Source: an uncultured Candidatus Babeliaceae bacterium
GTDB lineage: Bacteria > Babelota > Babeliae > Babelales > Babelaceae
Direction of reading: 5' to 3'
Length of the DNA stretch: 64,000 nt
Assembly: GCA_963704655.1 (NCBI GenBank)
Contig: OY969927.1
Location: 480,001 to 544,000, forward strand
Shown: positions 1 to 64,000 of the stretch, piece by piece
Layout: every line of letters starts with the position of its first letter
Position numbering within the stretch: position 1 is the first letter of the stretch
Translations under genes and position numbers: made by a program
The notes under the pieces: generated by a model
Told to the model about the DNA's origin: nothing
What the model saw: the letters and a program-made list of their open reading frames with translations, nothing else
Databases searched by the model: none

Positions 1-393
1 GACTACCTACAAGAGAATTTCCTAAAAAAGGGCATCGCTCATCTTACTCATGCAATTGAATTTCATGTGGTGGACAATTGGTATGCGGCACGTCTAACTT
101 TAGCACACTTCCTGATGAAAAGAGGCTTACCTGAAGACATTGAAAATGCAATAATAGCATTAAACGATATCATTATGCCCCTTCCAGAAAAAGAAATAGA
201 CATAGCACTTATCAACAGGGCAAAAATCGATCTCGCAGATATATATCTCAGATTATTAAAAAATCCAACCAATCATCAAAAATGGGAAGGCTACTCAAAC
301 GCTCAATTTGTAAAAAATTACTATGAGCATAACCGTAGCGGCGTTTACGAAGATGATTACCAAAAAGCGCTTCAGTTCTTGGATGCCATATAA
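1..393 (+). CDS. Hypothetical helical protein, 5'-truncated by the window edge
   Basis: Frame 1 is open from base 1 (DYLQENFLKKGIAHL...) to TAA at 391-393; no family recognised. Confidence 0.6.
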   Translation, partial: DYLQENFLKKGIAHLTHAIEFHVVDNWYAARLTLAHFLMKRGLPEDIENAIIALNDIIMPLPEKEIDIALINRAKIDLADIYLRLLKNPTNHQKWEGYSNAQFVKNYYEHNRSGVYEDDYQKALQFLDAI

Positions 394-420
394 AAGCAAA
401 GCTCCACGTAAAAATAATTA

Positions 421-449
421 TTGCAATTTGAAATATTTAAATATATAAT
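421..449 (+). promoter_or_regulatory. Sigma70-type promoter
   Basis: TTGCAA (421-426), 17-bp spacer, TATAAT (444-449). Confidence 0.55.
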
Positions 450-455
450 AAAAAT

Positions 456-548
456 TAGATATTAGATTTTGTTCCCGACTAAGAAAGGGTCAGATTCAGA
501 CGTACTCACTGAATCTATTTTAACAACCAAGCCCTTTCTTAGTTTTTT
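456..548 (+). ncRNA. Putative ~90-nt structured small RNA or argS leader/attenuator
   Basis: 12-bp outer stem 478-489/532-543 encloses an 8-bp inner stem 492-499/509-516, is followed by a U-tract, and lies just downstream of the promoter. Confidence 0.35.
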
Positions 549-644
549 ATATCTCCACATGGACAGTTTTTCATCTTCATGCTACTTTTTAATAAACAGT
601 TTTTTTAAAAAAATAATGCGCGTAAGCGCACCAAAAGTAATTTC

Positions 645-2285
645 ATGAACAGTCTCAATATTCTTATTCAAGCATTTAAAAATCATATTATTCAGTTATA
701 CCCAAGCGTAAGCATTGCCTGCGACGTTACCCTTAATGTTGATCCACAACGTCAACAATTTGGTGATCTTTCTTGTAATGCAGCAATGCTTTATGCAAAA
801 GAGCTTAAAGCAAATCCACGCGCTATTGCACAACAGATAATTCAAGATTTTAAACACCCATTAGTAAAAAATGTCGAAATCGCAGGCCCCGGTTTTATTA
901 ATATCACCGTTACCGATAGTTTCTTTCCCCAACTTCTTACGGAACTGCAAACGCAGGGTGACAATTTTTTTAAACTCGATAAAGATTATTCTTTTAAAAA
1001 ATTTAATATAGAGTTTGTCAGCGCAAACCCAACGGGCCCTTTACATCTCGGGCATGGCCGCGGTGGCATTATTGGCGATGTTCTTGGTACCATTTTACGC
1101 TTTCTGGGCCATACCGTTACTAAAGAGTTTTATATCAATGACGCGGGTAACCAAATAGAAAAACTCGGAGCATCATTTAAAATTCGCTGCCAACAAGAGC
1201 TTGGATATTCTGTAGAAATTCCTGAAGATGGTTACCATGGTGAATATCTTAAAGAACTGGCACAACAGGCTCATGCTGAACTCGGCGATAAACTGGCAAC
1301 ACAACCAGATTCTTTTTATGCTATCTACGCAAAAGAATATTTATTACAAAAAATCAAAGAAACTCTTGCAGCCTATGGCATCGTTTTTGATGTCTGGTTC
1401 TCAGAAAAAACATTACACAATTCTGGCGCAATTACCAAAGGATTAGAGATTATCAAAAAAAATGGTTATCTCTATGAAAAAGATGGTGCCGAATGGCTGA
1501 AGTCAACTGAATTTGGCGATGACAAAGACCGTGTCTTAAAAAAGGCTACTGGCGAGCTGACCTATGTTGCTGCAGATGTTGCTTATTTAGAAAATAAAAT
1601 TGAACGCGGCGCAGATAAACTCATCATAATTTTAGGACAAGACCATCACAGTTATGTAGTACGTCTTAAAGCCGTATTACAAGCGCTTGGCAAAGATCCG
1701 AATATGCTTGATGTTATTTTATATCAACTTGTTACCATTAAAGAATCTGGCCAACAAGTGCGCCTTTCAAAGCGTGCAGGCAAAATAGTTTCACTTGAAG
1801 ATATTACTGAAAATGTCGGCAAAGATGTGGCACGCTTTTTTTACTTACACAGAAAAGCTGATGCACATTTAGAATTTGATATTGCCCTTGCACTTTCACG
1901 CACAGAAGAAAACCCGGTGTATTATATTCAATATGCCTATGTTCGCACACTCAGTATGCTTGAAAAAGCAGAATCACTTTCTATTAAAGATATCACGTGC
2001 GCAGATGCGGAACATATTACAGAAAAAGAAGCACTCTTAATTAAAAAAATAGTAGCATTAAAACTGTTACTTGAAGATATTTCTCAGCATTATCAAACGC
2101 ATTTATTAACCTATTATGTTCATGATCTTGCACAACTGTTTTCAACCTATTATGGCAGCACCAAAGTTATCGATACCAATAATATTCCCGTAACCCGCGC
2201 ACGGCTTTTAGTTGTTATGCAATTACGTGATACCTTTAATCTCTGCCTACGCCTTCTTGGCGTTGGAACACCTGACAAGATGTAG
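645..2285 (+). CDS. argS: Arginine--tRNA ligase
   Basis: EFVSANPTGPLHLGHGRG HIGH-type motif, GPGFIN, LSKRAG, YYIQYAYVR. Confidence 0.97.
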   Translation: MNSLNILIQAFKNHIIQLYPSVSIACDVTLNVDPQRQQFGDLSCNAAMLYAKELKANPRAIAQQIIQDFKHPLVKNVEIAGPGFINITVTDSFFPQLLTELQTQGDNFFKLDKDYSFKKFNIEFVSANPTGPLHLGHGRGGIIGDVLGTILRFLGHTVTKEFYINDAGNQIEKLGASFKIRCQQELGYSVEIPEDGYHGEYLKELAQQAHAELGDKLATQPDSFYAIYAKEYLLQKIKETLAAYGIVFDVWFSEKTLHNSGAITKGLEIIKKNGYLYEKDGAEWLKSTEFGDDKDRVLKKATGELTYVAADVAYLENKIERGADKLIIILGQDHHSYVVRLKAVLQALGKDPNMLDVILYQLVTIKESGQQVRLSKRAGKIVSLEDITENVGKDVARFFYLHRKADAHLEFDIALALSRTEENPVYYIQYAYVRTLSMLEKAESLSIKDITCADAEHITEKEALLIKKIVALKLLLEDISQHYQTHLLTYYVHDLAQLFSTYYGSTKVIDTNNIPVTRARLLVVMQLRDTFNLCLRLLGVGTPDKM

Positions 2286-2338
2286 TCAAGAGCAAAATAA
2301 TATTAACGAAATATAACTAAGCTTTCATCCTCAAAAGT

Positions 2339-2584
2339 GTGTCACCCTGATACTTCGACTGGTGTGTAAACGCACTATTTTTGCTTAGTACTAAAGACCA
2401 GTTGAACTTGCCTGCCTGCCGCCGTTTCATTCTTATGCTTCGACTTGCCTTTAGTATTGAGCTTGTCGAAATATCAGCACGTGGGTTTACTCCTGAGCCT
2501 GACGAAGGGCTCGCTCATCCTGATACTTCGACTAACGCTCAGCAGTAAAGGCTCGCTCATCCTGAGCTTGTCGAAGGGTTAGCG
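2339..2584. repeat. Left arm of GIY-YIG cassette 1: composite of nested REP-like hairpins
   Basis: 2546-2584 is a perfect 39-bp inverted repeat of 2977-3015; 2339-2358 is a perfect 20-bp inverted repeat of 3028-3047; 2432-2506 is identical to 8180-8254. Confidence 0.92.
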
Positions 2585-2658
2585 CGAATATTTAAATTAT
2601 ATTTAATAATAAAAATGTTATAATTAATCTAAGTTTAAATTTTATAAAGTGTAAGAAA

Positions 2659-2955
2659 ATGTCGGATCAAGTTTTTTATTTATATATCCTACAATGTAAC
2701 GACCAATCATATTATGTTGGCCATACTGATGATATCGAAAAGCGTATTGCTGATCATGCTGCCGGTCTGTGTGGTTATACTTCAAAAAGATTACCTGTAA
2801 AATTAATTCATATTGATCAATTTCAAGCGCGGGACGAAGCATTTATTGCTGAACATAAAATAAAAGGCTGGACTAGAAAGAAGAAAGAGGCTTTTATGCA
2901 AAAAAAATTTGATGAATTAATTAGGTTATCTAATTTTAAAAAAGAAATTATTTAA
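2659..2955 (+). CDS. Small stand-alone GIY-YIG nuclease (UPF0213/YhbQ-like)
   Basis: LYILQC..SYYVGHT..IEKRIADH..G...YT..RLPVKL..EAFIAEHKIKGWTRKKKEA. Confidence 0.92.
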   Translation: MSDQVFYLYILQCNDQSYYVGHTDDIEKRIADHAAGLCGYTSKRLPVKLIHIDQFQARDEAFIAEHKIKGWTRKKKEAFMQKKFDELIRLSNFKKEII

Positions 2956-2976
2956 ACTATATACTTTACGCTAATT

Positions 2977-3047
2977 CGCTAACCCTTCGACAAGCTCAGG
3001 ATGAGCGAGCCTTTAGTACTGAGTTTATCGAAGTATCAGGGTGACAC
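2977..3047. repeat. Right arm of GIY-YIG cassette 1
   Basis: Reverse complement of left-arm segments; contains the 25-bp unit ctttagtactgagtttatcgaagta (3011-3035). Confidence 0.92.
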
Positions 3048-3115
3048 CTTTAGCGCCACAAGAGCTTAGTACTCCCTACATAAACAAATGGGGTTCTATA
3101 ATACTTTTTTATTAA

Positions 3116-4477
3116 CTAGTTTTGCTGAGTATGATCAAATACTTTTACTGGCTGATATTCACCATGCATTCCGCATAATGCGTGATAAAAATGCGCAACA
3201 TAGAGTATTGGAACCTGCCACTGAATAGCACGGTAGCGAGCGCACATAAGCATTTGATAGCGCATATAATCACGCTTGAGCCAACTATCGTTACAGAATG
3301 CAATTATAGAAGTATTCTGCTGAAGTTCGTGGTCTGGGTAAGTATTAAAAAACAGTTCTGAGCAAATATAGGGCACTATTTTTAAATTTTTGGTAATCTG
3401 CCAAAAGGGGCGCCTGCGGGTGCTTGGGTGTATGCCGATAAAATTTTTAAAAAAATATGCATGTGCCCCACGTTCAGTAAGTGCCATTGCATGCCGTTTA
3501 TCAAATAAATCAATCAAAACACCATCATGAATCCAATAAACGGTATTTCGATATTTGCCATTATCCCATCTAAAGCCGCCAGTAAGTATGGTAACCGACT
3601 TACCAAGCTGTTCTTGGTTTAAAAGAGCAACAACCTGTGGCTCACCGGGTAAAATCGGACACCGAATGGCAGTTTCATGAAAAAGAATCATATCACTTTC
3701 AGGGTACTGCTTTAAAAGCGCTTTACAATAATCACGAATCGCTCTTCCTGTATGCATAACAGAATCATGAGCATTAAAATATTCACGCCCACAGGCAATA
3801 GTAGTATGGTTAATAATATGCGCTCTATGCGTATGCGAAATTATGATACCCATAAGCCACACGCCCACAAAAAACAGAACTGCTAGCCAGTAATATCTTC
3901 CCCAGCAAATGGCAGCGCTTATAAACGCCTGGGTAGCGATAAAAATAAATAATAATAAACTTGAACCGATTTTAGGCAACCAAAACAACATGCCAGAATA
4001 TTCTACTAAGGGGACCAGTGGGTTAAAAAGTAGATACCCTTCAACTGCGCCAAGCATAAACAAAGACCCTCGTTCAAGAAACAAGAAAAATAACCAGGTA
4101 AAAATAGCAGCGCAAAATAAACGTACACCTGGTGATTGCGTAATAAAGCGTAGCGATATAAGCAAAAAAAACCAGCTCAAGCCATAACAATAGGCTACGA
4201 GTAAAACCAATACCGGTGGAATAAGTTTAAAAAAAATATTACCAGATCCGCAGCAATAAAGTCCCTCTGCAATAGCCCAAAACTGCAAAGAAAAAGCAAT
4301 GCCAGACCAAATTACTCCATGGAAAATCGTTACTTTATCATGAATGATAAGATAAAAAAGTGGGATTAAAAAAATGCATGCGGCCCACCAAAAAAATTGT
4401 GGCCATAAAAAGGGCATGATATAAAGACACGAGCTTATACAACACAAGTAAAAACCATCTGCATTACAATATTTCAT
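3116..4477 (-). CDS. lnt: Apolipoprotein N-acyltransferase-like protein (divergent)
   Basis: N-terminal TM helices plus a nitrilase-fold E-K-C triad (FHETA, DKRH, ICSE), YRNT, NDSW and RAIQW motifs. Confidence 0.8.
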   Translation of the reverse strand: MKYCNADGFYLCCISSCLYIMPFLWPQFFWWAACIFLIPLFYLIIHDKVTIFHGVIWSGIAFSLQFWAIAEGLYCCGSGNIFFKLIPPVLVLLVAYCYGLSWFFLLISLRFITQSPGVRLFCAAIFTWLFFLFLERGSLFMLGAVEGYLLFNPLVPLVEYSGMLFWLPKIGSSLLLFIFIATQAFISAAICWGRYYWLAVLFFVGVWLMGIIISHTHRAHIINHTTIACGREYFNAHDSVMHTGRAIRDYCKALLKQYPESDMILFHETAIRCPILPGEPQVVALLNQEQLGKSVTILTGGFRWDNGKYRNTVYWIHDGVLIDLFDKRHAMALTERGAHAYFFKNFIGIHPSTRRRPFWQITKNLKIVPYICSELFFNTYPDHELQQNTSIIAFCNDSWLKRDYMRYQMLMCARYRAIQWQVPILYVAHFYHALCGMHGEYQPVKVFDHTQQN

Positions 4478-4484
4478 GGTAATT

Positions 4485-4520
4485 AAAAAAAAAGGGTAGA
4501 GAAATTGATTTCTCTACCCT
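4485..4520 (-). terminator. Rho-independent terminator
   Basis: agggtagagaaa/tttctctaccct stem next to an A9 run (U-tract on the minus strand). Confidence 0.7.
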
Positions 4521-4558
4521 ACCAAATTGAGTACTATTAATTAAATAAAATTCTTTTT

Positions 4559-5212
4559 TTATTTAACATCGGTCCATTTCCACAAGTCTTTATTTGATTC
4601 ATCCTGTAAAACTAAAGCCCCATTTGCAACTGTCAAAAGTATATTCATAGAGTTACACGCAATGCCAGAACCTCCAAGACCAAAGCTATGGTAATAGGTT
4701 TTAGTGGTCTTAGTTGCAGGCCGAGTACTATACGCATTACCGCCTAAAGTGGTAGTATATTTAAACTCAATACGCTTAAAACATACTGGGTAACCCAACT
4801 GCGAATTAAGGGCAGCTTTGGTAACTTCTTCTGGAATAAGGCCCTCTGATAGTTCCTTCATGCCTTTTCCTAACACTTCACCAGCTGCCTCAACGGACAT
4901 CTTTGATATCATACCTAAACGATCTTTTACCGCACAGCTATGGAGTACCAAGAGATTCCCTTTAGGAATTTCAAAATCAACTTTTTGGTCATCATATCCT
5001 GCTAAAGCAAGATATACTGTCCCACCAATAGCTTGATCTGAAGTATTACGAATGGACATTTGCCATCCCTTATTATCACTATCTTGGCAAGGTTCCATCG
5101 CATCTATGTAATAACCATCTTTAGTTTTTAACATATTTGCTTCTGCATGCAAAATTTCGCATGAAGCGCTTAAAAGTAGTATTAATAATACATAAAAATT
5201 ATAGTTTTTCAT
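4559..5212 (-). CDS. Secreted Cys-containing hypothetical protein
   Basis: Signal peptide; start overlaps the upstream gene's stop codon. Confidence 0.7.
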   Translation of the reverse strand: MKNYNFYVLLILLLSASCEILHAEANMLKTKDGYYIDAMEPCQDSDNKGWQMSIRNTSDQAIGGTVYLALAGYDDQKVDFEIPKGNLLVLHSCAVKDRLGMISKMSVEAAGEVLGKGMKELSEGLIPEEVTKAALNSQLGYPVCFKRIEFKYTTTLGGNAYSTRPATKTTKTYYHSFGLGGSGIACNSMNILLTVANGALVLQDESNKDLWKWTDVK

Positions 5213-5595
5213 TAATGCTTCCCTTCAACTAATTTAAACTGTTTACTGTTACCAGATGCTGGAAAAATCGTTCCTTGGTAATCTCCACATAACATAGAAA
5301 AACCTGTACTTGGTAATGAAACCTCACCTACTGTATCACCAGAGTTGACAGAAACTTCATAAACATATTCACCAGCTTTAATGGTTAGCTTATTCACACA
5401 ACAAGCACCGGTCTGAAATGTAAAAGAAGCGTTCGGTGCAATGGCACCAGAAGGTTGCACATTAGAGCAAACAAATTTAGAAATCTCTAAAAATATCGTG
5501 CCAGGGGTTTTATTATAAAAAGTATAACTATACCCAACTATCTCTGTTGCCATGCCACAAAAGAGCATGAGTAGAGAAATTATTATTTTTTTCAT
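5212..5595 (-). CDS. Secreted Cys-rich hypothetical protein
   Basis: MKKIIISLLMLFC signal peptide, AAGGAG RBS. Confidence 0.75.
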   Translation of the reverse strand: MKKIIISLLMLFCGMATEIVGYSYTFYNKTPGTIFLEISKFVCSNVQPSGAIAPNASFTFQTGACCVNKLTIKAGEYVYEVSVNSGDTVGEVSLPSTGFSMLCGDYQGTIFPASGNSKQFKLVEGKH

Positions 5596-5619
5596 TTTTT
5601 TACTCCTTAATTTAAATAA

Positions 5620-5985
5620 TTATTCAACTAATAAAATTATGAGACCATTTTCATCATATTGTGCCGTTATGTTAAGATCCCTACAAGCCAAATCAGCACC
5701 TGTTGTAGGAATATTACTCCACCCTGGTTTAGTAGCTATTTTACCCAACCTAGCTGTGGTCATTTCAAAACCATCCAAACAATAGATCCCAGTGCCCCAT
5801 TCAATAGTTTTGCCTGGAGCGATATTATCTTGCGAATTCTTTCCAGACCATGCCGCTGACATGGTTACATTTTTTATTGTTTCCTTGAGCCCATTTTTAA
5901 ATTTATAGTTATAAGCTTGGGTATGCGCACCCATCATAAGAGCACATAAGACCACAAAAGCCTTAACTTGACGGTTATTTAACAT
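5620..5985 (-). CDS. Secreted hypothetical protein (start re-called to MLNNRQ)
   Basis: AAGGAG RBS upstream of the ATG at 5985; signal peptide; similar pattern to 5212..5595. Confidence 0.7.
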   Translation of the reverse strand: MLNNRQVKAFVVLCALMMGAHTQAYNYKFKNGLKETIKNVTMSAAWSGKNSQDNIAPGKTIEWGTGIYCLDGFEMTTARLGKIATKPGWSNIPTTGADLACRDLNITAQYDENGLIILLVE

Positions 5986-6244
5986 AAAACTCTCCTTGTT
6001 TTTTAATAAAAACTTATTTTTCCTGTAGTACCATGAGTACCATGTCATTTTAAGCATATATATAAATATTTATATTAGTCAATATATATTAAATAAATAC
6101 ATCTTTTATAAGCCCCTTTAAGGTGAAAATACAGGTTTGCGCATTAAATTTATTGACAAATCAGATTAAAATATAGGATCCTGATAATGTATAGGTTTAA
6201 TATAATTAAAATAATTAAAGTAAAAAAAATAAAGGAAATATGGT

Positions 6245-6721
6245 ATGAAAAATACTATTTTACTCAAAGGTGCGCTCGCACTTACTATTATAACAACAGG
6301 TTTGTTACACGCTGGCGCTACGACACAATTAATAGTTAATAAAGCTATTGATCTTGGTACGGCACCTGCTGTAAAAGTTGTATGTGATGCATATGGCAAA
6401 CAAGGTGTTCAGGTAGCTAAAGGTATGAATTCAACGGTAACTGGATTAAAAGATACTGCTAAAAAAGTCTGTTGCCGATTCTCGGGTTTCAGAAAAGATC
6501 ATCCAAATGTTACAAGAGATGTATTTGATGGCTGTAAGGGTATTGAAATTGACAATGCACCTTCTGAAGAAGACGCATGTGCATTTGTTGCGATAGGTGG
6601 AAGCTTACTTACCAATTTACCTAAAGCTGTTAAATCAACCTTAGGCGATCGCTGTTGCATATATGAAGATGTAATGTCAGAAAATCCTAAAGCTGCAAAA
6701 TCGCTCGGATGCGAAATATAA
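6245..6721 (+). CDS. Secreted Cys-rich protein with two HPKA-type repeats
   Basis: Signal peptide; CC..HPN and CC..NPKA modules. Confidence 0.75.
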   Translation: MKNTILLKGALALTIITTGLLHAGATTQLIVNKAIDLGTAPAVKVVCDAYGKQGVQVAKGMNSTVTGLKDTAKKVCCRFSGFRKDHPNVTRDVFDGCKGIEIDNAPSEEDACAFVAIGGSLLTNLPKAVKSTLGDRCCIYEDVMSENPKAAKSLGCEI

Positions 6722-6821
6722 TAGATTAATTTATGGCATTATTGACAAATTGAATTAATTTGTGCGATACTAAAATTAGATAGTATAATAACTAATATAA
6801 TATAATAAAAAGGAGATCGTA

Positions 6822-7385
6822 ATGAAATTACGTAAAATACAATTAACTCTTGCACTGCTTGTTGCAGCATTAGGCTCACAAGCTCTTTTTGCAGCCACAG
6901 AACCGGCAAATAAAAGTATTATCGATACTTATGCTAAAGGTGTTGAAAATGCACTTAAAGTCGCTGCTGCTAAACCTGAAACTGGTTGTAACGTTATGGG
7001 TACACTTGCTGGTAGATATTTAAAAACAGCTCTTGTAACTCCAGATAACGTTGCATTGGCACAAGTTTATTGCTGTGAAGATGCTAAATTTAAAGATAAA
7101 CATCCTAAAGCTTATGAATCATTGTGCCTTGGTACTTCAACTAATAAAGTTGTAGAAGGTTTAATCGGTAAAGTAGGTGTAGCACCTGCTAAAACTTGCC
7201 CAGTTATCGGTAAACTTGGTAGAACTTTAAATAGTTTAACTGAAGACCAAAAAACAACATTATGTGTAACTTGCGGTGATTTATGGAAAGATAAACACCC
7301 TAAAGCTCGTGAAGTAGTTTGTTCACATATGCAAGAATCAGCTGAAGACGTATTGTCTGAAGAAGATGTTATAGAAGCTGAGTAA
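6822..7385 (+). CDS. Secreted Cys-rich protein with two HPKA-type repeats
   Basis: AAGGAG RBS, signal peptide, KDKHPKA twice. Confidence 0.8.
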   Translation: MKLRKIQLTLALLVAALGSQALFAATEPANKSIIDTYAKGVENALKVAAAKPETGCNVMGTLAGRYLKTALVTPDNVALAQVYCCEDAKFKDKHPKAYESLCLGTSTNKVVEGLIGKVGVAPAKTCPVIGKLGRTLNSLTEDQKTTLCVTCGDLWKDKHPKAREVVCSHMQESAEDVLSEEDVIEAE

Positions 7386-7398
7386 TATTCGTTATCTT

Positions 7399-7431
7399 AA
7401 AAAAGTGGGGGGGTAAAACCCCTCACTTTTT
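7399..7431 (+). terminator. Rho-independent terminator
   Basis: aaaaagtgggggg/cccctcacttttt hairpin. Confidence 0.7.
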
Positions 7432-7457
7432 ATTATATAAGATCAGAGAGTCACTTT

Positions 7458-8087
7458 ATGAAAAACAAATTCTTATTAAAAAAAATTTTATCTATCCTGC
7501 CACTCATAGCAATTACCAGCATGTCTATTACAGAAATTATGGCAGATGCAGGAATCCCCGCAACGACCCTTAAAAAAGCACTGAATCTAACTGGAGTTGA
7601 CGAAACAACAGGCTGTACATTACTCAGTTCAGCAGGTGAGCTTCTGAAACCGCTCAGTTCAAGTGAAAAAGGTCGCGCATGTGTTACCTGCGGTGACAAT
7701 TGGGCAAAAGATGAGAAAAATAATGGTAAAGCACTTACCGTAGTTTGTGGAAAAACAGGATCCCCAACAGACAAACAAAAAGAAATTTTAACCAGGGCCC
7801 TTACTGATTGTGAACAATTAGCTTTGCTCTATCGCCGCTTTGATTTACTTTCTAAAGATCAACGAGTTCAAGCAGTATCAACCTGCTTTGGTAAATGGGA
7901 CCAACACCCTAAAGCTCGAAACGCTCTTATGAAACAACCAGTTGATCTGGATGAATCAAAAGAAGTAAAAGGTGATTTGCCAACATGGCAGGAAGTCTCA
8001 CAAATGCAAATTCTTGCTAAGGCTGATGCCAAAGGGCAAGTTACGCAAGAGATTACCGAAGAACAATTTAAAGCAGTTATTAAGTAA
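7458..8087 (+). CDS. Secreted Cys-rich protein with two HPKA-type repeats
   Basis: Signal peptide; CVTCGD.W shared with 6822..7385; WDQHPKA. Confidence 0.78.
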   Translation: MKNKFLLKKILSILPLIAITSMSITEIMADAGIPATTLKKALNLTGVDETTGCTLLSSAGELLKPLSSSEKGRACVTCGDNWAKDEKNNGKALTVVCGKTGSPTDKQKEILTRALTDCEQLALLYRRFDLLSKDQRVQAVSTCFGKWDQHPKARNALMKQPVDLDESKEVKGDLPTWQEVSQMQILAKADAKGQVTQEITEEQFKAVIK

Positions 8088-8171
8088 TACGTTAATTTAA
8101 TTACAACGTATGCTATCATTCTTGCGACAGCCTCGCACGTCTGAAAATAAAAAAAAGTTGATCTTGTCGCC

Positions 8172-8292
8172 GTGTCATCCTTATGCTTCGACTTGCCTTT
8201 AGTATTGAGCTTGTCGAAATATCAGCACGTGGGTTTACTCCTGAGCCTGACGAATGGCTCGCTCATCCTGAGCCTGTCGAAGGGTTAGCGAG
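8172..8292. repeat. Left arm of GIY-YIG cassette 2
   Basis: 8257-8292 is a 36-bp inverted repeat (1 mismatch) of 8664-8699; 75 bp are identical to the cassette 1 left arm. Confidence 0.92.
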
Positions 8293-8365
8293 CGCTATTA
8301 AATTTATTACTAAAATGATATAATATGTTGATATGTTTAATTTTAAATTTTAATTTTTATCTCGA

Positions 8366-8671
8366 ATGTTAAACCAGAATTTTTTTGTTTATATACTTGA
8401 ATGCAAAGATAAATCCTATTATGTTGGACATACTGATAATATTGAAAAACGTATTGCAGAACACGCTGAGGGTATGTGCGGATACACATTAAAGCAGCTA
8501 CCGGTAAAATTAATTTATATTGAGCAATTTCAAACTCGAGATGAAGCATTTATTGCTGAACATAAAATAAAAGGCTGGACTAGAAAGAAGAAAGAAGCGT
8601 TAATGCAGAAGAGATTTGATGAGTTAATTATATTATCAAATTTCAAAAAAAAATTTCCTGAAACTCGCTAA
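8366..8671 (+). CDS. Small stand-alone GIY-YIG nuclease (UPF0213/YhbQ-like), paralog of 2659..2955
   Basis: VYILEC..SYYVGHT..IEKRIAEH; about 75 of 98 residues identical to the first copy by manual alignment; the stop codon lies inside the right repeat arm. Confidence 0.92.
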   Translation: MLNQNFFVYILECKDKSYYVGHTDNIEKRIAEHAEGMCGYTLKQLPVKLIYIEQFQTRDEAFIAEHKIKGWTRKKKEALMQKRFDELIILSNFKKKFPETR

Positions 8672-8831
8672 CCCTTCGACAAGCTCAGGATGAGCGAGCA
8701 TTTAGTGCTGATATTTCGACAAGCTCAATACTAAAGGCAAATCGAAGCATCAGGATGAGCGGCGGCGGGCAGGCCCCTGGTACTGAGCAAAATAGTGCGT
8801 TTACGCACCAGTCGAAGTATCAGGATGACAC
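8664..8831. repeat. Right arm of GIY-YIG cassette 2 with nested hairpins
   Basis: Its reverse complement matches both 8172-8292 and the cassette 1 left arm. Confidence 0.92.
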
Positions 8832-8882
8832 CCTTTGCAGAAAAGTTTTTTTCTTAAATATATTTCATCGAACTTATGTTAC

Positions 8883-11405
8883 TTATAACTCTTTTAATTT
8901 ACATAAAATTTCATATGCCTGCCGCGGCGAGACCGTATCCAAATCAAGTTCATCAAGCAACTGTAACTTTTTATTATACATAACACTTTGATCACTTTGT
9001 GCAGCTATAAATGGCTTTTGCACAAAATGTGCTGGCGCATGTGCATATTGTGCAAGCAATACCCGCGCGCGCTCTATAACCGTTTTTGGCAAATGCGCTG
9101 CACGCGCAACTTGAATACCAAAACTTCCTTGTGCAACACCCGGCATAATTTTATGTAACAAAATAACCGTATCACCAACAGCTTTACTTGCTGCATGGTA
9201 ACAAATAATACCCGGCATAGTTGCTGATAATGTTGTTAGCTCATGGTAATGCGTGGCAAACAAACAAAATGGTTTAATCTCTTGATGCAGATATTCAACA
9301 ATTGCTTGTGCAAGAGCAAGCCCATCATAGGTGCTTGTTCCACGACCAACTTCATCTAATATAACCAAACTATTTTCTGTCGCATCACGGCAAATAAGCG
9401 CCGTCTCTTCCATCTCAACTAAAAAGGTACTTTTACCTTCAGCAAGATGGTCACCTGCACCGATTCGCGTAAAAATGCGATCAAGCAACGGCAATGTTGC
9501 ACATGCTGCAGGAACAAATGAACCCACTTGTGCCAAAATTTGTATAAGAGCCACTTGGCGCAAATAGGTAGATTTACCGCCCATATTAGGACCCGTAATA
9601 ATCCATGTCTTTTCACCAATACCCAACTGCGTATTATTGGGGACAAAAGAAATGGCCTGCGCCGAGCAGCGCATGCGCTTTTCAACAACCGGGTGCCTGC
9701 CATCAACAATTACCATCTGGTGCTTACCAGTAAATTCTGGGCGCACCCACTGATTATTCAACGCAACGTGCGCTAAACACGAAAATACATCAAGCTCTGC
9801 AAGCTCTTGTGCTAATATTCGCAATAAAGACAGGTACTGTTCAACATCACGAACTAACGCAGCAAAGAGTTGATTTTCAAGCTCTGTGCTACTACTTTCT
9901 GCACGATTAATATCATATTCAAGGTCTTTGAGTTCTTGCGTCGTAAAACGATCTCTATTGGTTAAGCTCTGTATTTTAATATAAGAAGGAGGCAATGCCT
10001 GGCTTTGTGCTTTTGAAACTTCAATGGCATAACCCGCTGCTTGAGAGTACCGAATTTTAAGCGTATTAATACCACTTTTTTGTTGTTCTTGACGTTCGAG
10101 TTCAAAGATTGCTTGCATCCCTTGTGTTGAAAGCAAGCGTAAACGATCAAGTTCAGAATGATACCCAGATGCAATTTTCCATTCGTGGTGCTGGTCAGTA
10201 TTAATTGCACGGGTTAAGAGTGTATATAAACTGGTAAGTAATTGCATATCACATGAAATAAATTTCTGTAATGCAGGAATATCGACAATACTTTCCATTA
10301 AAAAACGGTAATCGATAAACGTTGCACGGCGCAATGCCATGCGCCCAAGTATTCGTTCAAGGTCACCAATTTTTTTTAAATGGGTACGTACTAAATTTCT
10401 ATCAAAAGAATTTTTTACAAAAAATTCAACTCGATCTATCCGTTTTTCAATCGATGCTCTATCGACTAATGGTCGAATGAGCCACTTTTTCAAAAGACGT
10501 GAACCCATGCCCGTAATAGCTTCATCAAGTACTTCAAAAAGCGTATGCTTGCAAGATCCGTCATGCGCGTTACTTATGAGTTCTAAATTTTTTTGAGTTG
10601 CGGCATCAAGCTGTAAAAAATCCTGTGCTTGGTAAATCAGCAAACTTTTTTGCGCTTCAAATGAATGGGGCGCATTTTTTTTTATATACCCACCAAGAAG
10701 TTGTAATACGTTTTTTGCAATAGGCGTAACAGAATTTTCTTCACCCGAAAAACGGCCCATAGTCTGCAACCATTGTTGAAGATCGTTGTACACAAGTTGC
10801 TCATTAGTGAGTGTTGTAATAAATGCCCGCTGCCTACAAAACTGCTCTAACTGTTTACCACTTGGACTTGGCTCTAAAAGAATTTCTTGGGGAATAAATG
10901 CTGCAAGTTCTGCGTCGATTTTTTTTTCATCATACTCAAACTGGGTAAGGTAAAGTGCGCCTGCTAACATCTCGTAAAAGACCATTGCGACCGTGCCATC
11001 AACAACCACTAATGCGGCTATATAATGTGACGATTTACTATCAAGCAGTTTACTATCAACCAGTGTTCCGGGCGTAAAAACCTGCGTAACACCCCGCTCA
11101 ACTATTTTGCCCGGTTGTGGTGCTTCAAGCTGATCACAGATAACCACGCGAAAACCACCCTTTACCAGTTTTACTAAATAATGCTCAACCGTATGGCGCG
11201 GCACGCCGCATAGCGGAATCGGCTCATCGCCCATGGTTCCCCGTTGCGTAAGAACAATTCCCAAAAAAGCAGCAGCTTTACGTGCATCATCAAAGAAAAG
11301 TTCATAAAAATCCCCCACCTGAAAGAGAAGAAGGGCATCAGGAAACTGATTTTTAATATCAAAATACTGCCGCATCAGCGGAGTTAATACAACGTCTTGG
11401 GCCAT
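8883..11405 (-). CDS. mutS: DNA mismatch repair protein MutS
   Basis: TPLMRQY, GDFYELF, ITGPNMGGKST, STFLVEM, DEVGRGTST, FATHYHEL. Confidence 0.98.
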   Translation of the reverse strand: MAQDVVLTPLMRQYFDIKNQFPDALLLFQVGDFYELFFDDARKAAAFLGIVLTQRGTMGDEPIPLCGVPRHTVEHYLVKLVKGGFRVVICDQLEAPQPGKIVERGVTQVFTPGTLVDSKLLDSKSSHYIAALVVVDGTVAMVFYEMLAGALYLTQFEYDEKKIDAELAAFIPQEILLEPSPSGKQLEQFCRQRAFITTLTNEQLVYNDLQQWLQTMGRFSGEENSVTPIAKNVLQLLGGYIKKNAPHSFEAQKSLLIYQAQDFLQLDAATQKNLELISNAHDGSCKHTLFEVLDEAITGMGSRLLKKWLIRPLVDRASIEKRIDRVEFFVKNSFDRNLVRTHLKKIGDLERILGRMALRRATFIDYRFLMESIVDIPALQKFISCDMQLLTSLYTLLTRAINTDQHHEWKIASGYHSELDRLRLLSTQGMQAIFELERQEQQKSGINTLKIRYSQAAGYAIEVSKAQSQALPPSYIKIQSLTNRDRFTTQELKDLEYDINRAESSSTELENQLFAALVRDVEQYLSLLRILAQELAELDVFSCLAHVALNNQWVRPEFTGKHQMVIVDGRHPVVEKRMRCSAQAISFVPNNTQLGIGEKTWIITGPNMGGKSTYLRQVALIQILAQVGSFVPAACATLPLLDRIFTRIGAGDHLAEGKSTFLVEMEETALICRDATENSLVILDEVGRGTSTYDGLALAQAIVEYLHQEIKPFCLFATHYHELTTLSATMPGIICYHAASKAVGDTVILLHKIMPGVAQGSFGIQVARAAHLPKTVIERARVLLAQYAHAPAHFVQKPFIAAQSDQSVMYNKKLQLLDELDLDTVSPRQAYEILCKLKEL

Positions 11406-11418
11406 AATCTTTTCTTGC

Positions 11419-11487
11419 GTGTCACCTGGATTTAGTTCAGGGTCTTTTTGTTATTGTAAGAGATGCTGAACCACGTTCAGCATGACA
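11419..11487. repeat. Inverted pair of TGTCA-tagged REP-like hairpins
   Basis: gtgtcacctggatttagttcagggtc ... agatgctgaaccacgttcagcatgaca. Confidence 0.75.
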
Positions 11488-11507
11488 TACGACAGTATAC
11501 CGTAAAA

Positions 11508-12344
11508 CTAGATTATTGAATACGCAGGTAACGTGCGTAATTCGCGCACGTAATTCTTAAACGCTTCAAGCATTTGCTCATCAAAAATCTTATTATGCGC
11601 TTCAGAAACCATAGATTCTGTGGTATCTGCTAATGCATCATAAATTTTTTGCAATGCGTGTTTTTGATAGATATAACGCGTTTCATACTCTTTTATAAAA
11701 ACAATATGGCTCAAAACCACCCGGGCAGAATCTTTTATAAGGTCTACATCATGGTTCTTATAGGCAAACTCGAGAGATTCAATCTGCATAATACATTCAA
11801 AAAACTCTTGAGTTATCTCAACTTTTTTGTTTTGAGCTTCTTCAGGTACACCTTGATACTGTTCTGCTAAAAACCATGACCGAGTAACGGGAACAGTGAC
11901 CTTTGACGAGAAATAACTTTGAATATTCTTATAAACTGGCTGTAACGCTTGAAAGACCATAGATTGCAAAACCAGTGACCCGGTAAACTTCACAAACCCA
12001 CCAAACGTTGAGTTCGTCCACGTATTTTCATGTGTGGCATACTGTTCAATCGCTTTTTTTATCATCCCAGGTGATTGCTTAAATTCCTGTACAAGCTCTT
12101 CAGACAAGTTAAAGGTAACCGCATGGTTATTTTGTGTATATAAACAGTAGCCGCAATATACAAGATATCCGCACAATGCCGCTGCACCAACTTTTGCAGC
12201 AGTTTCATACATCTGCTGTTTTTTAACCTGCGCTTCTTTCATGCTCTGTGCTTGCGCAGAGATTGCTGCATGATCAACAGCATCATGAGTTTGCAAACAG
12301 CCAAGTGATAAAAGTACTAAACCCAAGAATATTTTATAATTCAT
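11508..12344 (-). CDS. Secreted/membrane hypothetical protein
   Basis: Signal peptide, GGAG RBS, 278-aa ORF. Confidence 0.7.
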   Translation of the reverse strand: MNYKIFLGLVLLSLGCLQTHDAVDHAAISAQAQSMKEAQVKKQQMYETAAKVGAAALCGYLVYCGYCLYTQNNHAVTFNLSEELVQEFKQSPGMIKKAIEQYATHENTWTNSTFGGFVKFTGSLVLQSMVFQALQPVYKNIQSYFSSKVTVPVTRSWFLAEQYQGVPEEAQNKKVEITQEFFECIMQIESLEFAYKNHDVDLIKDSARVVLSHIVFIKEYETRYIYQKHALQKIYDALADTTESMVSEAHNKIFDEQMLEAFKNYVRELRTLPAYSII

Positions 12345-12360
12345 ATTTGCTCCAAAAAAA

Positions 12361-12416
12361 GTGTCATCTCGGACAGGATCCGGGATCTTATGCGTTAATA
12401 AAGAGACCCTGAGACA
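12361..12416. repeat. Degenerate TGTCA-tagged REP-like hairpin pair
   Basis: gtgtcatctcggacaggatccgggatct ... agagaccctgagacac. Confidence 0.5.
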
Positions 12417-12434
12417 CGCTCGTTCATAATTTTT

Positions 12435-15002
12435 TTAATTCAGTAAAGGCTTAACAAGCAGTGGCTTAAGATACGCGCCCGTATAACTCTCTTTACATGC
12501 AGCAACTTCAGCCGGGGTTCCATACGCAACAATGGTTCCACCCTTGTCACCACCCTCTGGGCCAAGATCAATAATATAATCTGAAACTTTTAAAACATCT
12601 AAATTATGTTCAATAACAATAAGTGAGTTACCTTTTTCTAATAAACGCTCAAATACGCCAAGTAGACGCTTAATATCATGCGCATGCAACCCCGTTGTCG
12701 GCTCATCAAGAATATATAATGTCTTTGAACCGCGCTTTGCTAGCTCATCAACAAGTTTAATGCGCTGCGCTTCACCACCAGATAATGTCGTTGAAGATTG
12801 CCCAAGCGCAAGATAATCTAACCCAACATCACACATAAGTTTAATACGTTTTGCAATACTGGTATGCGCAGCAAAAAAATCAAGCGCTTCTATGGCCGTC
12901 ATATCCAAAATATCGGCAATCGATTTGCCCTTATACAGTATCTCAAGAACAGATTTAGTATACCGTTTGCCTTTGCAACGGGTACATTCCATCACCACAT
13001 CGGGCAAAAAGTGCATAGAAACGGTTATGGTACCTTCGCCAGAACACTCAGCACAACGGCCAGCGCCCACATTAAAACTAAAGTGACCCATGGTGTACCC
13101 ACGCGCATTACTTTCTGGCATGCTCGCATATAATTTTCTAATATCATCAAATATACCAAGATAGGTTGCCGGATTTGACCGCGATGTGCGCCCTATCGGT
13201 TTTTGATCGATAACAATTAAATTTTCTAATTGATTGACACCCTCTATTTTATCAACTTCAAAAGAAGGGCGCTTATTGCGTGATAACGTTTTTTGTAATG
13301 CGGGAACCAGTTCGTCCATAATTAAACTCGATTTACCTGAACCCGAAACGCCAGAAATTCCGCATAAAACCCCTAAAGGAAATGCAACAGATACATTTTT
13401 TAAATTATGCATAGTGGCATCATGCAATGTGATAAACCCGGTCGGCTTACGTAATGGCACAATACGCTCGATCGTTTCTCTTCCAGAAAGATAGGCACCA
13501 CTCAGTGATTTTTTATTTTTTATGATTTCTGCAGGCGTACCAACTGCAACAACTTCGCCACCAAACTTTCCTGCAGATGGGCCCATATCGATAATATAAT
13601 CTGCCGCCTTCATAGTATCGCTGTCATGTTCAACAACAACAACGGTGTTGCCTTGGTCACGTAATTTAAGCAGCATATGAATAAGTTTGTCATTATCCCG
13701 TTGATGTAAACCGATGCTCGGCTCATCCAAGACATAGACCACGCCACTAAGTGCTGAACCGATTTGCGTTGCTAACCGGATTCGCTGCCCTTCACCGCCA
13801 GAAAGTGTTCGTGCCGTTCTATTAAGCGTTAAATAACTTAAACCAACATCAAATAAAAATTGATAACGCTGCACAATTTCATGTAACAAGCGTTTTGAAA
13901 CGTTAACCTGAAATTCAGAAAGCTTTACGGTATTAAAAAAATGTAATGCATCAACAACAGAAAGTTCACCTACTTGAAAGATATTTTTGCCACCAATAGT
14001 CACGGCTAATGCCAATTGATTTAAACGTTCACCTTTACAGGCTGAACACGTAATCTCCTGGTACACACCCATTTTATCGGCAAACTCCAAACCTGCCATA
14101 GTTGAATTTTTAGCGTTCCAGGGGACAATAATCTCTGCACCCAAACCATGGCATTTTTTACAAGCACCGATAGGTGAATTAAAAGAAAAAAGACGTGGCT
14201 CAAGTTCAGGAATAGAGCTATTACAGGGCACACACATACGTGAAGAAGAGTAAGTAAACGTATTTTCACCAACAATAATCTTTACCTGGCCGGCAGTAAG
14301 TGAAAATGCTTTCTCTAAACTTTCTTGAATACGGTTAGTCTCGTCTAGCGAGACTTCTAGAGTATCAAGAGCAATATCTATCGTATGCTTAAAGGTTTTT
14401 TTAAGATTCAAAAGTTGAATTTCGTCTATAGAACGAAAGTTTACGCGCTCACCATCGATAATAAAGCGATAAAAGCCCTCTTTAAAATATTTTTCTAGTT
14501 CCGCTACAAAGCTGCCCTTTTTTTCATTAACAAGCGGCGCAACAATACTTACGGTTAATCCGGCAAACTCGCGCACAAGTCGTTCGGCAATCTGGTCCGC
14601 AGACGCGGCCTGAATCGGGTTATAACAACTTGGGCAATGAATTTCGCCAATACGCGCAAAAAGAACCCGCAAATAATCATAGAGTTCAGTGATGGTGCCA
14701 ACGGTAGAACGTGGGTTTGCGCCGACTGTTTTTTGCTCGATAGCAATAGCAGGGCAGAGCCCTTCTATAGAATCAACATCGGGTTTTTTTGGCATACCCA
14801 AAAATTGCCGCGCATACGAAGAGAGAGATTCCATATAGCGACGCTGCCCTTCTGCATACAGGACATCCAAAGCCAGAGTGGACTTACCTGAGCCCGAAGG
14901 ACCGGTAACCACGGTTAGTGACTCTTTTGGAATCTCTACGGTAATATTTTTTAAATTATGCTCGCGTGCACCGATGATCTTTATAGAACGAACTGCTTTC
15001 AT
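12435..15002 (-). CDS. uvrA: Excinuclease ABC subunit A (short form)
   Basis: GAREHNLKN, two Walker A motifs (GPSGSGKS, GVSGSGKS), LSGGE signatures, zinc fingers. Confidence 0.97.
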   Translation of the reverse strand: MKAVRSIKIIGAREHNLKNITVEIPKESLTVVTGPSGSGKSTLALDVLYAEGQRRYMESLSSYARQFLGMPKKPDVDSIEGLCPAIAIEQKTVGANPRSTVGTITELYDYLRVLFARIGEIHCPSCYNPIQAASADQIAERLVREFAGLTVSIVAPLVNEKKGSFVAELEKYFKEGFYRFIIDGERVNFRSIDEIQLLNLKKTFKHTIDIALDTLEVSLDETNRIQESLEKAFSLTAGQVKIIVGENTFTYSSSRMCVPCNSSIPELEPRLFSFNSPIGACKKCHGLGAEIIVPWNAKNSTMAGLEFADKMGVYQEITCSACKGERLNQLALAVTIGGKNIFQVGELSVVDALHFFNTVKLSEFQVNVSKRLLHEIVQRYQFLFDVGLSYLTLNRTARTLSGGEGQRIRLATQIGSALSGVVYVLDEPSIGLHQRDNDKLIHMLLKLRDQGNTVVVVEHDSDTMKAADYIIDMGPSAGKFGGEVVAVGTPAEIIKNKKSLSGAYLSGRETIERIVPLRKPTGFITLHDATMHNLKNVSVAFPLGVLCGISGVSGSGKSSLIMDELVPALQKTLSRNKRPSFEVDKIEGVNQLENLIVIDQKPIGRTSRSNPATYLGIFDDIRKLYASMPESNARGYTMGHFSFNVGAGRCAECSGEGTITVSMHFLPDVVMECTRCKGKRYTKSVLEILYKGKSIADILDMTAIEALDFFAAHTSIAKRIKLMCDVGLDYLALGQSSTTLSGGEAQRIKLVDELAKRGSKTLYILDEPTTGLHAHDIKRLLGVFERLLEKGNSLIVIEHNLDVLKVSDYIIDLGPEGGDKGGTIVAYGTPAEVAACKESYTGAYLKPLLVKPLLN

Positions 15003-15154
15003 GTCGGCTCCCTATGATTTAGTATTTGTATATTTTAGCACAAATTCGCCTACTCGTCGACCCACGGGCAGTCCAAAGGCATTAAAAATTGACAGTTTTA
15101 ATTATAAATTTAGAATTAAAAGTATAATCTATAATTAAAAGCTCAAGGTTTACC

Positions 15155-15970
15155 ATGAAAAAAACTCTATTTTTAGCACTATGCTCAGCGATGAGCGTCA
15201 CATTAGTTCGCGCCGAAACCACAACACCTCAAAGCGCACCAAAGTTCTTTATGCCTGCAAAACCGGTACAAACACCTAAAATTCCAACTATCACAGCCGG
15301 CTGGCTTGATATCACTGACACAATTACCGAGTTTGAAAAAATACTTGTGCCTCTTACGCAGCTTGTAGAAGACCCTACTATCGATATAATTATTATCCGC
15401 ATAAATTCAACAGGCGGTTCACCAGCAGATTCTCAAATTATTGCCGATAATATTCAATCTGCAAAAGCGTTCAAGCCAATTATCGCATTTATCTCCAGAA
15501 TCGGAGCATCCGGAGCTTACTGGATTGCATCAGCTTGCAGCTATATTATCTGCCCAGCAGCTGCAGAAGTTGGAAGCATTGGCGCAGCATCTCAATATGT
15601 TTTTGATAAAGATAAACAATATTACTATATAGCATCTGGGATATTTAAGGGCCCAACTATTAACCAGCATTATGAAATTGACCCTCAATTTTTAGAACAA
15701 CAAAAAAAGACGGGAATGGAATTAGCTCAGATTTTTGCTCAGAACATCAGCACATACCGCGGCATTCCGACTGAGACGATTTTATCATGGCAAGCGGCAT
15801 TATTCACTGGTGCAACGGCCTTTAAGCTTGGCCTAGTCGATCAACTTGGCACCATGCAGGACCTTCTTGAAAAAACAGTTCAACTTGCAAGTGAAAAAAA
15901 CAACACCGAATATCAGCAACTCAAGCTTGTTAATACCGAAAATACAGTAATTAAAACATACCAAATTTAA
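15155..15970 (+). CDS. S49 family peptidase (SppA-like)
   Basis: INSTGGS, GASGAYWIASA, VGSIG, GLVDQLG. Confidence 0.88.
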   Translation: MKKTLFLALCSAMSVTLVRAETTTPQSAPKFFMPAKPVQTPKIPTITAGWLDITDTITEFEKILVPLTQLVEDPTIDIIIIRINSTGGSPADSQIIADNIQSAKAFKPIIAFISRIGASGAYWIASACSYIICPAAAEVGSIGAASQYVFDKDKQYYYIASGIFKGPTINQHYEIDPQFLEQQKKTGMELAQIFAQNISTYRGIPTETILSWQAALFTGATAFKLGLVDQLGTMQDLLEKTVQLASEKNNTEYQQLKLVNTENTVIKTYQI

Positions 15971-15976
15971 ATAATT

Positions 15977-16004
15977 AAAAGGGCCCGGATTTCGGGCCCC
16001 TTTT
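15977..16004. terminator. Bidirectional terminator
   Basis: aaaagggcccg/cgggcccctttt hairpin between convergent genes. Confidence 0.75.
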
Positions 16005-16356
16005 AATTAGAATCTTGATTTTTTTTCAACCCAGCTTCTCTCTTTTTCTTTTCTAAATTTCTTTGAAATATAAGAAGTGCACTATTTAAATTAAATTCAT
16101 CAAATTGTTTAATGGTCATATAACCCCGTTCTCTTGGGGTATACTTTGAGGCGAAAGCATCAACAAATGCTTCTATAAGTTGATTTCCATACGAAGGGCG
16201 TCTTCTTAAAATATAATTTATTGTTTCCGTTCTAAAAGTCGAATTATTTGCATGCGTAGATACATGAGCATTTTGAATATCAACTTGCTTAGGACAGAAC
16301 AAATCTGTTGATACACATGCAGCTGTCACTAAAAAAAATAGTTTTTTGTAATTCAT
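16003..16356 (-). CDS. Small secreted hypothetical protein
   Basis: MNYKKLFFLVTAAC signal peptide shared with its neighbour. Confidence 0.7.
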   Translation of the reverse strand: MNYKKLFFLVTAACVSTDLFCPKQVDIQNAHVSTHANNSTFRTETINYILRRRPSYGNQLIEAFVDAFASKYTPRERGYMTIKQFDEFNLNSALLIFQRNLEKKKREAGLKKNQDSN

Positions 16357-16418
16357 ACAATACCTTTTACCGTAATAGTTAAAATTTTTGAATCATATTA
16401 TAAAGGGCTCGGAATTAT

Positions 16419-16706
16419 TTAAAGATTATCAATTATAGAGGATCCAAGACAATTCCGACATTCACCCATTAAATCGGCCTTTTGCATTTTACAAAAACTA
16501 ACATATCTTTCTTTTTGCCCGCGTGCAAAGCTATCAACCACAATAGCAGCCTGATCAATATTAAGAGGTATATTTCTTGCCAACCATCTAATAGCTTTAG
16601 CTCTATTAACACTATCAACTGTAGGTGCAGCCGTATCTTCGACGCACAACACATGGGTTGTTATACACGCAGCTGCCACCAAAAAAAATAGTTTTTTGTA
16701 ATTCAT
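16419..16706 (-). CDS. Small secreted hypothetical protein
   Basis: MNYKKLFFLVAAAC signal peptide; the upstream region is duplicated with 16003..16356. Confidence 0.68.
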   Translation of the reverse strand: MNYKKLFFLVAAACITTHVLCVEDTAAPTVDSVNRAKAIRWLARNIPLNIDQAAIVVDSFARGQKERYVSFCKMQKADLMGECRNCLGSSIIDNL

Positions 16707-16872
16707 ACAATAACCTTTTACCGTAATAGTTAAAAAATTTGAATCATAGTATTAATAAAATTAAGTATACATAACGCAATAAAATAGTACATTTAAAGCT
16801 CCTATTGCTCTTATGCAATTTTACTACTATAGTAAAATTTACAGAAAATAGTATGTAAAAAAAAGGGCTACG

Positions 16873-17643
16873 ATGAAAAACTATCTAATTATTTTGATAT
16901 GCTTACTATACAGCGTGTATGTAACCGCTGATGTGCAACTACTCAGAAGCGACTACCAAAGACCTGAAGCAATTAATATCGGTTATCTTTCACTTACCGA
17001 TACCATTACCGATTTTAATGAGACGGTTAAAAAGCTTAAAACTCTTGCCGAAGACCCAACAATTGATATCATCGTTTTAAATATCAACTCCCCAGGGGGG
17101 TCGCCAGGAAGCAGCCAAATTATTTCCGATTTTATTACCTGGGTAAAACAGATAAAACCGGTCATAGCCTTTATCTCTGATTACGGCACTTCAGGCGCTT
17201 ATTGGATCGCCGCAGCATGCACCCATATAATAGCGCCAGAATCGGCCTTTATAGGAAGCATTGGCGTAGTGCATGAACTTCCAAAAAAGAACAAAAGCAT
17301 CTCATTTACTGCCGGCAAATACAAACGTGCGCATTACCTTGCAGATGGCATAATAGACCCTGATGACGTAGAAAAAATTCAAGAACGGCTTGACCTTATG
17401 TATGATATCTTTTGTGCCGCAATTTCTAAGTTACGCTCTATACCCATAGAAACCATTAAAGGACTCGAAGCGCAGGTGTTTCTTGGGGCACAAGCTCTAG
17501 AGCTTGGTTTAATAGACCAAAACGGCACAATACGCGATGTCTTTGATGCGGCGGTCAATCTGACTCGGGAGAAAAAAACTACCCCTGCTACAATGATCCG
17601 AGTAATTGCATCACCAACGGATATATTCGAATTTGCTTTATAG
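16873..17643 (+). CDS. S49 family peptidase (SppA-like), paralog of 15155..15970
   Basis: INSPGGS, GTSGAYWIAAA, IGSIGV, GKYK. Confidence 0.9.
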   Translation: MKNYLIILICLLYSVYVTADVQLLRSDYQRPEAINIGYLSLTDTITDFNETVKKLKTLAEDPTIDIIVLNINSPGGSPGSSQIISDFITWVKQIKPVIAFISDYGTSGAYWIAAACTHIIAPESAFIGSIGVVHELPKKNKSISFTAGKYKRAHYLADGIIDPDDVEKIQERLDLMYDIFCAAISKLRSIPIETIKGLEAQVFLGAQALELGLIDQNGTIRDVFDAAVNLTREKKTTPATMIRVIASPTDIFEFAL

Positions 17644-17692
17644 TATTGCTTTTTATTGCATTATCTTTATACTTTTAAGATGAAATAAGCAT

Positions 17693-17748
17693 AAAAAGTT
17701 TATGGTGAATGTAGCTTCCACCTACGCGTAAAGCTTTGGTGGACAGGC
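17693..17748 (+). repeat. 24-bp duplicate of the tRNA-His 5' flank and 5' end, followed by a REP-like hairpin
   Basis: 17693-17716 equals 17776-17799; then tccacc-tacgcgtaaagcttt-ggtgga-caggc. Confidence 0.8.
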
Positions 17749-17786
17749 AGCAGGCAACTTCGCCTATTATTTGAAAAAAAGTTTAT

Positions 17787-17863
17787 GGTGAATGTAGCTC
17801 AGTTGGCAGAGCATCGGGTTGTGGTTCCGAGGGTCGTGGGTTCGAGACCCACCATTCACCCCA
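17787..17863 (+). tRNA. tRNA-His(GUG)
   Basis: Cloverleaf with G-1:C73, anticodon GTG, TTCGAGA T-loop, encoded CCA. Confidence 0.97.
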
Positions 17864-17918
17864 TCTTGCGCTTATCCTTTAGTCCTGAGCAAGGTCGAAG
17901 GGTTCAGATGGCAGGCCA
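17861..17918 (+). repeat. 58-bp post-tRNA repeat, copy 1
   Basis: 53/58 identical to 18064-18121; contains ctttagtcctgagcaaggtcgaaggg. Confidence 0.9.
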
Positions 17919-17990
17919 GTTCTTCTAAATTAAATTTCATATTTAATTTGAATTAGCTGAAATTTTATGTACACTTAATGAAAATTGTAT

Positions 17991-18066
17991 CGGGGTGTGG
18001 CGCAATTGGTAGCGCACTCGCTTTGGGAGCGAGGGGTTGTCGGTTCGAGTCTGGCCACCCCGACCA
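17991..18066 (+). tRNA. tRNA-Pro(UGG)
   Basis: CGGGGTG/CACCCCG acceptor stem, anticodon TGG, encoded CCA. Confidence 0.97.
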
Positions 18067-18121
18067 TCTTGCGTTTATCCTTTAGTCCTGAGCAGGGTCG
18101 AAGGATACAGATGGCGGGCCA
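18064..18121 (+). repeat. 58-bp post-tRNA repeat, copy 2
   Basis: 53/58 identical to 17861-17918. Confidence 0.9.
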
Positions 18122-18145
18122 TCTTTAACAAGTTCGCATAAAACT

Positions 18146-18201
18146 GCCGCTCGTGGTGAGCGTAGTCAAAACAGTGCGCTTCGCACCATCCATGCGGCCG
18201 A
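18146..18201 (+). repeat. REP-like repeat interrupted by a ~20-bp mini-palindrome
   Basis: Matches 63877-63914 apart from an insert, aaaacagtgcgcttcgcacc. Confidence 0.85.
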
Positions 18202-18215
18202 AAAAAGTGTAGTAC

Positions 18216-19151
18216 ATGAAGACAAAATTCTTTTCAATTTTCTTATTCTTCTCTTTATCCCTTTCAGCGTCGCCATTAGCAACGCAAGATTCAACAATCG
18301 ATTATGAACCACAAGCACAGCAGTGGGCAGAAAAAGTAATAAATCGCGTTGATCGCTATTTCTTAACTGATTTACTTGAATTATTACATGCGTCATACAT
18401 GCGTTCATATACGACACTTATCGTGCAGCGTGAGTATGCAGAGCTTTTTAGCCGCGTTGGTTCAGGCTGGAATCATATTATCAGCACACGCCTTGATCCA
18501 AGTAAAGACAGCACATTTGATACTTCAGTAATCAGTATAGATAAAAAGTTTATCCAGCAACTAGAAACATTTCAAAAAAATTGTGCTGCACAAAATGAAT
18601 ATATCCAGCTTGTTAATCGTTTAGCAGATGATACGCATGGAGATTATCCTGGCAAAAATCAACACAACCAAGATTATAGACCCTGCAGACTACTTATTGA
18701 CGAACTACGCGAAAATGCACGCACTGTTGTTGCTGAATCACTTATCGCGGTAATGGATGAAATTCAACAGGAGATTCAAAAAGCTCAACAAGCTATCAGC
18801 CAAGCTGCAGAGCTTTTTAAAAATGAAGGACAACTAAAAAGCGCTGGATTTTCAAATCGCTCTATAACTGAACTTTTGTGGTACTACGCGCCACAACTCA
18901 TGGTTAAATCGTTTGTTAATTTTGATAAGGGGTACACTACTGCAAGTAAGCAGTGCCTTGACGCGTATCTTGAAAGCCAACAGATCGGTAACGAAATTTG
19001 GTGCAGAATAGAAATTGCACGTGCATCATTTTATGCGGCACACTATAATGCACTTTATACGCTGGTTAAGAAAAGATTACCACAAATACTCCGCACGCAG
19101 CACCCATCAATACTCTTACAACAACTTACTGATTATACATGCTCAACTTAG
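18216..19151 (+). CDS. Secreted hypothetical protein
   Basis: Signal peptide, 311 aa, overlaps the rodA start. Confidence 0.75.
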   Translation: MKTKFFSIFLFFSLSLSASPLATQDSTIDYEPQAQQWAEKVINRVDRYFLTDLLELLHASYMRSYTTLIVQREYAELFSRVGSGWNHIISTRLDPSKDSTFDTSVISIDKKFIQQLETFQKNCAAQNEYIQLVNRLADDTHGDYPGKNQHNQDYRPCRLLIDELRENARTVVAESLIAVMDEIQQEIQKAQQAISQAAELFKNEGQLKSAGFSNRSITELLWYYAPQLMVKSFVNFDKGYTTASKQCLDAYLESQQIGNEIWCRIEIARASFYAAHYNALYTLVKKRLPQILRTQHPSILLQQLTDYTCST

Positions 19152-20230
19152 ATCGCCGCTACTTACGTTTTTTTGATTGGTACAGTCTTTTTATTACACT
19201 TACACTTACGGCAATTGGCCTTGCTGTGGTTTTATCAGCTACGTATACCTCAGAAGAACCCTATTCATTATTTTTTAAAAAGCAGGTCTTTGGGGTACTT
19301 TCTGGTTTAGTATTATATGCCCTTTTTTGCAGTGCAGACTATCGCATCCTTACCCGCTGGGGATTTTTTATTTATTTTGGTGTTATTGGGCTTTTACTCT
19401 TTACTATGATTAAAGGTTCCATCGGCATGGGCGCACAGCGCTGGATAAATATCGGCTTTATTAAATTTCAACCATCTGAATTGGCAAAACTTTTTTTTCC
19501 TGCATTTTTTGTTTACTATCTTATTTCTGAAAAAAAAAATTTAAAAACTGTGTTCGATTTTTTGCCCATAATTTTGACACTTGGCGTAAGCGCATTATTA
19601 ATTCTTAAGCAACCTGATTTAGGAACCGCGGTTATTATTCTTTTTACCGGTGCAATATTGTTATATATGGCAGGGCTGCCACGCAACTTTTTTATTATGA
19701 TTTTTTGTATCGCGGCTGTTTCAGGGCCCGTTTTATGGCACTTTTTAAAACCCTATCAACGTCAACGTATATTAACCTTTTTAGGCGAGGGCGACCCGCG
19801 CAAAGAACGGTACCAAATTGAACAGTCATGTATTGCAATTGGCTCTGGCGGACTCACAGGAAAAGGATATTTACATGGCACACAAAACAGATTACGTTTT
19901 CTGCCAGAAGGACGAACCGATTTTATCTTTTCGGTATTATGTGAAGAGTTTGGTTTTATTGGTGCACTATTTACTATTGCACTGTATTGCTTATTATTCT
20001 ATCGCTTTTTATTATTACTTTTTTCACTTGAACAGGGGCTCACGCAACTTCTTGCTATGGGGCTCATGAGCCATATAATATTCTCTACCGTTGTTAATAT
20101 CTCTATGGTGCTTGGCCTATTACCTATTGTCGGAATCCCGTTACCATTAATGAGCTACGGCATTACTCATTCATGGATAACCTTTGCATCACTTGGCTGG
20201 CTTAATGGCATCGCCGCACGAAGATTTTAA
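19139..20230 (+). CDS. rodA: Rod shape-determining protein RodA (SEDS family)
   Basis: GAQRWI, FQPSELAK, QPDLGT, AIGSGG, LPEGRTDFIF, GIPLPLMSYG. Confidence 0.95.
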   Translation: MLNLDRRYLRFFDWYSLFITLTLTAIGLAVVLSATYTSEEPYSLFFKKQVFGVLSGLVLYALFCSADYRILTRWGFFIYFGVIGLLLFTMIKGSIGMGAQRWINIGFIKFQPSELAKLFFPAFFVYYLISEKKNLKTVFDFLPIILTLGVSALLILKQPDLGTAVIILFTGAILLYMAGLPRNFFIMIFCIAAVSGPVLWHFLKPYQRQRILTFLGEGDPRKERYQIEQSCIAIGSGGLTGKGYLHGTQNRLRFLPEGRTDFIFSVLCEEFGFIGALFTIALYCLLFYRFLLLLFSLEQGLTQLLAMGLMSHIIFSTVVNISMVLGLLPIVGIPLPLMSYGITHSWITFASLGWLNGIAARRF

Positions 20231-20304
20231 AAATAGAAAAAATTAAAGTTATTTTATATTATAAAGTGTCATCTTATTTCAGATTCTAAACACAAGGCTT
20301 TTTC

Positions 20305-20850
20305 ATGAAAAAAATATTAGCATTAGTACTCACCTCTTGTTCATCGCATTGCATGAGTACTGAATTAGAAATATCAAATGAGCACTTTAAACTCGAAACA
20401 AAAATAGCCGAACTTCTTGATAATCAGGATGTTAAAGATGAGCTATCTAGTAAATCAGATTATCTGACATATCTTAGTCTTTTTACTGAAATGCCAGAGA
20501 TAGCTAACGATGATCTATATGAAATAATTGGGGAAAGGCTGCCCCTCATTAAAGACATAGCTTCAATAATTGAAGATTATGCTCAATGGAATCTTGTTTA
20601 TACTCTGAATCTGCAGAATGAAACCGCGTTATTAGAAATGGATGAAAAAATTCAATTGTTTTCTTTGCCAGTTGAAACTCCACCTCAAGAAAGAATACAG
20701 CTCTCAAAAGCTTATTTTGAAGCTTATTTTAAAAAAATTGAGCAGAGCAGCGGTGAAGATTTAATGAAAATGAAATATTCCGCTGTTAAAAAGTCTGCAA
20801 GTGCCATTCTTAATGCATTAGTCGCTCAGGGGGTAATTTCTAAAAAATAA
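20305..20850 (+). CDS. Secreted hypothetical protein
   Basis: MKKILALVL N-terminus, 181 aa. Confidence 0.7.
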   Translation: MKKILALVLTSCSSHCMSTELEISNEHFKLETKIAELLDNQDVKDELSSKSDYLTYLSLFTEMPEIANDDLYEIIGERLPLIKDIASIIEDYAQWNLVYTLNLQNETALLEMDEKIQLFSLPVETPPQERIQLSKAYFEAYFKKIEQSSGEDLMKMKYSAVKKSASAILNALVAQGVISKK

Positions 20851-20851
20851 C

Positions 20852-20887
20852 AAAAAGAGTGTGTTATGTTGTAACACACTCTTTTTT
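20852..20887. terminator. Terminator (duplicated at 22015-22053)
   Basis: aaaaagagtgtgtta/taacacactcttttt. Confidence 0.8.
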
Positions 20888-20899
20888 AAATGTTGCATA

Positions 20900-20930
20900 G
20901 CTTAATGGCATCGCCGCCCGAAGATTTTAA
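20900..20930 (+). repeat. 31-bp direct repeat of the rodA 3' end
   Basis: 30/31 identical to 20200-20230. Confidence 0.9.
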
Positions 20931-21005
20931 GCTCCGCTCTTTAGTATAGTTGTTTTTAGAAATCCACGTTTGTTATGCTCATAAAAACAAATTGGGAGTG
21001 TTTCT

Positions 21006-22013
21006 ATGAATCACGAATTTTCTGAAACTATTATCGAACTCATTATTACATGTGTTATTGCACTAGGCGCGTTACTCTATATATATTATTTTAAGCCAGA
21101 CTTTTTTCAAAAAATCAAACAGGGTTTTAGCTCATTTTTAACAACATTGCATTTTGCAAAAGAACATAAAGCAATCTGGTTTTTTGCTCTTTTAAAGACA
21201 TCGATTTGGATAGCACTACTCATATTTTTTGCGATGCTCAAAAAATATAATCTTATTTCAATCGATCTATTTTCAGAATCTTCAAGGCATGCACCGCATG
21301 CCGCATCCCAACCAATTGGGGCCATAGTTAAAGAACTTCTTTTTGTAATGATCACCTTTATGGGCGCTGGGTATCTTACTCACCTTATCGATTTGAGCGC
21401 AATTTCTTACATTTTAAATCTTTTAAACAAACAGGAAGCAAGTATTTCAAACTCATTTTCCAATGCATTTTCACGCGCATGGCTTGTTTTAAAATTCTTT
21501 TTAGTTGATTATCTTATCGCCATTATTACACGCAATAAAAAAGCTGAGTCTTCACGATTTAGCATCGTAAACGCTATCTTAAAGTCTATTATGGGCCTTG
21601 CTTGGTCACTTGCTACGTATTTTATTATGCCTGTTATGGCTGAAGAAAAATTAACACTAAAACAAAGCATTAAAGAGTCAGCTGAAATCATGAAAAGTCA
21701 CTTTGGTAATGTTGTAGGCTTTCAAATTGGAACAGGTTTTCTATTTCTGCCCGCATTTTTCATACTACTGCTTATCGTCCTGTTTGGTGGTATAGTAGCA
21801 CTCATTCAAGGTACAGGAAGAATAACCACCCCGATAATTCTGCATATTATTCTAGTAATGGCCATAGTCGCAATAATATTCCTTTCAATTGCCCTTGTAA
21901 CAAGCATGGTCATTACGTGGATATTCATCTGCGCTGCGTATAACTTTGCACGCGGCAGAAAAACAGGCCCATTTGATGAACATTTTATCACAGCTGCAAT
22001 CGAAAAAAAATAA
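21006..22013 (+). CDS. Multi-pass membrane protein (DUF6159-like)
   Basis: About 7 hydrophobic segments; WSLATYFIMPVMAEE..SIKESA pattern. Confidence 0.7.
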   Translation: MNHEFSETIIELIITCVIALGALLYIYYFKPDFFQKIKQGFSSFLTTLHFAKEHKAIWFFALLKTSIWIALLIFFAMLKKYNLISIDLFSESSRHAPHAASQPIGAIVKELLFVMITFMGAGYLTHLIDLSAISYILNLLNKQEASISNSFSNAFSRAWLVLKFFLVDYLIAIITRNKKAESSRFSIVNAILKSIMGLAWSLATYFIMPVMAEEKLTLKQSIKESAEIMKSHFGNVVGFQIGTGFLFLPAFFILLLIVLFGGIVALIQGTGRITTPIILHIILVMAIVAIIFLSIALVTSMVITWIFICAAYNFARGRKTGPFDEHFITAAIEKK

Positions 22014-22014
22014 C

Positions 22015-22053
22015 AAAAAAAGAGTGTGTTATATTGTAACACACTCTTTTTTT
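22015..22053. terminator. Bidirectional terminator
   Basis: Long stem with A/T tails between convergent genes. Confidence 0.8.
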
Positions 22054-22068
22054 AAATAACTCTCTTAC

Positions 22069-22923
22069 TTAGAGCACACCGAGGGCTTCAAGCTGTCTAC
22101 GTATCTCTTTATAATTTTTGTCTTTTACGTGCAAACCGATCATCCCAAGTTTACGTGCTGCTACAACGTTTTCAAGTTGATCATCAATAAACACACACTC
22201 ACTTGGATCAAAACCGTGTAAGTTAATAATATATAAATAAGCTTGTGGATGTGGCTTATTATACCTAATAAGTGCTGACGCAATCATATCATTTGTATCA
22301 ATAACCTGTTTGAGCGCATGCCCCATTTGTGAATTCTTAAGATCTGCAAAACAAAGTGCATCGATATTAGAAAGTAAAAATTGGCGATGTTTGCCCCCAG
22401 CTTTTATATCTTGGGCCATTTTAAGCATCTGCTTAATCGGTTTTTTATGCTTATTTAAGCGTTTTGGCTGAAAAAACATACAGATAATCAGATTACGGAT
22501 AACACGATATTCGCGGCTATTTTTAAAAAAACCGGTACAATAAAGCTGCTTTAATGCCCCCATAATAAATGGTTTTTCAGCTACAGGGTCAAATCTGCCA
22601 TCCATCCAACGGCACATAAGTTCTGGTAGCTGCTCTAAATCGTTATTAAGCACCACGTGGCCATCAACAGGTTGTTGCGTTCCGCTGATCGCTACAAGCG
22701 TTTGGTGAAGGCGCTTTTCATGGCTTATGTATGCAGGTTTATCAAAAAGATGATAAAATACTGCATCAAAAAATCCTATCTCCTGGGCAACGCCTACGTG
22801 ATCAATCTTGGAAAGGACCCCGTGCAGATCATAAATTACGGCTTTAATAACGGCATTAAGAACACTCTGTGACAAGGCAAAAGCCATTAAAATGGTATAA
22901 TAACCCAATTTTCTTATATTCAC
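22069..22923 (-). CDS. HAD-superfamily hydrolase with an N-terminal signal peptide
   Basis: IYDLHGVL motif I, LLSN, KPHP, FIDD..ENV.AA..LG. Confidence 0.8.
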   Translation of the reverse strand: MNIRKLGYYTILMAFALSQSVLNAVIKAVIYDLHGVLSKIDHVGVAQEIGFFDAVFYHLFDKPAYISHEKRLHQTLVAISGTQQPVDGHVVLNNDLEQLPELMCRWMDGRFDPVAEKPFIMGALKQLYCTGFFKNSREYRVIRNLIICMFFQPKRLNKHKKPIKQMLKMAQDIKAGGKHRQFLLSNIDALCFADLKNSQMGHALKQVIDTNDMIASALIRYNKPHPQAYLYIINLHGFDPSECVFIDDQLENVVAARKLGMIGLHVKDKNYKEIRRQLEALGVL

Positions 22924-23076
22924 GATAACCCCGAATAATTATTATTTTTTATTTAAATTATGCTATTAATTATATCTGAATACAATTTATTGTCAATTTG
23001 AATATCCGCCAATAAAATTTAAAAAATACGCTCTCAATGCTTGTATTAAAAAGCCATATGTCTTACGCTTATAACT

Positions 23077-24096
23077 ATGGAAAACTTTGATAAACCGCTT
23101 ATGACATTGGCGCTGCATGAAGCGCCAGAAGAGACATCCTACGATTTTCATCCAAAAACATTTGATGATTATCTAGGGCAAAAAGAGCTGAAGACAAAAC
23201 TACAGCTTTATTGTCATGCTGCAAAATTACGTAATGAGCCCCTCGATCATCTGCTTCTTTTTGGGCCTCCCGGCCTGGGTAAAACCACCCTTGCATTAAT
23301 AATGTCACATGTTATGAATGTGGGCATTAAAATCTGTAATGGCCCGATGCTTGAACGCACGGGCGACATGGTTTCATTATTAAGCTCACTTGAGCCACGC
23401 GATATTCTTTTTATCGATGAAATTCACCGTATGCCCACAGCAGTAGAAGAAGTTTTATATAACGCTATGGAACATTTTCGTGTTGATGTTATAGTCGGCC
23501 AAGGGCCCGGTGCAAAATCTATTAATCTTCCCATTCACCCTTTTACGCTTATCGGCGCAACCACCAAAAGCGGCATGCTTTCTGCGCCATTACAAAGCAG
23601 ATTCGGCATTAACGAACGGTTAGATTACTATTCTGACGAAGATCTACAAGCGATCATTTTACAAAGCGCCAAGTATTTAGACCTCAAACTCTCGCCTGAA
23701 TCAGCACTTACCATTGCAGGCTGCGCACGCGGCACGCCACGCATTGCAAAAAAACTATTGCGTAGGGTACGTGATTTTGCACAGATTCATAACAAAAACC
23801 ATGCTACAGACCTACTTGTTGAAGAATCACTCAGATTTTTAGGCATCGATACCCAAGGGCTCACCAAACTTGATCACAAGATTATTAACACTCTTTTAGA
23901 TAATAACGGCGGACCATTGGGCCTTGAAACACTGGCGTCACTTGTTGGCGAAGACAGCCAAACCATAGAAGAAGTCTATGAGCCCTTTTTAATGCGAAAA
24001 GGCTACCTTGAACGCACCCCCCGCGGCCGGCAAATCCCCAACAAAAAATTCCAAAGCTTAATTATCCAGAAAACTGGCCAAAACAGCCTATTTTGA
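23077..24096 (+). CDS. ruvB: Holliday junction branch migration helicase RuvB
   Basis: GPPGLGKTTLA, FIDEIHR, IGATT, RGTPRIA, YEPFL, RTPRGR. Confidence 0.97.
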   Translation: MENFDKPLMTLALHEAPEETSYDFHPKTFDDYLGQKELKTKLQLYCHAAKLRNEPLDHLLLFGPPGLGKTTLALIMSHVMNVGIKICNGPMLERTGDMVSLLSSLEPRDILFIDEIHRMPTAVEEVLYNAMEHFRVDVIVGQGPGAKSINLPIHPFTLIGATTKSGMLSAPLQSRFGINERLDYYSDEDLQAIILQSAKYLDLKLSPESALTIAGCARGTPRIAKKLLRRVRDFAQIHNKNHATDLLVEESLRFLGIDTQGLTKLDHKIINTLLDNNGGPLGLETLASLVGEDSQTIEEVYEPFLMRKGYLERTPRGRQIPNKKFQSLIIQKTGQNSLF

Positions 24097-24127
24097 CGAT
24101 ATACTCTAAATAGAGTACTATGAGTAT

Positions 24128-25903
24128 ATGATTACACTTTCTAAAATTTGTTTACAATTCGGTTCCCGTACTATCTTTGATGAACTTTCAGCTACCCTGC
24201 AAGATGATGACCGCATAGGTCTAGTCGGCAGAAACGGCTATGGCAAGTCAACGCTGCTTAAAGTTATTGCAAAACAGCAAGATATCAATAGCGGCACTAT
24301 TTCAATTGTCAGCGGCAAGCGCGTTGCTTACTTAAGCCAAGAGATAGTCCTTAATTCAGATAAGCCTGCCTTAGAACATGTTGTTGATGGCGCATTACAA
24401 GAATGTGAACATCTTTATTCGTCACCAGCGGCTATTCGAGCAGAAGCAGATAAGATCTTACGTGGCCTTGGGCTCACTGAAGCTATGCTTGTTGCACCGG
24501 TTAATACCCTGAGTGGTGGCTGGAAAATGCGTATACTTTTGGCACAGCTTTTGGTACTCAAAGCAGATTTTTATCTTTTTGATGAACCTACAAACCATCT
24601 TGATATCGTTGCGAAAGATTGGTTTTTAAACTTTATTAGACGATCAGATTCCGGTTTTTTATTAGTGTGTCACGAAAAATACTTCTTAAATTCATTATGT
24701 AAAAAGATTTTAGCGCTTGATACCCCACAAGGTAAATTTTACCAAGGCAACTATGACGCCTATTGTGCACGGTATGAAGCTGATTTAATTGCTATAGAAG
24801 CTGCATACGTACAGCAACAAAAGATGATTAAACAGAAAAAAGAGACGATTGCCCGCTTTGGTGCATCTGCAGCACGTGCAACACAGGCTCAGAGTATGAA
24901 AAAAGAGCTTGAAAAACTAACATTAGTTGTTCCACCACCTAAACCACCTACGATGAACATCCCATTACCAGAGATTAAACCCTGTGGGAACAATGTGCTT
25001 ACCGTTACAGATTTAAGTGCTGGCTACGATAATAAAACTATTTTTTCTGGACTCGATTTTGCACTCAAACGTAGTGAAAAAATCGCTATTATTGCACCTA
25101 ATGGTGTGGGTAAAACCACCCTTTTGCATACTCTAGCAGGTAGCGTTCAAAAATCTACAGGTACGATTGAATATGGCAGCTCTGTATCCACAACACTCTT
25201 TTATCAAGAGCAGGCGCTTGTACTTAATCCTAACCTCACCGTATGGGAAGAAGTTACTCAAAGTGGTGCTGAAACCGTGCATTTTACCGACGGACAAATT
25301 CGCTCTATGCTTGGATCGTTTCTGTTCTCTAATGACGATATTCATAAAAAGATTTCATTTTTAAGCGGTGGCGAAAAAAGCCGCGTCGGTATGATCAAAG
25401 TGCTCTTACAAAGAACTAATCTTTTGCTACTTGATGAACCGACTAACCATTTAGATATCCCTTCTAAAGAAATATTGCTGAAAACATTAAAAAAATATAC
25501 CGGTACCATTCTTTTTGTTTCGCATGATCATGATTTTGTTAATGAACTTGCAACATCAATTATTGAATTAACGCCGACATCGGCGCTCATTTATCCAGGT
25601 AACTATGATTCGTATCTTCAACAAAAAGATTATCAAAACAGCCAATCTGGAAACGCTGAATACCGCAGTGCAAAAACAGAAGCGGCTCCTGAAAAACGCG
25701 TTGTATCATTTTTTGAACAAAAGCAGATCAGAAAATTGGAACAGGCTATCGATAGATTAGGCAAAGAGCGCATTAAGCTCACTGCTGAACTTGAAAATCT
25801 CACCTATGGCACGCCAGAATTTAAAACTCGCTATGATCGACTCCAGAAGATCGACAAAGAAGAGCCTGAGCTTGTTGCTGAGTGGGAAAAATTCCAAAAT
25901 TAG
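24128..25903 (+). CDS. ABC-F family ATPase
   Basis: Two ABC domains (GRNGYGKST/LSGGW; APNGVGKTT/LSGGE), DEPTNHLD twice, no TM segments. Confidence 0.93.
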   Translation: MITLSKICLQFGSRTIFDELSATLQDDDRIGLVGRNGYGKSTLLKVIAKQQDINSGTISIVSGKRVAYLSQEIVLNSDKPALEHVVDGALQECEHLYSSPAAIRAEADKILRGLGLTEAMLVAPVNTLSGGWKMRILLAQLLVLKADFYLFDEPTNHLDIVAKDWFLNFIRRSDSGFLLVCHEKYFLNSLCKKILALDTPQGKFYQGNYDAYCARYEADLIAIEAAYVQQQKMIKQKKETIARFGASAARATQAQSMKKELEKLTLVVPPPKPPTMNIPLPEIKPCGNNVLTVTDLSAGYDNKTIFSGLDFALKRSEKIAIIAPNGVGKTTLLHTLAGSVQKSTGTIEYGSSVSTTLFYQEQALVLNPNLTVWEEVTQSGAETVHFTDGQIRSMLGSFLFSNDDIHKKISFLSGGEKSRVGMIKVLLQRTNLLLLDEPTNHLDIPSKEILLKTLKKYTGTILFVSHDHDFVNELATSIIELTPTSALIYPGNYDSYLQQKDYQNSQSGNAEYRSAKTEAAPEKRVVSFFEQKQIRKLEQAIDRLGKERIKLTAELENLTYGTPEFKTRYDRLQKIDKEEPELVAEWEKFQN

Positions 25904-25978
25904 CGTATCTTGAACTTATCTATTCTTTTTTGATACTCTCGTAAGTAATTATTAATAAAAAAATACTACAGGAATATC

Positions 25979-26863
25979 ATGAAACTATTTAATATTTTAG
26001 CACTCACAACACTCTTATTTAGTATTTGTCTTTATGCAGAAACTGACGAATCAAAAGCAATAGTTTCTTATATTCAGACTCATATAAAAGCATCTGCAAC
26101 CCCACTGCCTGATAAATTAAAAAACCGTGCAAATGACATAAATCTGTTGGAAAATTTTGTAAAGACTTCAACACTCTCTCTTGATAAAATACCAGATGAA
26201 ATTCTTAAAAAATGCAAAGATCTTGTCTTTCGCGAATCGCTTCTTGCACTTGTTCAACTTTTAAAAATAAAAATAGCTTCAGATGACAAAACAATTGAAA
26301 CGATTATTCAAAAGTTTAAAGAGCAAGATGTTTATAAATATCTTTCAGCAAAAATAGATCTTATGCTTTCAAACAATGACGCCTTTAATGCGGCAATCAA
26401 AAGCGCATCACAGGAAGTAAAAGATTTTGTATTACTAGAACTTCTCCTTAATACCGCTTCACAATTTGGTACAACCAAAGATTACCAAAAAACTGACGCC
26501 TTTAAAAAGAATGAAGCCTTTATTAAACTTACTATCGATGCGGGTGCAAAAATCAATGACGTTCTTAATAAACTTCAGGGGCTTGGTCTTTCTGCAAGCG
26601 AACAAGAAACATTTATCAATTCACTTTTAGCGCCACATTTTGATTACATAGAATTTTTAATAAAAAATGGCCTTGATAAAAATCTTTCTCTTCCTGCAGT
26701 AGGTACACAAAAAAAGCGCAGCTTGGTTGAATTTTATGAAGATCAGCTCAAAACAGCCACAGAAAAACTTGAAAAAGTCGTTTCTACAGAGTTAAAAAAT
26801 ACACAAAGCGAATCCCAAAAAATAATTGCGCTTTTAAAGCCCGCTCCTGCACAAAAAGCATAG
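25979..26863 (+). CDS. Secreted hypothetical protein, possibly with degenerate ankyrin-like repeats
   Basis: Signal peptide; LTIDAGAKIN and FLIKNGLDKN. Confidence 0.65.
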   Translation: MKLFNILALTTLLFSICLYAETDESKAIVSYIQTHIKASATPLPDKLKNRANDINLLENFVKTSTLSLDKIPDEILKKCKDLVFRESLLALVQLLKIKIASDDKTIETIIQKFKEQDVYKYLSAKIDLMLSNNDAFNAAIKSASQEVKDFVLLELLLNTASQFGTTKDYQKTDAFKKNEAFIKLTIDAGAKINDVLNKLQGLGLSASEQETFINSLLAPHFDYIEFLIKNGLDKNLSLPAVGTQKKRSLVEFYEDQLKTATEKLEKVVSTELKNTQSESQKIIALLKPAPAQKA

Positions 26864-26878
26864 CAGAGCATTGTATAT

Positions 26879-27649
26879 TTACACGGCATGTGTAGAAGCT
26901 TCTTCAAGATTCTGTACTTGCAATTCAATATAATTTTTAATGGCAAGATCACTACAAGAAGGCCAACATGTTTTTTTATTTAAATCTTCTGCAACTGCTT
27001 GAAGATCTTCTTTTGACAAATGCTCTATTGCAAAATAAGTGGCATCATTTTTAAATTTACCCTTTTTTGTTAGATTCACTGCGACACCATACAGATCTAA
27101 AAGTCGACCGCCAATAGCAAATGTCCCAGCAACCCCAAAGCCCAACAACCCAATTCCTGCTTTAAAACTATTTTTACGATGCTCGTCATCATAGGTAAAG
27201 GCACCATCAATAAGATACCCTGCACCAACCACAGCAGTAATAGCACATGCTCCAAGCAAAGCCCATCCAATCTTTTTTTGCGTCGGGCGCACAAGGCGCG
27301 GCTTGGTGGTAACCCAAGTAAATGGCTCATCTTTTTTAATTTCTCTGCCAAATGCTTTTGCTATATCATACCTAATTAATGCGGTTAAACCATTCTGATC
27401 AACATCATCATTTAATTTAGAAGAAACAAATATTTTCCTATTTTCTAAATCAACCACAGGGTTTGAAACAGATTCATCAAGCTCAATAGCAAAATCTTCA
27501 TCATAATTTAGCTTTCTAACAACTTCTTGTTGAATCGCATTCCAGCGTGCAGATGCGCTATTCAAAGTGGTTAAAGGTATATTTTCGCTTGCTTGTAATG
27601 ACACAAAAGTCAAAAATGTTAGCATAAAAATCTGTTTTTTCATAATCAT
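26879..27649 (-). CDS. Secreted/membrane hypothetical protein (start re-called to MIMKKQ)
   Basis: AAGGA RBS; signal peptide plus two TM helices; paralog of 28517..29371. Confidence 0.7.
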   Translation of the reverse strand: MIMKKQIFMLTFLTFVSLQASENIPLTTLNSASARWNAIQQEVVRKLNYDEDFAIELDESVSNPVVDLENRKIFVSSKLNDDVDQNGLTALIRYDIAKAFGREIKKDEPFTWVTTKPRLVRPTQKKIGWALLGACAITAVVGAGYLIDGAFTYDDEHRKNSFKAGIGLLGFGVAGTFAIGGRLLDLYGVAVNLTKKGKFKNDATYFAIEHLSKEDLQAVAEDLNKKTCWPSCSDLAIKNYIELQVQNLEEASTHAV

Positions 27650-27674
27650 CGTAATCCTTGTTTTTTTAAAATGG

Positions 27675-28448
27675 TTAGCCATGTTGCAATTTAAGAATAA
27701 CTTCATCAGAGTATCTGTCACAAAGCACAGGAATAGCTTCGCCTAAAGTCTTTATATCATCGGCAGTAAGATGTTTACACGCATCAAAAGCACATTCTAT
27801 CTGCTCACGTTCTCCTGAAGAGCGGTACCAACGCATGCCATAACTCTTTGCGAACTTTGAAAGGCCATCAAAAAGAAGCATACCCGAGGCGCAACTAAAA
27901 AATAAGGGTATCCAACCGGTATTAATCTGATCAGTACTTTCATCATTCTTATTGGGGTCAGGCATATATTGCTGAGCAACTGCAAGTGACAATAGCCCAC
28001 CAGATACAAGCAGTCTGAGCATTGCCAGTATCTTGTTACTCTTGCTTGATACTTCTGGGTGCCAGCCACAGGGCCAAAAACAACTAGAACGACTAGAATA
28101 GGTAGCCCTAAAATAAGCTCTTGCAAGATTAAATTTTTCAAAGGGGTCTAATTGCTCTGTACGACCAACTTGATGCATATAGTCATTAAACCACGGCGCA
28201 ACATGAAGATTAAACGTTTGCGCACCCCTATCTAATGTGATTGTTAAGGGCGCCACACTATAATTTTCTGACCTGAGTACTTCAATGGCTCCAAAATTAA
28301 AGTTGTTGCCATCGATTTGATTAATAAATGTTTGTATATTCCCCGTGCGTGATCCCCCATGCAAGATATCCATCTGAACTGTATTTTCACCAGCACCGAG
28401 CCTACAAACAAAGAGAGTAATAAAAAGTACCTGTAATGCATGCTTCAT
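27675..28448 (-). CDS. Secreted/membrane hypothetical protein
   Basis: Signal peptide plus two TM helices; same layout as its neighbours. Confidence 0.7.
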   Translation of the reverse strand: MKHALQVLFITLFVCRLGAGENTVQMDILHGGSRTGNIQTFINQIDGNNFNFGAIEVLRSENYSVAPLTITLDRGAQTFNLHVAPWFNDYMHQVGRTEQLDPFEKFNLARAYFRATYSSRSSCFWPCGWHPEVSSKSNKILAMLRLLVSGGLLSLAVAQQYMPDPNKNDESTDQINTGWIPLFFSCASGMLLFDGLSKFAKSYGMRWYRSSGEREQIECAFDACKHLTADDIKTLGEAIPVLCDRYSDEVILKLQHG

Positions 28449-28516
28449 AACAACACCTGCTCCGAGTAAAATTTCAGGAACATACTAGCATAAAGCGCAT
28501 TAACTTTCCAGGAAGG

Positions 28517-29371
28517 CTATACCTCATCTGCAGCAAGCTGCTCAAACTCTTTTACTTGAGCCTCAATTAATCTTTTAGGTAACCAATCTCTAAAGAGTGA
28601 GCATTTTTTTCTTCGAAGCTTGTTATGAAGAACTTGCAAATCATGCAATGGCATGTGTTTGACAGCCCATTCAAGCGCATCATCATTACGCTTGCTTTCT
28701 CTGCTGAGATAAAATGATTCTCCATCACTTTCATAAATACCATAAACTACTGAAATTACAGCCAGATTCATTAACGTTAAGCCTATAGTGCCCTGAATGA
28801 AACTTGACGAGCATTCGTCATTTATAGCCTCGCAATCGTAAATGATTAAATCAGTAAGTGCAGAAACAGTCAAGCACGCGCCTGAAATAAGTGGTATCAG
28901 ACAAGCGTAACTTAACATGTCTTTTTCACGAGCAGTATAGGGCCTTGGCCTTTTTACCCAATATGCAAATGGTGCATCTTTTTCGTGAGCATAGCCAAAT
29001 GCTTTATAGAGCTCAAATTTATTCTCGGCATTGATGCCGTGTGTATCTACCGATTTATTGAATAGTGGAGGAATTTTTAATGAATGCTCGCTCAAATCAA
29101 CCTGCGGCTTTGTGATAGTATCATCAAATATTATGCGATACCCATTACTCTCATTAAGATCTTGCCGAATTATCGCATTCAGATTGCTCCAATTTTGCGA
29201 TGCGTTATACAAAGATTCGGATGGTTGACCATAAGAACGCTGAATAGTGCCTTGGCGTAATAAAGCGCGTCGTTCAGAAGCAACATTATCCATACGCTGA
29301 TCAATACCATGAATTGCATAAAATGACACAAAACTTAACATGCTCACTATAAAAATCTGTTTATTCATCAT
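28517..29371 (-). CDS. Secreted/membrane hypothetical protein
   Basis: MMNKQIF start; P.VDL, KAFG and P.F..WV..PR motifs shared with 26879..27649. Confidence 0.72.
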   Translation of the reverse strand: MMNKQIFIVSMLSFVSFYAIHGIDQRMDNVASERRALLRQGTIQRSYGQPSESLYNASQNWSNLNAIIRQDLNESNGYRIIFDDTITKPQVDLSEHSLKIPPLFNKSVDTHGINAENKFELYKAFGYAHEKDAPFAYWVKRPRPYTAREKDMLSYACLIPLISGACLTVSALTDLIIYDCEAINDECSSSFIQGTIGLTLMNLAVISVVYGIYESDGESFYLSRESKRNDDALEWAVKHMPLHDLQVLHNKLRRKKCSLFRDWLPKRLIEAQVKEFEQLAADEV

Positions 29372-29520
29372 CCTGAATCCCTAACTTTTCACAATAAAAA
29401 CCTGAAATAGACTAGCATAAAGCGCCATAACGATCTAGATTGAAAAAATTCTATCTTCAGGCTACTCTAAATGGTAAATAACTACTTTCAAAACTTTAGC
29501 ACTCTATAAGGACAATCGGC

Positions 29521-30240
29521 ATGTCAGGGCATTCCAAGTGGTCAACAATCAAGCATAAAAAAGCATTACTCGATGCAAAGCGTGGCAAAAAATTTACTAA
29601 ACTCATAAAAGAGATAACAGTTGCAGCTCGTTTAGGCGGCGGCGACGCAAGCGGGAACCCACGTTTACGTCTTTTGTTAGAAAAGGCAAAAGAGATCAAT
29701 ATGCCTCTTGATAACGCACAACGCGCTATCAAAAAAGGCACCGGCGAGCTTCCGGGCCAGGCATACGAAGCACAAACCTATGAAGGTTACGGCCCAGAAA
29801 ACGTCGCTATGATGATCGATGTTTTAACGGATAACAAAAATAAGGCAATTGCAGAATTGCGCCACGTCTTTTCACGCAATGGCGGCCGCATAGCAGATGC
29901 CGGTGCAGTTGGCTGGATGTTTCAACGCGTCGGTATTATATCCGGAACCGGTAAAACTACCGAAGATACACTTTTAGAAAATTTATTAGATTACGATGTT
30001 ATCGCTATTTCAGTTCAAGATGGCGACACGTTTGAAGTTATCTGTGAGCCAAAAGCACTTGAAGCTATTAAAGAGACACTTACCAAAAAACTCGGGCTAC
30101 ATGTCGAAGAGGCGGAACTTGGCTGGCATGCAGAAAATAAGACCACGTTAAACCAAGAACAGGCAGAACGTGTACTTGAGTTTCTCCAAGCAGTTGAAGA
30201 ATTAGACGATGTACAAAATGTTTACACCAATATGGAGTAA
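29521..30240 (+). CDS. yebC: YebC/PmpR family protein
   Basis: MSGHSKWSTIKHKK, YEGYGP, LDDVQNVYTN. Confidence 0.96.
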   Translation: MSGHSKWSTIKHKKALLDAKRGKKFTKLIKEITVAARLGGGDASGNPRLRLLLEKAKEINMPLDNAQRAIKKGTGELPGQAYEAQTYEGYGPENVAMMIDVLTDNKNKAIAELRHVFSRNGGRIADAGAVGWMFQRVGIISGTGKTTEDTLLENLLDYDVIAISVQDGDTFEVICEPKALEAIKETLTKKLGLHVEEAELGWHAENKTTLNQEQAERVLEFLQAVEELDDVQNVYTNME

Positions 30241-30243
30241 CTC

Positions 30244-31137
30244 ATGATAATGAGTATGACGGGGTTTGGGACCTCAACACTTTCGATTCCCGTTAAAGAC
30301 AATGTTTTGTATATGACATTGAGCCTTAAGACGCTTAACTCACGCTTTTTTGAAAGCACCTGTAAATTACCGTATGCATTAACTGAACTTGAAACAACGG
30401 TGCTGAAAGTCTTTAAAGCAAAACTTTTTCGTGGCACACTCTATTTTTCTGTGCATGTACATAACCCTTCGATACTTAAAGGTGGCGTTACCCCATCGCT
30501 AAATATGATCAAGCAGTACCTTACCGCTATCGAAACTATCAAAAAAGATACGCATATTGAAGGGACCATCTCACTACATGATTTAATCACCCTGCCAAAT
30601 ATCTTTGAAATTCCCGAAGAGATGCTCCCAAAAGATTCTATCGAATTACTTTTGCAAGAAGTAGATAAACTTATAGAACTTGTTATTGCTTCACGCCAAC
30701 AAGAGGGTCAGTCATTGCGTATCGACCTCGAACAGCGCGTACGTATCATGAGTGAATTGATAGCGCAGATTGAGCCACGTGCACAGCAGGTATTGTTTGA
30801 AAAGAAACAGACTATATCAACCGCGCTTGCAGCATTACCCTATCAAGAAGCAAGTGAAAATAAGGAGCAACACCTTTTAATGCTCTATGGTCAACTTGAT
30901 AAAATCGATATCCACGAAGAGATATTCAGATTTAAAACACACTTGGCTCACTTTGATAAAGTGCTTCATAATGCTGACCAAGAAAAGGGCAAAAAACTTG
31001 ATTTTATTTTGCAAGAGATGTTTCGTGAAATTAATACCATGAACGCCAAATGCAGTGATTCACAGATTAGCGAATATGCAATATCGCTTAAAGTTGAACT
31101 TGAAAAAGCCCGCGAACAAGTACAGAACATAGTTTAA
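30244..31137 (+). CDS. yicC: YicC/YloC family endoribonuclease
   Basis: SMTGFG, GKKLDFILQEMFREINT, EKAREQVQNI. Confidence 0.93.
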   Translation: MIMSMTGFGTSTLSIPVKDNVLYMTLSLKTLNSRFFESTCKLPYALTELETTVLKVFKAKLFRGTLYFSVHVHNPSILKGGVTPSLNMIKQYLTAIETIKKDTHIEGTISLHDLITLPNIFEIPEEMLPKDSIELLLQEVDKLIELVIASRQQEGQSLRIDLEQRVRIMSELIAQIEPRAQQVLFEKKQTISTALAALPYQEASENKEQHLLMLYGQLDKIDIHEEIFRFKTHLAHFDKVLHNADQEKGKKLDFILQEMFREINTMNAKCSDSQISEYAISLKVELEKAREQVQNIV

Positions 31138-31150
31138 GAAGTTTTGGGTC

Positions 31151-31178
31151 GTGTCACCCTGAACTAGATTCGGGGTCC
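31151..31178 (+). repeat. Single TGTCA-tagged REP-like hairpin
   Basis: gtgtcaccctgaactagattcggggtcc. Confidence 0.75.
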
Positions 31179-31212
31179 ATCTACTAAAATTTATCCTAAA
31201 GGGAATAACAAC

Positions 31213-31785
31213 ATGAATTATTTTAAAAAAATCTTTTTTCTCACCACCGCTTTTATTGCCGTTAATACTCAGGCAGAAACAAATCAATCAGAGAAGCCTA
31301 AGATTCAAAAAAAAGTTGATATACCAAAAATTATCGAAACAATTAAAGCTATACCTGAAGACAGAAGATACGAAGCTGAAAAGGCACTTTTGAATTTTTT
31401 AGATGATGGCATTCGCGTTGAAAGAAGGTATTACGGCAATTCTCTAAGAATAAGAATTTGTAATTATGGGCCCTTGGCGGAAAATTGCGATGCTGTACCT
31501 GAAGATTTAATGCGCCATGTGCTTGACAACATAGAACGCAATGATGGGCACGGCGTTGTTCAAGAGCTATACTTTAATTATACTCAAAAACCCAAAGACA
31601 GAGTTGATCGTGCTTTGGAAATTCTAGAGAAAAATAAAAATGTTGATTGCTCATCATGCAAACTTTTTAAAAATTTTCTTGAACATCAAAAAGCGCTTAT
31701 AGAACAACGAGATAAAGAAAAAACAATTGTAGAGTCTATACAAATATCCCAAAAGAGAGAAGAACTTAAAGAACTTTTAAAGTAA
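31213..31785 (+). CDS. Secreted hypothetical protein
   Basis: Signal peptide, 190 aa. Confidence 0.7.
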   Translation: MNYFKKIFFLTTAFIAVNTQAETNQSEKPKIQKKVDIPKIIETIKAIPEDRRYEAEKALLNFLDDGIRVERRYYGNSLRIRICNYGPLAENCDAVPEDLMRHVLDNIERNDGHGVVQELYFNYTQKPKDRVDRALEILEKNKNVDCSSCKLFKNFLEHQKALIEQRDKEKTIVESIQISQKREELKELLK

Positions 31786-31804
31786 TTTTTCTCACAAATT
31801 ATCT

Positions 31805-31839
31805 AAAAAAAAGGCACCGTAAATTGCGGTGCCTTTTTT
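31805..31839. terminator. Bidirectional terminator
   Basis: aaaaggcaccg/cggtgcctttt. Confidence 0.8.
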
Positions 31840-31856
31840 ATTAAAAATTAACAAAG

Positions 31857-32684
31857 TTATTTTTCTGTTCTCACATGATTATAAATCATATTAAAGCCGA
31901 TAAAGTGCAGTAACTGCGAATAAGCAAGTGCACATACCGACAATAGGCTGGCAGCATATAATGAACCAAAATAAAATTCTAATCCATAGGCAAGGCCATA
32001 GAGTGTCACTACAACAGCGGTACTCAGCAAGCTAAACTTGATGAGAGTAAAAATACTTCTTTTTAAATATGCCCATGAAATTTGAAAAACAGAAACAAAA
32101 GAATAATTTTTATCGTATAATAATTGCCAAAAATAGACGCAACGAATTGCTATAACAATATAAACAAGTCCAGGAATAGGCAAAGTCACAAAAAGGACAA
32201 TACTCACGATTCCTAAAGCGCCCGGATTTAAAGCCCATAATGCAATTAATGCCCCTATAATTTCATAGCTTTCTGAAAGAATAAGCAATAATAATGCCCA
32301 TGGCGCTTTTATTAACGCATAAAATGCTTGAATAGATTCACTCATAAGAGATGATCTTTTATTTTGCAATAAACTCTGAATAAAAAAAACAGCTCCCAAT
32401 ACCAAGAACGCAACTAAAAAAGTTAAAATTATTGCGCCATAAAAGGTACTTGGATTTTTTAAATAATTCGTAAGACTATCAGAAATAATCATCTGCCAAA
32501 GTCCTTGTGAACTGTATTTAGTGGCAAAATCTGAAACTTTTGATTCAACCCCATGCTGCAAAAGATTCTTGAGAATATAAGAAATAAATCCAGAAATTGT
32601 CATTAAAAATAAATAGTACAGCACAAAAATAGGATGCTGGATAATAAAACTATTAGCAGACTTAAATAGTTTAAAAGTATTCAT
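31857..32684 (-). CDS. Multi-pass membrane hypothetical protein
   Basis: Paralog of 32775..33605 (APWA, QLLYD, SW.Y.K, IGFNMIY.HVR.EK). Confidence 0.75.
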   Translation of the reverse strand: MNTFKLFKSANSFIIQHPIFVLYYLFLMTISGFISYILKNLLQHGVESKVSDFATKYSSQGLWQMIISDSLTNYLKNPSTFYGAIILTFLVAFLVLGAVFFIQSLLQNKRSSLMSESIQAFYALIKAPWALLLLILSESYEIIGALIALWALNPGALGIVSIVLFVTLPIPGLVYIVIAIRCVYFWQLLYDKNYSFVSVFQISWAYLKRSIFTLIKFSLLSTAVVVTLYGLAYGLEFYFGSLYAASLLSVCALAYSQLLHFIGFNMIYNHVRTEK

Positions 32685-32774
32685 AAAACTCCAAGATAAT
32701 TAAATTATATATTATTTAATTAATAAAGGGCACCATAAATTATGCTGCCCTTTATTGTTGAAAATTTAATAATT

Positions 32775-33605
32775 TTATTTTTCTGCTCTTACGTGATAAT
32801 AAATCATGTTAAAACCAATAATGCCGATGAATATGATGTATGTTCTTACTAAGAATTGAATAATCATAACAAGTGGTGAATCGACTAACGCAAATCCCAA
32901 AAGTATAAAGAAAAAACTTAAAAGTGCTGCTAATGCCCCAACTATAAGAAAGAATTTCAATAGTGAGAGCCAGCTGTTTTTAAAATACTCCCATGAAGTA
33001 TGTATGACAGACGCAAAAGAATGGTAATTATCATACAAAAGCTGTTGATAATAAATTAATGCAATACCAACAAACATAAATGTAACCATTATCGCAAAAA
33101 ATATCGCATAGCTCAATACCGTGGCGGGTGAGCCAATACTTTGAACAGGCATGAGATATTGAATAATCGACATATACATGGCAAGCGCAAGAATATACAC
33201 CATTGCCCATGGCGCACGAAGTAATGCATGCAAACTATGTGCTGTTTCATGAACTAATGACGTGTCACGCTTGTGAATAAGTGCCTGTGCTATGAATGTT
33301 ACGCCAACAAGCAGAAATAACACCAGACATGTGAGCGCAAAAAGAAGATAAGCGCTATACGGTTGTTGCAAGGTAAGTATAAAACTTTCTGGTAACAGGG
33401 ATTTCCAAAAAGGCGACATAACAATAGGTGAACCTTCAGATTGAATAATATCTTGGAATCTTTGATCCATACTAATGATTCGTGCAACCTGAACTAATTC
33501 AGACACCGTCATCAAGAAAAAGTAATATAGCGTAAATGACATATGTTGCGGTATAAAACGAACCGCTTGGAAAAAAATTTCACGTGCTTTTACATGAATC
33601 TGCAT
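32775..33605 (-). CDS. Multi-pass membrane hypothetical protein
   Basis: Paralog of 31857..32684; followed by a related terminator at 32722-32756. Confidence 0.75.
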   Translation of the reverse strand: MQIHVKAREIFFQAVRFIPQHMSFTLYYFFLMTVSELVQVARIISMDQRFQDIIQSEGSPIVMSPFWKSLLPESFILTLQQPYSAYLLFALTCLVLFLLVGVTFIAQALIHKRDTSLVHETAHSLHALLRAPWAMVYILALAMYMSIIQYLMPVQSIGSPATVLSYAIFFAIMVTFMFVGIALIYYQQLLYDNYHSFASVIHTSWEYFKNSWLSLLKFFLIVGALAALLSFFFILLGFALVDSPLVMIIQFLVRTYIIFIGIIGFNMIYYHVRAEK

Positions 33606-33798
33606 AAGGGCTCCTATAAGTAGAAAAACATAACTCTCAAAACTAGGTACAGTTTACCTCATAATAGATCAAAAAAATAATTTTTATCTAGAGAAAAAAA
33701 TTTAATTAATATTTTTTTTTATGGCCGATCATTCACTTACACAATAAGGTTATAGTACACTGGCAACAAAGATATCAGTTAAAAAAAAATAAAAGCGT

Positions 33799-34443
33799 AT
33801 GAAAAAAATTTTTACTGCCTCTCTTATTATAGCATGTGCATTAGAACAACCGTTTAAACGACTTTATGCGCTTGAAAAAATGCAAGCGGTCCTGAAAACG
33901 GAAAAATGCATTATTTTGTTGCCTGAAGACTACGATAAAATTCCGCCTCTAGACTACACCAAGCAAGAAATCGATGACATTCTTAATAGTCGTTTTAATG
34001 ATGTGCAATTCATAGTTAAAGAAGAAAATGTTCTCTTCTGGAAAATTGCTATGAAATTCAAGCTCCTTGAAGCAGTGCAAGAAAGAAGTATTACCCCTTT
34101 TCTGCTGGGAATAATTAATGCCGAAAACGAGGTTACAAAAATTACCATTTCTGAATATTTTTCTAAATTAACGCTAGCACAAAGACAAACCGAAAAAAAA
34201 CGCTTGGCTGAGCTCATTGTGGCTAATGGTATGCAGATTGAATATATCATGCTCAATATCTTTCAAGAATATCCAGACTATTTCTACGATAAAAACGACT
34301 TTGATGGTTCCAGCCCATTGCAAAATAGGCCTAAGCACATCCGGCAGATGGACACCTTTGATTATACCGACCGGATCTTAAAGCTCGTTGCGCAACAAAA
34401 AAAAATCACACGTATCATTATGCAACAATTAGGTACCTTATAA
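33799..34443 (+). CDS. Hypothetical protein, probable signal peptide
   Basis: MKKIFTASLIIAC, 214 aa. Confidence 0.65.
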   Translation: MKKIFTASLIIACALEQPFKRLYALEKMQAVLKTEKCIILLPEDYDKIPPLDYTKQEIDDILNSRFNDVQFIVKEENVLFWKIAMKFKLLEAVQERSITPFLLGIINAENEVTKITISEYFSKLTLAQRQTEKKRLAELIVANGMQIEYIMLNIFQEYPDYFYDKNDFDGSSPLQNRPKHIRQMDTFDYTDRILKLVAQQKKITRIIMQQLGTL

Positions 34444-34560
34444 ATTTTTTCTATTCCGGTCACCCACACTAAAACTCAGCTTTTTAGCGCACTTTTCAAT
34501 TTAACAGCCTGTGCTAAACTTAATAAATACAAAACTTAACACATAACCCATTTTCACCGT

Positions 34561-36327
34561 ATGTCTGATAAACATTTTACTCACCTGCATTTACATACCG
34601 ATTATTCGCTGCTAGACGGCGCAATCACCGTGGACAAGCTCGTTGATTTTGGTAAACAGAACAACTTTAAGGCCCTTGCCATGAGCGACCACGGGAATAT
34701 TTTTGGTGGCGTAAAATTTTTTCAAGCGGCAAAAAAGGCTGGAATCAAGCCAGTTTTGGGGATGGAGGCCTACTTTACCCAAGATATCAAAATTAAAAAA
34801 GCCGATGATAAATATTATCATCTTATCCTATTAGTAGAAAATGATATCGGATACAAGAATCTCTGCCGCCTAATTCACCTTTCGTATACTGAAGGTTTTT
34901 ATTTTAAACCACGTATCGATTATGCAGCACTTGCACTTTATAGTGAGGGGCTCACGGTAACTACCGCCTGTCTTGGTGGCCATATTCCGTCACTATTAAT
35001 GGAAAACAATCCCCAAATGGTTGATGAGCGCGTCGACTGGTTTTTAAAAACATTCGGCCCCGAACGTTTTTATCTTGAAGTACAGCCAGATGACCAACCG
35101 GAACAACGCATATTAAATGAAAAACTTTTTGATCTCAGCAAGCGCAAAGGCGTACAGCTGGTTGCAGCAGGCGATTGCCATTATACAACTGCAGAGGATC
35201 GTTATGCCCATGAGATTATGCTTGCTATCCAAACGCATAATAAAATAACCGACCCGGGCCGCTTTACCTTTGGCGACTGCCGCGTGCATATGCGCACACA
35301 AGCAGAGATGCTTGAACTTTTTAAAGGTCATGAAGAGGCCGTCTGGAACTCAGGAAAAATAGCTGACCGCTGTAATTTTAGTTACCAAACCGGCAAACTC
35401 TTTTTTCCACAATTTGAAGTTCCGCAGGGTATTAGCCATGAAGAATATTTTGCCCAACTATGCAGAAAAGGGCTTTCTGATTTACACGCAAGCCAGCGCT
35501 ACCCAGCAGAGCAGCAAGAACAGTACCAAGCACGTTTAGAGCTTGAAATTGCGCTTATTACAAAAATGGGTTTTGTTGGCTACTTTTTAGTCGTGGGTGA
35601 TTTTATCCAGTGGGCACGTGCACATAATATCCCCGTTGGCCCCGGCCGTGGATCCGCTGCAGGGTCACTTGTTGCATGGGCATTACAAATTACAGATATT
35701 GACCCGATACGCTATAACTTACTTTTTGAGCGCTTTTTAAACCCAGAACGGGTATCGATGCCCGATATTGATATCGATTTTTGCATCGAAGGACGCGAGC
35801 GCGTTATCGAATACGTACGCACAAAATATGGCCATGATAAAGTATGCCAGATTATAACCTTTGGTACCATGATTGCAAAGGGCGTCATAAAAGATGTTGC
35901 GCGTGCATTAGGCTTTCCTTTTGAAGATTCAAATGCATTAACCGATCTTATTCCAGATCAATTAAAAATCACACTCACCCAAGCATGTGAGATGGAACCA
36001 AAATTACAAGAACTTCGAGACTCTAACCCACGCATTGCCGAACTTTTTGATATCGCATTACGCCTTGAAGGGCTTACGCGCCATGCATCAAAACATGCTG
36101 CCGGTATTGTAATTTCACCAGAACCTATTAAAGAAGTATTACCTGTTTATATTCCACCAAAAACGACTGATCTGGTTACGCAATATGCCATGACCGAGCT
36201 GGAAACACTTGGTTTTTTAAAGATGGACTTTTTGGGGCTGAAAAACTTAACACTTATTCAACGGACACTTGAGCTGATTGAAAAAAATCATGGCATTAAA
36301 CTAGATATTCACCATGTTACCCCTTGA
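34561..36327 (+). CDS. dnaE: DNA polymerase III alpha subunit, N-terminal part (PHP + palm)
   Basis: HLHLHTDYSLLDG, GPGRGSAAGS, SMPDIDIDF, KMDFLGL; ends at a frameshift. Confidence 0.93.
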   Translation: MSDKHFTHLHLHTDYSLLDGAITVDKLVDFGKQNNFKALAMSDHGNIFGGVKFFQAAKKAGIKPVLGMEAYFTQDIKIKKADDKYYHLILLVENDIGYKNLCRLIHLSYTEGFYFKPRIDYAALALYSEGLTVTTACLGGHIPSLLMENNPQMVDERVDWFLKTFGPERFYLEVQPDDQPEQRILNEKLFDLSKRKGVQLVAAGDCHYTTAEDRYAHEIMLAIQTHNKITDPGRFTFGDCRVHMRTQAEMLELFKGHEEAVWNSGKIADRCNFSYQTGKLFFPQFEVPQGISHEEYFAQLCRKGLSDLHASQRYPAEQQEQYQARLELEIALITKMGFVGYFLVVGDFIQWARAHNIPVGPGRGSAAGSLVAWALQITDIDPIRYNLLFERFLNPERVSMPDIDIDFCIEGRERVIEYVRTKYGHDKVCQIITFGTMIAKGVIKDVARALGFPFEDSNALTDLIPDQLKITLTQACEMEPKLQELRDSNPRIAELFDIALRLEGLTRHASKHAAGIVISPEPIKEVLPVYIPPKTTDLVTQYAMTELETLGFLKMDFLGLKNLTLIQRTLELIEKNHGIKLDIHHVTP

Positions 36328-37984
36328 TGACGAAAAAGCATTTCAATTACTGTGTGCCGGCAAAACATCGGGCGTGTTCCAATTAGAATCTGACGGGTTA
36401 AAAGACACATTACGCAGATTACAGCCAACTAAATTTGAAGATATTATCGCCGTTAACGCGCTTTATCGCCCGGGCCCACTTGGTTCGGGAATGGTTGATG
36501 ATTTTATTGAACGAAGACATGGCAGACAAAAGATTCCGTATGTATTCCCTGAGCTTAAAGAAATTCTAGAAGAAACCTATGGCGTTATTGTCTATCAAGA
36601 GCAGGTGATGAAAATCGCCTCTGCAATTGGCGGGTTCACCTTAGGTGAATCTGATATTTTGCGCCGCGCGATGGGTAAGAAAAAAGCCGATGTCATGGCC
36701 GAACAAAAGGATATTTTTGTTAACCGCGCAACAGAGCGTGGCTTTAACGCAAAAAAAGCTGGCGAACTTTTTGACTTGATGGCCTACTTTGCTGGTTACG
36801 GATTTAACAAATCTCACTCGGCAGCATATGCTCTTATTGCGTATCAAACGGCGTACCTTAAAGCGCAATACCCTGCTGAATTTATGGCATGCTTAATATC
36901 TCTTGAATCGAGCGATGCAGAAAAGATGGCATTTTATATCGCAGAAGCACGGGATATGGGTATTACGATTTTACCGCCCGATATTAACGCATCAGAAAAT
37001 ATGTTCACGGCACGTGAAATGTCTATACGTTTTGGGCTGCAGGGCATTAAAAATGTCGGCCATGCCGCACTTGAAAGTATTATTCGTCACCGAACAGAAA
37101 AGCCTTATAAGGATCTGTATGATTTCTGTTTACGTGTCGATTTACGCACGGTAAATAAACGTGTTATTGAAAGTCTTATTTACGCAGGCGCCTATGACAT
37201 GCTGCCGGGAAACCGCGCACAAAAGCTTGCCGAACTATCGCATATTATGGACCAAGCAGCTGAAGCAAAAGAAGCGCTTATTACCGGGCAGATGGGCTTA
37301 TTTGGTTCACCAACAGAACAGTTTGCTCATAATGACAACTTTTATGCATTTGCAGCACGTGAAGAACTTTCTGATAAAGAAAAATTAGAAAAAGAAAAAG
37401 AGGTTGTTGGGTTATATATCAGCGCCCAACCACTTGATCGCTATAAAAAACAGACGACATGGTTACAGGCAATTCCCTTTACTCAGGCTGCGCAAACACA
37501 AGGGTTGGTTACCTGTTGTGGAACATTCAAGTCGCATAAAGTTATCACCACCAAAAAAGGTGATAAGATGGCGTTTTTATTTCTTGAAGATTCAACAACT
37601 ACGGCTGAAATTATCTTATTTCCAAAAGTATACACCCGTGTTGCATCACTTTTAGAAGATAACGCAGTTTTTGCCGTTAAAGGTTTTGTTGATGAAACAG
37701 GCACTGGAACGTGCAAAATTAAAGCACAAGAACTTATAGTATTAGATAAGCTCTTTGACGACCATGCAATTATCACCGTTACCATCACATTGCCAGAAAC
37801 GAATCAACTAATATTACTCGAATCTATTAAAGCTCTTATGCAACCAGGCAAAATTGCACTCAACTTTGTCTTAACGGATAATAGCAAAAAGATTAAGCTT
37901 GCCACGCGCCAAAAGATTACTATTACACCACAGATTTTACAGCTGGTTGAAGATCACCAACTGGTAATGCAGCTTGAGATATAG
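36314..37984 (+). CDS. dnaE: DNA polymerase III alpha subunit, C-terminal part (fingers, HhH, OB)
   Basis: LPLDD, GVFQLES, ALYRPGP, YQEQVM, YGFNKSH. Confidence 0.93.
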   Translation: MLPLDDEKAFQLLCAGKTSGVFQLESDGLKDTLRRLQPTKFEDIIAVNALYRPGPLGSGMVDDFIERRHGRQKIPYVFPELKEILEETYGVIVYQEQVMKIASAIGGFTLGESDILRRAMGKKKADVMAEQKDIFVNRATERGFNAKKAGELFDLMAYFAGYGFNKSHSAAYALIAYQTAYLKAQYPAEFMACLISLESSDAEKMAFYIAEARDMGITILPPDINASENMFTAREMSIRFGLQGIKNVGHAALESIIRHRTEKPYKDLYDFCLRVDLRTVNKRVIESLIYAGAYDMLPGNRAQKLAELSHIMDQAAEAKEALITGQMGLFGSPTEQFAHNDNFYAFAAREELSDKEKLEKEKEVVGLYISAQPLDRYKKQTTWLQAIPFTQAAQTQGLVTCCGTFKSHKVITTKKGDKMAFLFLEDSTTTAEIILFPKVYTRVASLLEDNAVFAVKGFVDETGTGTCKIKAQELIVLDKLFDDHAIITVTITLPETNQLILLESIKALMQPGKIALNFVLTDNSKKIKLATRQKITITPQILQLVEDHQLVMQLEI

Positions 37985-37990
37985 CAGAAT

Positions 37991-38836
37991 TTATTTTTTA
38001 GTTTTTTCAACTACAATGTGCACAAACTCATCATCATCTTGAGCACTATTGTTTAAAGTACCCCTTGTTGGATTATCTACGGTCGTAGCAACTTGAGTAG
38101 CTGGAACAGCCTCAACAAGTGTAGGATTTTCAAGTTTAGTAACACCAACGTGAGAACTATCATCAGGTTCTTGCGCTATCATAATTGATGTTTCAGCAAC
38201 TAAATTTACATTCTCTACCATTCTTTTAAATACATCTGATTCATCAGGATCAGAATCTTCCCCTGTTATATCTTTGCGAGGTTTATCAGCCAAATACGCA
38301 TCTAGAACACTTTTTTTAACCGTAGTTCTAAAGGTAAATAAATTATCACTCGCTGCTTTTTGCACAATAAGAGTTGTATAAGGATCAATTTGAATAGCTC
38401 GCTCAGTTAACGGAATATCTGCCTGTCTACGATACGTTTTGCGTGGGGTGACACAAGAGAACAAATATCCCGTAATACGGTCACAAATCGGAATTTCTAC
38501 TTCATCTTCAGCTTGGACTTCTGGTTGAACCATATTTTGCCGAGCAACTTCTAATAAAGCTTTTTGTAAATCGCTAGAATTACCATCTAAAACATTAATT
38601 TTTAATTCTACATCACCATTATCATCAACTGGCAGATGAGAAGTAATTTTCAAACCTGGAATGGTAGGCGCACCTGAATAATAAGTAGTTTGTGGATTAT
38701 CAAGACCTTGATGGGCGATTTGATGATGGTTATATAAATGTCTTATAATTTCTTGAGTTGTAGAAGACAAATCCATATCACGATTCATGCCATGCAGTGA
38801 AACACAAAAACAAACGGACAAAAACATATATTTCAT
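37991..38836 (-). CDS. Secreted hypothetical protein
   Basis: Signal peptide, GGAG RBS. Confidence 0.7.
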   Translation of the reverse strand: MKYMFLSVCFCVSLHGMNRDMDLSSTTQEIIRHLYNHHQIAHQGLDNPQTTYYSGAPTIPGLKITSHLPVDDNGDVELKINVLDGNSSDLQKALLEVARQNMVQPEVQAEDEVEIPICDRITGYLFSCVTPRKTYRRQADIPLTERAIQIDPYTTLIVQKAASDNLFTFRTTVKKSVLDAYLADKPRKDITGEDSDPDESDVFKRMVENVNLVAETSIMIAQEPDDSSHVGVTKLENPTLVEAVPATQVATTVDNPTRGTLNNSAQDDDEFVHIVVEKTKK

Positions 38837-38903
38837 AATTATTCTCCAAGCAAAATGCCCAACAGATTAGGCTCTCACTATAGAATTAAGATAAAAAAAA
38901 AGC

Positions 38904-38934
38904 AATAACTCGCGCAGTATCTGCGCGAGTTATT
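38904..38934 (-). terminator. Terminator
   Basis: aataactcgcgcag/ctgcgcgagttatt perfect stem. Confidence 0.75.
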
Positions 38935-38953
38935 ATAAAAAGAAAGTCGAATA

Positions 38954-47582: not shown

Positions 47583-49973
47583 ATGTATAATTTCACACCA
47601 GTCCTAGAAACTTATCTTCTATTAGCATTACACTTGGTATGCTTGGCCGTTAAATCGTTTATATTTTTTAAGCTTTTTACTCTTGCTAAAAACTCCAAAA
47701 ATAAACTCCTATGGTCTCTGGTATCAGTAGTGCTCTTTGGTAGTATGTTTGGTGATATCGCTTGGATAATAGTATATCTTCAGCCAATATTTTCGAATTT
47801 AATAAAATCTTCAACCATCACGCTCTTTTCTCGTCTTGCTTGGGCAATGTACGTAATACAGTATCAAGCACTAACTATGTTTATAGAATCGCTTGAAAAT
47901 AAAGAAACCAAATTCAAAACTCATAACAAAATATTTGGTTTTTTTGGATTACTTATTATTTCATACTTTCTTTACCATTCAATAATGGATTATGGCCCAA
48001 TAGCACCATATGAAAAGTTAATAATAACGATAACGAATTTTCACATATTTATCATTTTTATTCCGACTATAATCGCATTCATTCAGATGCTTAAAGCAAA
48101 TAACGCGCCTCGTATTTTAACTGAGCAGATGCGCACTTTTATGTTATTTATCGTAATTCCACACATATTTGTAGAACTTATATTCCGAGACTCATTTAAT
48201 ATATTCCAAAATAGTTTTCCGCATGCTGGCAACTTCCTTGCAGCTACATCATCGATCTTATTAACCTATGCGGTATATTTCTGTTCGAGAAAAATTATTG
48301 GTATGCGTTTTTTAAATATCACAGAACACGTTGAAGGCGAAATACACTTTAACTTTGTTAATGATATAAAAGAAGTCCTGAAAGCGCTTGGCCACGTAAC
48401 CTCGTTAAATGAACTTAAAGGTATTATAAGTAACTTTTATAAAATAGCTTTCAACATACCGGCAGAACGTACGAAACTTTATATTAAATCGCTAGATACA
48501 CTAGAAGATAATAAGTTTAGCAATCTAGTAGAGCCCTATTTGAATGAAGAGTTTATGATCAATAACCAGCTTCTGGTAAAAGATGAGCTAGAATTTTCTT
48601 ATTTTTATGATGAAAAGCAGGAACAAAAAGAGGCATTGAAATTTTTAAATCTCATAAATGCAGATATTTTTATTCCCATTTATGAAAAAAAGACCATAAC
48701 AGCGTTTATAATCGTAGAAAAAAATGCACGGCCACAGACGCTTTTCAGTAAAGTAGAATATGACGAAATGCTTGTATTCAGTAGTTATTTAGGTGCGCTT
48801 ATCCACTTGCTCAGAAATCGCAATTTAGAGGCGTTAATCCAGCAAGAAAAAGAGCTAAAAGAAGAGCTGTATTATAAGCACCAGGAGCTCGGCCACTGCA
48901 AAGAGACCATCAGAGAGTTTTTACAAAAAAACCAGCTTGCCCCAGAATCAAAACAGCTCAATGCCCATATGCTCAAGGACCCATCAAACTGGGATTATAT
49001 GCTCTTTTTAGAAACAACCCATTCAGGGAGGTTAATTAACAAATTGATCCCAGGAACCGGTACACAGATTTTAGATTTTAAGATTAATTTGCTCAAGGCA
49101 GCACTCAGCAAAAAAGCGGTGCTTTTAAATTTACCCGAAGAGGACATTCTTCCAACAGTTGAACTATTACATCATATTAGTTTGCGTGACCATCTAGAGA
49201 CGATAGATATCGGATCAAGTGAGAAGAACCTTGAAGTGGCAATACGCCTTTTTGGTATTAGCCCACTGTTTAGTGCGCGTGAAGCAAACGGGCTCATAGA
49301 GAAAAATGATTTAAATGGCACCATTTTTATCAAGAATATTCATCTTTTAAGCATTCAAACACAAGAATTACTTGCGCACTTTTTAAATACTGGGATATTT
49401 ACGCAACTTAAAAGCGACCGAAAAAAATCAAGCTCTGTCCGTATTATATGTTCATCAAATCAAAATTTAAGCCATCTGTGCCAAACAGGTGTATTTTCAC
49501 AAAAACTGTACCATGAACTCATAAAAACTTCTGCAACACTGCCGTCACTTTTGACCCTAGCGCCAGATGAATTAAGTGACCTGACAGCAGGCTTTATTCA
49601 ACATATTATCTCAGAAAAAAATCCCGCTCATGGCGTTGATTTATCACAAAAAGAACGCGAAAAACTCTTAAGTGATCGCCCGATAAGTCTTCAAGAATAT
49701 AAGGACCGGGTGTACCACATGCTGATTAATAAAGCTAAAAAGAAACAGGTCAAGCAAGAAGATGTCATTGACGCTGCATATTCAATAAGCACCCCAGACA
49801 TGTACAATGTTGCCAAATTGGGCAAAAATGCACTCAAAGACAAACAAATCATGACATATTTGTGGAATAAATTTAAAAATCAAACAAAAATTGCTAAGCT
49901 TCTCAATGTGAATAGATCATCGGTTAATCGCCGGTGTAAAGAATTTAGTCTCATTGAAGAGCAGGCTCAATGA
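47583..49973 (+). CDS. Membrane-anchored (about 7 TM) regulator with a GAF-like region, degenerate sigma54-activator AAA+ domain and Fis-type HTH
   Basis: GTIFIKNIHLLS..TQ..L, VRIICSSNQNL, G.FS.KLY..L; NQTKIAKLLNVNRSSVNRR. Confidence 0.8.
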   Translation: MYNFTPVLETYLLLALHLVCLAVKSFIFFKLFTLAKNSKNKLLWSLVSVVLFGSMFGDIAWIIVYLQPIFSNLIKSSTITLFSRLAWAMYVIQYQALTMFIESLENKETKFKTHNKIFGFFGLLIISYFLYHSIMDYGPIAPYEKLIITITNFHIFIIFIPTIIAFIQMLKANNAPRILTEQMRTFMLFIVIPHIFVELIFRDSFNIFQNSFPHAGNFLAATSSILLTYAVYFCSRKIIGMRFLNITEHVEGEIHFNFVNDIKEVLKALGHVTSLNELKGIISNFYKIAFNIPAERTKLYIKSLDTLEDNKFSNLVEPYLNEEFMINNQLLVKDELEFSYFYDEKQEQKEALKFLNLINADIFIPIYEKKTITAFIIVEKNARPQTLFSKVEYDEMLVFSSYLGALIHLLRNRNLEALIQQEKELKEELYYKHQELGHCKETIREFLQKNQLAPESKQLNAHMLKDPSNWDYMLFLETTHSGRLINKLIPGTGTQILDFKINLLKAALSKKAVLLNLPEEDILPTVELLHHISLRDHLETIDIGSSEKNLEVAIRLFGISPLFSAREANGLIEKNDLNGTIFIKNIHLLSIQTQELLAHFLNTGIFTQLKSDRKKSSSVRIICSSNQNLSHLCQTGVFSQKLYHELIKTSATLPSLLTLAPDELSDLTAGFIQHIISEKNPAHGVDLSQKEREKLLSDRPISLQEYKDRVYHMLINKAKKKQVKQEDVIDAAYSISTPDMYNVAKLGKNALKDKQIMTYLWNKFKNQTKIAKLLNVNRSSVNRRCKEFSLIEEQAQ

Positions 49974-50902
49974 CCCATACAGAATTTATACAAGAAATTA
50001 ATCATTTTTTACAAACAATTAATGTTGAACGAAATATTTCAACACATACTTCGCGTGCTTACGAAAGCGACCTTGAACATTTTGCCACTTTTTGGCATGA
50101 ACTTCTGTCACGTGAGCCGATACAGCCATCATGCAAGACGGCTATTGAACGGTATTTTATCTTTTTGTACCACAAAAAAATATCTAAGACGTCAATTGCT
50201 CGCAAGGTATCTTGTTTCAAATCATTTGAACGGTATTTAAAACGGGCACGGCAGATTGAATTAGAACTTACCTTACATAGACCGCGCATCGACAAAAAAG
50301 CTCCTACTGTATTAAGCCTTGATGAAGTTTTCTTTCTTCTTGATAAGGTTAACCTTACGCATCAAGATACGCAGTTCCCACACCGCGATAAGGCGATACT
50401 AGAAATGCTCTATGCAACCGGTATTTGCTGCTCAGAATTGGTAAATATTCAGCTTAAAGATATCGATCCGCTTGGTCAGACCATTAAAATTACTGGCAAA
50501 CGAAAAAAGGAGCGTCTGGTTCATTTCGGGTCAGAATGTAAAAGAAAGCTTGATCTGTATATTACTCATGAGCGGATTAAACCAACATCGGAGAATGAAT
50601 TTCTTTTTTTAAATTACAAGAACGAACCGCTTACTACGCGCTCAATTCAACGCATTTGTGCCCTTTTTAGTACCTTTTTAGATACAAAAAAAGAGATTAC
50701 TCCCCATGTGTTACGCAATTCATGTGCTACGCACTTATTACAACAAGGCGTTGATGTGAAAACGGTTCAAGAATTATTGGGGCATGCTACTCTTGCAAGC
50801 ACTGAAAAGTATACTCATCTTTTCTTAGAAGATTTGAGTAAAATCGGTCGCCTGCGCCACCCATTGGTCATGAAAAAAAATAACGTTAATCAACGAGCGT
50901 AG
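49970..50902 (+). CDS. XerC/XerD-family tyrosine recombinase
   Basis: SAM-like N-domain, LYATG, ITGKRKKER, TPHVLR, VQELLGHA...TEKYTH. Confidence 0.9.
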   Translation: MTHTEFIQEINHFLQTINVERNISTHTSRAYESDLEHFATFWHELLSREPIQPSCKTAIERYFIFLYHKKISKTSIARKVSCFKSFERYLKRARQIELELTLHRPRIDKKAPTVLSLDEVFFLLDKVNLTHQDTQFPHRDKAILEMLYATGICCSELVNIQLKDIDPLGQTIKITGKRKKERLVHFGSECKRKLDLYITHERIKPTSENEFLFLNYKNEPLTTRSIQRICALFSTFLDTKKEITPHVLRNSCATHLLQQGVDVKTVQELLGHATLASTEKYTHLFLEDLSKIGRLRHPLVMKKNNVNQRA

Positions 50903-50930
50903 CTTTGAAAGATTGCACCAGGAGTAGTAA

Positions 50931-52649
50931 ATGCAACAGCGGATTCCCCTTAAAAAAATTGTGCTATTTTTTGTGACTTTAAGCATATGTCTTGCAGGTA
51001 TTGCCGCGCGGCTTGCCTATTTACAAGTGTTTCAGACACTCACGTTATTTAAGCTGAGTCAAAAAAACTTTTTACGCTTCGAAAAAATAATCTCTCCTCG
51101 GGGAAATATCGTTGACCGGAACAACCAGCTTCTTGCCACCAACCGCCCTGTGATTTCGCTCTATTGGCAAGGAACAGGCAATAAGCAGCTTACCCAAGAA
51201 CAGCTCTTGTTGCTTGCTACGATAGTGCAACATTTACCAGAAATTACCATTAATGAAACCGCGTTATTAGAAGCAGAAAAGCTTAATAAACAACACCTGC
51301 TTTTTGCCGATGTCCCTTTTGAAAATCTCAGCATTCTTATTGAGCAGTTTGCCCAACATCCAAACCTTGTTTACCAAACTGATTTTAAACGCTTTTATCC
51401 GCACAAAAATGTTGCGAGCCATGTTATTGGATATCTTGGTGGGTTACATTATGAAAATTCAGGAAAAATGGGTTTAGAGCGTTTTTGTGAAGAAGTCTTA
51501 AAGGGCCAACCGGGCCAGCTCGCAAAAACGGTTAATTCTCGCGGCAAACATTTAAGCAGTGAAAAGCAGAAAGATTCGTTAATAGGTGGCACCATTAATA
51601 CCACCCTTGATCTTGAATTGAGCTTAATCGCAGATACCGTATTTCCTGAAGATGTTCATGGTTCAATGATTATTATGGATTCACAAACGGGCGATTTACT
51701 GGTGGTTCTTTCACGACCATCATTTGATCCAAATATATTTTTGGATCCGCTGTCGATGGAAACATGGAACGATATTCAATCGGACCAACCCTTTTTAAAT
51801 CGCGCATCAAATGCCTGTTACCCGCCTGCATCGATATTCAAACTCGTTTCGATGGCAGCCGGCCTTGAAACAGGAATTCTTAACCAATCAGACATTTGGG
51901 TATGCCATGGCCATACAACGTTTGTCGGTCGCGATTATCACTGCTGGCAACGTAAGGGACATGGCATTATGACAATGCTTTCGGCAATTGCGCAGTCCTG
52001 CAATATTCCCTTTTATGAAGTAGGCAGAAAGATTAAAATCGACACGCTTGCTGAATATGCGACAAAACTCGGCTTAGGCCAATTAACTAATAGCATATTA
52101 CCAGAAAAGCCGGGCTTGATCCCCACACGCAAATGGAAACGTGAAACAAAGGGCGAATCGTGGTGGCCAGGCGAAACGCTTTCTGCCGCTATTGGACAAT
52201 CATTTATGCTGGTAACGCCTTTACAGATTACTCGCATGATCAATGCCATTTGCAGCGGCTACTTAGTTAAACCACGCATTTTAGTTGATGAACCGATAAT
52301 TAAAACTGAAGTTGAGCTTTTACCTGAAACACGCGATTTTCTTAAACGTTCTATGAAACAAAGTATTCAAGCTCATGGAACCAGTTCACGTTTAAAACAG
52401 TTAAAGAATTTTGAGATTTATGCAAAAACTGGTACCGGGCAAGTCAGCGCATTTGAAAAGCGTGAACAGGGGAAAGAGTTTCTTGAACAGGGATGGTTTG
52501 TTGGACATATTACTTACAAAGACAACCCATCATTTGTCATGGTTATTTTAATGGAACACGTTGGTTCTTCAAGCGTTGTTACAGCAGTCGCCCTTGATTA
52601 TCTTAAGCGCTATTTCAAACTTGTAGATGCACAAGAGCTTAAGGAATAG
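50931..52649 (+). CDS. mrdA: Penicillin-binding protein 2 (class B)
   Basis: PRGNIVDRN, RFYP, GKMGLE, ASIFK, SCN, KTGT. Confidence 0.9.
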   Translation: MQQRIPLKKIVLFFVTLSICLAGIAARLAYLQVFQTLTLFKLSQKNFLRFEKIISPRGNIVDRNNQLLATNRPVISLYWQGTGNKQLTQEQLLLLATIVQHLPEITINETALLEAEKLNKQHLLFADVPFENLSILIEQFAQHPNLVYQTDFKRFYPHKNVASHVIGYLGGLHYENSGKMGLERFCEEVLKGQPGQLAKTVNSRGKHLSSEKQKDSLIGGTINTTLDLELSLIADTVFPEDVHGSMIIMDSQTGDLLVVLSRPSFDPNIFLDPLSMETWNDIQSDQPFLNRASNACYPPASIFKLVSMAAGLETGILNQSDIWVCHGHTTFVGRDYHCWQRKGHGIMTMLSAIAQSCNIPFYEVGRKIKIDTLAEYATKLGLGQLTNSILPEKPGLIPTRKWKRETKGESWWPGETLSAAIGQSFMLVTPLQITRMINAICSGYLVKPRILVDEPIIKTEVELLPETRDFLKRSMKQSIQAHGTSSRLKQLKNFEIYAKTGTGQVSAFEKREQGKEFLEQGWFVGHITYKDNPSFVMVILMEHVGSSSVVTAVALDYLKRYFKLVDAQELKE

Positions 52650-53385
52650 TATGTTTATAATTTTTATTAGTATCATGTTCCAATGTTCATCCATTCTAGC
52701 ATCAGAACAAACTAAACTTTCAAGGGCGCATCTTCTTGCATTTTATCAAGATTACGGTCTGAAAACTGAGCATCTTACTTTCGAAGGTTCTTCAAAGCTA
52801 TGGACAATAATTTATTTCAAACTTTACCCAAAAACTCATGCATATGCCGTTAAAAATGGCACCCGTATTGTACTTTCCCCTAAATTTAAAACATCACTCA
52901 GAGCAGCCATCACGGCTCATAGACCATTTGGTATCTTTGATCAACTTGCCTTACTTCACGAATATGCACACACCAGGCAAACAATCGTGAATACAATGTT
53001 GGAAAATGACTTAATACGCCAAATGGTTCTTAGCAAACTTGATTTCGAAATATTACCACGCTACAAAGATGAATTCTGTCCAGACCTTTTTGCATTAGGA
53101 AAAATGGCAGCATACGCGCCCTCTGATATCATCACTTTTTATGAGGAAAGACGCAGCATGTTTGATGATCTGAATAAACTTCTAGAAAATTCAAATAACC
53201 ATTCACTCAAATCACGCGTATTTAAGGTGCTATATACTGGAGATGGGGAGCACTTAAGCGAGGCAAACAAGTTACAACTTTTAAAAGTCATGAGTGACAT
53301 AACACAAAAAGCATCTCAAGCCGAACCAGATCAGATTTTGCCTGTTTCCCTGCTTCAATTTTTTAAGCAATTTCTACAGGGATGA
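52627..53385 (+). CDS. Secreted zincin-like protein
   Basis: LHEYAH HExxH motif; DEFCPDLFA. Confidence 0.65.
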   Translation: MHKSLRNSMFIIFISIMFQCSSILASEQTKLSRAHLLAFYQDYGLKTEHLTFEGSSKLWTIIYFKLYPKTHAYAVKNGTRIVLSPKFKTSLRAAITAHRPFGIFDQLALLHEYAHTRQTIVNTMLENDLIRQMVLSKLDFEILPRYKDEFCPDLFALGKMAAYAPSDIITFYEERRSMFDDLNKLLENSNNHSLKSRVFKVLYTGDGEHLSEANKLQLLKVMSDITQKASQAEPDQILPVSLLQFFKQFLQG

Positions 53386-53439
53386 TCCAGCAATATTCAC
53401 ATAAATCATCGGCAAGATATCTTTAAATTCTTAATTGTC

Positions 53440-53949
53440 TTAAGCGTAAAGAATCTTAATTAATTTTATAAGATCAGACTTTGCAGGTTCGCCAGCTTCG
53501 ATTTTTTGAATAAGTTCAGCCGGAGTGAGCCAATAATATTCACAGAAATCTTCTGGATTATAGACAGGCGCTTGATTGCTTTTAATTTCATAGACTGTCA
53601 TAAATGCCGAAACATTATGTTCAATGGGACTCAGGTAAGCCTTAACCTGGCAATTGCTCTCTTTAAGAATAAGCCCTGTCTCTTCCTGAAGTTCACGCTC
53701 AAACGCCTGATCATAGGTCTCACTACTTTGAACATGTCCCCCAACGCTTGTATCCAAGCCTAACGGGAAAAGTTCCTTAGTCGCAGTACGCCGAGGAATC
53801 CATAGTTGCCCCTTATCATTTACAATAAAAGCATTAACAACGCGAATATGGCGCATTTTTTGTTGATAAACAACAGAACGGAGTTCTGTTGCAATAACGA
53901 TATCATGATTATTCACTATATCGAGTAATTCGTCTTGTATCTGTATCAT
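53440..53949 (-). CDS. Nudix hydrolase (YfcD/IDI-like)
   Basis: GGHVQSSETYDQAFERELQEETG Nudix box. Confidence 0.9.
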   Translation of the reverse strand: MIQIQDELLDIVNNHDIVIATELRSVVYQQKMRHIRVVNAFIVNDKGQLWIPRRTATKELFPLGLDTSVGGHVQSSETYDQAFERELQEETGLILKESNCQVKAYLSPIEHNVSAFMTVYEIKSNQAPVYNPEDFCEYYWLTPAELIQKIEAGEPAKSDLIKLIKILYA

Positions 53950-54644
53950 ATTTTCTTATTATTATCGGCTAAAGTTTTTTGCACAAACAGTTCTGCTCGC
54001 TGTTCTAGGTCTGAATATTCTAGAGATTGATCGATTAAAAAAAGGATAAGTACCATTAATGCTGCACCAGCAAGTAAGCCGCCACCTATTTTTGCAAAAA
54101 ATTTTGAATTCTCAAGATTTCTCAACGATTGAGCTGCACGTTCCCGCAAGGTTTCGTAATGATTATATAATTTTAGAACAACTTTTCCATGGCTATTTTG
54201 ATATACATCATACATGTTTATCGTATAAGAGGGGTTTGTATATTCACCTATTTCTCTACCTGCAAGTGCAAAACTTACAAGAGAACCCAGGCCTAAGCCT
54301 GCACATATAACTGAAGTTGCCCCTACTACAGGCCCGAATCTTTTCTTGCTGCAATAGTCAATCATTCCGAATTGGTATAAAAGATGGTAAGTATATACCT
54401 CTTGAACCCTTCCGGTAGATTTAATACTCTCAATGAGATCATGTGCAAGTACTATCTTTGACTGAAATATTAAATTTTTTGATTCAGTATCAGCAGTTTG
54501 GTCTGTTACGAAAATTATCCCTGATGAGTCAATGCCATAACTTCTATAGAAATCGTGCATCACCCGCTCAACACCAACGGTAATGGTCGCAGACAGTTCT
54601 ATGGTGAAGCATACTAAAAAATAGATGTTTTTTGGTAATCTCAT
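53946..54644 (-). CDS. Secreted/membrane protein, degenerate M48-like
   Basis: YHLLYQFG in place of HExxH; LEQRAELF; two TM helices. Confidence 0.6.
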   Translation of the reverse strand: MRLPKNIYFLVCFTIELSATITVGVERVMHDFYRSYGIDSSGIIFVTDQTADTESKNLIFQSKIVLAHDLIESIKSTGRVQEVYTYHLLYQFGMIDYCSKKRFGPVVGATSVICAGLGLGSLVSFALAGREIGEYTNPSYTINMYDVYQNSHGKVVLKLYNHYETLRERAAQSLRNLENSKFFAKIGGGLLAGAALMVLILFLIDQSLEYSDLEQRAELFVQKTLADNNKKI

Positions 54645-54655
54645 ACTAAATTCTC

Positions 54656-55618
54656 TTATGATGCTATAGTTTTATTGTTTAAAAGTGATTTTACAAGCGC
54701 ATATCGTTCAAATTCTGTTAAATATTCACGCTCAATGAATACCTCAGGCACAACGGTTTCTTGCTCCTGGAAATAAACTAGGGCGTATTCTTCAAGCTCG
54801 CTTTGTGAAAAATGATTGAATGCAAAAACATCAGCATCCCGTTCCTCAAGTACCGTAGCCATATGCCCTTTAAATTGAGGATTCAGGTAATTCAACTTTG
54901 TTTTTTCAAAAGTATCAGTAACTTTTTGTGATTCTGAAACATTATATAAAAATGGAATTAATGACACTACAGCAGCAACAGAAGTTGCTCCAAGCATCAC
55001 TAACCAACCATTCTCAACAAATGATACCGTTGATGGTGATGCCTTGAAGTGGTTCACCATATCCAATGCAATTGCGCCAATAATAACTTCGAATACCAAT
55101 GAACCTGCAACCACAAAAAATGGAAATAAACGATCTGCACCTTTCTCACACGCTTTTTCATAGTCAACGCCATAGGGAAAAAGGTGACCAACTTCATGCA
55201 GAAGAACATACTTATCATAAATAGTTAATTGACCAGTCTGCTGTAGTGAATATTTGATCGATGCAATCATTTGGGGGGAAAGAACAATAGCGTTCTTTTC
55301 AAGGATAGCAAATGCATATGCATCTAAGTTCTTCCAAAATCCATCAGCGCCATCATCAAATTCAAATGTACCACTATTCAGATCAAATCGTGGTGCCGGC
55401 AAAGGACCCGACAGTGAAAAGCTTTTTTTTAATTTACTTAAACCTATTTTTTTAAATTCAAAGCCTTTTGATGCCAAATAATCTCTGCAAACCTTTTCTA
55501 CTTCTTTATCTAGCCAACCAAGCTCATATTCGGGAAATATCTGCATCATTTTTGTAAGCACCGGAGAGACACTCAGCACTGACAAAATGAGTAAGATAAA
55601 GTATTTTTTAAAATTCAT
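54656..55618 (-). CDS. M48-like membrane zinc metallopeptidase
   Basis: LLHEVGH, two TM helices, EERDADVFA. Confidence 0.7.
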   Translation of the reverse strand: MNFKKYFILLILSVLSVSPVLTKMMQIFPEYELGWLDKEVEKVCRDYLASKGFEFKKIGLSKLKKSFSLSGPLPAPRFDLNSGTFEFDDGADGFWKNLDAYAFAILEKNAIVLSPQMIASIKYSLQQTGQLTIYDKYVLLHEVGHLFPYGVDYEKACEKGADRLFPFFVVAGSLVFEVIIGAIALDMVNHFKASPSTVSFVENGWLVMLGATSVAAVVSLIPFLYNVSESQKVTDTFEKTKLNYLNPQFKGHMATVLEERDADVFAFNHFSQSELEEYALVYFQEQETVVPEVFIEREYLTEFERYALVKSLLNNKTIAS

Positions 55619-55632
55619 AGCTATTTTCTTTC

Positions 55633-55681
55633 AAAAAAAAGGGAAAAGGGTGATTCTACAATCACCCTTTTCCCTTTTTTT
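55633..55681 (-). terminator. Terminator of rpmB-rpsT
   Basis: Perfect stem aaagggaaaagggtgatt/aatcacccttttcccttt. Confidence 0.85.
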
Positions 55682-55700
55682 ATTCTTTAATGTGCTGCGC

Positions 55701-56090
55701 TTACTTAGCTTTTGACTTAACAGCCGCAGACTTAACAGTCGCTGACTTAGTAGCCTTAGCCTTAACAGCCACTGACTTTGCAGCAGCAGACTTGCTCACC
55801 ACAGTTTTTTTAACCGTAGCAGGATTAGCAGCTTTAGCAACACGTAGTGATAATCTGCTCAATTTACGAGCAGCGGTATTTCTGTGGATAATGTTTTTTC
55901 CACGAGCACGGTACAGTTTTGCTGCAACGTCTTTTAAAAGCACTTGAATATCTTGTTCGCTTGAACCAGCTTCAACAGCTAAAATAACTTTTTTAGTTGC
56001 TGTTTTAATAGCAGTTCTACGTGCAAGGTTTCTTTGTGCGCGCGCAATATTTTGTAATGCGTTTTTCTTAGCTGACTTAGTATTAGCCAT
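55701..56090 (-). CDS. rpsT: 30S ribosomal protein S20 with a Lys/Ala-rich C-terminal tail
   Basis: MANTKSAKK, IIHRNTAARKLSRL. Confidence 0.95.
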   Translation of the reverse strand: MANTKSAKKNALQNIARAQRNLARRTAIKTATKKVILAVEAGSSEQDIQVLLKDVAAKLYRARGKNIIHRNTAARKLSRLSLRVAKAANPATVKKTVVSKSAAAKSVAVKAKATKSATVKSAAVKSKAK

Positions 56091-56115
56091 GCGTTTCTAT
56101 CTTTCTTCTATAAAA

Positions 56116-56316
56116 TTAAATTACTTTTTGTACTTTTCTTGCTTTAACACATTTAGTGCAAACACTACCACGGTGTACAGTTGTTCCTGAAGAAGGAGTT
56201 GTGTAACGCATTGGATGAACGTTTGGGTATACCCATTTTTTAGTCTTATTGTTTGCGTGGCTCACGATATTCGCAACATGAGGACGTTTATCGCATACAG
56301 AACATATACGTGACAT
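56116..56316 (-). CDS. rpmB: 50S ribosomal protein L28 (zinc-ligand form; start re-called)
   Basis: MSRICSVC, VSHANNKTK, PNV, VCTKC. Confidence 0.93.
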   Translation of the reverse strand: MSRICSVCDKRPHVANIVSHANNKTKKWVYPNVHPMRYTTPSSGTTVHRGSVCTKCVKARKVQKVI

Positions 56317-56453
56317 TTTTAAGGTTCCTTTCACCAGGAGTATATAACACGAGGTTATTGGTTATTTTTTTGTTTACTTTTTTATCAAATTTTAGACACA
56401 TTAACCAGTTTAACAAACTTCTCAGTTTATTCAACCCTCCGTTTCTTATCCAT

Positions 56454-56555
56454 GCCTTCCTATTACGCTAAAGCTTCGTAGGACGCGACCGGCCCTGTAC
56501 TTCGTAGCTACACTAAGTAGCGAAGTAGTATTGGCAAGCTTTGGGCGGGCAGGGC
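56454..56555. repeat. Cluster of nested REP-like palindromes
   Basis: acgctaaagcttcg hairpin; gccctg..cagggc enclosing tacttcg..cgaagta enclosing gctac..gtagc. Confidence 0.65.
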
Positions 56556-56563
56556 TCTAACTT

Positions 56564-59227
56564 CTAAACTGGCTCACCAGAAGTGGTATCTTCTGCTGGA
56601 ACCAGCCTATGGCTTTCACGGGGTGTAATACCCAAGAGCGCATAAGCCTCATCAGCAAACAGAGTCTCTTTCTCAAGAACGGCCATAGCAAGCTTTTCAA
56701 GCTTATCACGGTTATCTTTAAGAATCTGTAATGCCCGAGCATACTGCGTATCGATAATAGCCTTGATCTCTTGGTCTATAATACGTGCTGTTTCAGGAGA
56801 ATAAGCATAGCTTGAATACTGATTATCATAAATAACAGCGCCCAACTTATCGGACATACCGTACTGACACACCATCTGATGCGCACGTGCAGTAGCGGAC
56901 CTAAAGTCACTCCCTGCACCCGTTGATATCTTGCTAAAAACAAGCTCTTCGGCCGCACGACCACCCAAAGAAACGGCTATATCGGCCAATATCTCAGCCT
57001 TTGAAGTTGAATATTTCTCTTTTTCTTGGATATAATGGGTTACGCCAAGCGCTGGGCCTCGTGGCAAAATGGTTAATTTGTATAAAGGCTGAGTCTCTTC
57101 AGGAAGCATTAATGAAACAAGCGCGTGACCACCTTCATGGTACGCTGTCATCTTAAGCTCTTCTGGTGACATCTTAATAGAATGCATCTGCTTACCCATA
57201 ATAATGATATCACGGGCCTCATCAAAATCATGAATATCGACTTGTTTTTTTTCATGCTTAGCTGCCAAGATAGCAGCTTCATTAACTAAATTAGCTATCG
57301 ATGCGCCAGAAAATCCAACCGTACCGCGAGCAATAACATCCAACTTAACAGTAGGATCGTAGGGAACTGAACGTAAATGAACCGCTAAAATCTCTTCACG
57401 AGCTTTAATATTAGGGTATGGCACTTCAACCTTGCGATCAAATCGACCCGGTCGCAGTAAAGCGCTGTCAAGAATATCTGCTCTATTAGTAGCAGCGATC
57501 ACAATAACCGCTGAACGAGCCGTAGCAAAGCCATCCATTTCAGTAAGTAACTGGTTTAATGTCTGCGCATATTCACGGTCACCACCAGAATCACTTCGCT
57601 TAATACCAATAGCGTCGATCTCATCTATAAAGACAATACTTGGAGAATGCTTACGCGCCTGAGCAAATAACTCACGCACACGTTTAGCACCCACACCAAC
57701 ATACTGTTCAATAAACGATGAACCACTGACAGCAAAAAATGGCCTGCCTGATTCACCCGCTATAGCGCGCGCAAGTAAGGTTTTACCATTTCCTGGGTCT
57801 CCCGTTAAAAGAACACCCTTAGGAATTTGGGCACCCAAGCGTGTATATTTTTCTGGACGAATTAAAAAATCAACAACTTCTTGAAGTTCTTCTTTTGCTT
57901 CATAAGCTCCAGCAACATCGGTAAATTTTGTTTTAACCTGAACCGGCATAAACATCGCCACTTGGGCATTGCCCTCTGCACTTTCAGTGCTACGTGATTC
58001 TAGAATATGCTTATGCGCACGTTCAATATCTTTAGCAGTAATAAAACTTCTATCATTACGAGTTGCAAAAAGGGCAGCCTGATTCATTAAATGTGCCAAA
58101 TCTGCACCACTAAAACCGGCAGTTTCACCTGCAATAACGGCATAATCTACCGATTCATCAACCTTTAAAACACGAGCATGAACCTTTAAAATATCCACAC
58201 GTGCTTGAAAATCTGGAAACGGGATAACGATGCGACGGTCAAATCGTCCCGGACGCAATAGAGCCTTATCCAAAACTTCAGGTCTATTGGTTGCAGCAAT
58301 AACTATAACCGGAATTCCCTGTGAATCAAAGCCGTCTAATTCTGTTAATAACTGATTTAATGTCTGTTCACGCTCATCATTACCACCACCAATACCAGCA
58401 CCGCGTTCACGGCCCACAGCATCAATTTCATCAATAAAGATAATACATGGCGCAAGCTTGCGCGCTTGAGCAAAAAGGTCACGTACACGTGCCGCACCAA
58501 CACCTACAAAAACTTCTATGAAATCTGAACCGGTCGTTGAAAGAAATGGGCAATGTGCTTCGCCTGCAAGCGCTTTTGCGAGTAATGTTTTACCATTACC
58601 AGGCTCACCGATAAAGAGTACGCCTCGAGGAACATGAGCACCGGAACGTTTATATTTTTCTGGATATTTAAGATAATCGATAATATCCTGCAATGCCTCT
58701 TTAGCCTCAGTTGCTCCTGCAACATCTGTGAATCGTGTTTGAATCTCGTTGGGCATAAAGACGCGGGCTTTGTTTTTACTTAAACCAAAAATGCCACCGC
58801 CGCCTGAATCTTTTGGGTTCATCATTTTACGATAAAAAAACCAAATGCCTACAGGAATTATCACAAACCCGAGCACGAGTATAAGCCACTGCCACCAATT
58901 TGATTGGTTTGCAGGAATAATCGTGATTTTAAGATCACTGTTTCTGCTTGAAAGGTGCTCAATATCTTTTTGGTACCCTTCAGGAAGAATCGTTTTAAAT
59001 GGTTCGCCGCTTACCAACTCACCACTTGCCTCTTGGCCGTTAATATCTACCGTTTTTATCTGCTTATTATCGATATTATGCAAGAACTCAGAAAAGGTAA
59101 AAACCTTAACTGCACGCAAATTATCAATTATAGGCGCAACAAGCAAAAAAAGAGCCGCGCAGGTTAGCAATGCAAAAAAGGCTATGCGTGGATCTATGGG
59201 AAACTGTTTAAATCTATTTTTTTTCAT
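56564..59227 (-). CDS. ftsH: ATP-dependent zinc metalloprotease FtsH with tandem AAA+ domains
   Basis: Two TM helices, two full AAA modules (GEPGNGKT and [24 protein letters not shown]), HEGGH. Confidence 0.95.
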
Positions 59228-59322
59228 AAAGACCTTATCTAGAGATGTGCTTTAGAATTTACTGAATATTAACTAATTATACGCATTTACTATGTTTCTG
59301 TCGAGTTGCCTGACCGCCGCTC

Positions 59323-59351
59323 TGTCACCCTGAACCGCGTTCAGCATGACA
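59323..59351. repeat. TGTCA-tagged REP-like palindrome (collapsed dimer)
   Basis: tgtcaccctgaaccgcgttcagcatgaca; compare 11419-11487. Confidence 0.75.
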
Positions 59352-59392
59352 CTACATACAACTCTTGATTTAAAGCAACTAAAAAACTACTC

Positions 59393-60007
59393 TTGAAATT
59401 AAAATCTTATATATTCAAAAATATGGAGCTTTACATGATTCATAACCATGATCATTTTGAAAAAGACGTTACAGCAGCGGCAAAAAAGCAGCTATACAAA
59501 CATGCCAGCTGGTTCTTAGCACTTGGGATAAGTTTAGTTGCACTTGGTACGCTTGCTATCTATTTTTCAGCATTTAGTACCCTTATCTCTATCTTTTATT
59601 TAGGTCTATTACTTATCGTTTTTGGCATCTTTGAAACTGTTCAATCGACAAACTTAACCCACTGGAGCAGTTTTTTTCTGCATCTATTTTTAGGAGTTAT
59701 TTATATTGTCGGCGGCGGCTTAATTATTGCCCACCCACTGGTGAGTGAAATTAACATCACGCTTTTATTAGCATTCTTTTTTATTGTCGGCGGCTTGTTA
59801 AAAACAATCTTTGCCCTTACGCACCACATGGTTAATAAAGGCTGGCGTATCCTTGACGGCGTCATCACCCTGCTTTTGGGGATTCTTATTTTACAAGAAT
59901 GGCCAGAATCCGGACTCTGGGTTATCGGCATGTTTGTTGGCATTAATATGCTTCTTACTGGCTGGACATGGATTATGCTTTCATATGCCGCAAAACAGCT
60001 AAAATAA
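59393..60007 (+). CDS. hdeD: HdeD/DUF308 family membrane protein
   Basis: Six TM helices; WFLALG, WPESGLWVIGMFVGI; true start may be slightly downstream. Confidence 0.85.
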   Translation: MKLKSYIFKNMELYMIHNHDHFEKDVTAAAKKQLYKHASWFLALGISLVALGTLAIYFSAFSTLISIFYLGLLLIVFGIFETVQSTNLTHWSSFFLHLFLGVIYIVGGGLIIAHPLVSEINITLLLAFFFIVGGLLKTIFALTHHMVNKGWRILDGVITLLLGILILQEWPESGLWVIGMFVGINMLLTGWTWIMLSYAAKQLK

Positions 60008-60009
60008 AA

Positions 60010-60777
60010 TTACTTTATACACTCGTAAATTAATAACGGCGCCTGCACATCTGTTGCGGGCGTTTTGTTATAGTCCTGATATTTTTGAATCTTGGTAAAG
60101 CCAGCATCACGTAAGTATGTTTCAAATTCATCAAAATTATAGAGATACATATAAAAATCTTCAGTTTCGATAGCATCAATAACACTGCCTATAATAGATT
60201 CATAACGGCAAATCGATTTAAAGATTTGTGTTTCTGGGTTATATGTTGGAAATGTGTTAAGCGCGATATATGAACCATCAGCCCGCGTAACGACACCGCG
60301 ACACCACATATTCAATGTTTTTGGTGCAGAGGCAACCGTTTCGATATCCACCACAAACTTCCCGCCAGGAAGTAGCGAATCATACATAATCTTTAAACTT
60401 TTTTTGGAATCTTCAAGATTCTGCATAAGGCCCCATGAACCATAGGGGACAAAAATTAATTGGTATTGCGTATCGCTTGAAAAATCTTGCACAAACTGTT
60501 CCCAAACGGGCGGCTGCTCTGTGCTGATAGCTGCATATTTCTCCTTTAGGGCTTCCAGCATATGCGGCGAGGCATCAAAGCCTTCTATTTCTAAACCTGC
60601 TTGCGCAATAGGTATTAAAAATCTGCCCGTTCCACACATCGGCTCTACAATATTACCCTGGGCATTTTTTGCATAGTCCATATAAAAATCAAGGGCTTGC
60701 TGATCATGCGGGTGCTGCTCAAGATCATAAAATTCAGTACATAAGTTTAAATAAGTAGTTAAGGGCAATCGGGTCAT
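60010..60777 (-). CDS. Class I SAM-dependent methyltransferase
   Basis: VEPMCGTGR, GFDASPHML, LLPGGKFVVD. Confidence 0.9.
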   Translation of the reverse strand: MTRLPLTTYLNLCTEFYDLEQHPHDQQALDFYMDYAKNAQGNIVEPMCGTGRFLIPIAQAGLEIEGFDASPHMLEALKEKYAAISTEQPPVWEQFVQDFSSDTQYQLIFVPYGSWGLMQNLEDSKKSLKIMYDSLLPGGKFVVDIETVASAPKTLNMWCRGVVTRADGSYIALNTFPTYNPETQIFKSICRYESIIGSVIDAIETEDFYMYLYNFDEFETYLRDAGFTKIQKYQDYNKTPATDVQAPLLIYECIK

Positions 60778-60869
60778 AAGGTATTTCTTTATATTAAATT
60801 TTTATGTGGCATAGTATGCTTTTTATAAGTATAACTATACTAAACCCTGACTAAAAGAGTTGGATAACA

Positions 60870-61223
60870 ATGAAAAAATTATTATGCATGGCAAGTGTAC
60901 TATTATTGTTTTTAAGCGATAGATGTTTCTGTTACAACGAAAAATTAGCACAAGATATAAAGCGGGCGCAAGCATTATATTTCTTTCAGCTTCAACTAAA
61001 ACTTTTTGAAAAATTACCAAATAGTTTTAGTTCTGAAAAAAGAGTTCAACAGATAGGCAAAAAACATGGATATTTATCACCGGGTGTATTTAAAAGATAT
61101 CAAAAGCTTAATGCTTTACGAATATTAAATGCACATAAAGAACCAGATGCATTACGCAAACCAAATAAAAAGCTTGTAACGTACGCTGAAAAATTGTTAA
61201 CCGAATTACGGCAAGAACAATAG
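60870..61223 (+). CDS. Small secreted hypothetical protein
   Basis: Signal peptide; ...LNALRILNAH segment. Confidence 0.6.
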   Translation: MKKLLCMASVLLLFLSDRCFCYNEKLAQDIKRAQALYFFQLQLKLFEKLPNSFSSEKRVQQIGKKHGYLSPGVFKRYQKLNALRILNAHKEPDALRKPNKKLVTYAEKLLTELRQEQ

Positions 61224-61228
61224 CATAA

Positions 61229-61258
61229 AAGCAGGAAGAGATTTCTCCCTTCCTGCTT
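61229..61258. terminator. Terminator between convergent genes
   Basis: aagcaggaag/cttcctgctt. Confidence 0.65.
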
Positions 61259-61283
61259 ATTTCAAAATATCTCTATAAAAAAA

Positions 61284-61709
61284 TTAGAGCTGTTTTTCAA
61301 ACGCTGCAAGTTCAGCTTTATGTTTAGCTGCAATTTTTTGAGCTTCTTCAGCATGAGACTTACAAAGCTTTTCCCATTCAGCCATCTGTTTTTTATGTAA
61401 AGCGATCGCTTGTTTTAACTCTTCTTGGAAGAATTTTTCACGAGCTGCATGTGAAGCATCTTCCATATCAGATAAGGCTTTTATTTGACTGTTTTTAAAG
61501 GTTGCCCACTCTGCATGATGTTTTTTCAATAAAGCTACTTTATCCGCCTGACCTTTTTGCATATAATCAAACCACTGCTCTTTATGACCACCACGACCAA
61601 GTTCCATAGTATTAAAAGCTATTAACTGTTCTGCAGCGGTTTTTGGTGCCTTTGCAACAAGATTACCAACCAATACAAGCGCACAGAGCGCTAAAATCTG
61701 TTTTTTCAT
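61284..61709 (-). CDS. Secreted coiled-coil hypothetical protein (start re-called to MKKQIL)
   Basis: GGGAG RBS, signal peptide. Confidence 0.72.
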   Translation of the reverse strand: MKKQILALCALVLVGNLVAKAPKTAAEQLIAFNTMELGRGGHKEQWFDYMQKGQADKVALLKKHHAEWATFKNSQIKALSDMEDASHAAREKFFQEELKQAIALHKKQMAEWEKLCKSHAEEAQKIAAKHKAELAAFEKQL

Positions 61710-61900
61710 AATAAACTCTCCCATTTTAGTGCATAAAAGCACAGTTTAAAAATACATAATTATAGAGATATAACTATTTACTTTAAGTATGACAGATTTA
61801 ATGTCAAAAAATCAAGAGTTTTATGAATTAATTCATAAAGCCATCTAGTGCTGATTTGGACAATTTGACAGAATAGGAAAAATCGACAAATCTAATCCCC

Positions 61901-62791
61901 ATGAAACAAACCAGTCTATTACTATTTCTTTTTATTATTACTACCACCCACTATCTGCATAGTAGATCTGTGGTCTACAACTTCCGTATCGCCCAAATAA
62001 CCAAACAACACCTATTTGAAACGGCCAATCAACGGAAATATACCGTAATCGGCTTACTTTTTGATGAGGTTTCACAAAAAAGATATGACGGGATTCATCG
62101 AAATTATTTCGGTGGCTTAGGGACATTTATTTATACTATTGAAGATTATTTTTTTAGAGCAGATTTTGCTGTGTCACTTGTCCAACAGAAAAGCTTTGAT
62201 TCACATTTTGCTGATACACAAACTGATGATTTTCTTTTTACCTTCGGAAAAAATTTTAAAATCAGTGAAAATGCAGATATAACCCTATCAGGATTATTCG
62301 GTGTGCCAACGCATCCGGTTTATACGCTTATAAAGCCGGAGTTCGGCTTTGGTCAATTTGGATTAGGACTTCAACTTGATAGTGTTTATAAAATTAATCC
62401 CATAAATTCATTAGTATTTGGTGGTCGATATATATATTTTATTCCACGATGCGCACAGAATTCTGAAAAAAACTGCTTCAAATTTACTCAAGGCAATCTC
62501 ATAGATTTTCTTGTTGCAAGTAAAAATGTCTGGGGAAAACATGGTCTTGAAGTTGGCTTTACGCCCAGGTTTGCCTTTGGAGCAAAAATCTGCCCATATC
62601 TTGATGATATCATTGAAAAAAGCAATTACATAAGAACCACCTGGTACGCAGTGTACCAATACAAATTCATGATCAATAATGTAAAAAATAGATTATTGTT
62701 TAATATAGCTAGTGGATTTGATGCTACAGGTAAAAAATACGGTAATAAATATATCGTTTTTATCTGGGGCGCCTGGGATATTAAATTTTAA
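61901..62791 (+). CDS. Putative outer-membrane beta-barrel protein
   Basis: Signal peptide, aromatic/Gly-rich amphipathic strands, C-terminal WDIKF. Confidence 0.55.
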   Translation: MKQTSLLLFLFIITTTHYLHSRSVVYNFRIAQITKQHLFETANQRKYTVIGLLFDEVSQKRYDGIHRNYFGGLGTFIYTIEDYFFRADFAVSLVQQKSFDSHFADTQTDDFLFTFGKNFKISENADITLSGLFGVPTHPVYTLIKPEFGFGQFGLGLQLDSVYKINPINSLVFGGRYIYFIPRCAQNSEKNCFKFTQGNLIDFLVASKNVWGKHGLEVGFTPRFAFGAKICPYLDDIIEKSNYIRTTWYAVYQYKFMINNVKNRLLFNIASGFDATGKKYGNKYIVFIWGAWDIKF

Positions 62792-62811
62792 AATAGTGCG
62801 TTTACGCACCA
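62790..62811 (+). repeat. 22-bp mini-palindrome identical to 8789-8810
   Basis: aaaatagtgcgtttacgcacca. Confidence 0.85.
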
Positions 62812-62827
62812 ACAAGTACAAGATAAT

Positions 62828-63826
62828 ATGAAAAAAGCTTTAGAAAAAAAAGTTTCACAGCCAGATTTTATTGAACCGATGCTTGCAACACTTACCGATA
62901 AATACTTTTCAAGCAATGACTGGCTCTATGAACAAAAGTTTGATGGTGAACGCTGTTTAGCATTCAAAAAAAATGGCTCAGTTCGGCTGCTTTCACGCAA
63001 TAATAAACTCGTGAACACCAACTACCCCGAACTTGTTGATGCGCTCATGCAACAAAAAGCTGATAATTTTATTATAGATGGCGAAATTGTTTCACTTAAT
63101 CCTCAAGGCATATCAGATTTTGAACTTCTTCAAGGCCGCATGAATCTCCAAAAGACCCAAGAAATTCAACTCAAAGAAAAGGCTGTCAAAATACACTATT
63201 GCATTTTTGATCTTATATATACCGACGGACGTGATATCAGACAAATGCCCTTGCTTGAACGCAAAAAACTCTTAAAAAAGTTACTCAATTACAACAAAAC
63301 ACTCGAATATTCTGAACATATTATCGGCGATGGGCTCACATTTTTTAAAAAAGCATGCGGACAAAAGTGGGAAGGTGTTATTGCAAAGCGGATAGACTCT
63401 GAATACGTTGGCGTCCGTTCACGTGATTGGCTCAAATTCAAATGCATCATGCAGCAAGAACTTATTATTTGTGGTTACACCGCACCACAAGGTTCACGCT
63501 CATATTTTGGTGCATTACTTGTTGGTTATTATGACAAAGACAAACTTATCTACGCGGGCAAAGTGGGCACGGGTTACACGCAAGACACCCTTGAAACATT
63601 GGGCAAAAAATTACAAAAGCTCATAATCAAAAAATGTCCCTATACTCTTTACGACGGCCCTACAAAAGATATAACCTGGGTTAAGCCAGAACTTGTTGCT
63701 GAGTTCCAGTTTGCCAACTGGACAAATGCCGGCAAGCTCCGCGTGGGCAGATACAAAGGCTTACGCGATGATAAAGCCGCAAAAGACGTTGTGCAGGAAA
63801 CCGTTAAACCCATCGGCCCGAGATAG
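62828..63826 (+). CDS. ligD: ATP-dependent DNA ligase, LigD ligase domain
   Basis: EPMLA, EQKFDGER, DGEIV, FDL, EGVIAK, WLKFK, GALLVG, GKVGTG, WVKPELV. Confidence 0.93.
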   Translation: MKKALEKKVSQPDFIEPMLATLTDKYFSSNDWLYEQKFDGERCLAFKKNGSVRLLSRNNKLVNTNYPELVDALMQQKADNFIIDGEIVSLNPQGISDFELLQGRMNLQKTQEIQLKEKAVKIHYCIFDLIYTDGRDIRQMPLLERKKLLKKLLNYNKTLEYSEHIIGDGLTFFKKACGQKWEGVIAKRIDSEYVGVRSRDWLKFKCIMQQELIICGYTAPQGSRSYFGALLVGYYDKDKLIYAGKVGTGYTQDTLETLGKKLQKLIIKKCPYTLYDGPTKDITWVKPELVAEFQFANWTNAGKLRVGRYKGLRDDKAAKDVVQETVKPIGPR

Positions 63827-63876
63827 CCCGTCTTCGCGTAACCGCTACTTCGGGCACTCGTGATGAGCGGGTTCAG

Positions 63877-63914
63877 GCCGCTCGTGGTGAGCGCAGTCGA
63901 ATCCATGCGGCCGA
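63877..63914 (+). repeat. REP-like TGAG..TCGAA repeat (uninterrupted allele of 18146-18201)
   Basis: gccgctcgtggtgagcgcagtcgaatccatgcggccga. Confidence 0.85.
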
Positions 63915-63929
63915 TAAAAGAGAATTATT

Positions 63930-64000
63930 ATGAGTATAAAGAAATTAAACGGCCATGAAGTAACTATCGGCCATGAAGATAAACTCTATTTCCCCAAGTC
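63930..64000 (+). CDS. Start of a probable LigD polymerase-domain protein (3'-truncated by the window)
   Basis: MSIKKLNGHEVTIGHEDKLYFPK resembles the PolDom N-terminus (..V.lsnpDKvlfP). Confidence 0.6.
   Translation, partial: MSIKKLNGHEVTIGHEDKLYFPK

Follow-up and report, generated by a model that had tools for sequence, protein, structure and literature searches.

A small GIY-YIG gene and its hairpin repeats in a Babeliaceae genome: a probable Ssn-like nuclease system with its own motif and protein clade

What is a gene for a very small nuclease doing between two nested pairs of inverted repeats, and what ties it to copies of the same repeats that lie far from it? The locus in question stands near the start of a 64,000-nt stretch (here called the window, bases 480001-544000) of the genome of an uncultured Babeliaceae bacterium, which consists of one contig of 1,298,077 bases with 38% G+C. 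The original prediction described a GIY-YIG gene bracketed by hairpin-bearing arms, here called cassette 1, and proposed that the nuclease plays the part which RAYT transposases play for REP repeats. The evidence assembled here leads us to a related but different answer: cassette 1 is probably a small single-domain GIY-YIG nuclease paired with its cognate hairpin repeat, a system of the Ssn kind in which the repeat would be recognised in ssDNA, on one of the two strands, while the gene and its arms together would be an insertion subject to gain, decay and loss.

The predicted architecture proved correct to the nucleotide. The inner arms (2546-2584 and 2977-3015) are exact reverse complements of each other over 39 nt, a match that a repeat search lengthens to 47 nt at 96% (2538-2584 / 2977-3023), and the outer arms (2339-2358 and 3028-3047) are exact reverse complements over 20 nt. 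Read from the left, the cassette opens with a slightly degenerate hairpin unit with a long insert on the minus strand (2339-2398), the first 20 nt of which are the outer arm; an intact long-insert unit like it is found at 8784-8816, in the second cassette of the window. It continues with a plus-strand repeat block common to that second cassette (2417-2523, 96% identical to 8165-8271), which holds one unit with its core at 2458-2470 (+) and one degenerate unit, then with a minus-strand unit (2524-2544, core 2527-2541), and then with the inner-left arm, which lies on the gene's strand and is itself a hairpin unit (core 2563-2575). Beyond the gene come the inner-right arm, on the strand opposite to the gene (core 2986-2998), and the outer-right unit on the plus strand (3009-3047, core 3020-3032), the last 20 nt of which are the other outer arm; these two together make a head-to-head doublet. 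The triplets flanking the arm cores are complementary, as had been claimed, either in full (TAT/ATA, TAC/GTA) or with two pairs and a G.T wobble (TGC/GTA, TCC/GGG). Cassette 2 (8165-8835, plus strand; gene 8366-8671) encodes a protein 78% identical to that of cassette 1, and its arms are built of the same modules in different numbers. Two further ideas were considered and dropped: a gene inserted inside a single hairpin unit, because both arms are complete units, and nested units as a sign of insertion into a core, because the inner units lack the 5' flank.

The gene itself (2659-2955, plus strand) encodes a single-domain protein of 98 amino acids that belongs to the GIY-YIG superfamily by its match to Pfam PF01541 (residues 6-76, E=2.3e-14, with 53.9 bits where the cut-off is 22.6). 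Five residues, Y9, Y19, G21, R29 and E65, are invariant in an alignment of 25 relatives; on the general pattern of the GIY-YIG fold we take them to be the putative catalytic positions. Its description as UPF0213-like is borne out by the nearest solved structures by sequence, the UPF0213 proteins 1YWL (EF2693, E 2.5e-14) and 1ZG2 (BH0048, E 4.2e-14), which align over residues 5-83 and to which their depositors assigned no function. The NCBIfam search returned no specific family, only a sub-threshold match to an intron endonuclease; the group I intron endonuclease model in question, TIGR01453, gives 17.3 and 19.9 bits for the small GIY-YIG protein against a cut-off of 56. The AT-rich sequence that separates the start codon from the left arm (2585-2658, plus strand) presumably holds the gene's own expression signals; a scan for consensus promoters gave no site within it, and consensus promoter and terminator scans of the whole cassette were at chance level.

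The repeat is by no means confined to the two cassettes. Gene-less copies had been noticed at three distant places on the plus strand, and each is indeed a unit of the family: 17877-17910 (core 17886-17899) and 18080-18113 (core 18089-18102) lie just 3' of one tRNA gene and of a second, respectively, and 63877-63912 (core 63888-63901) belongs to another subfamily. Over the whole genome the family nnn-TGAG-x-TCGAA-nnn amounts to 122-178 mostly intergenic copies, depending on how it is counted. The pattern TGAG-N4-TCGAA occurs 60 times, as against 5-8 times in five block shuffles, and TGAG-N3-6-TCGAA 139 times, as against 32-44; three complementary flanking pairs are present in 122 of these 139 matches, and a count that admits inserts as long as 45 nt but demands pairing gives 178 units, compared with 38-47 in three shuffles. 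Only 24 of the 122 paired units lie inside open reading frames of 150 aa or more, which make up 80% of the genome, and the other 98 lie outside them. Nine pairs of units form head-to-head doublets with a spacing of 34 nt, in which the palindromic junction consists of the two 5' flanks.

Such a distribution, mostly intergenic and with two units directly after tRNA genes, might also be expected if the hairpins acted as RNA, as terminators, mRNA stabilisers or structured RNA, with the GIY-YIG gene merely residing in repeat-rich spacers, and G.U-type wobbles in the stems would suit RNA as well. The orientation of the units, however, bears no relation to the neighbouring genes (14 plus and 14 minus between two plus-strand genes, 17 and 17 between two minus-strand genes, with 21 units between divergent and 16 between convergent genes), and in each cassette the arms lie on different strands. 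Rfam models at gathering score find only two tRNAs in the 64-kb window and, even at E up to 1, match nothing in 2250-3150. Together with the conservation described below, where a near-invariant 13-nt core beside one protein clade across phyla points to recognition by a protein, these observations lead us to consider an RNA-level element extremely improbable.

If the gene and the repeat belong together, other copies of the gene should keep the same company, and they do. A tblastn search of the genome gives five close paralogs (E <=3e-26), one of them with an in-frame TGA, and two weak matches. Each of the five has inverted hairpin units on both sides, no more than about 110 nt away, although the repeat subfamilies differ from one to another; by our own arithmetic, from 178 units per 1.298 Mb, the chance of such bracketing in five out of five is about 1e-18. 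Farther afield, relatives in metagenomes are 45-82% identical to the 98-aa protein, and among contigs taken from one genome per species at least 602 stretches were matched, of which at least 572 encode a relative. The best 80 of these at least 572 (46-61% identity) were kept for study. They come from Babeliales, Chloroflexota, Alpha-, Beta-, Gamma- and Deltaproteobacteria, Nitrospirota, Planctomycetota (Kuenenia), Cyanobacteria, Legionella and others.

In 63 of these 80 loci a strict core lies within 300 nt of the gene, in 50 of them on both sides, and 43 of the 80 have the very layout of cassette 1, with the core in the sense orientation upstream and antisense downstream. The nearest upstream units number 49 plus against 7 minus and the nearest downstream units 53 minus against 4 plus, while the background more than 500 nt from the gene in the same 80 loci is only 25 cores in 146,709 nt, or 0.17 per kb. 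Most of the 17 loci that are without a strict core have instead a long inner stem-loop between TGAG and TCGAA, and in two of them the sequence reads CGAG...TCGAG, that is, the outermost pair of the core has changed on both sides. With long inserts and variant forms allowed, a unit is found beside the gene in 78 of the best 80 relatives, the exceptions being loci L036 and L069. The flanks of homologous genes, which the original prediction had named as a check, support a gene-repeat pairing.

An ungapped alignment of 133 distinct units from the loci of these cross-phylum relatives gives the consensus CCGTTCGnCC-TGAGCTTGTCGAA-GGnnG, in which 9 of the 13 core positions are invariant among units from many phyla. 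Around the core runs a stem of ten pairs. Its three inner pairs are intact in 125, 125 and 131 of the 133 units, with 61, 44 and 29 double changes, and the outer pairs hold in 51-96 of them. The covariation score is 0.431, compared with 0.192 in shuffles (none of 500 reaches 0.431), and sliding the partner by 1-3 columns leaves no more than 0.162. In front of the stem stands a conserved 5' flank (consensus CCGYTCR), the sequence of which is kept even where it has no pairing partner. G.T pairs are frequent on the motif strand (for example in 34 of the 133 units at columns 11/31); this is apparently the folding strand, because the same positions would be A.C mismatches on the other one. Going by the sequence and by general rules for such pairs, TGAG and TCGAA might pair across the core into a helix that includes two sheared G.A pairs. 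Nearest-neighbour folding as ssDNA puts single units no better than shuffles (z=+0.65 for the 53-nt left unit, -0.97 and -0.65 for the right arm), so that it is covariation which makes the case for the hairpin; only the left array of 149 nt goes further, with z=-2.23.

Does the number of repeats in a genome depend on the gene? The phylum was sampled with 151 genomes, G000 among them. A gene of this clade, called at E <=1e-20, is present in 51, belonging to 37 of 96 genera, and several of the copies have in-frame stops. Counted as TGAGC-N2-3-GTCGAA, a pattern which when read backwards as a control gives 0-4 matches per strand, the motif has a median of 25 copies in the 51 genomes with the gene and of 1 in the 100 without it. 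The P values of this comparison overstate the association, as related genomes are not independent and most are metagenome-assembled genomes, in which repeats are often poorly assembled. Eight or more copies are found in 33 of the 51 and in 11 of the 100. The difference in copy number that had been proposed as a check is thus there, but the association is imperfect. Fourteen of the 51 gene-bearing genomes have three or fewer strict copies; of the 11 gene-less genomes with high copy number, five were re-examined, and two of these have full-length, divergent small GIY-YIG genes (59-66 bits), two have weak partial matches and one has none. In one genome of the phylum, G043, plus/minus doublets recur about 72 nt apart, resembling pairs of arms without a gene.

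Comparison with congeners shows what happens at the insertion site. The neighbours of cassette 1 converge on it: argS (645-2285) on one side and, on the minus strand, a gene for an lnt-like CN-hydrolase (3116-4477) on the other. A congener that lacks the gene (G064) has an empty site here, the argS stop and the 3' end of lnt abutting or overlapping with no cassette between them, and a further congener (G128) has here a decayed copy, 63% identical and with stops, whose arms are of another subfamily. In the case of a third cassette of our genome, the 3' end of the upstream gene is duplicated, so that two directly oriented copies of 48 nt, 90% identical, flank the cassette. Comparison of these sites shows the gene with its inverted arms to behave as an insertion that is acquired and lost again.

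The same facts are what one would look for in a homing-type selfish gene, the product of which cleaves double-stranded or cruciform DNA at the hairpin or close to it, so that repair copies gene and arms into the cut, the dispersed units being targets or scars rather than cargo. Presence and absence at the same site among congeners, the direct repeat around cassette 3 as a scar of the repair type, the patchy occurrence of the gene in the phylum with its in-frame stops, and proteins 50-60% identical across phyla are all in keeping with it, and the protein shares the catalytic domain, and the cassette the insertion polymorphism with repair-type scars, of GIY-YIG homing endonucleases of the I-TevI type. 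Unlike those enzymes, however, the 98-aa protein is a bare domain without a DNA-binding extension and scores far under the TIGR01453 cut-off, and the genome contains a large gene-less family, with more than 100 units that have no gene nearby. On balance we find a homing gene improbable, and we return to a nuclease with a cognate repeat, for which a much closer model is available.

That model is SsnA of N. meningitidis, as described by Chenal et al. (2025, Nat Commun, PMC11893778), a single-domain GIY-YIG protein of 94 aa (CDD cd10448) that binds ssDNA carrying the NTS hairpin, cleaves it upstream of the hairpin, and is inactive on dsDNA and RNA. The same paper presents small GIY-YIG proteins with flanking hairpin repeats as site-specific ssDNA nucleases, and reports homologs of SsnA in many phyla, flanked by NTS-like "SRM" repeats. 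The system of Chenal et al. and the present one have several features in common: in both a single-domain GIY-YIG protein of about 95 aa (98 aa here, within the range of about 90-100 aa that they use) is encoded by a gene flanked on each side by inverted hairpin repeats, tens to hundreds of copies of the repeat are dispersed in the genome, mostly between genes, a conserved 5' flank orients the unit, and host-associated bacteria with small genomes frequently carry the system.

The differences lie in the protein clade and in the motif. An NTS-flanked protein of the SsnA type from Rhizorhabdus histidinilytica (L093), a species whose homolog is more than 60% identical to SsnA according to a table of PMC11893778, is only 26% identical to the 98-aa protein (20/78, 31.6 bits), and the E value of 3e-07, scored against this Rhizorhabdus protein in place of SsnA of N. 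meningitidis itself, is weaker than the tblastn threshold of E<1e-10 given in that paper. Ssn genes are flanked by NTS/SRM motifs, whereas genes of the present clade are flanked by the TGAG/TCGAA unit, which shows no match to SRM: the sequence with which Chenal et al. search for SRM, which we compared by hand with the NTS consensus, occurs within 400 nt of the gene in none of the 80 best related loci, has no match in 2300-3100 or in the 64-kb window, and has 4 in the genome as against 0-4 after shuffling. The genome of Rhizorhabdus histidinilytica carries both systems, each gene with its own motif, L084 being of the present clade and L093 having four canonical NTS copies.

A profile of the 98-aa protein's clade gives 118-159 bits for nearly all full-length intact members and 45-62 bits for SsnA-type proteins. 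In an unrooted tree of 48 rows, made up of the 25 of alignment A1 and 23 small GIY-YIG domains from nine genomes and from locus L104 of a tenth (G128), with UvrC-sized frames (which fall below the profile threshold), duplicates and domains shorter than 55 aa left out, a 100/100 branch of length 2.19 sets the ten SsnA-type rows apart as a group, while the 98-aa protein's clade does not make up one side of a supported branch. The TGAG/TCGAA unit is present near all ten of the clade's rows that derive from loci.

One further genome bears indirectly on the boundary of the Ssn family. Herbaspirillum frisingense GSF30 has, beside a UvrC-sized frame, a single small GIY-YIG gene, which belongs to the present clade; the table of PMC11893778 enters this strain as YES for cd10448 by psiblast, NO for a CDD score over 100 and NO for tblastn. 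Those entries would therefore place the clade at the edge of or just outside the Ssn family as Chenal et al. define it. For Babela massiliensis, the entry in their Supplementary Data 4 is 0 SRM and no homolog of ssnA. In the library searched we found no publication on the TGAG/TCGAA motif or on this GIY-YIG clade, and none on GIY-YIG together with repetitive extragenic palindromic elements; literal core sequences of the motif brought up unrelated papers only. The papers listed for UPF0213, YhbQ or COG2827 do not concern repeats by title or abstract, and the literature since 2025 on SsnA contains, among the matches listed, no title or abstract that extends the family to another clade or motif; in a search since 2024 for GIY-YIG, hairpin repeats and ssDNA, Chenal et al. 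alone is relevant. The cassette is thus a sister version of the Ssn nuclease-plus-repeat systems, with its own motif and its own protein clade. The general kind of system is already in print in PMC11893778, as is, in the form of a hypothesis, the analogy with RAYT and REP, since the Discussion of that paper likens NTS-ssnA-NTS to an insertion sequence and compares it with RAYT/REP; what differs here is the clade and the motif.

By analogy with Ssn and NTS, the protein would most likely act on DNA in the single-stranded state, recognising the unit on one of the two strands and cutting close by; that the 98-aa protein binds, cuts and prefers ssDNA we infer from SsnA as Chenal et al. describe it. 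The element recognised would be the co-varying stem enclosing a near-invariant core, TGAG and TCGAA separated by a short or long insert, with the flank CCGYTCR preceding it on the 5' side. Single units without a gene and head-to-head doublets make up the dispersed, mostly intergenic family, and nicks provoking recombinational copying are a candidate route by which the nuclease could drive the spread of the repeats. The nuclease could be such a driver, or it could have been domesticated.

How much of the literal RAYT analogy survives? It holds that the GIY-YIG protein is a transposase which excises and reinserts units and doublets, and that the family grew in this way. The layout is certainly that of a REP/REPIN-RAYT system: one small gene stands between inverted palindromic units, dispersed copies lie between genes, and inverted doublets recur, nine of them at the same spacing. 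Motif copy number follows the gene, the doublets of G043 look like pairs of arms without a gene, and the idea was also raised in the Discussion of PMC11893778. Nor is there a rival claimant to the repeats in the genome. The original statement that no HUH transposase is recognisable in the window extends to the whole genome, where the best match in a search for RAYT/HUH proteins (PF01797, Y1 transposase) has E=0.149 and 12.2 bits, under the cut-off of 23 bits, and no RAYT competes for the repeats.

Against this stands the enzyme, which is of another superfamily and chemistry (GIY-YIG here, HUH there). GIY-YIG enzymes are hydrolytic nucleases that have no known strand-transfer chemistry and are not known to form a covalent intermediate, so that rejoining would need host functions, and because of this lack of strand-transfer chemistry a literal role in transposition of the RAYT style is the weaker reading. 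IS200/IS605-type transposition through ssDNA is expected to leave a strand bias between replichores, but the units show none (24 plus and 20 minus, 38 plus and 40 minus). No fresh transposition event was observed, and there are orphan families of repeats without a close gene. We accordingly judge a true RAYT counterpart to be unlikely.

A bolder version of our own reading, which we put forward tentatively and consider rather unlikely, would make the gene and its arms an autonomous mobile element of a kind undescribed in bacteria, in which a hydrolytic GIY-YIG nuclease nicks its own hairpin on ssDNA and host recombination copies both the cassette and the gene-less doublets. Such an element would be a non-HUH counterpart of RAYT/REPIN, and it would have crossed many phyla while keeping a near-invariant 13-nt core.

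A nuclease of the Ssn kind with a repeat of its own, which we regard as probable, would be of interest in several respects. The pairing of gene and repeat explains a repeat family that fills a large part of what little intergenic DNA Dependentiae genomes have, and the paired filled and empty sites offer material for studying how a cassette moves. The target is unusually well defined, with its 9 invariant core positions in 133 units from many phyla, and the clade is widespread, as the at least 572 relatives among at least 602 matched genome stretches attest. If the protein does cut ssDNA at its own hairpin, this clade would be a second, widespread specificity class in the only known family of site-specific ssDNA endonucleases.

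In the hairpin units (nnn-TGAG-insert-TCGAA-nnn, with complementary flanks) at two related GIY-YIG loci, L043 and L067, C...G takes the place of T...A as the outermost pair of the core (CGAG...TCGAG), a double change that supports base pairing across the core. Rhizorhabdus histidinilytica (G001) carries in the same genome both a gene of the TGAG/TCGAA clade, to which the cassette-1 protein belongs (L084), and an SsnA-type gene flanked by NTS hairpins (L093). The NTS doublets at L093 are tail-to-tail, and the closest upstream copy is antisense relative to the gene; the layout at this single NTS locus compared is thus reversed with respect to that of the TGAG/TCGAA cassettes, in which a sense unit lies upstream and an antisense unit downstream.

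Within the window, a hairpin unit directly follows each of two tRNA genes (17788-17860 and 17991-18063), embedded in a longer palindrome, and the two tRNA-plus-hairpin blocks are direct repeats of 75% identity. Two copies of a 49-nt palindrome with A/T flanks (20842-20890 and 22007-22055; 88% identical) are of a different kind from the hairpin unit and are terminator-like. At 43994-44323, overlapping copies of another sequence form an array with a 33-nt period; they share 71-92% identity with the reference copy, and should the region be coding, the array may correspond to a repeat of 11 residues. Across the bacterium's own genome, 23-24 of the 122 hairpin units with three complementary flanking pairs fall within open reading frames of at least 150 amino acids, and the reading frame of cassette 4 extends into its own downstream arm.

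Cassette 3 lies on the minus strand at genome positions 474580-474900, some 5 kb ahead of the window, and has on both sides a 48-nt direct repeat (copies 90% identical) that is a duplication of the upstream gene's 3' end and looks like a scar of repair or recombination. In G043, a genome of the same family, the strict motif (TGAGC-N2-3-GTCGAA) occurs in 149 copies spread over many contigs, many of them paired in plus/minus orientation at a distance of about 72 nt; these look like MITE-like pairs of arms without a gene.

Follow-up and report, generated by a model that had tools for sequence, protein, structure and literature searches.

The window, a 64,000-nt stretch of DNA (positions 480,001 to 544,000 of contig OY969927.1, assembly GCA_963704655.1), comes from an uncultured Candidatus Babeliaceae bacterium whose genome is a single 1.298-Mb contig, 96% complete. 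It carries two mini GIY-YIG nuclease genes, in element 1 (2339–3048) and element 2 (8172–8831), together with short hairpin repeats of one family, whose subtypes we denote by letters. The features on which the argument draws are as follows, in window coordinates.

2436–2481, − strand: third copy of the composite (nested) unit, in the left arm of GIY-YIG element 1; inner unit at 2449–2473 (+).
2483–2509, + strand: F-type unit (TTTACTCC tag), with a twin at 8231–8257.
2510–2586, + strand: left half of an A unit (2510–2523), inverted D-type unit (2524–2550), then G and a complete A unit (2551–2586).
2659–2955, + strand: mini GIY-YIG nuclease gene 1 (98 aa), with inverted A units on both sides.
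3011–3035, + strand: D-type unit adjoining an inverted A unit (2976–3009) and with TCAGGG next to it, which is a GTCA-tagged left half read in reverse.
8184–8229, − strand: second copy of the composite, in the left arm of GIY-YIG element 2; inner unit at 8197–8221 (+).
8366–8671, + strand: gene 2 for a mini GIY-YIG nuclease (101 aa), between A units 8258–8292 (+) and 8664–8698 (−).
8700–8711, + strand: left part of a split host, a small D-type unit (TTTAG tag, stem TGC, TGA), which rejoins 8737–8749 on removal of 8712–8736.
8712–8736, − strand: inner D-type unit of 25 nt with CTTTAG tag, TAT/ATA stem and TGAG...CGAA core; it runs opposite in sense to its host and is identical to 2449–2473 and 8197–8221.
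8737–8749, + strand: remaining, right-hand part of the split host, made up of G, loop CAAA, TCGAA and stem GCA.
8778–8822, + strand: D-like unit with another kind of mini hairpin, of 20 nt, in its loop (8789–8808); counterpart at about 2340–2400 (−).
17877–17902, + strand: CTTTAG-tagged unit directly after a tRNA gene, placed at the TGA^G of another kind of hairpin, one with no CGAA half; a further copy (18080–18105) directly follows the other of two tRNA genes.

Both window proteins consist of the GIY-YIG domain only (Pfam GIY-YIG, E = 2e-14 and 4e-17, residues 6–76). Among solved structures, those nearest to them are 1zg2 and 1ywl, both UPF0213 proteins, and against NCBIfam the window proteins gave only a sub-threshold match. 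Each of the five clear mini GIY-YIG genes of the genome is framed by inverted units of some subtype. A Y1 transposase (PF01797; IS200/RAYT) was not found in this single-contig genome, in a search whose positive control was detected in 6 of 14 genomes. Element 1 is absent between argS and lnt in the genus relatives G003 and G004, where the two genes abut, and is present there in the congener G001; the site of element 2 is empty in G004, where the gene upstream of mutS abuts mutS. In the congener's argS–lnt element (G001:C6, ~22400–23100), a 23-nt AT-rich hairpin replaces the loop of the framing A units. On both arms of both window elements the A units face the gene and the outer D units face outwards, so that on each strand, in the folding sense, an A unit lies on the 5′ side of the gene and a D unit on its 3′ side.

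[quoted passage not shown] 2025 (PMC11893778). Ssn systems are further marked by a protein of the cd10448 clade and by cleavage that is strand-specific. The window elements resemble the Ssn/NTS system as that text describes it in that a small single-domain GIY-YIG gene lies between inverted, oriented hairpin repeats that are also dispersed in the genome; the window proteins, at 98 and 101 aa, are likewise of the single-domain, ~90–100-residue kind. They differ in that the window family has a TGAG/CGAA core with a G.A tandem, unlike the Ssn/SRM repeats in the available text (PMC11893778), and in that the window nuclease is nearest to UPF0213 structures. The degenerate SRM pattern given in the available text (PMC11893778) had four matches in the genome (0–2 in shuffles), none of them belonging to the TGAG/CGAA family. 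The matches to the SRM pattern include three perfect hairpins with a GTCAT tag; at genome 421102 the left half of a GTCAT-tagged unit stands before a D unit.

The repeat family consists of 25–35-nt hairpin units in which the core, YTGAG-loop-(T)CGAAR, is conserved and the flanking stems covary. We found the core pattern 12 times in the window (2.08 expected, at most 6 in 100 shuffles) and 147 times genome-wide, and units with 4/4 flanking pairs number 88 in the genome versus 4 in the shuffled genome. Flank positions 1 and 2 are paired in 133/147 and 131/147 units (shuffle means 80 and 64, maxima 95 and 79), in a count that applied no stem filter and includes several pair types, the inner G–C being invariant owing to the search pattern. 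Because the flank positions are paired above the level of their shuffled partners, covariation supports the hairpin with an internal G.A/A.G tandem that the preliminary description had proposed. The stability it attributed to this hairpin did not survive: with a nearest-neighbor model for DNA the 25-mer has a minimum free energy of 0 on both strands, so that no stable hairpin is predicted. The composites gave folding z-scores of −0.06 to −0.23. Given that the free 25-mer has no predicted fold and the composite z-scores are near zero, any hairpin structure is probably held by protein. Rfam at gathering thresholds reported two tRNAs in the window and zero RNA families at the repeats, and the orientation of the units showed no replication-strand bias (46/37 and 22/25). 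The 5′ tag of the A units is complementary to the core TGAGC (GCTCA-TCC-TGAGC, for example at 8664–8698), and the predicted fold favors this mini hairpin over the long one; the D tags are likewise complementary to the core (TCAG/TTAG versus CTGA).

At 8700–8749 one unit of the family sits within another. The 25-nt unit at 8712–8736 (−) is complete and splits its sibling (8700–8711 plus 8737–8749) between TGA (8709–8711) and G (8737). What remains on its removal has the TTTAG tag, the paired stem of 3 nt (TGC/GCA) and the TGAG...TCGAA core of a family unit, and the junctions show no duplication; the nesting first noted at this site is therefore real. A strict deletion scan that demanded 4/4 flanking pairs recovered 8712–8736 along with the identical inserts at 2449–2473 and 8197–8221, all inverted and duplication-free. 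The 50-nt composite itself, as had also been claimed, is bordered in this way, by TGA and, at its other end, by G. A contig from an independent sequencing run covers 8094–8292 with zero differences; over 7900–9100 the public reads of four runs gave contigs only, fragmented at the repeats, and none joins across 8712–8736, a result that is neutral as to excision.

These three inserts count as one propagated event, because the identical insert lies each time in a near-identical block of ~80 columns or in its inverted-repeat partner: the left arms of the two elements (2425–2600 and 8172–8305) are almost identical over that length, composite included, in an alignment of the paralogous arms, and 8700–8749, in the right arm of element 2, is the inverted-repeat partner of the composite. 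The preliminary description had listed five recurring junctions. All of them do have a small unit, in inverted sense, between TGA and G, but three reduce to this single event, and at the two others (2524–2550 and 3011–3035) the TGA|unit|G junction is present while deletion restores no host unit. There the left side is the left half of an A-type unit only, with a complete A unit next. Relative to the paralogous arm at 8258–8292, the site at 2524 has gained 42 bp, made up of the 27-nt unit and a 15-bp direct duplication of the host left half. Thus, the claim that insertion leaves no target duplication holds in the complete-host cases but is not general.

To what extent the junction is a rule can be read from the whole genome. 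The small-unit pattern has 25 matches, comprising 15 D-type, 5 F-type and 3 tRNA-linked units and 2 chance matches. TGA directly precedes 13/15 D-type units (the exceptions follow CGG and AGC), and the base after the unit is G in 10/15 and A in 5/15; D-type units usually have the left half of some larger unit (..CATCCTGA) on their left. Outside the window, complete hosts of A type and F type lie at genome 238655 and 958343, so that hosts of three subtypes are filled in this genome. The F-type case has an internal comparison, an empty paralog 7 kb away at genome 951424 that differs from the filled 958343 by exactly 27 nt. Between hosts of this genome the inner units vary in loop length and at several positions; if they share descent at all, it is not recent. 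We saw no solo D-type unit, that is, none outside a host or half-host context, in the window genome, G001, or five proteobacterial genomes. A relaxed deletion scan restored a host for 9/130 units, all 9 inverted, but it is weak as a control because 650 random positions gave 10; the argument rests on the paralogs and the flank counts.

Unit types other than D follow nesting rules of their own: 8/13 E-type units lie after TGAG in B/C-type hosts. Nesting reaches four levels outside the window, at genome ~375780–375900 and 794440–794560 (a C host containing an inverted E unit, containing a forward E unit, containing a mini hairpin in its loop), and the E-unit orientation flips at every level. A third copy of the tRNA-linked type, at genome 97840, has a 16-bp direct duplication on its flanks that ends in TGA.

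Beyond this genome, the TGA-plus-D pattern was found among 41 relatives only in the window genome and one congener (G001), in which both D-type copies follow TGA. A scan of one genome per species with a generic nested pattern, in which the left junction was fixed by the search pattern, gave matches that include, among those listed, Proteobacteria, Bacteroidota, Chloroflexota, Cyanobacteria and others. Among the 122 matches listed, the inner 3-nt stem is fully paired in 72, compared with ~5% by chance, and 28 have a CTRAAG tail with G after it; the number of matches itself does not lend itself to comparison with a rough chance estimate. In five Beta/Gammaproteobacterial genomes (G041–G045) we picked units by the inner sequence alone, disregarding the flanks: 21/21 are inverted within the host hairpin, TGA stands on the left in 18/21 (the other three are one base off), and G stands on the right in 20/21. 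In these genomes and in that of the window, the junctions are fixed rather than scattered. At least five host stem types occur in one proteobacterial genome, and across the five genomes empty hosts number 121, 55, 75, 7, and 81 versus 7, 1, 9, 1, and 3 filled ones. A Methylobacter genome encodes a nuclease 50% identical to that of the window and framed by the same host units; the host and longer flanks are common to 6/7 of its composite copies. We conclude that the place and sense of the nested unit are a rule of the repeat family, found in distant bacterial phyla, and that, with complete hosts of three subtypes here and 21/21 proteobacterial units, the rule is independent of any one local event.

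Filled and empty hosts differ also in their loops. The restored hosts of the window genome carry atypical loops in place of CYTG, namely CAAA or CAAG in D, CAAG in F, and CGAG in A hosts. At the proteobacterial loci the standard loop GC[CT]TG is seen in 0/43 distinct filled hosts versus 30/33 empty hosts of the same loci. The proteobacterial filled hosts mostly have GC+N+TTG, one atypical loop occurs with up to six host stems, and none of the filled-host loops is apparently derived from the commonest empty loop, GCCTG. We had considered a "flipped loop" (CAAG/CGAG when filled, CTTG/CTCG when empty) and dropped it as a general rule, given the GC+N+TTG loops of most proteobacterial filled hosts.

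Comparison of two Ideonella genomes, whose flanks are 89–96% identical, shows how such arrays change. One array is wholly absent in one genome, and an orthologous array begins in one genome with a composite but in the second with an ordinary unit built on other stems. That very composite, host included, recurs at a different, non-orthologous locus of the second genome. In a third kind of difference (G045, L159 ~1480–1640 versus L203), an array with a nested composite replaces an Ala/Pro-rich coding linker in a region that is otherwise 91% identical between two species, so the units are able to sit in frame in genes.

The reading we favor, at a probability of roughly 0.45, is that unit and loop are copied together between hairpins of the family through the shared core, in a homing-like manner, and that this copying is started by breaks of an Ssn-like nuclease that do not fall at TGA^G. 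In this reading the CTTTAG-tagged unit is a dependent module, housed only inside or against the left half of another family unit, in every case inverted and between TGA and G or A. The module, with the adjacent atypical host loop, would be copied from a filled hairpin into other family hairpins by repair synthesis or template switching, with the core halves (..CTGA / TCGAA..) serving as short homology, and the overall process would amount to homing-like gene conversion. Breaks made by a hairpin-specific single-strand nuclease would initiate it; if the cut is placed as in SsnA, it would fall a few nucleotides 5′ of the folded unit, which on the strand where the inner unit folds means at or near its tag end and not at the host-strand TGA^G. 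Events that use homology on the left only would account for the order in which a left half precedes the unit and a complete A unit follows, the 15-bp duplication included. Whole composites spread too.

Copying of unit plus loop fits best because the loop accompanies the insert, solo copies are lacking, and the host stems are varied. We count in favor of a nuclease role the five framed mini GIY-YIG genes, the Methylobacter homologue, the missing Y1 transposase, and the upstream cutting of SsnA, and on this analogy the nuclease would most likely be the source of the breaks. Several points weigh on the other side. The homology arms that the model has to use are only ~5–12 nt long. At orthologous sites in five genus relatives and in the two Ideonella genomes we found no gain of a single unit in a pre-existing host, the array being missing or the unit a different one, and the case for copying is weakened because no single such event was caught between related genomes. 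The steps that depend on folding are weakened because the 25-mer is not predicted to fold alone, and the cut geometry of SsnA may not transfer, since the nuclease is nearest to UPF0213 and the units fall outside the published SRM consensus. If the copying model is correct, homing would here act on dispersed targets and carry no cargo gene.

A further proposal, which we hold to be somewhat unlikely, makes the CTTTAG unit an obligate "parasite of a parasite" whose inverted placement would give a second, 3′-side cut, with A and D units delimiting a single strand that is released and copied. The reasoning is that, if the nuclease cuts only 5′ of a hairpin folded on the strand in question, an inverted unit would supply the 3′-side cut for each strand. 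Such a unit would be among the smallest known site- and orientation-specific mobile DNA modules, entering only hairpins of the Ssn-like family, in several phyla; delimitation of the released strand by A and D would explain the multiplication of both SRM-type repeats and nuclease genes.

The composite may alternatively be one evolved structural unit, for example a hairpin recognizable on both strands, that multiplies whole while the inner unit is immobile by itself. The absence of solo inner units, the composite that recurs intact at two unrelated Ideonella loci, and the 6/7 Methylobacter copies with the same host and longer flanks all agree with this, as does the A-inward, D-outward order on both arms, which provides one of each per strand. 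Spread of whole composites does happen, on the Ideonella evidence, and could explain many copies. We nevertheless consider this reading unlikely. A single genome has at least five host stem types and one loop is found on as many as six, so that descent alone would require repeated compensatory double changes; moreover, the filled and empty F-type paralogs differ by exactly the unit, and contexts with only the left half exist.

The preliminary description had instead inferred a structure-directed nuclease that nicks the folded host at TGA^G, immediately 3′ of the G.A/A.G tandem, as part of a nick-and-insert mechanism. On such a model the 25-nt unit is ligated in and each filled host is an independent insertion. 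The junction is indeed exact and, in complete-host cases, duplication-free; the same bond is used in hosts of different stems, even in the tRNA-linked hairpin that has no CGAA half, and the one fixed orientation is compatible with a single-strand mechanism. Independent insertion into ordinary hosts, however, predicts the standard loop in filled hosts, where it was seen in 0/43 with no loop derived from GCCTG, and some sites have the 15-bp duplication. The one whole composite at non-orthologous loci also leaves this mechanism unsupported, and GIY-YIG enzymes hydrolyze DNA without rejoining it. The only characterized relatives (SsnA), moreover, cut a few nucleotides upstream of the hairpin and not within it, so TGA^G finds no support as the nuclease cut site. 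We therefore regard nicking and insertion at this bond as improbable; homology and descent, and not a cut there, may be what preserves the junction.

Replication template-switching between quasi-palindromes, which would make and spread the nested form as a by-product with no dedicated nuclease, agrees with the perfect complementarity of the inverted inner unit's arms to the same host arms, with a predicted composite fold that pairs inner TTCGA with host TCGAA, and with arrays that are highly dynamic between close relatives, but is very unlikely given that it leaves unexplained both the CTTTAG/CTTCAG tag and covarying inner stem conserved across phyla and the constant association with mini GIY-YIG genes.

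The favored copying model has a partial precedent in GIY-YIG homing, for example by I-TevI, in which a break near the target is repaired by copying the insert from a filled allele; the cut may lie away from the site of insertion, and the target is disrupted by the insert. Unlike in I-TevI homing, the present case would involve a gene-free cargo of 25 nt, hundreds of dispersed repeats as targets, very short homology, and a nuclease whose gene lies elsewhere. Insertion by Y1 HUH transposases is similarly orientation-specific and duplication-free and takes place on the 3′ side of a short, fixed sequence that adjoins a hairpin, but a Y1 enzyme was not found in the window genome. The arrangement is also unlike the REP/RAYT system (REPtron), a Y1 transposase flanked by GTAG-tagged REPs, as PF01797 was not found.

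Small dispersed repeats of heterocystous cyanobacteria, studied by Elhai et al. in 2008, reportedly nest within one another, and to our knowledge these repeats have no nuclease partner. [quoted passage not shown] The CGTC- and GTAG-tagged REPs, BIMEs, and REPINs resemble the window family as short tagged palindromic repeats in mosaics, and REP dimers have been described inside other palindromes, the empty form not being found; for CGTC-type REPs a dedicated transposase is not known, in the available text of Di Nocera et al. 2013 (PMC3733652). What sets the window family apart from the REPs, BIMEs, and REPINs of that text is a single inverted unit at one phosphodiester bond of a unit of its own family. 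Nested small repeats are thus not new in kind, as REP dimers in palindromes (PMC3733652) and SDR5 in HIP1 (PMC4390886) show in the text available for each.

We found neither this module, nor its exact site, nor its cross-phylum spread in the literature searched, and six core strings from the genome had no match there; the literature on small dispersed repeats and follow-ups of Ssn yielded nothing on nesting. The word "nested" is absent from the available main text of Chenal et al. 2025 (PMC11893778), supplements aside. The authors note there a likeness to insertion sequences and to REP/RAYT and raise the idea of a mobile element (PMC11893778). Ssn nucleases were described in 2025, and the multiplication of their hairpin repeats was left open in that text (PMC11893778). 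The finding here is a precise and conserved anatomical rule (one bond, one orientation, never solo, a companion loop) that spans from a protist-associated Dependentiae genome to free-living Proteobacteria, and it makes the question of repeat multiplication addressable by oligonucleotide and transfer assays. For annotation it is a warning that arrays of this kind, even within coding linkers, are layered repeats and not genes.

The 20-nt mini hairpin seen in some loops (an A-run, GTGCG, loop, CGCAC) is unrelated to the units. It has 17 copies in the genome, those in the window lying at 8789–8808, 2362–2382, 18168–18186, and 62790–62809. It occurs in unique DNA, in the loops of D/E units, and in the right arm of B units, in direct sense in 7/7 hosts, and in its behavior it resembles another very small mobile repeat.
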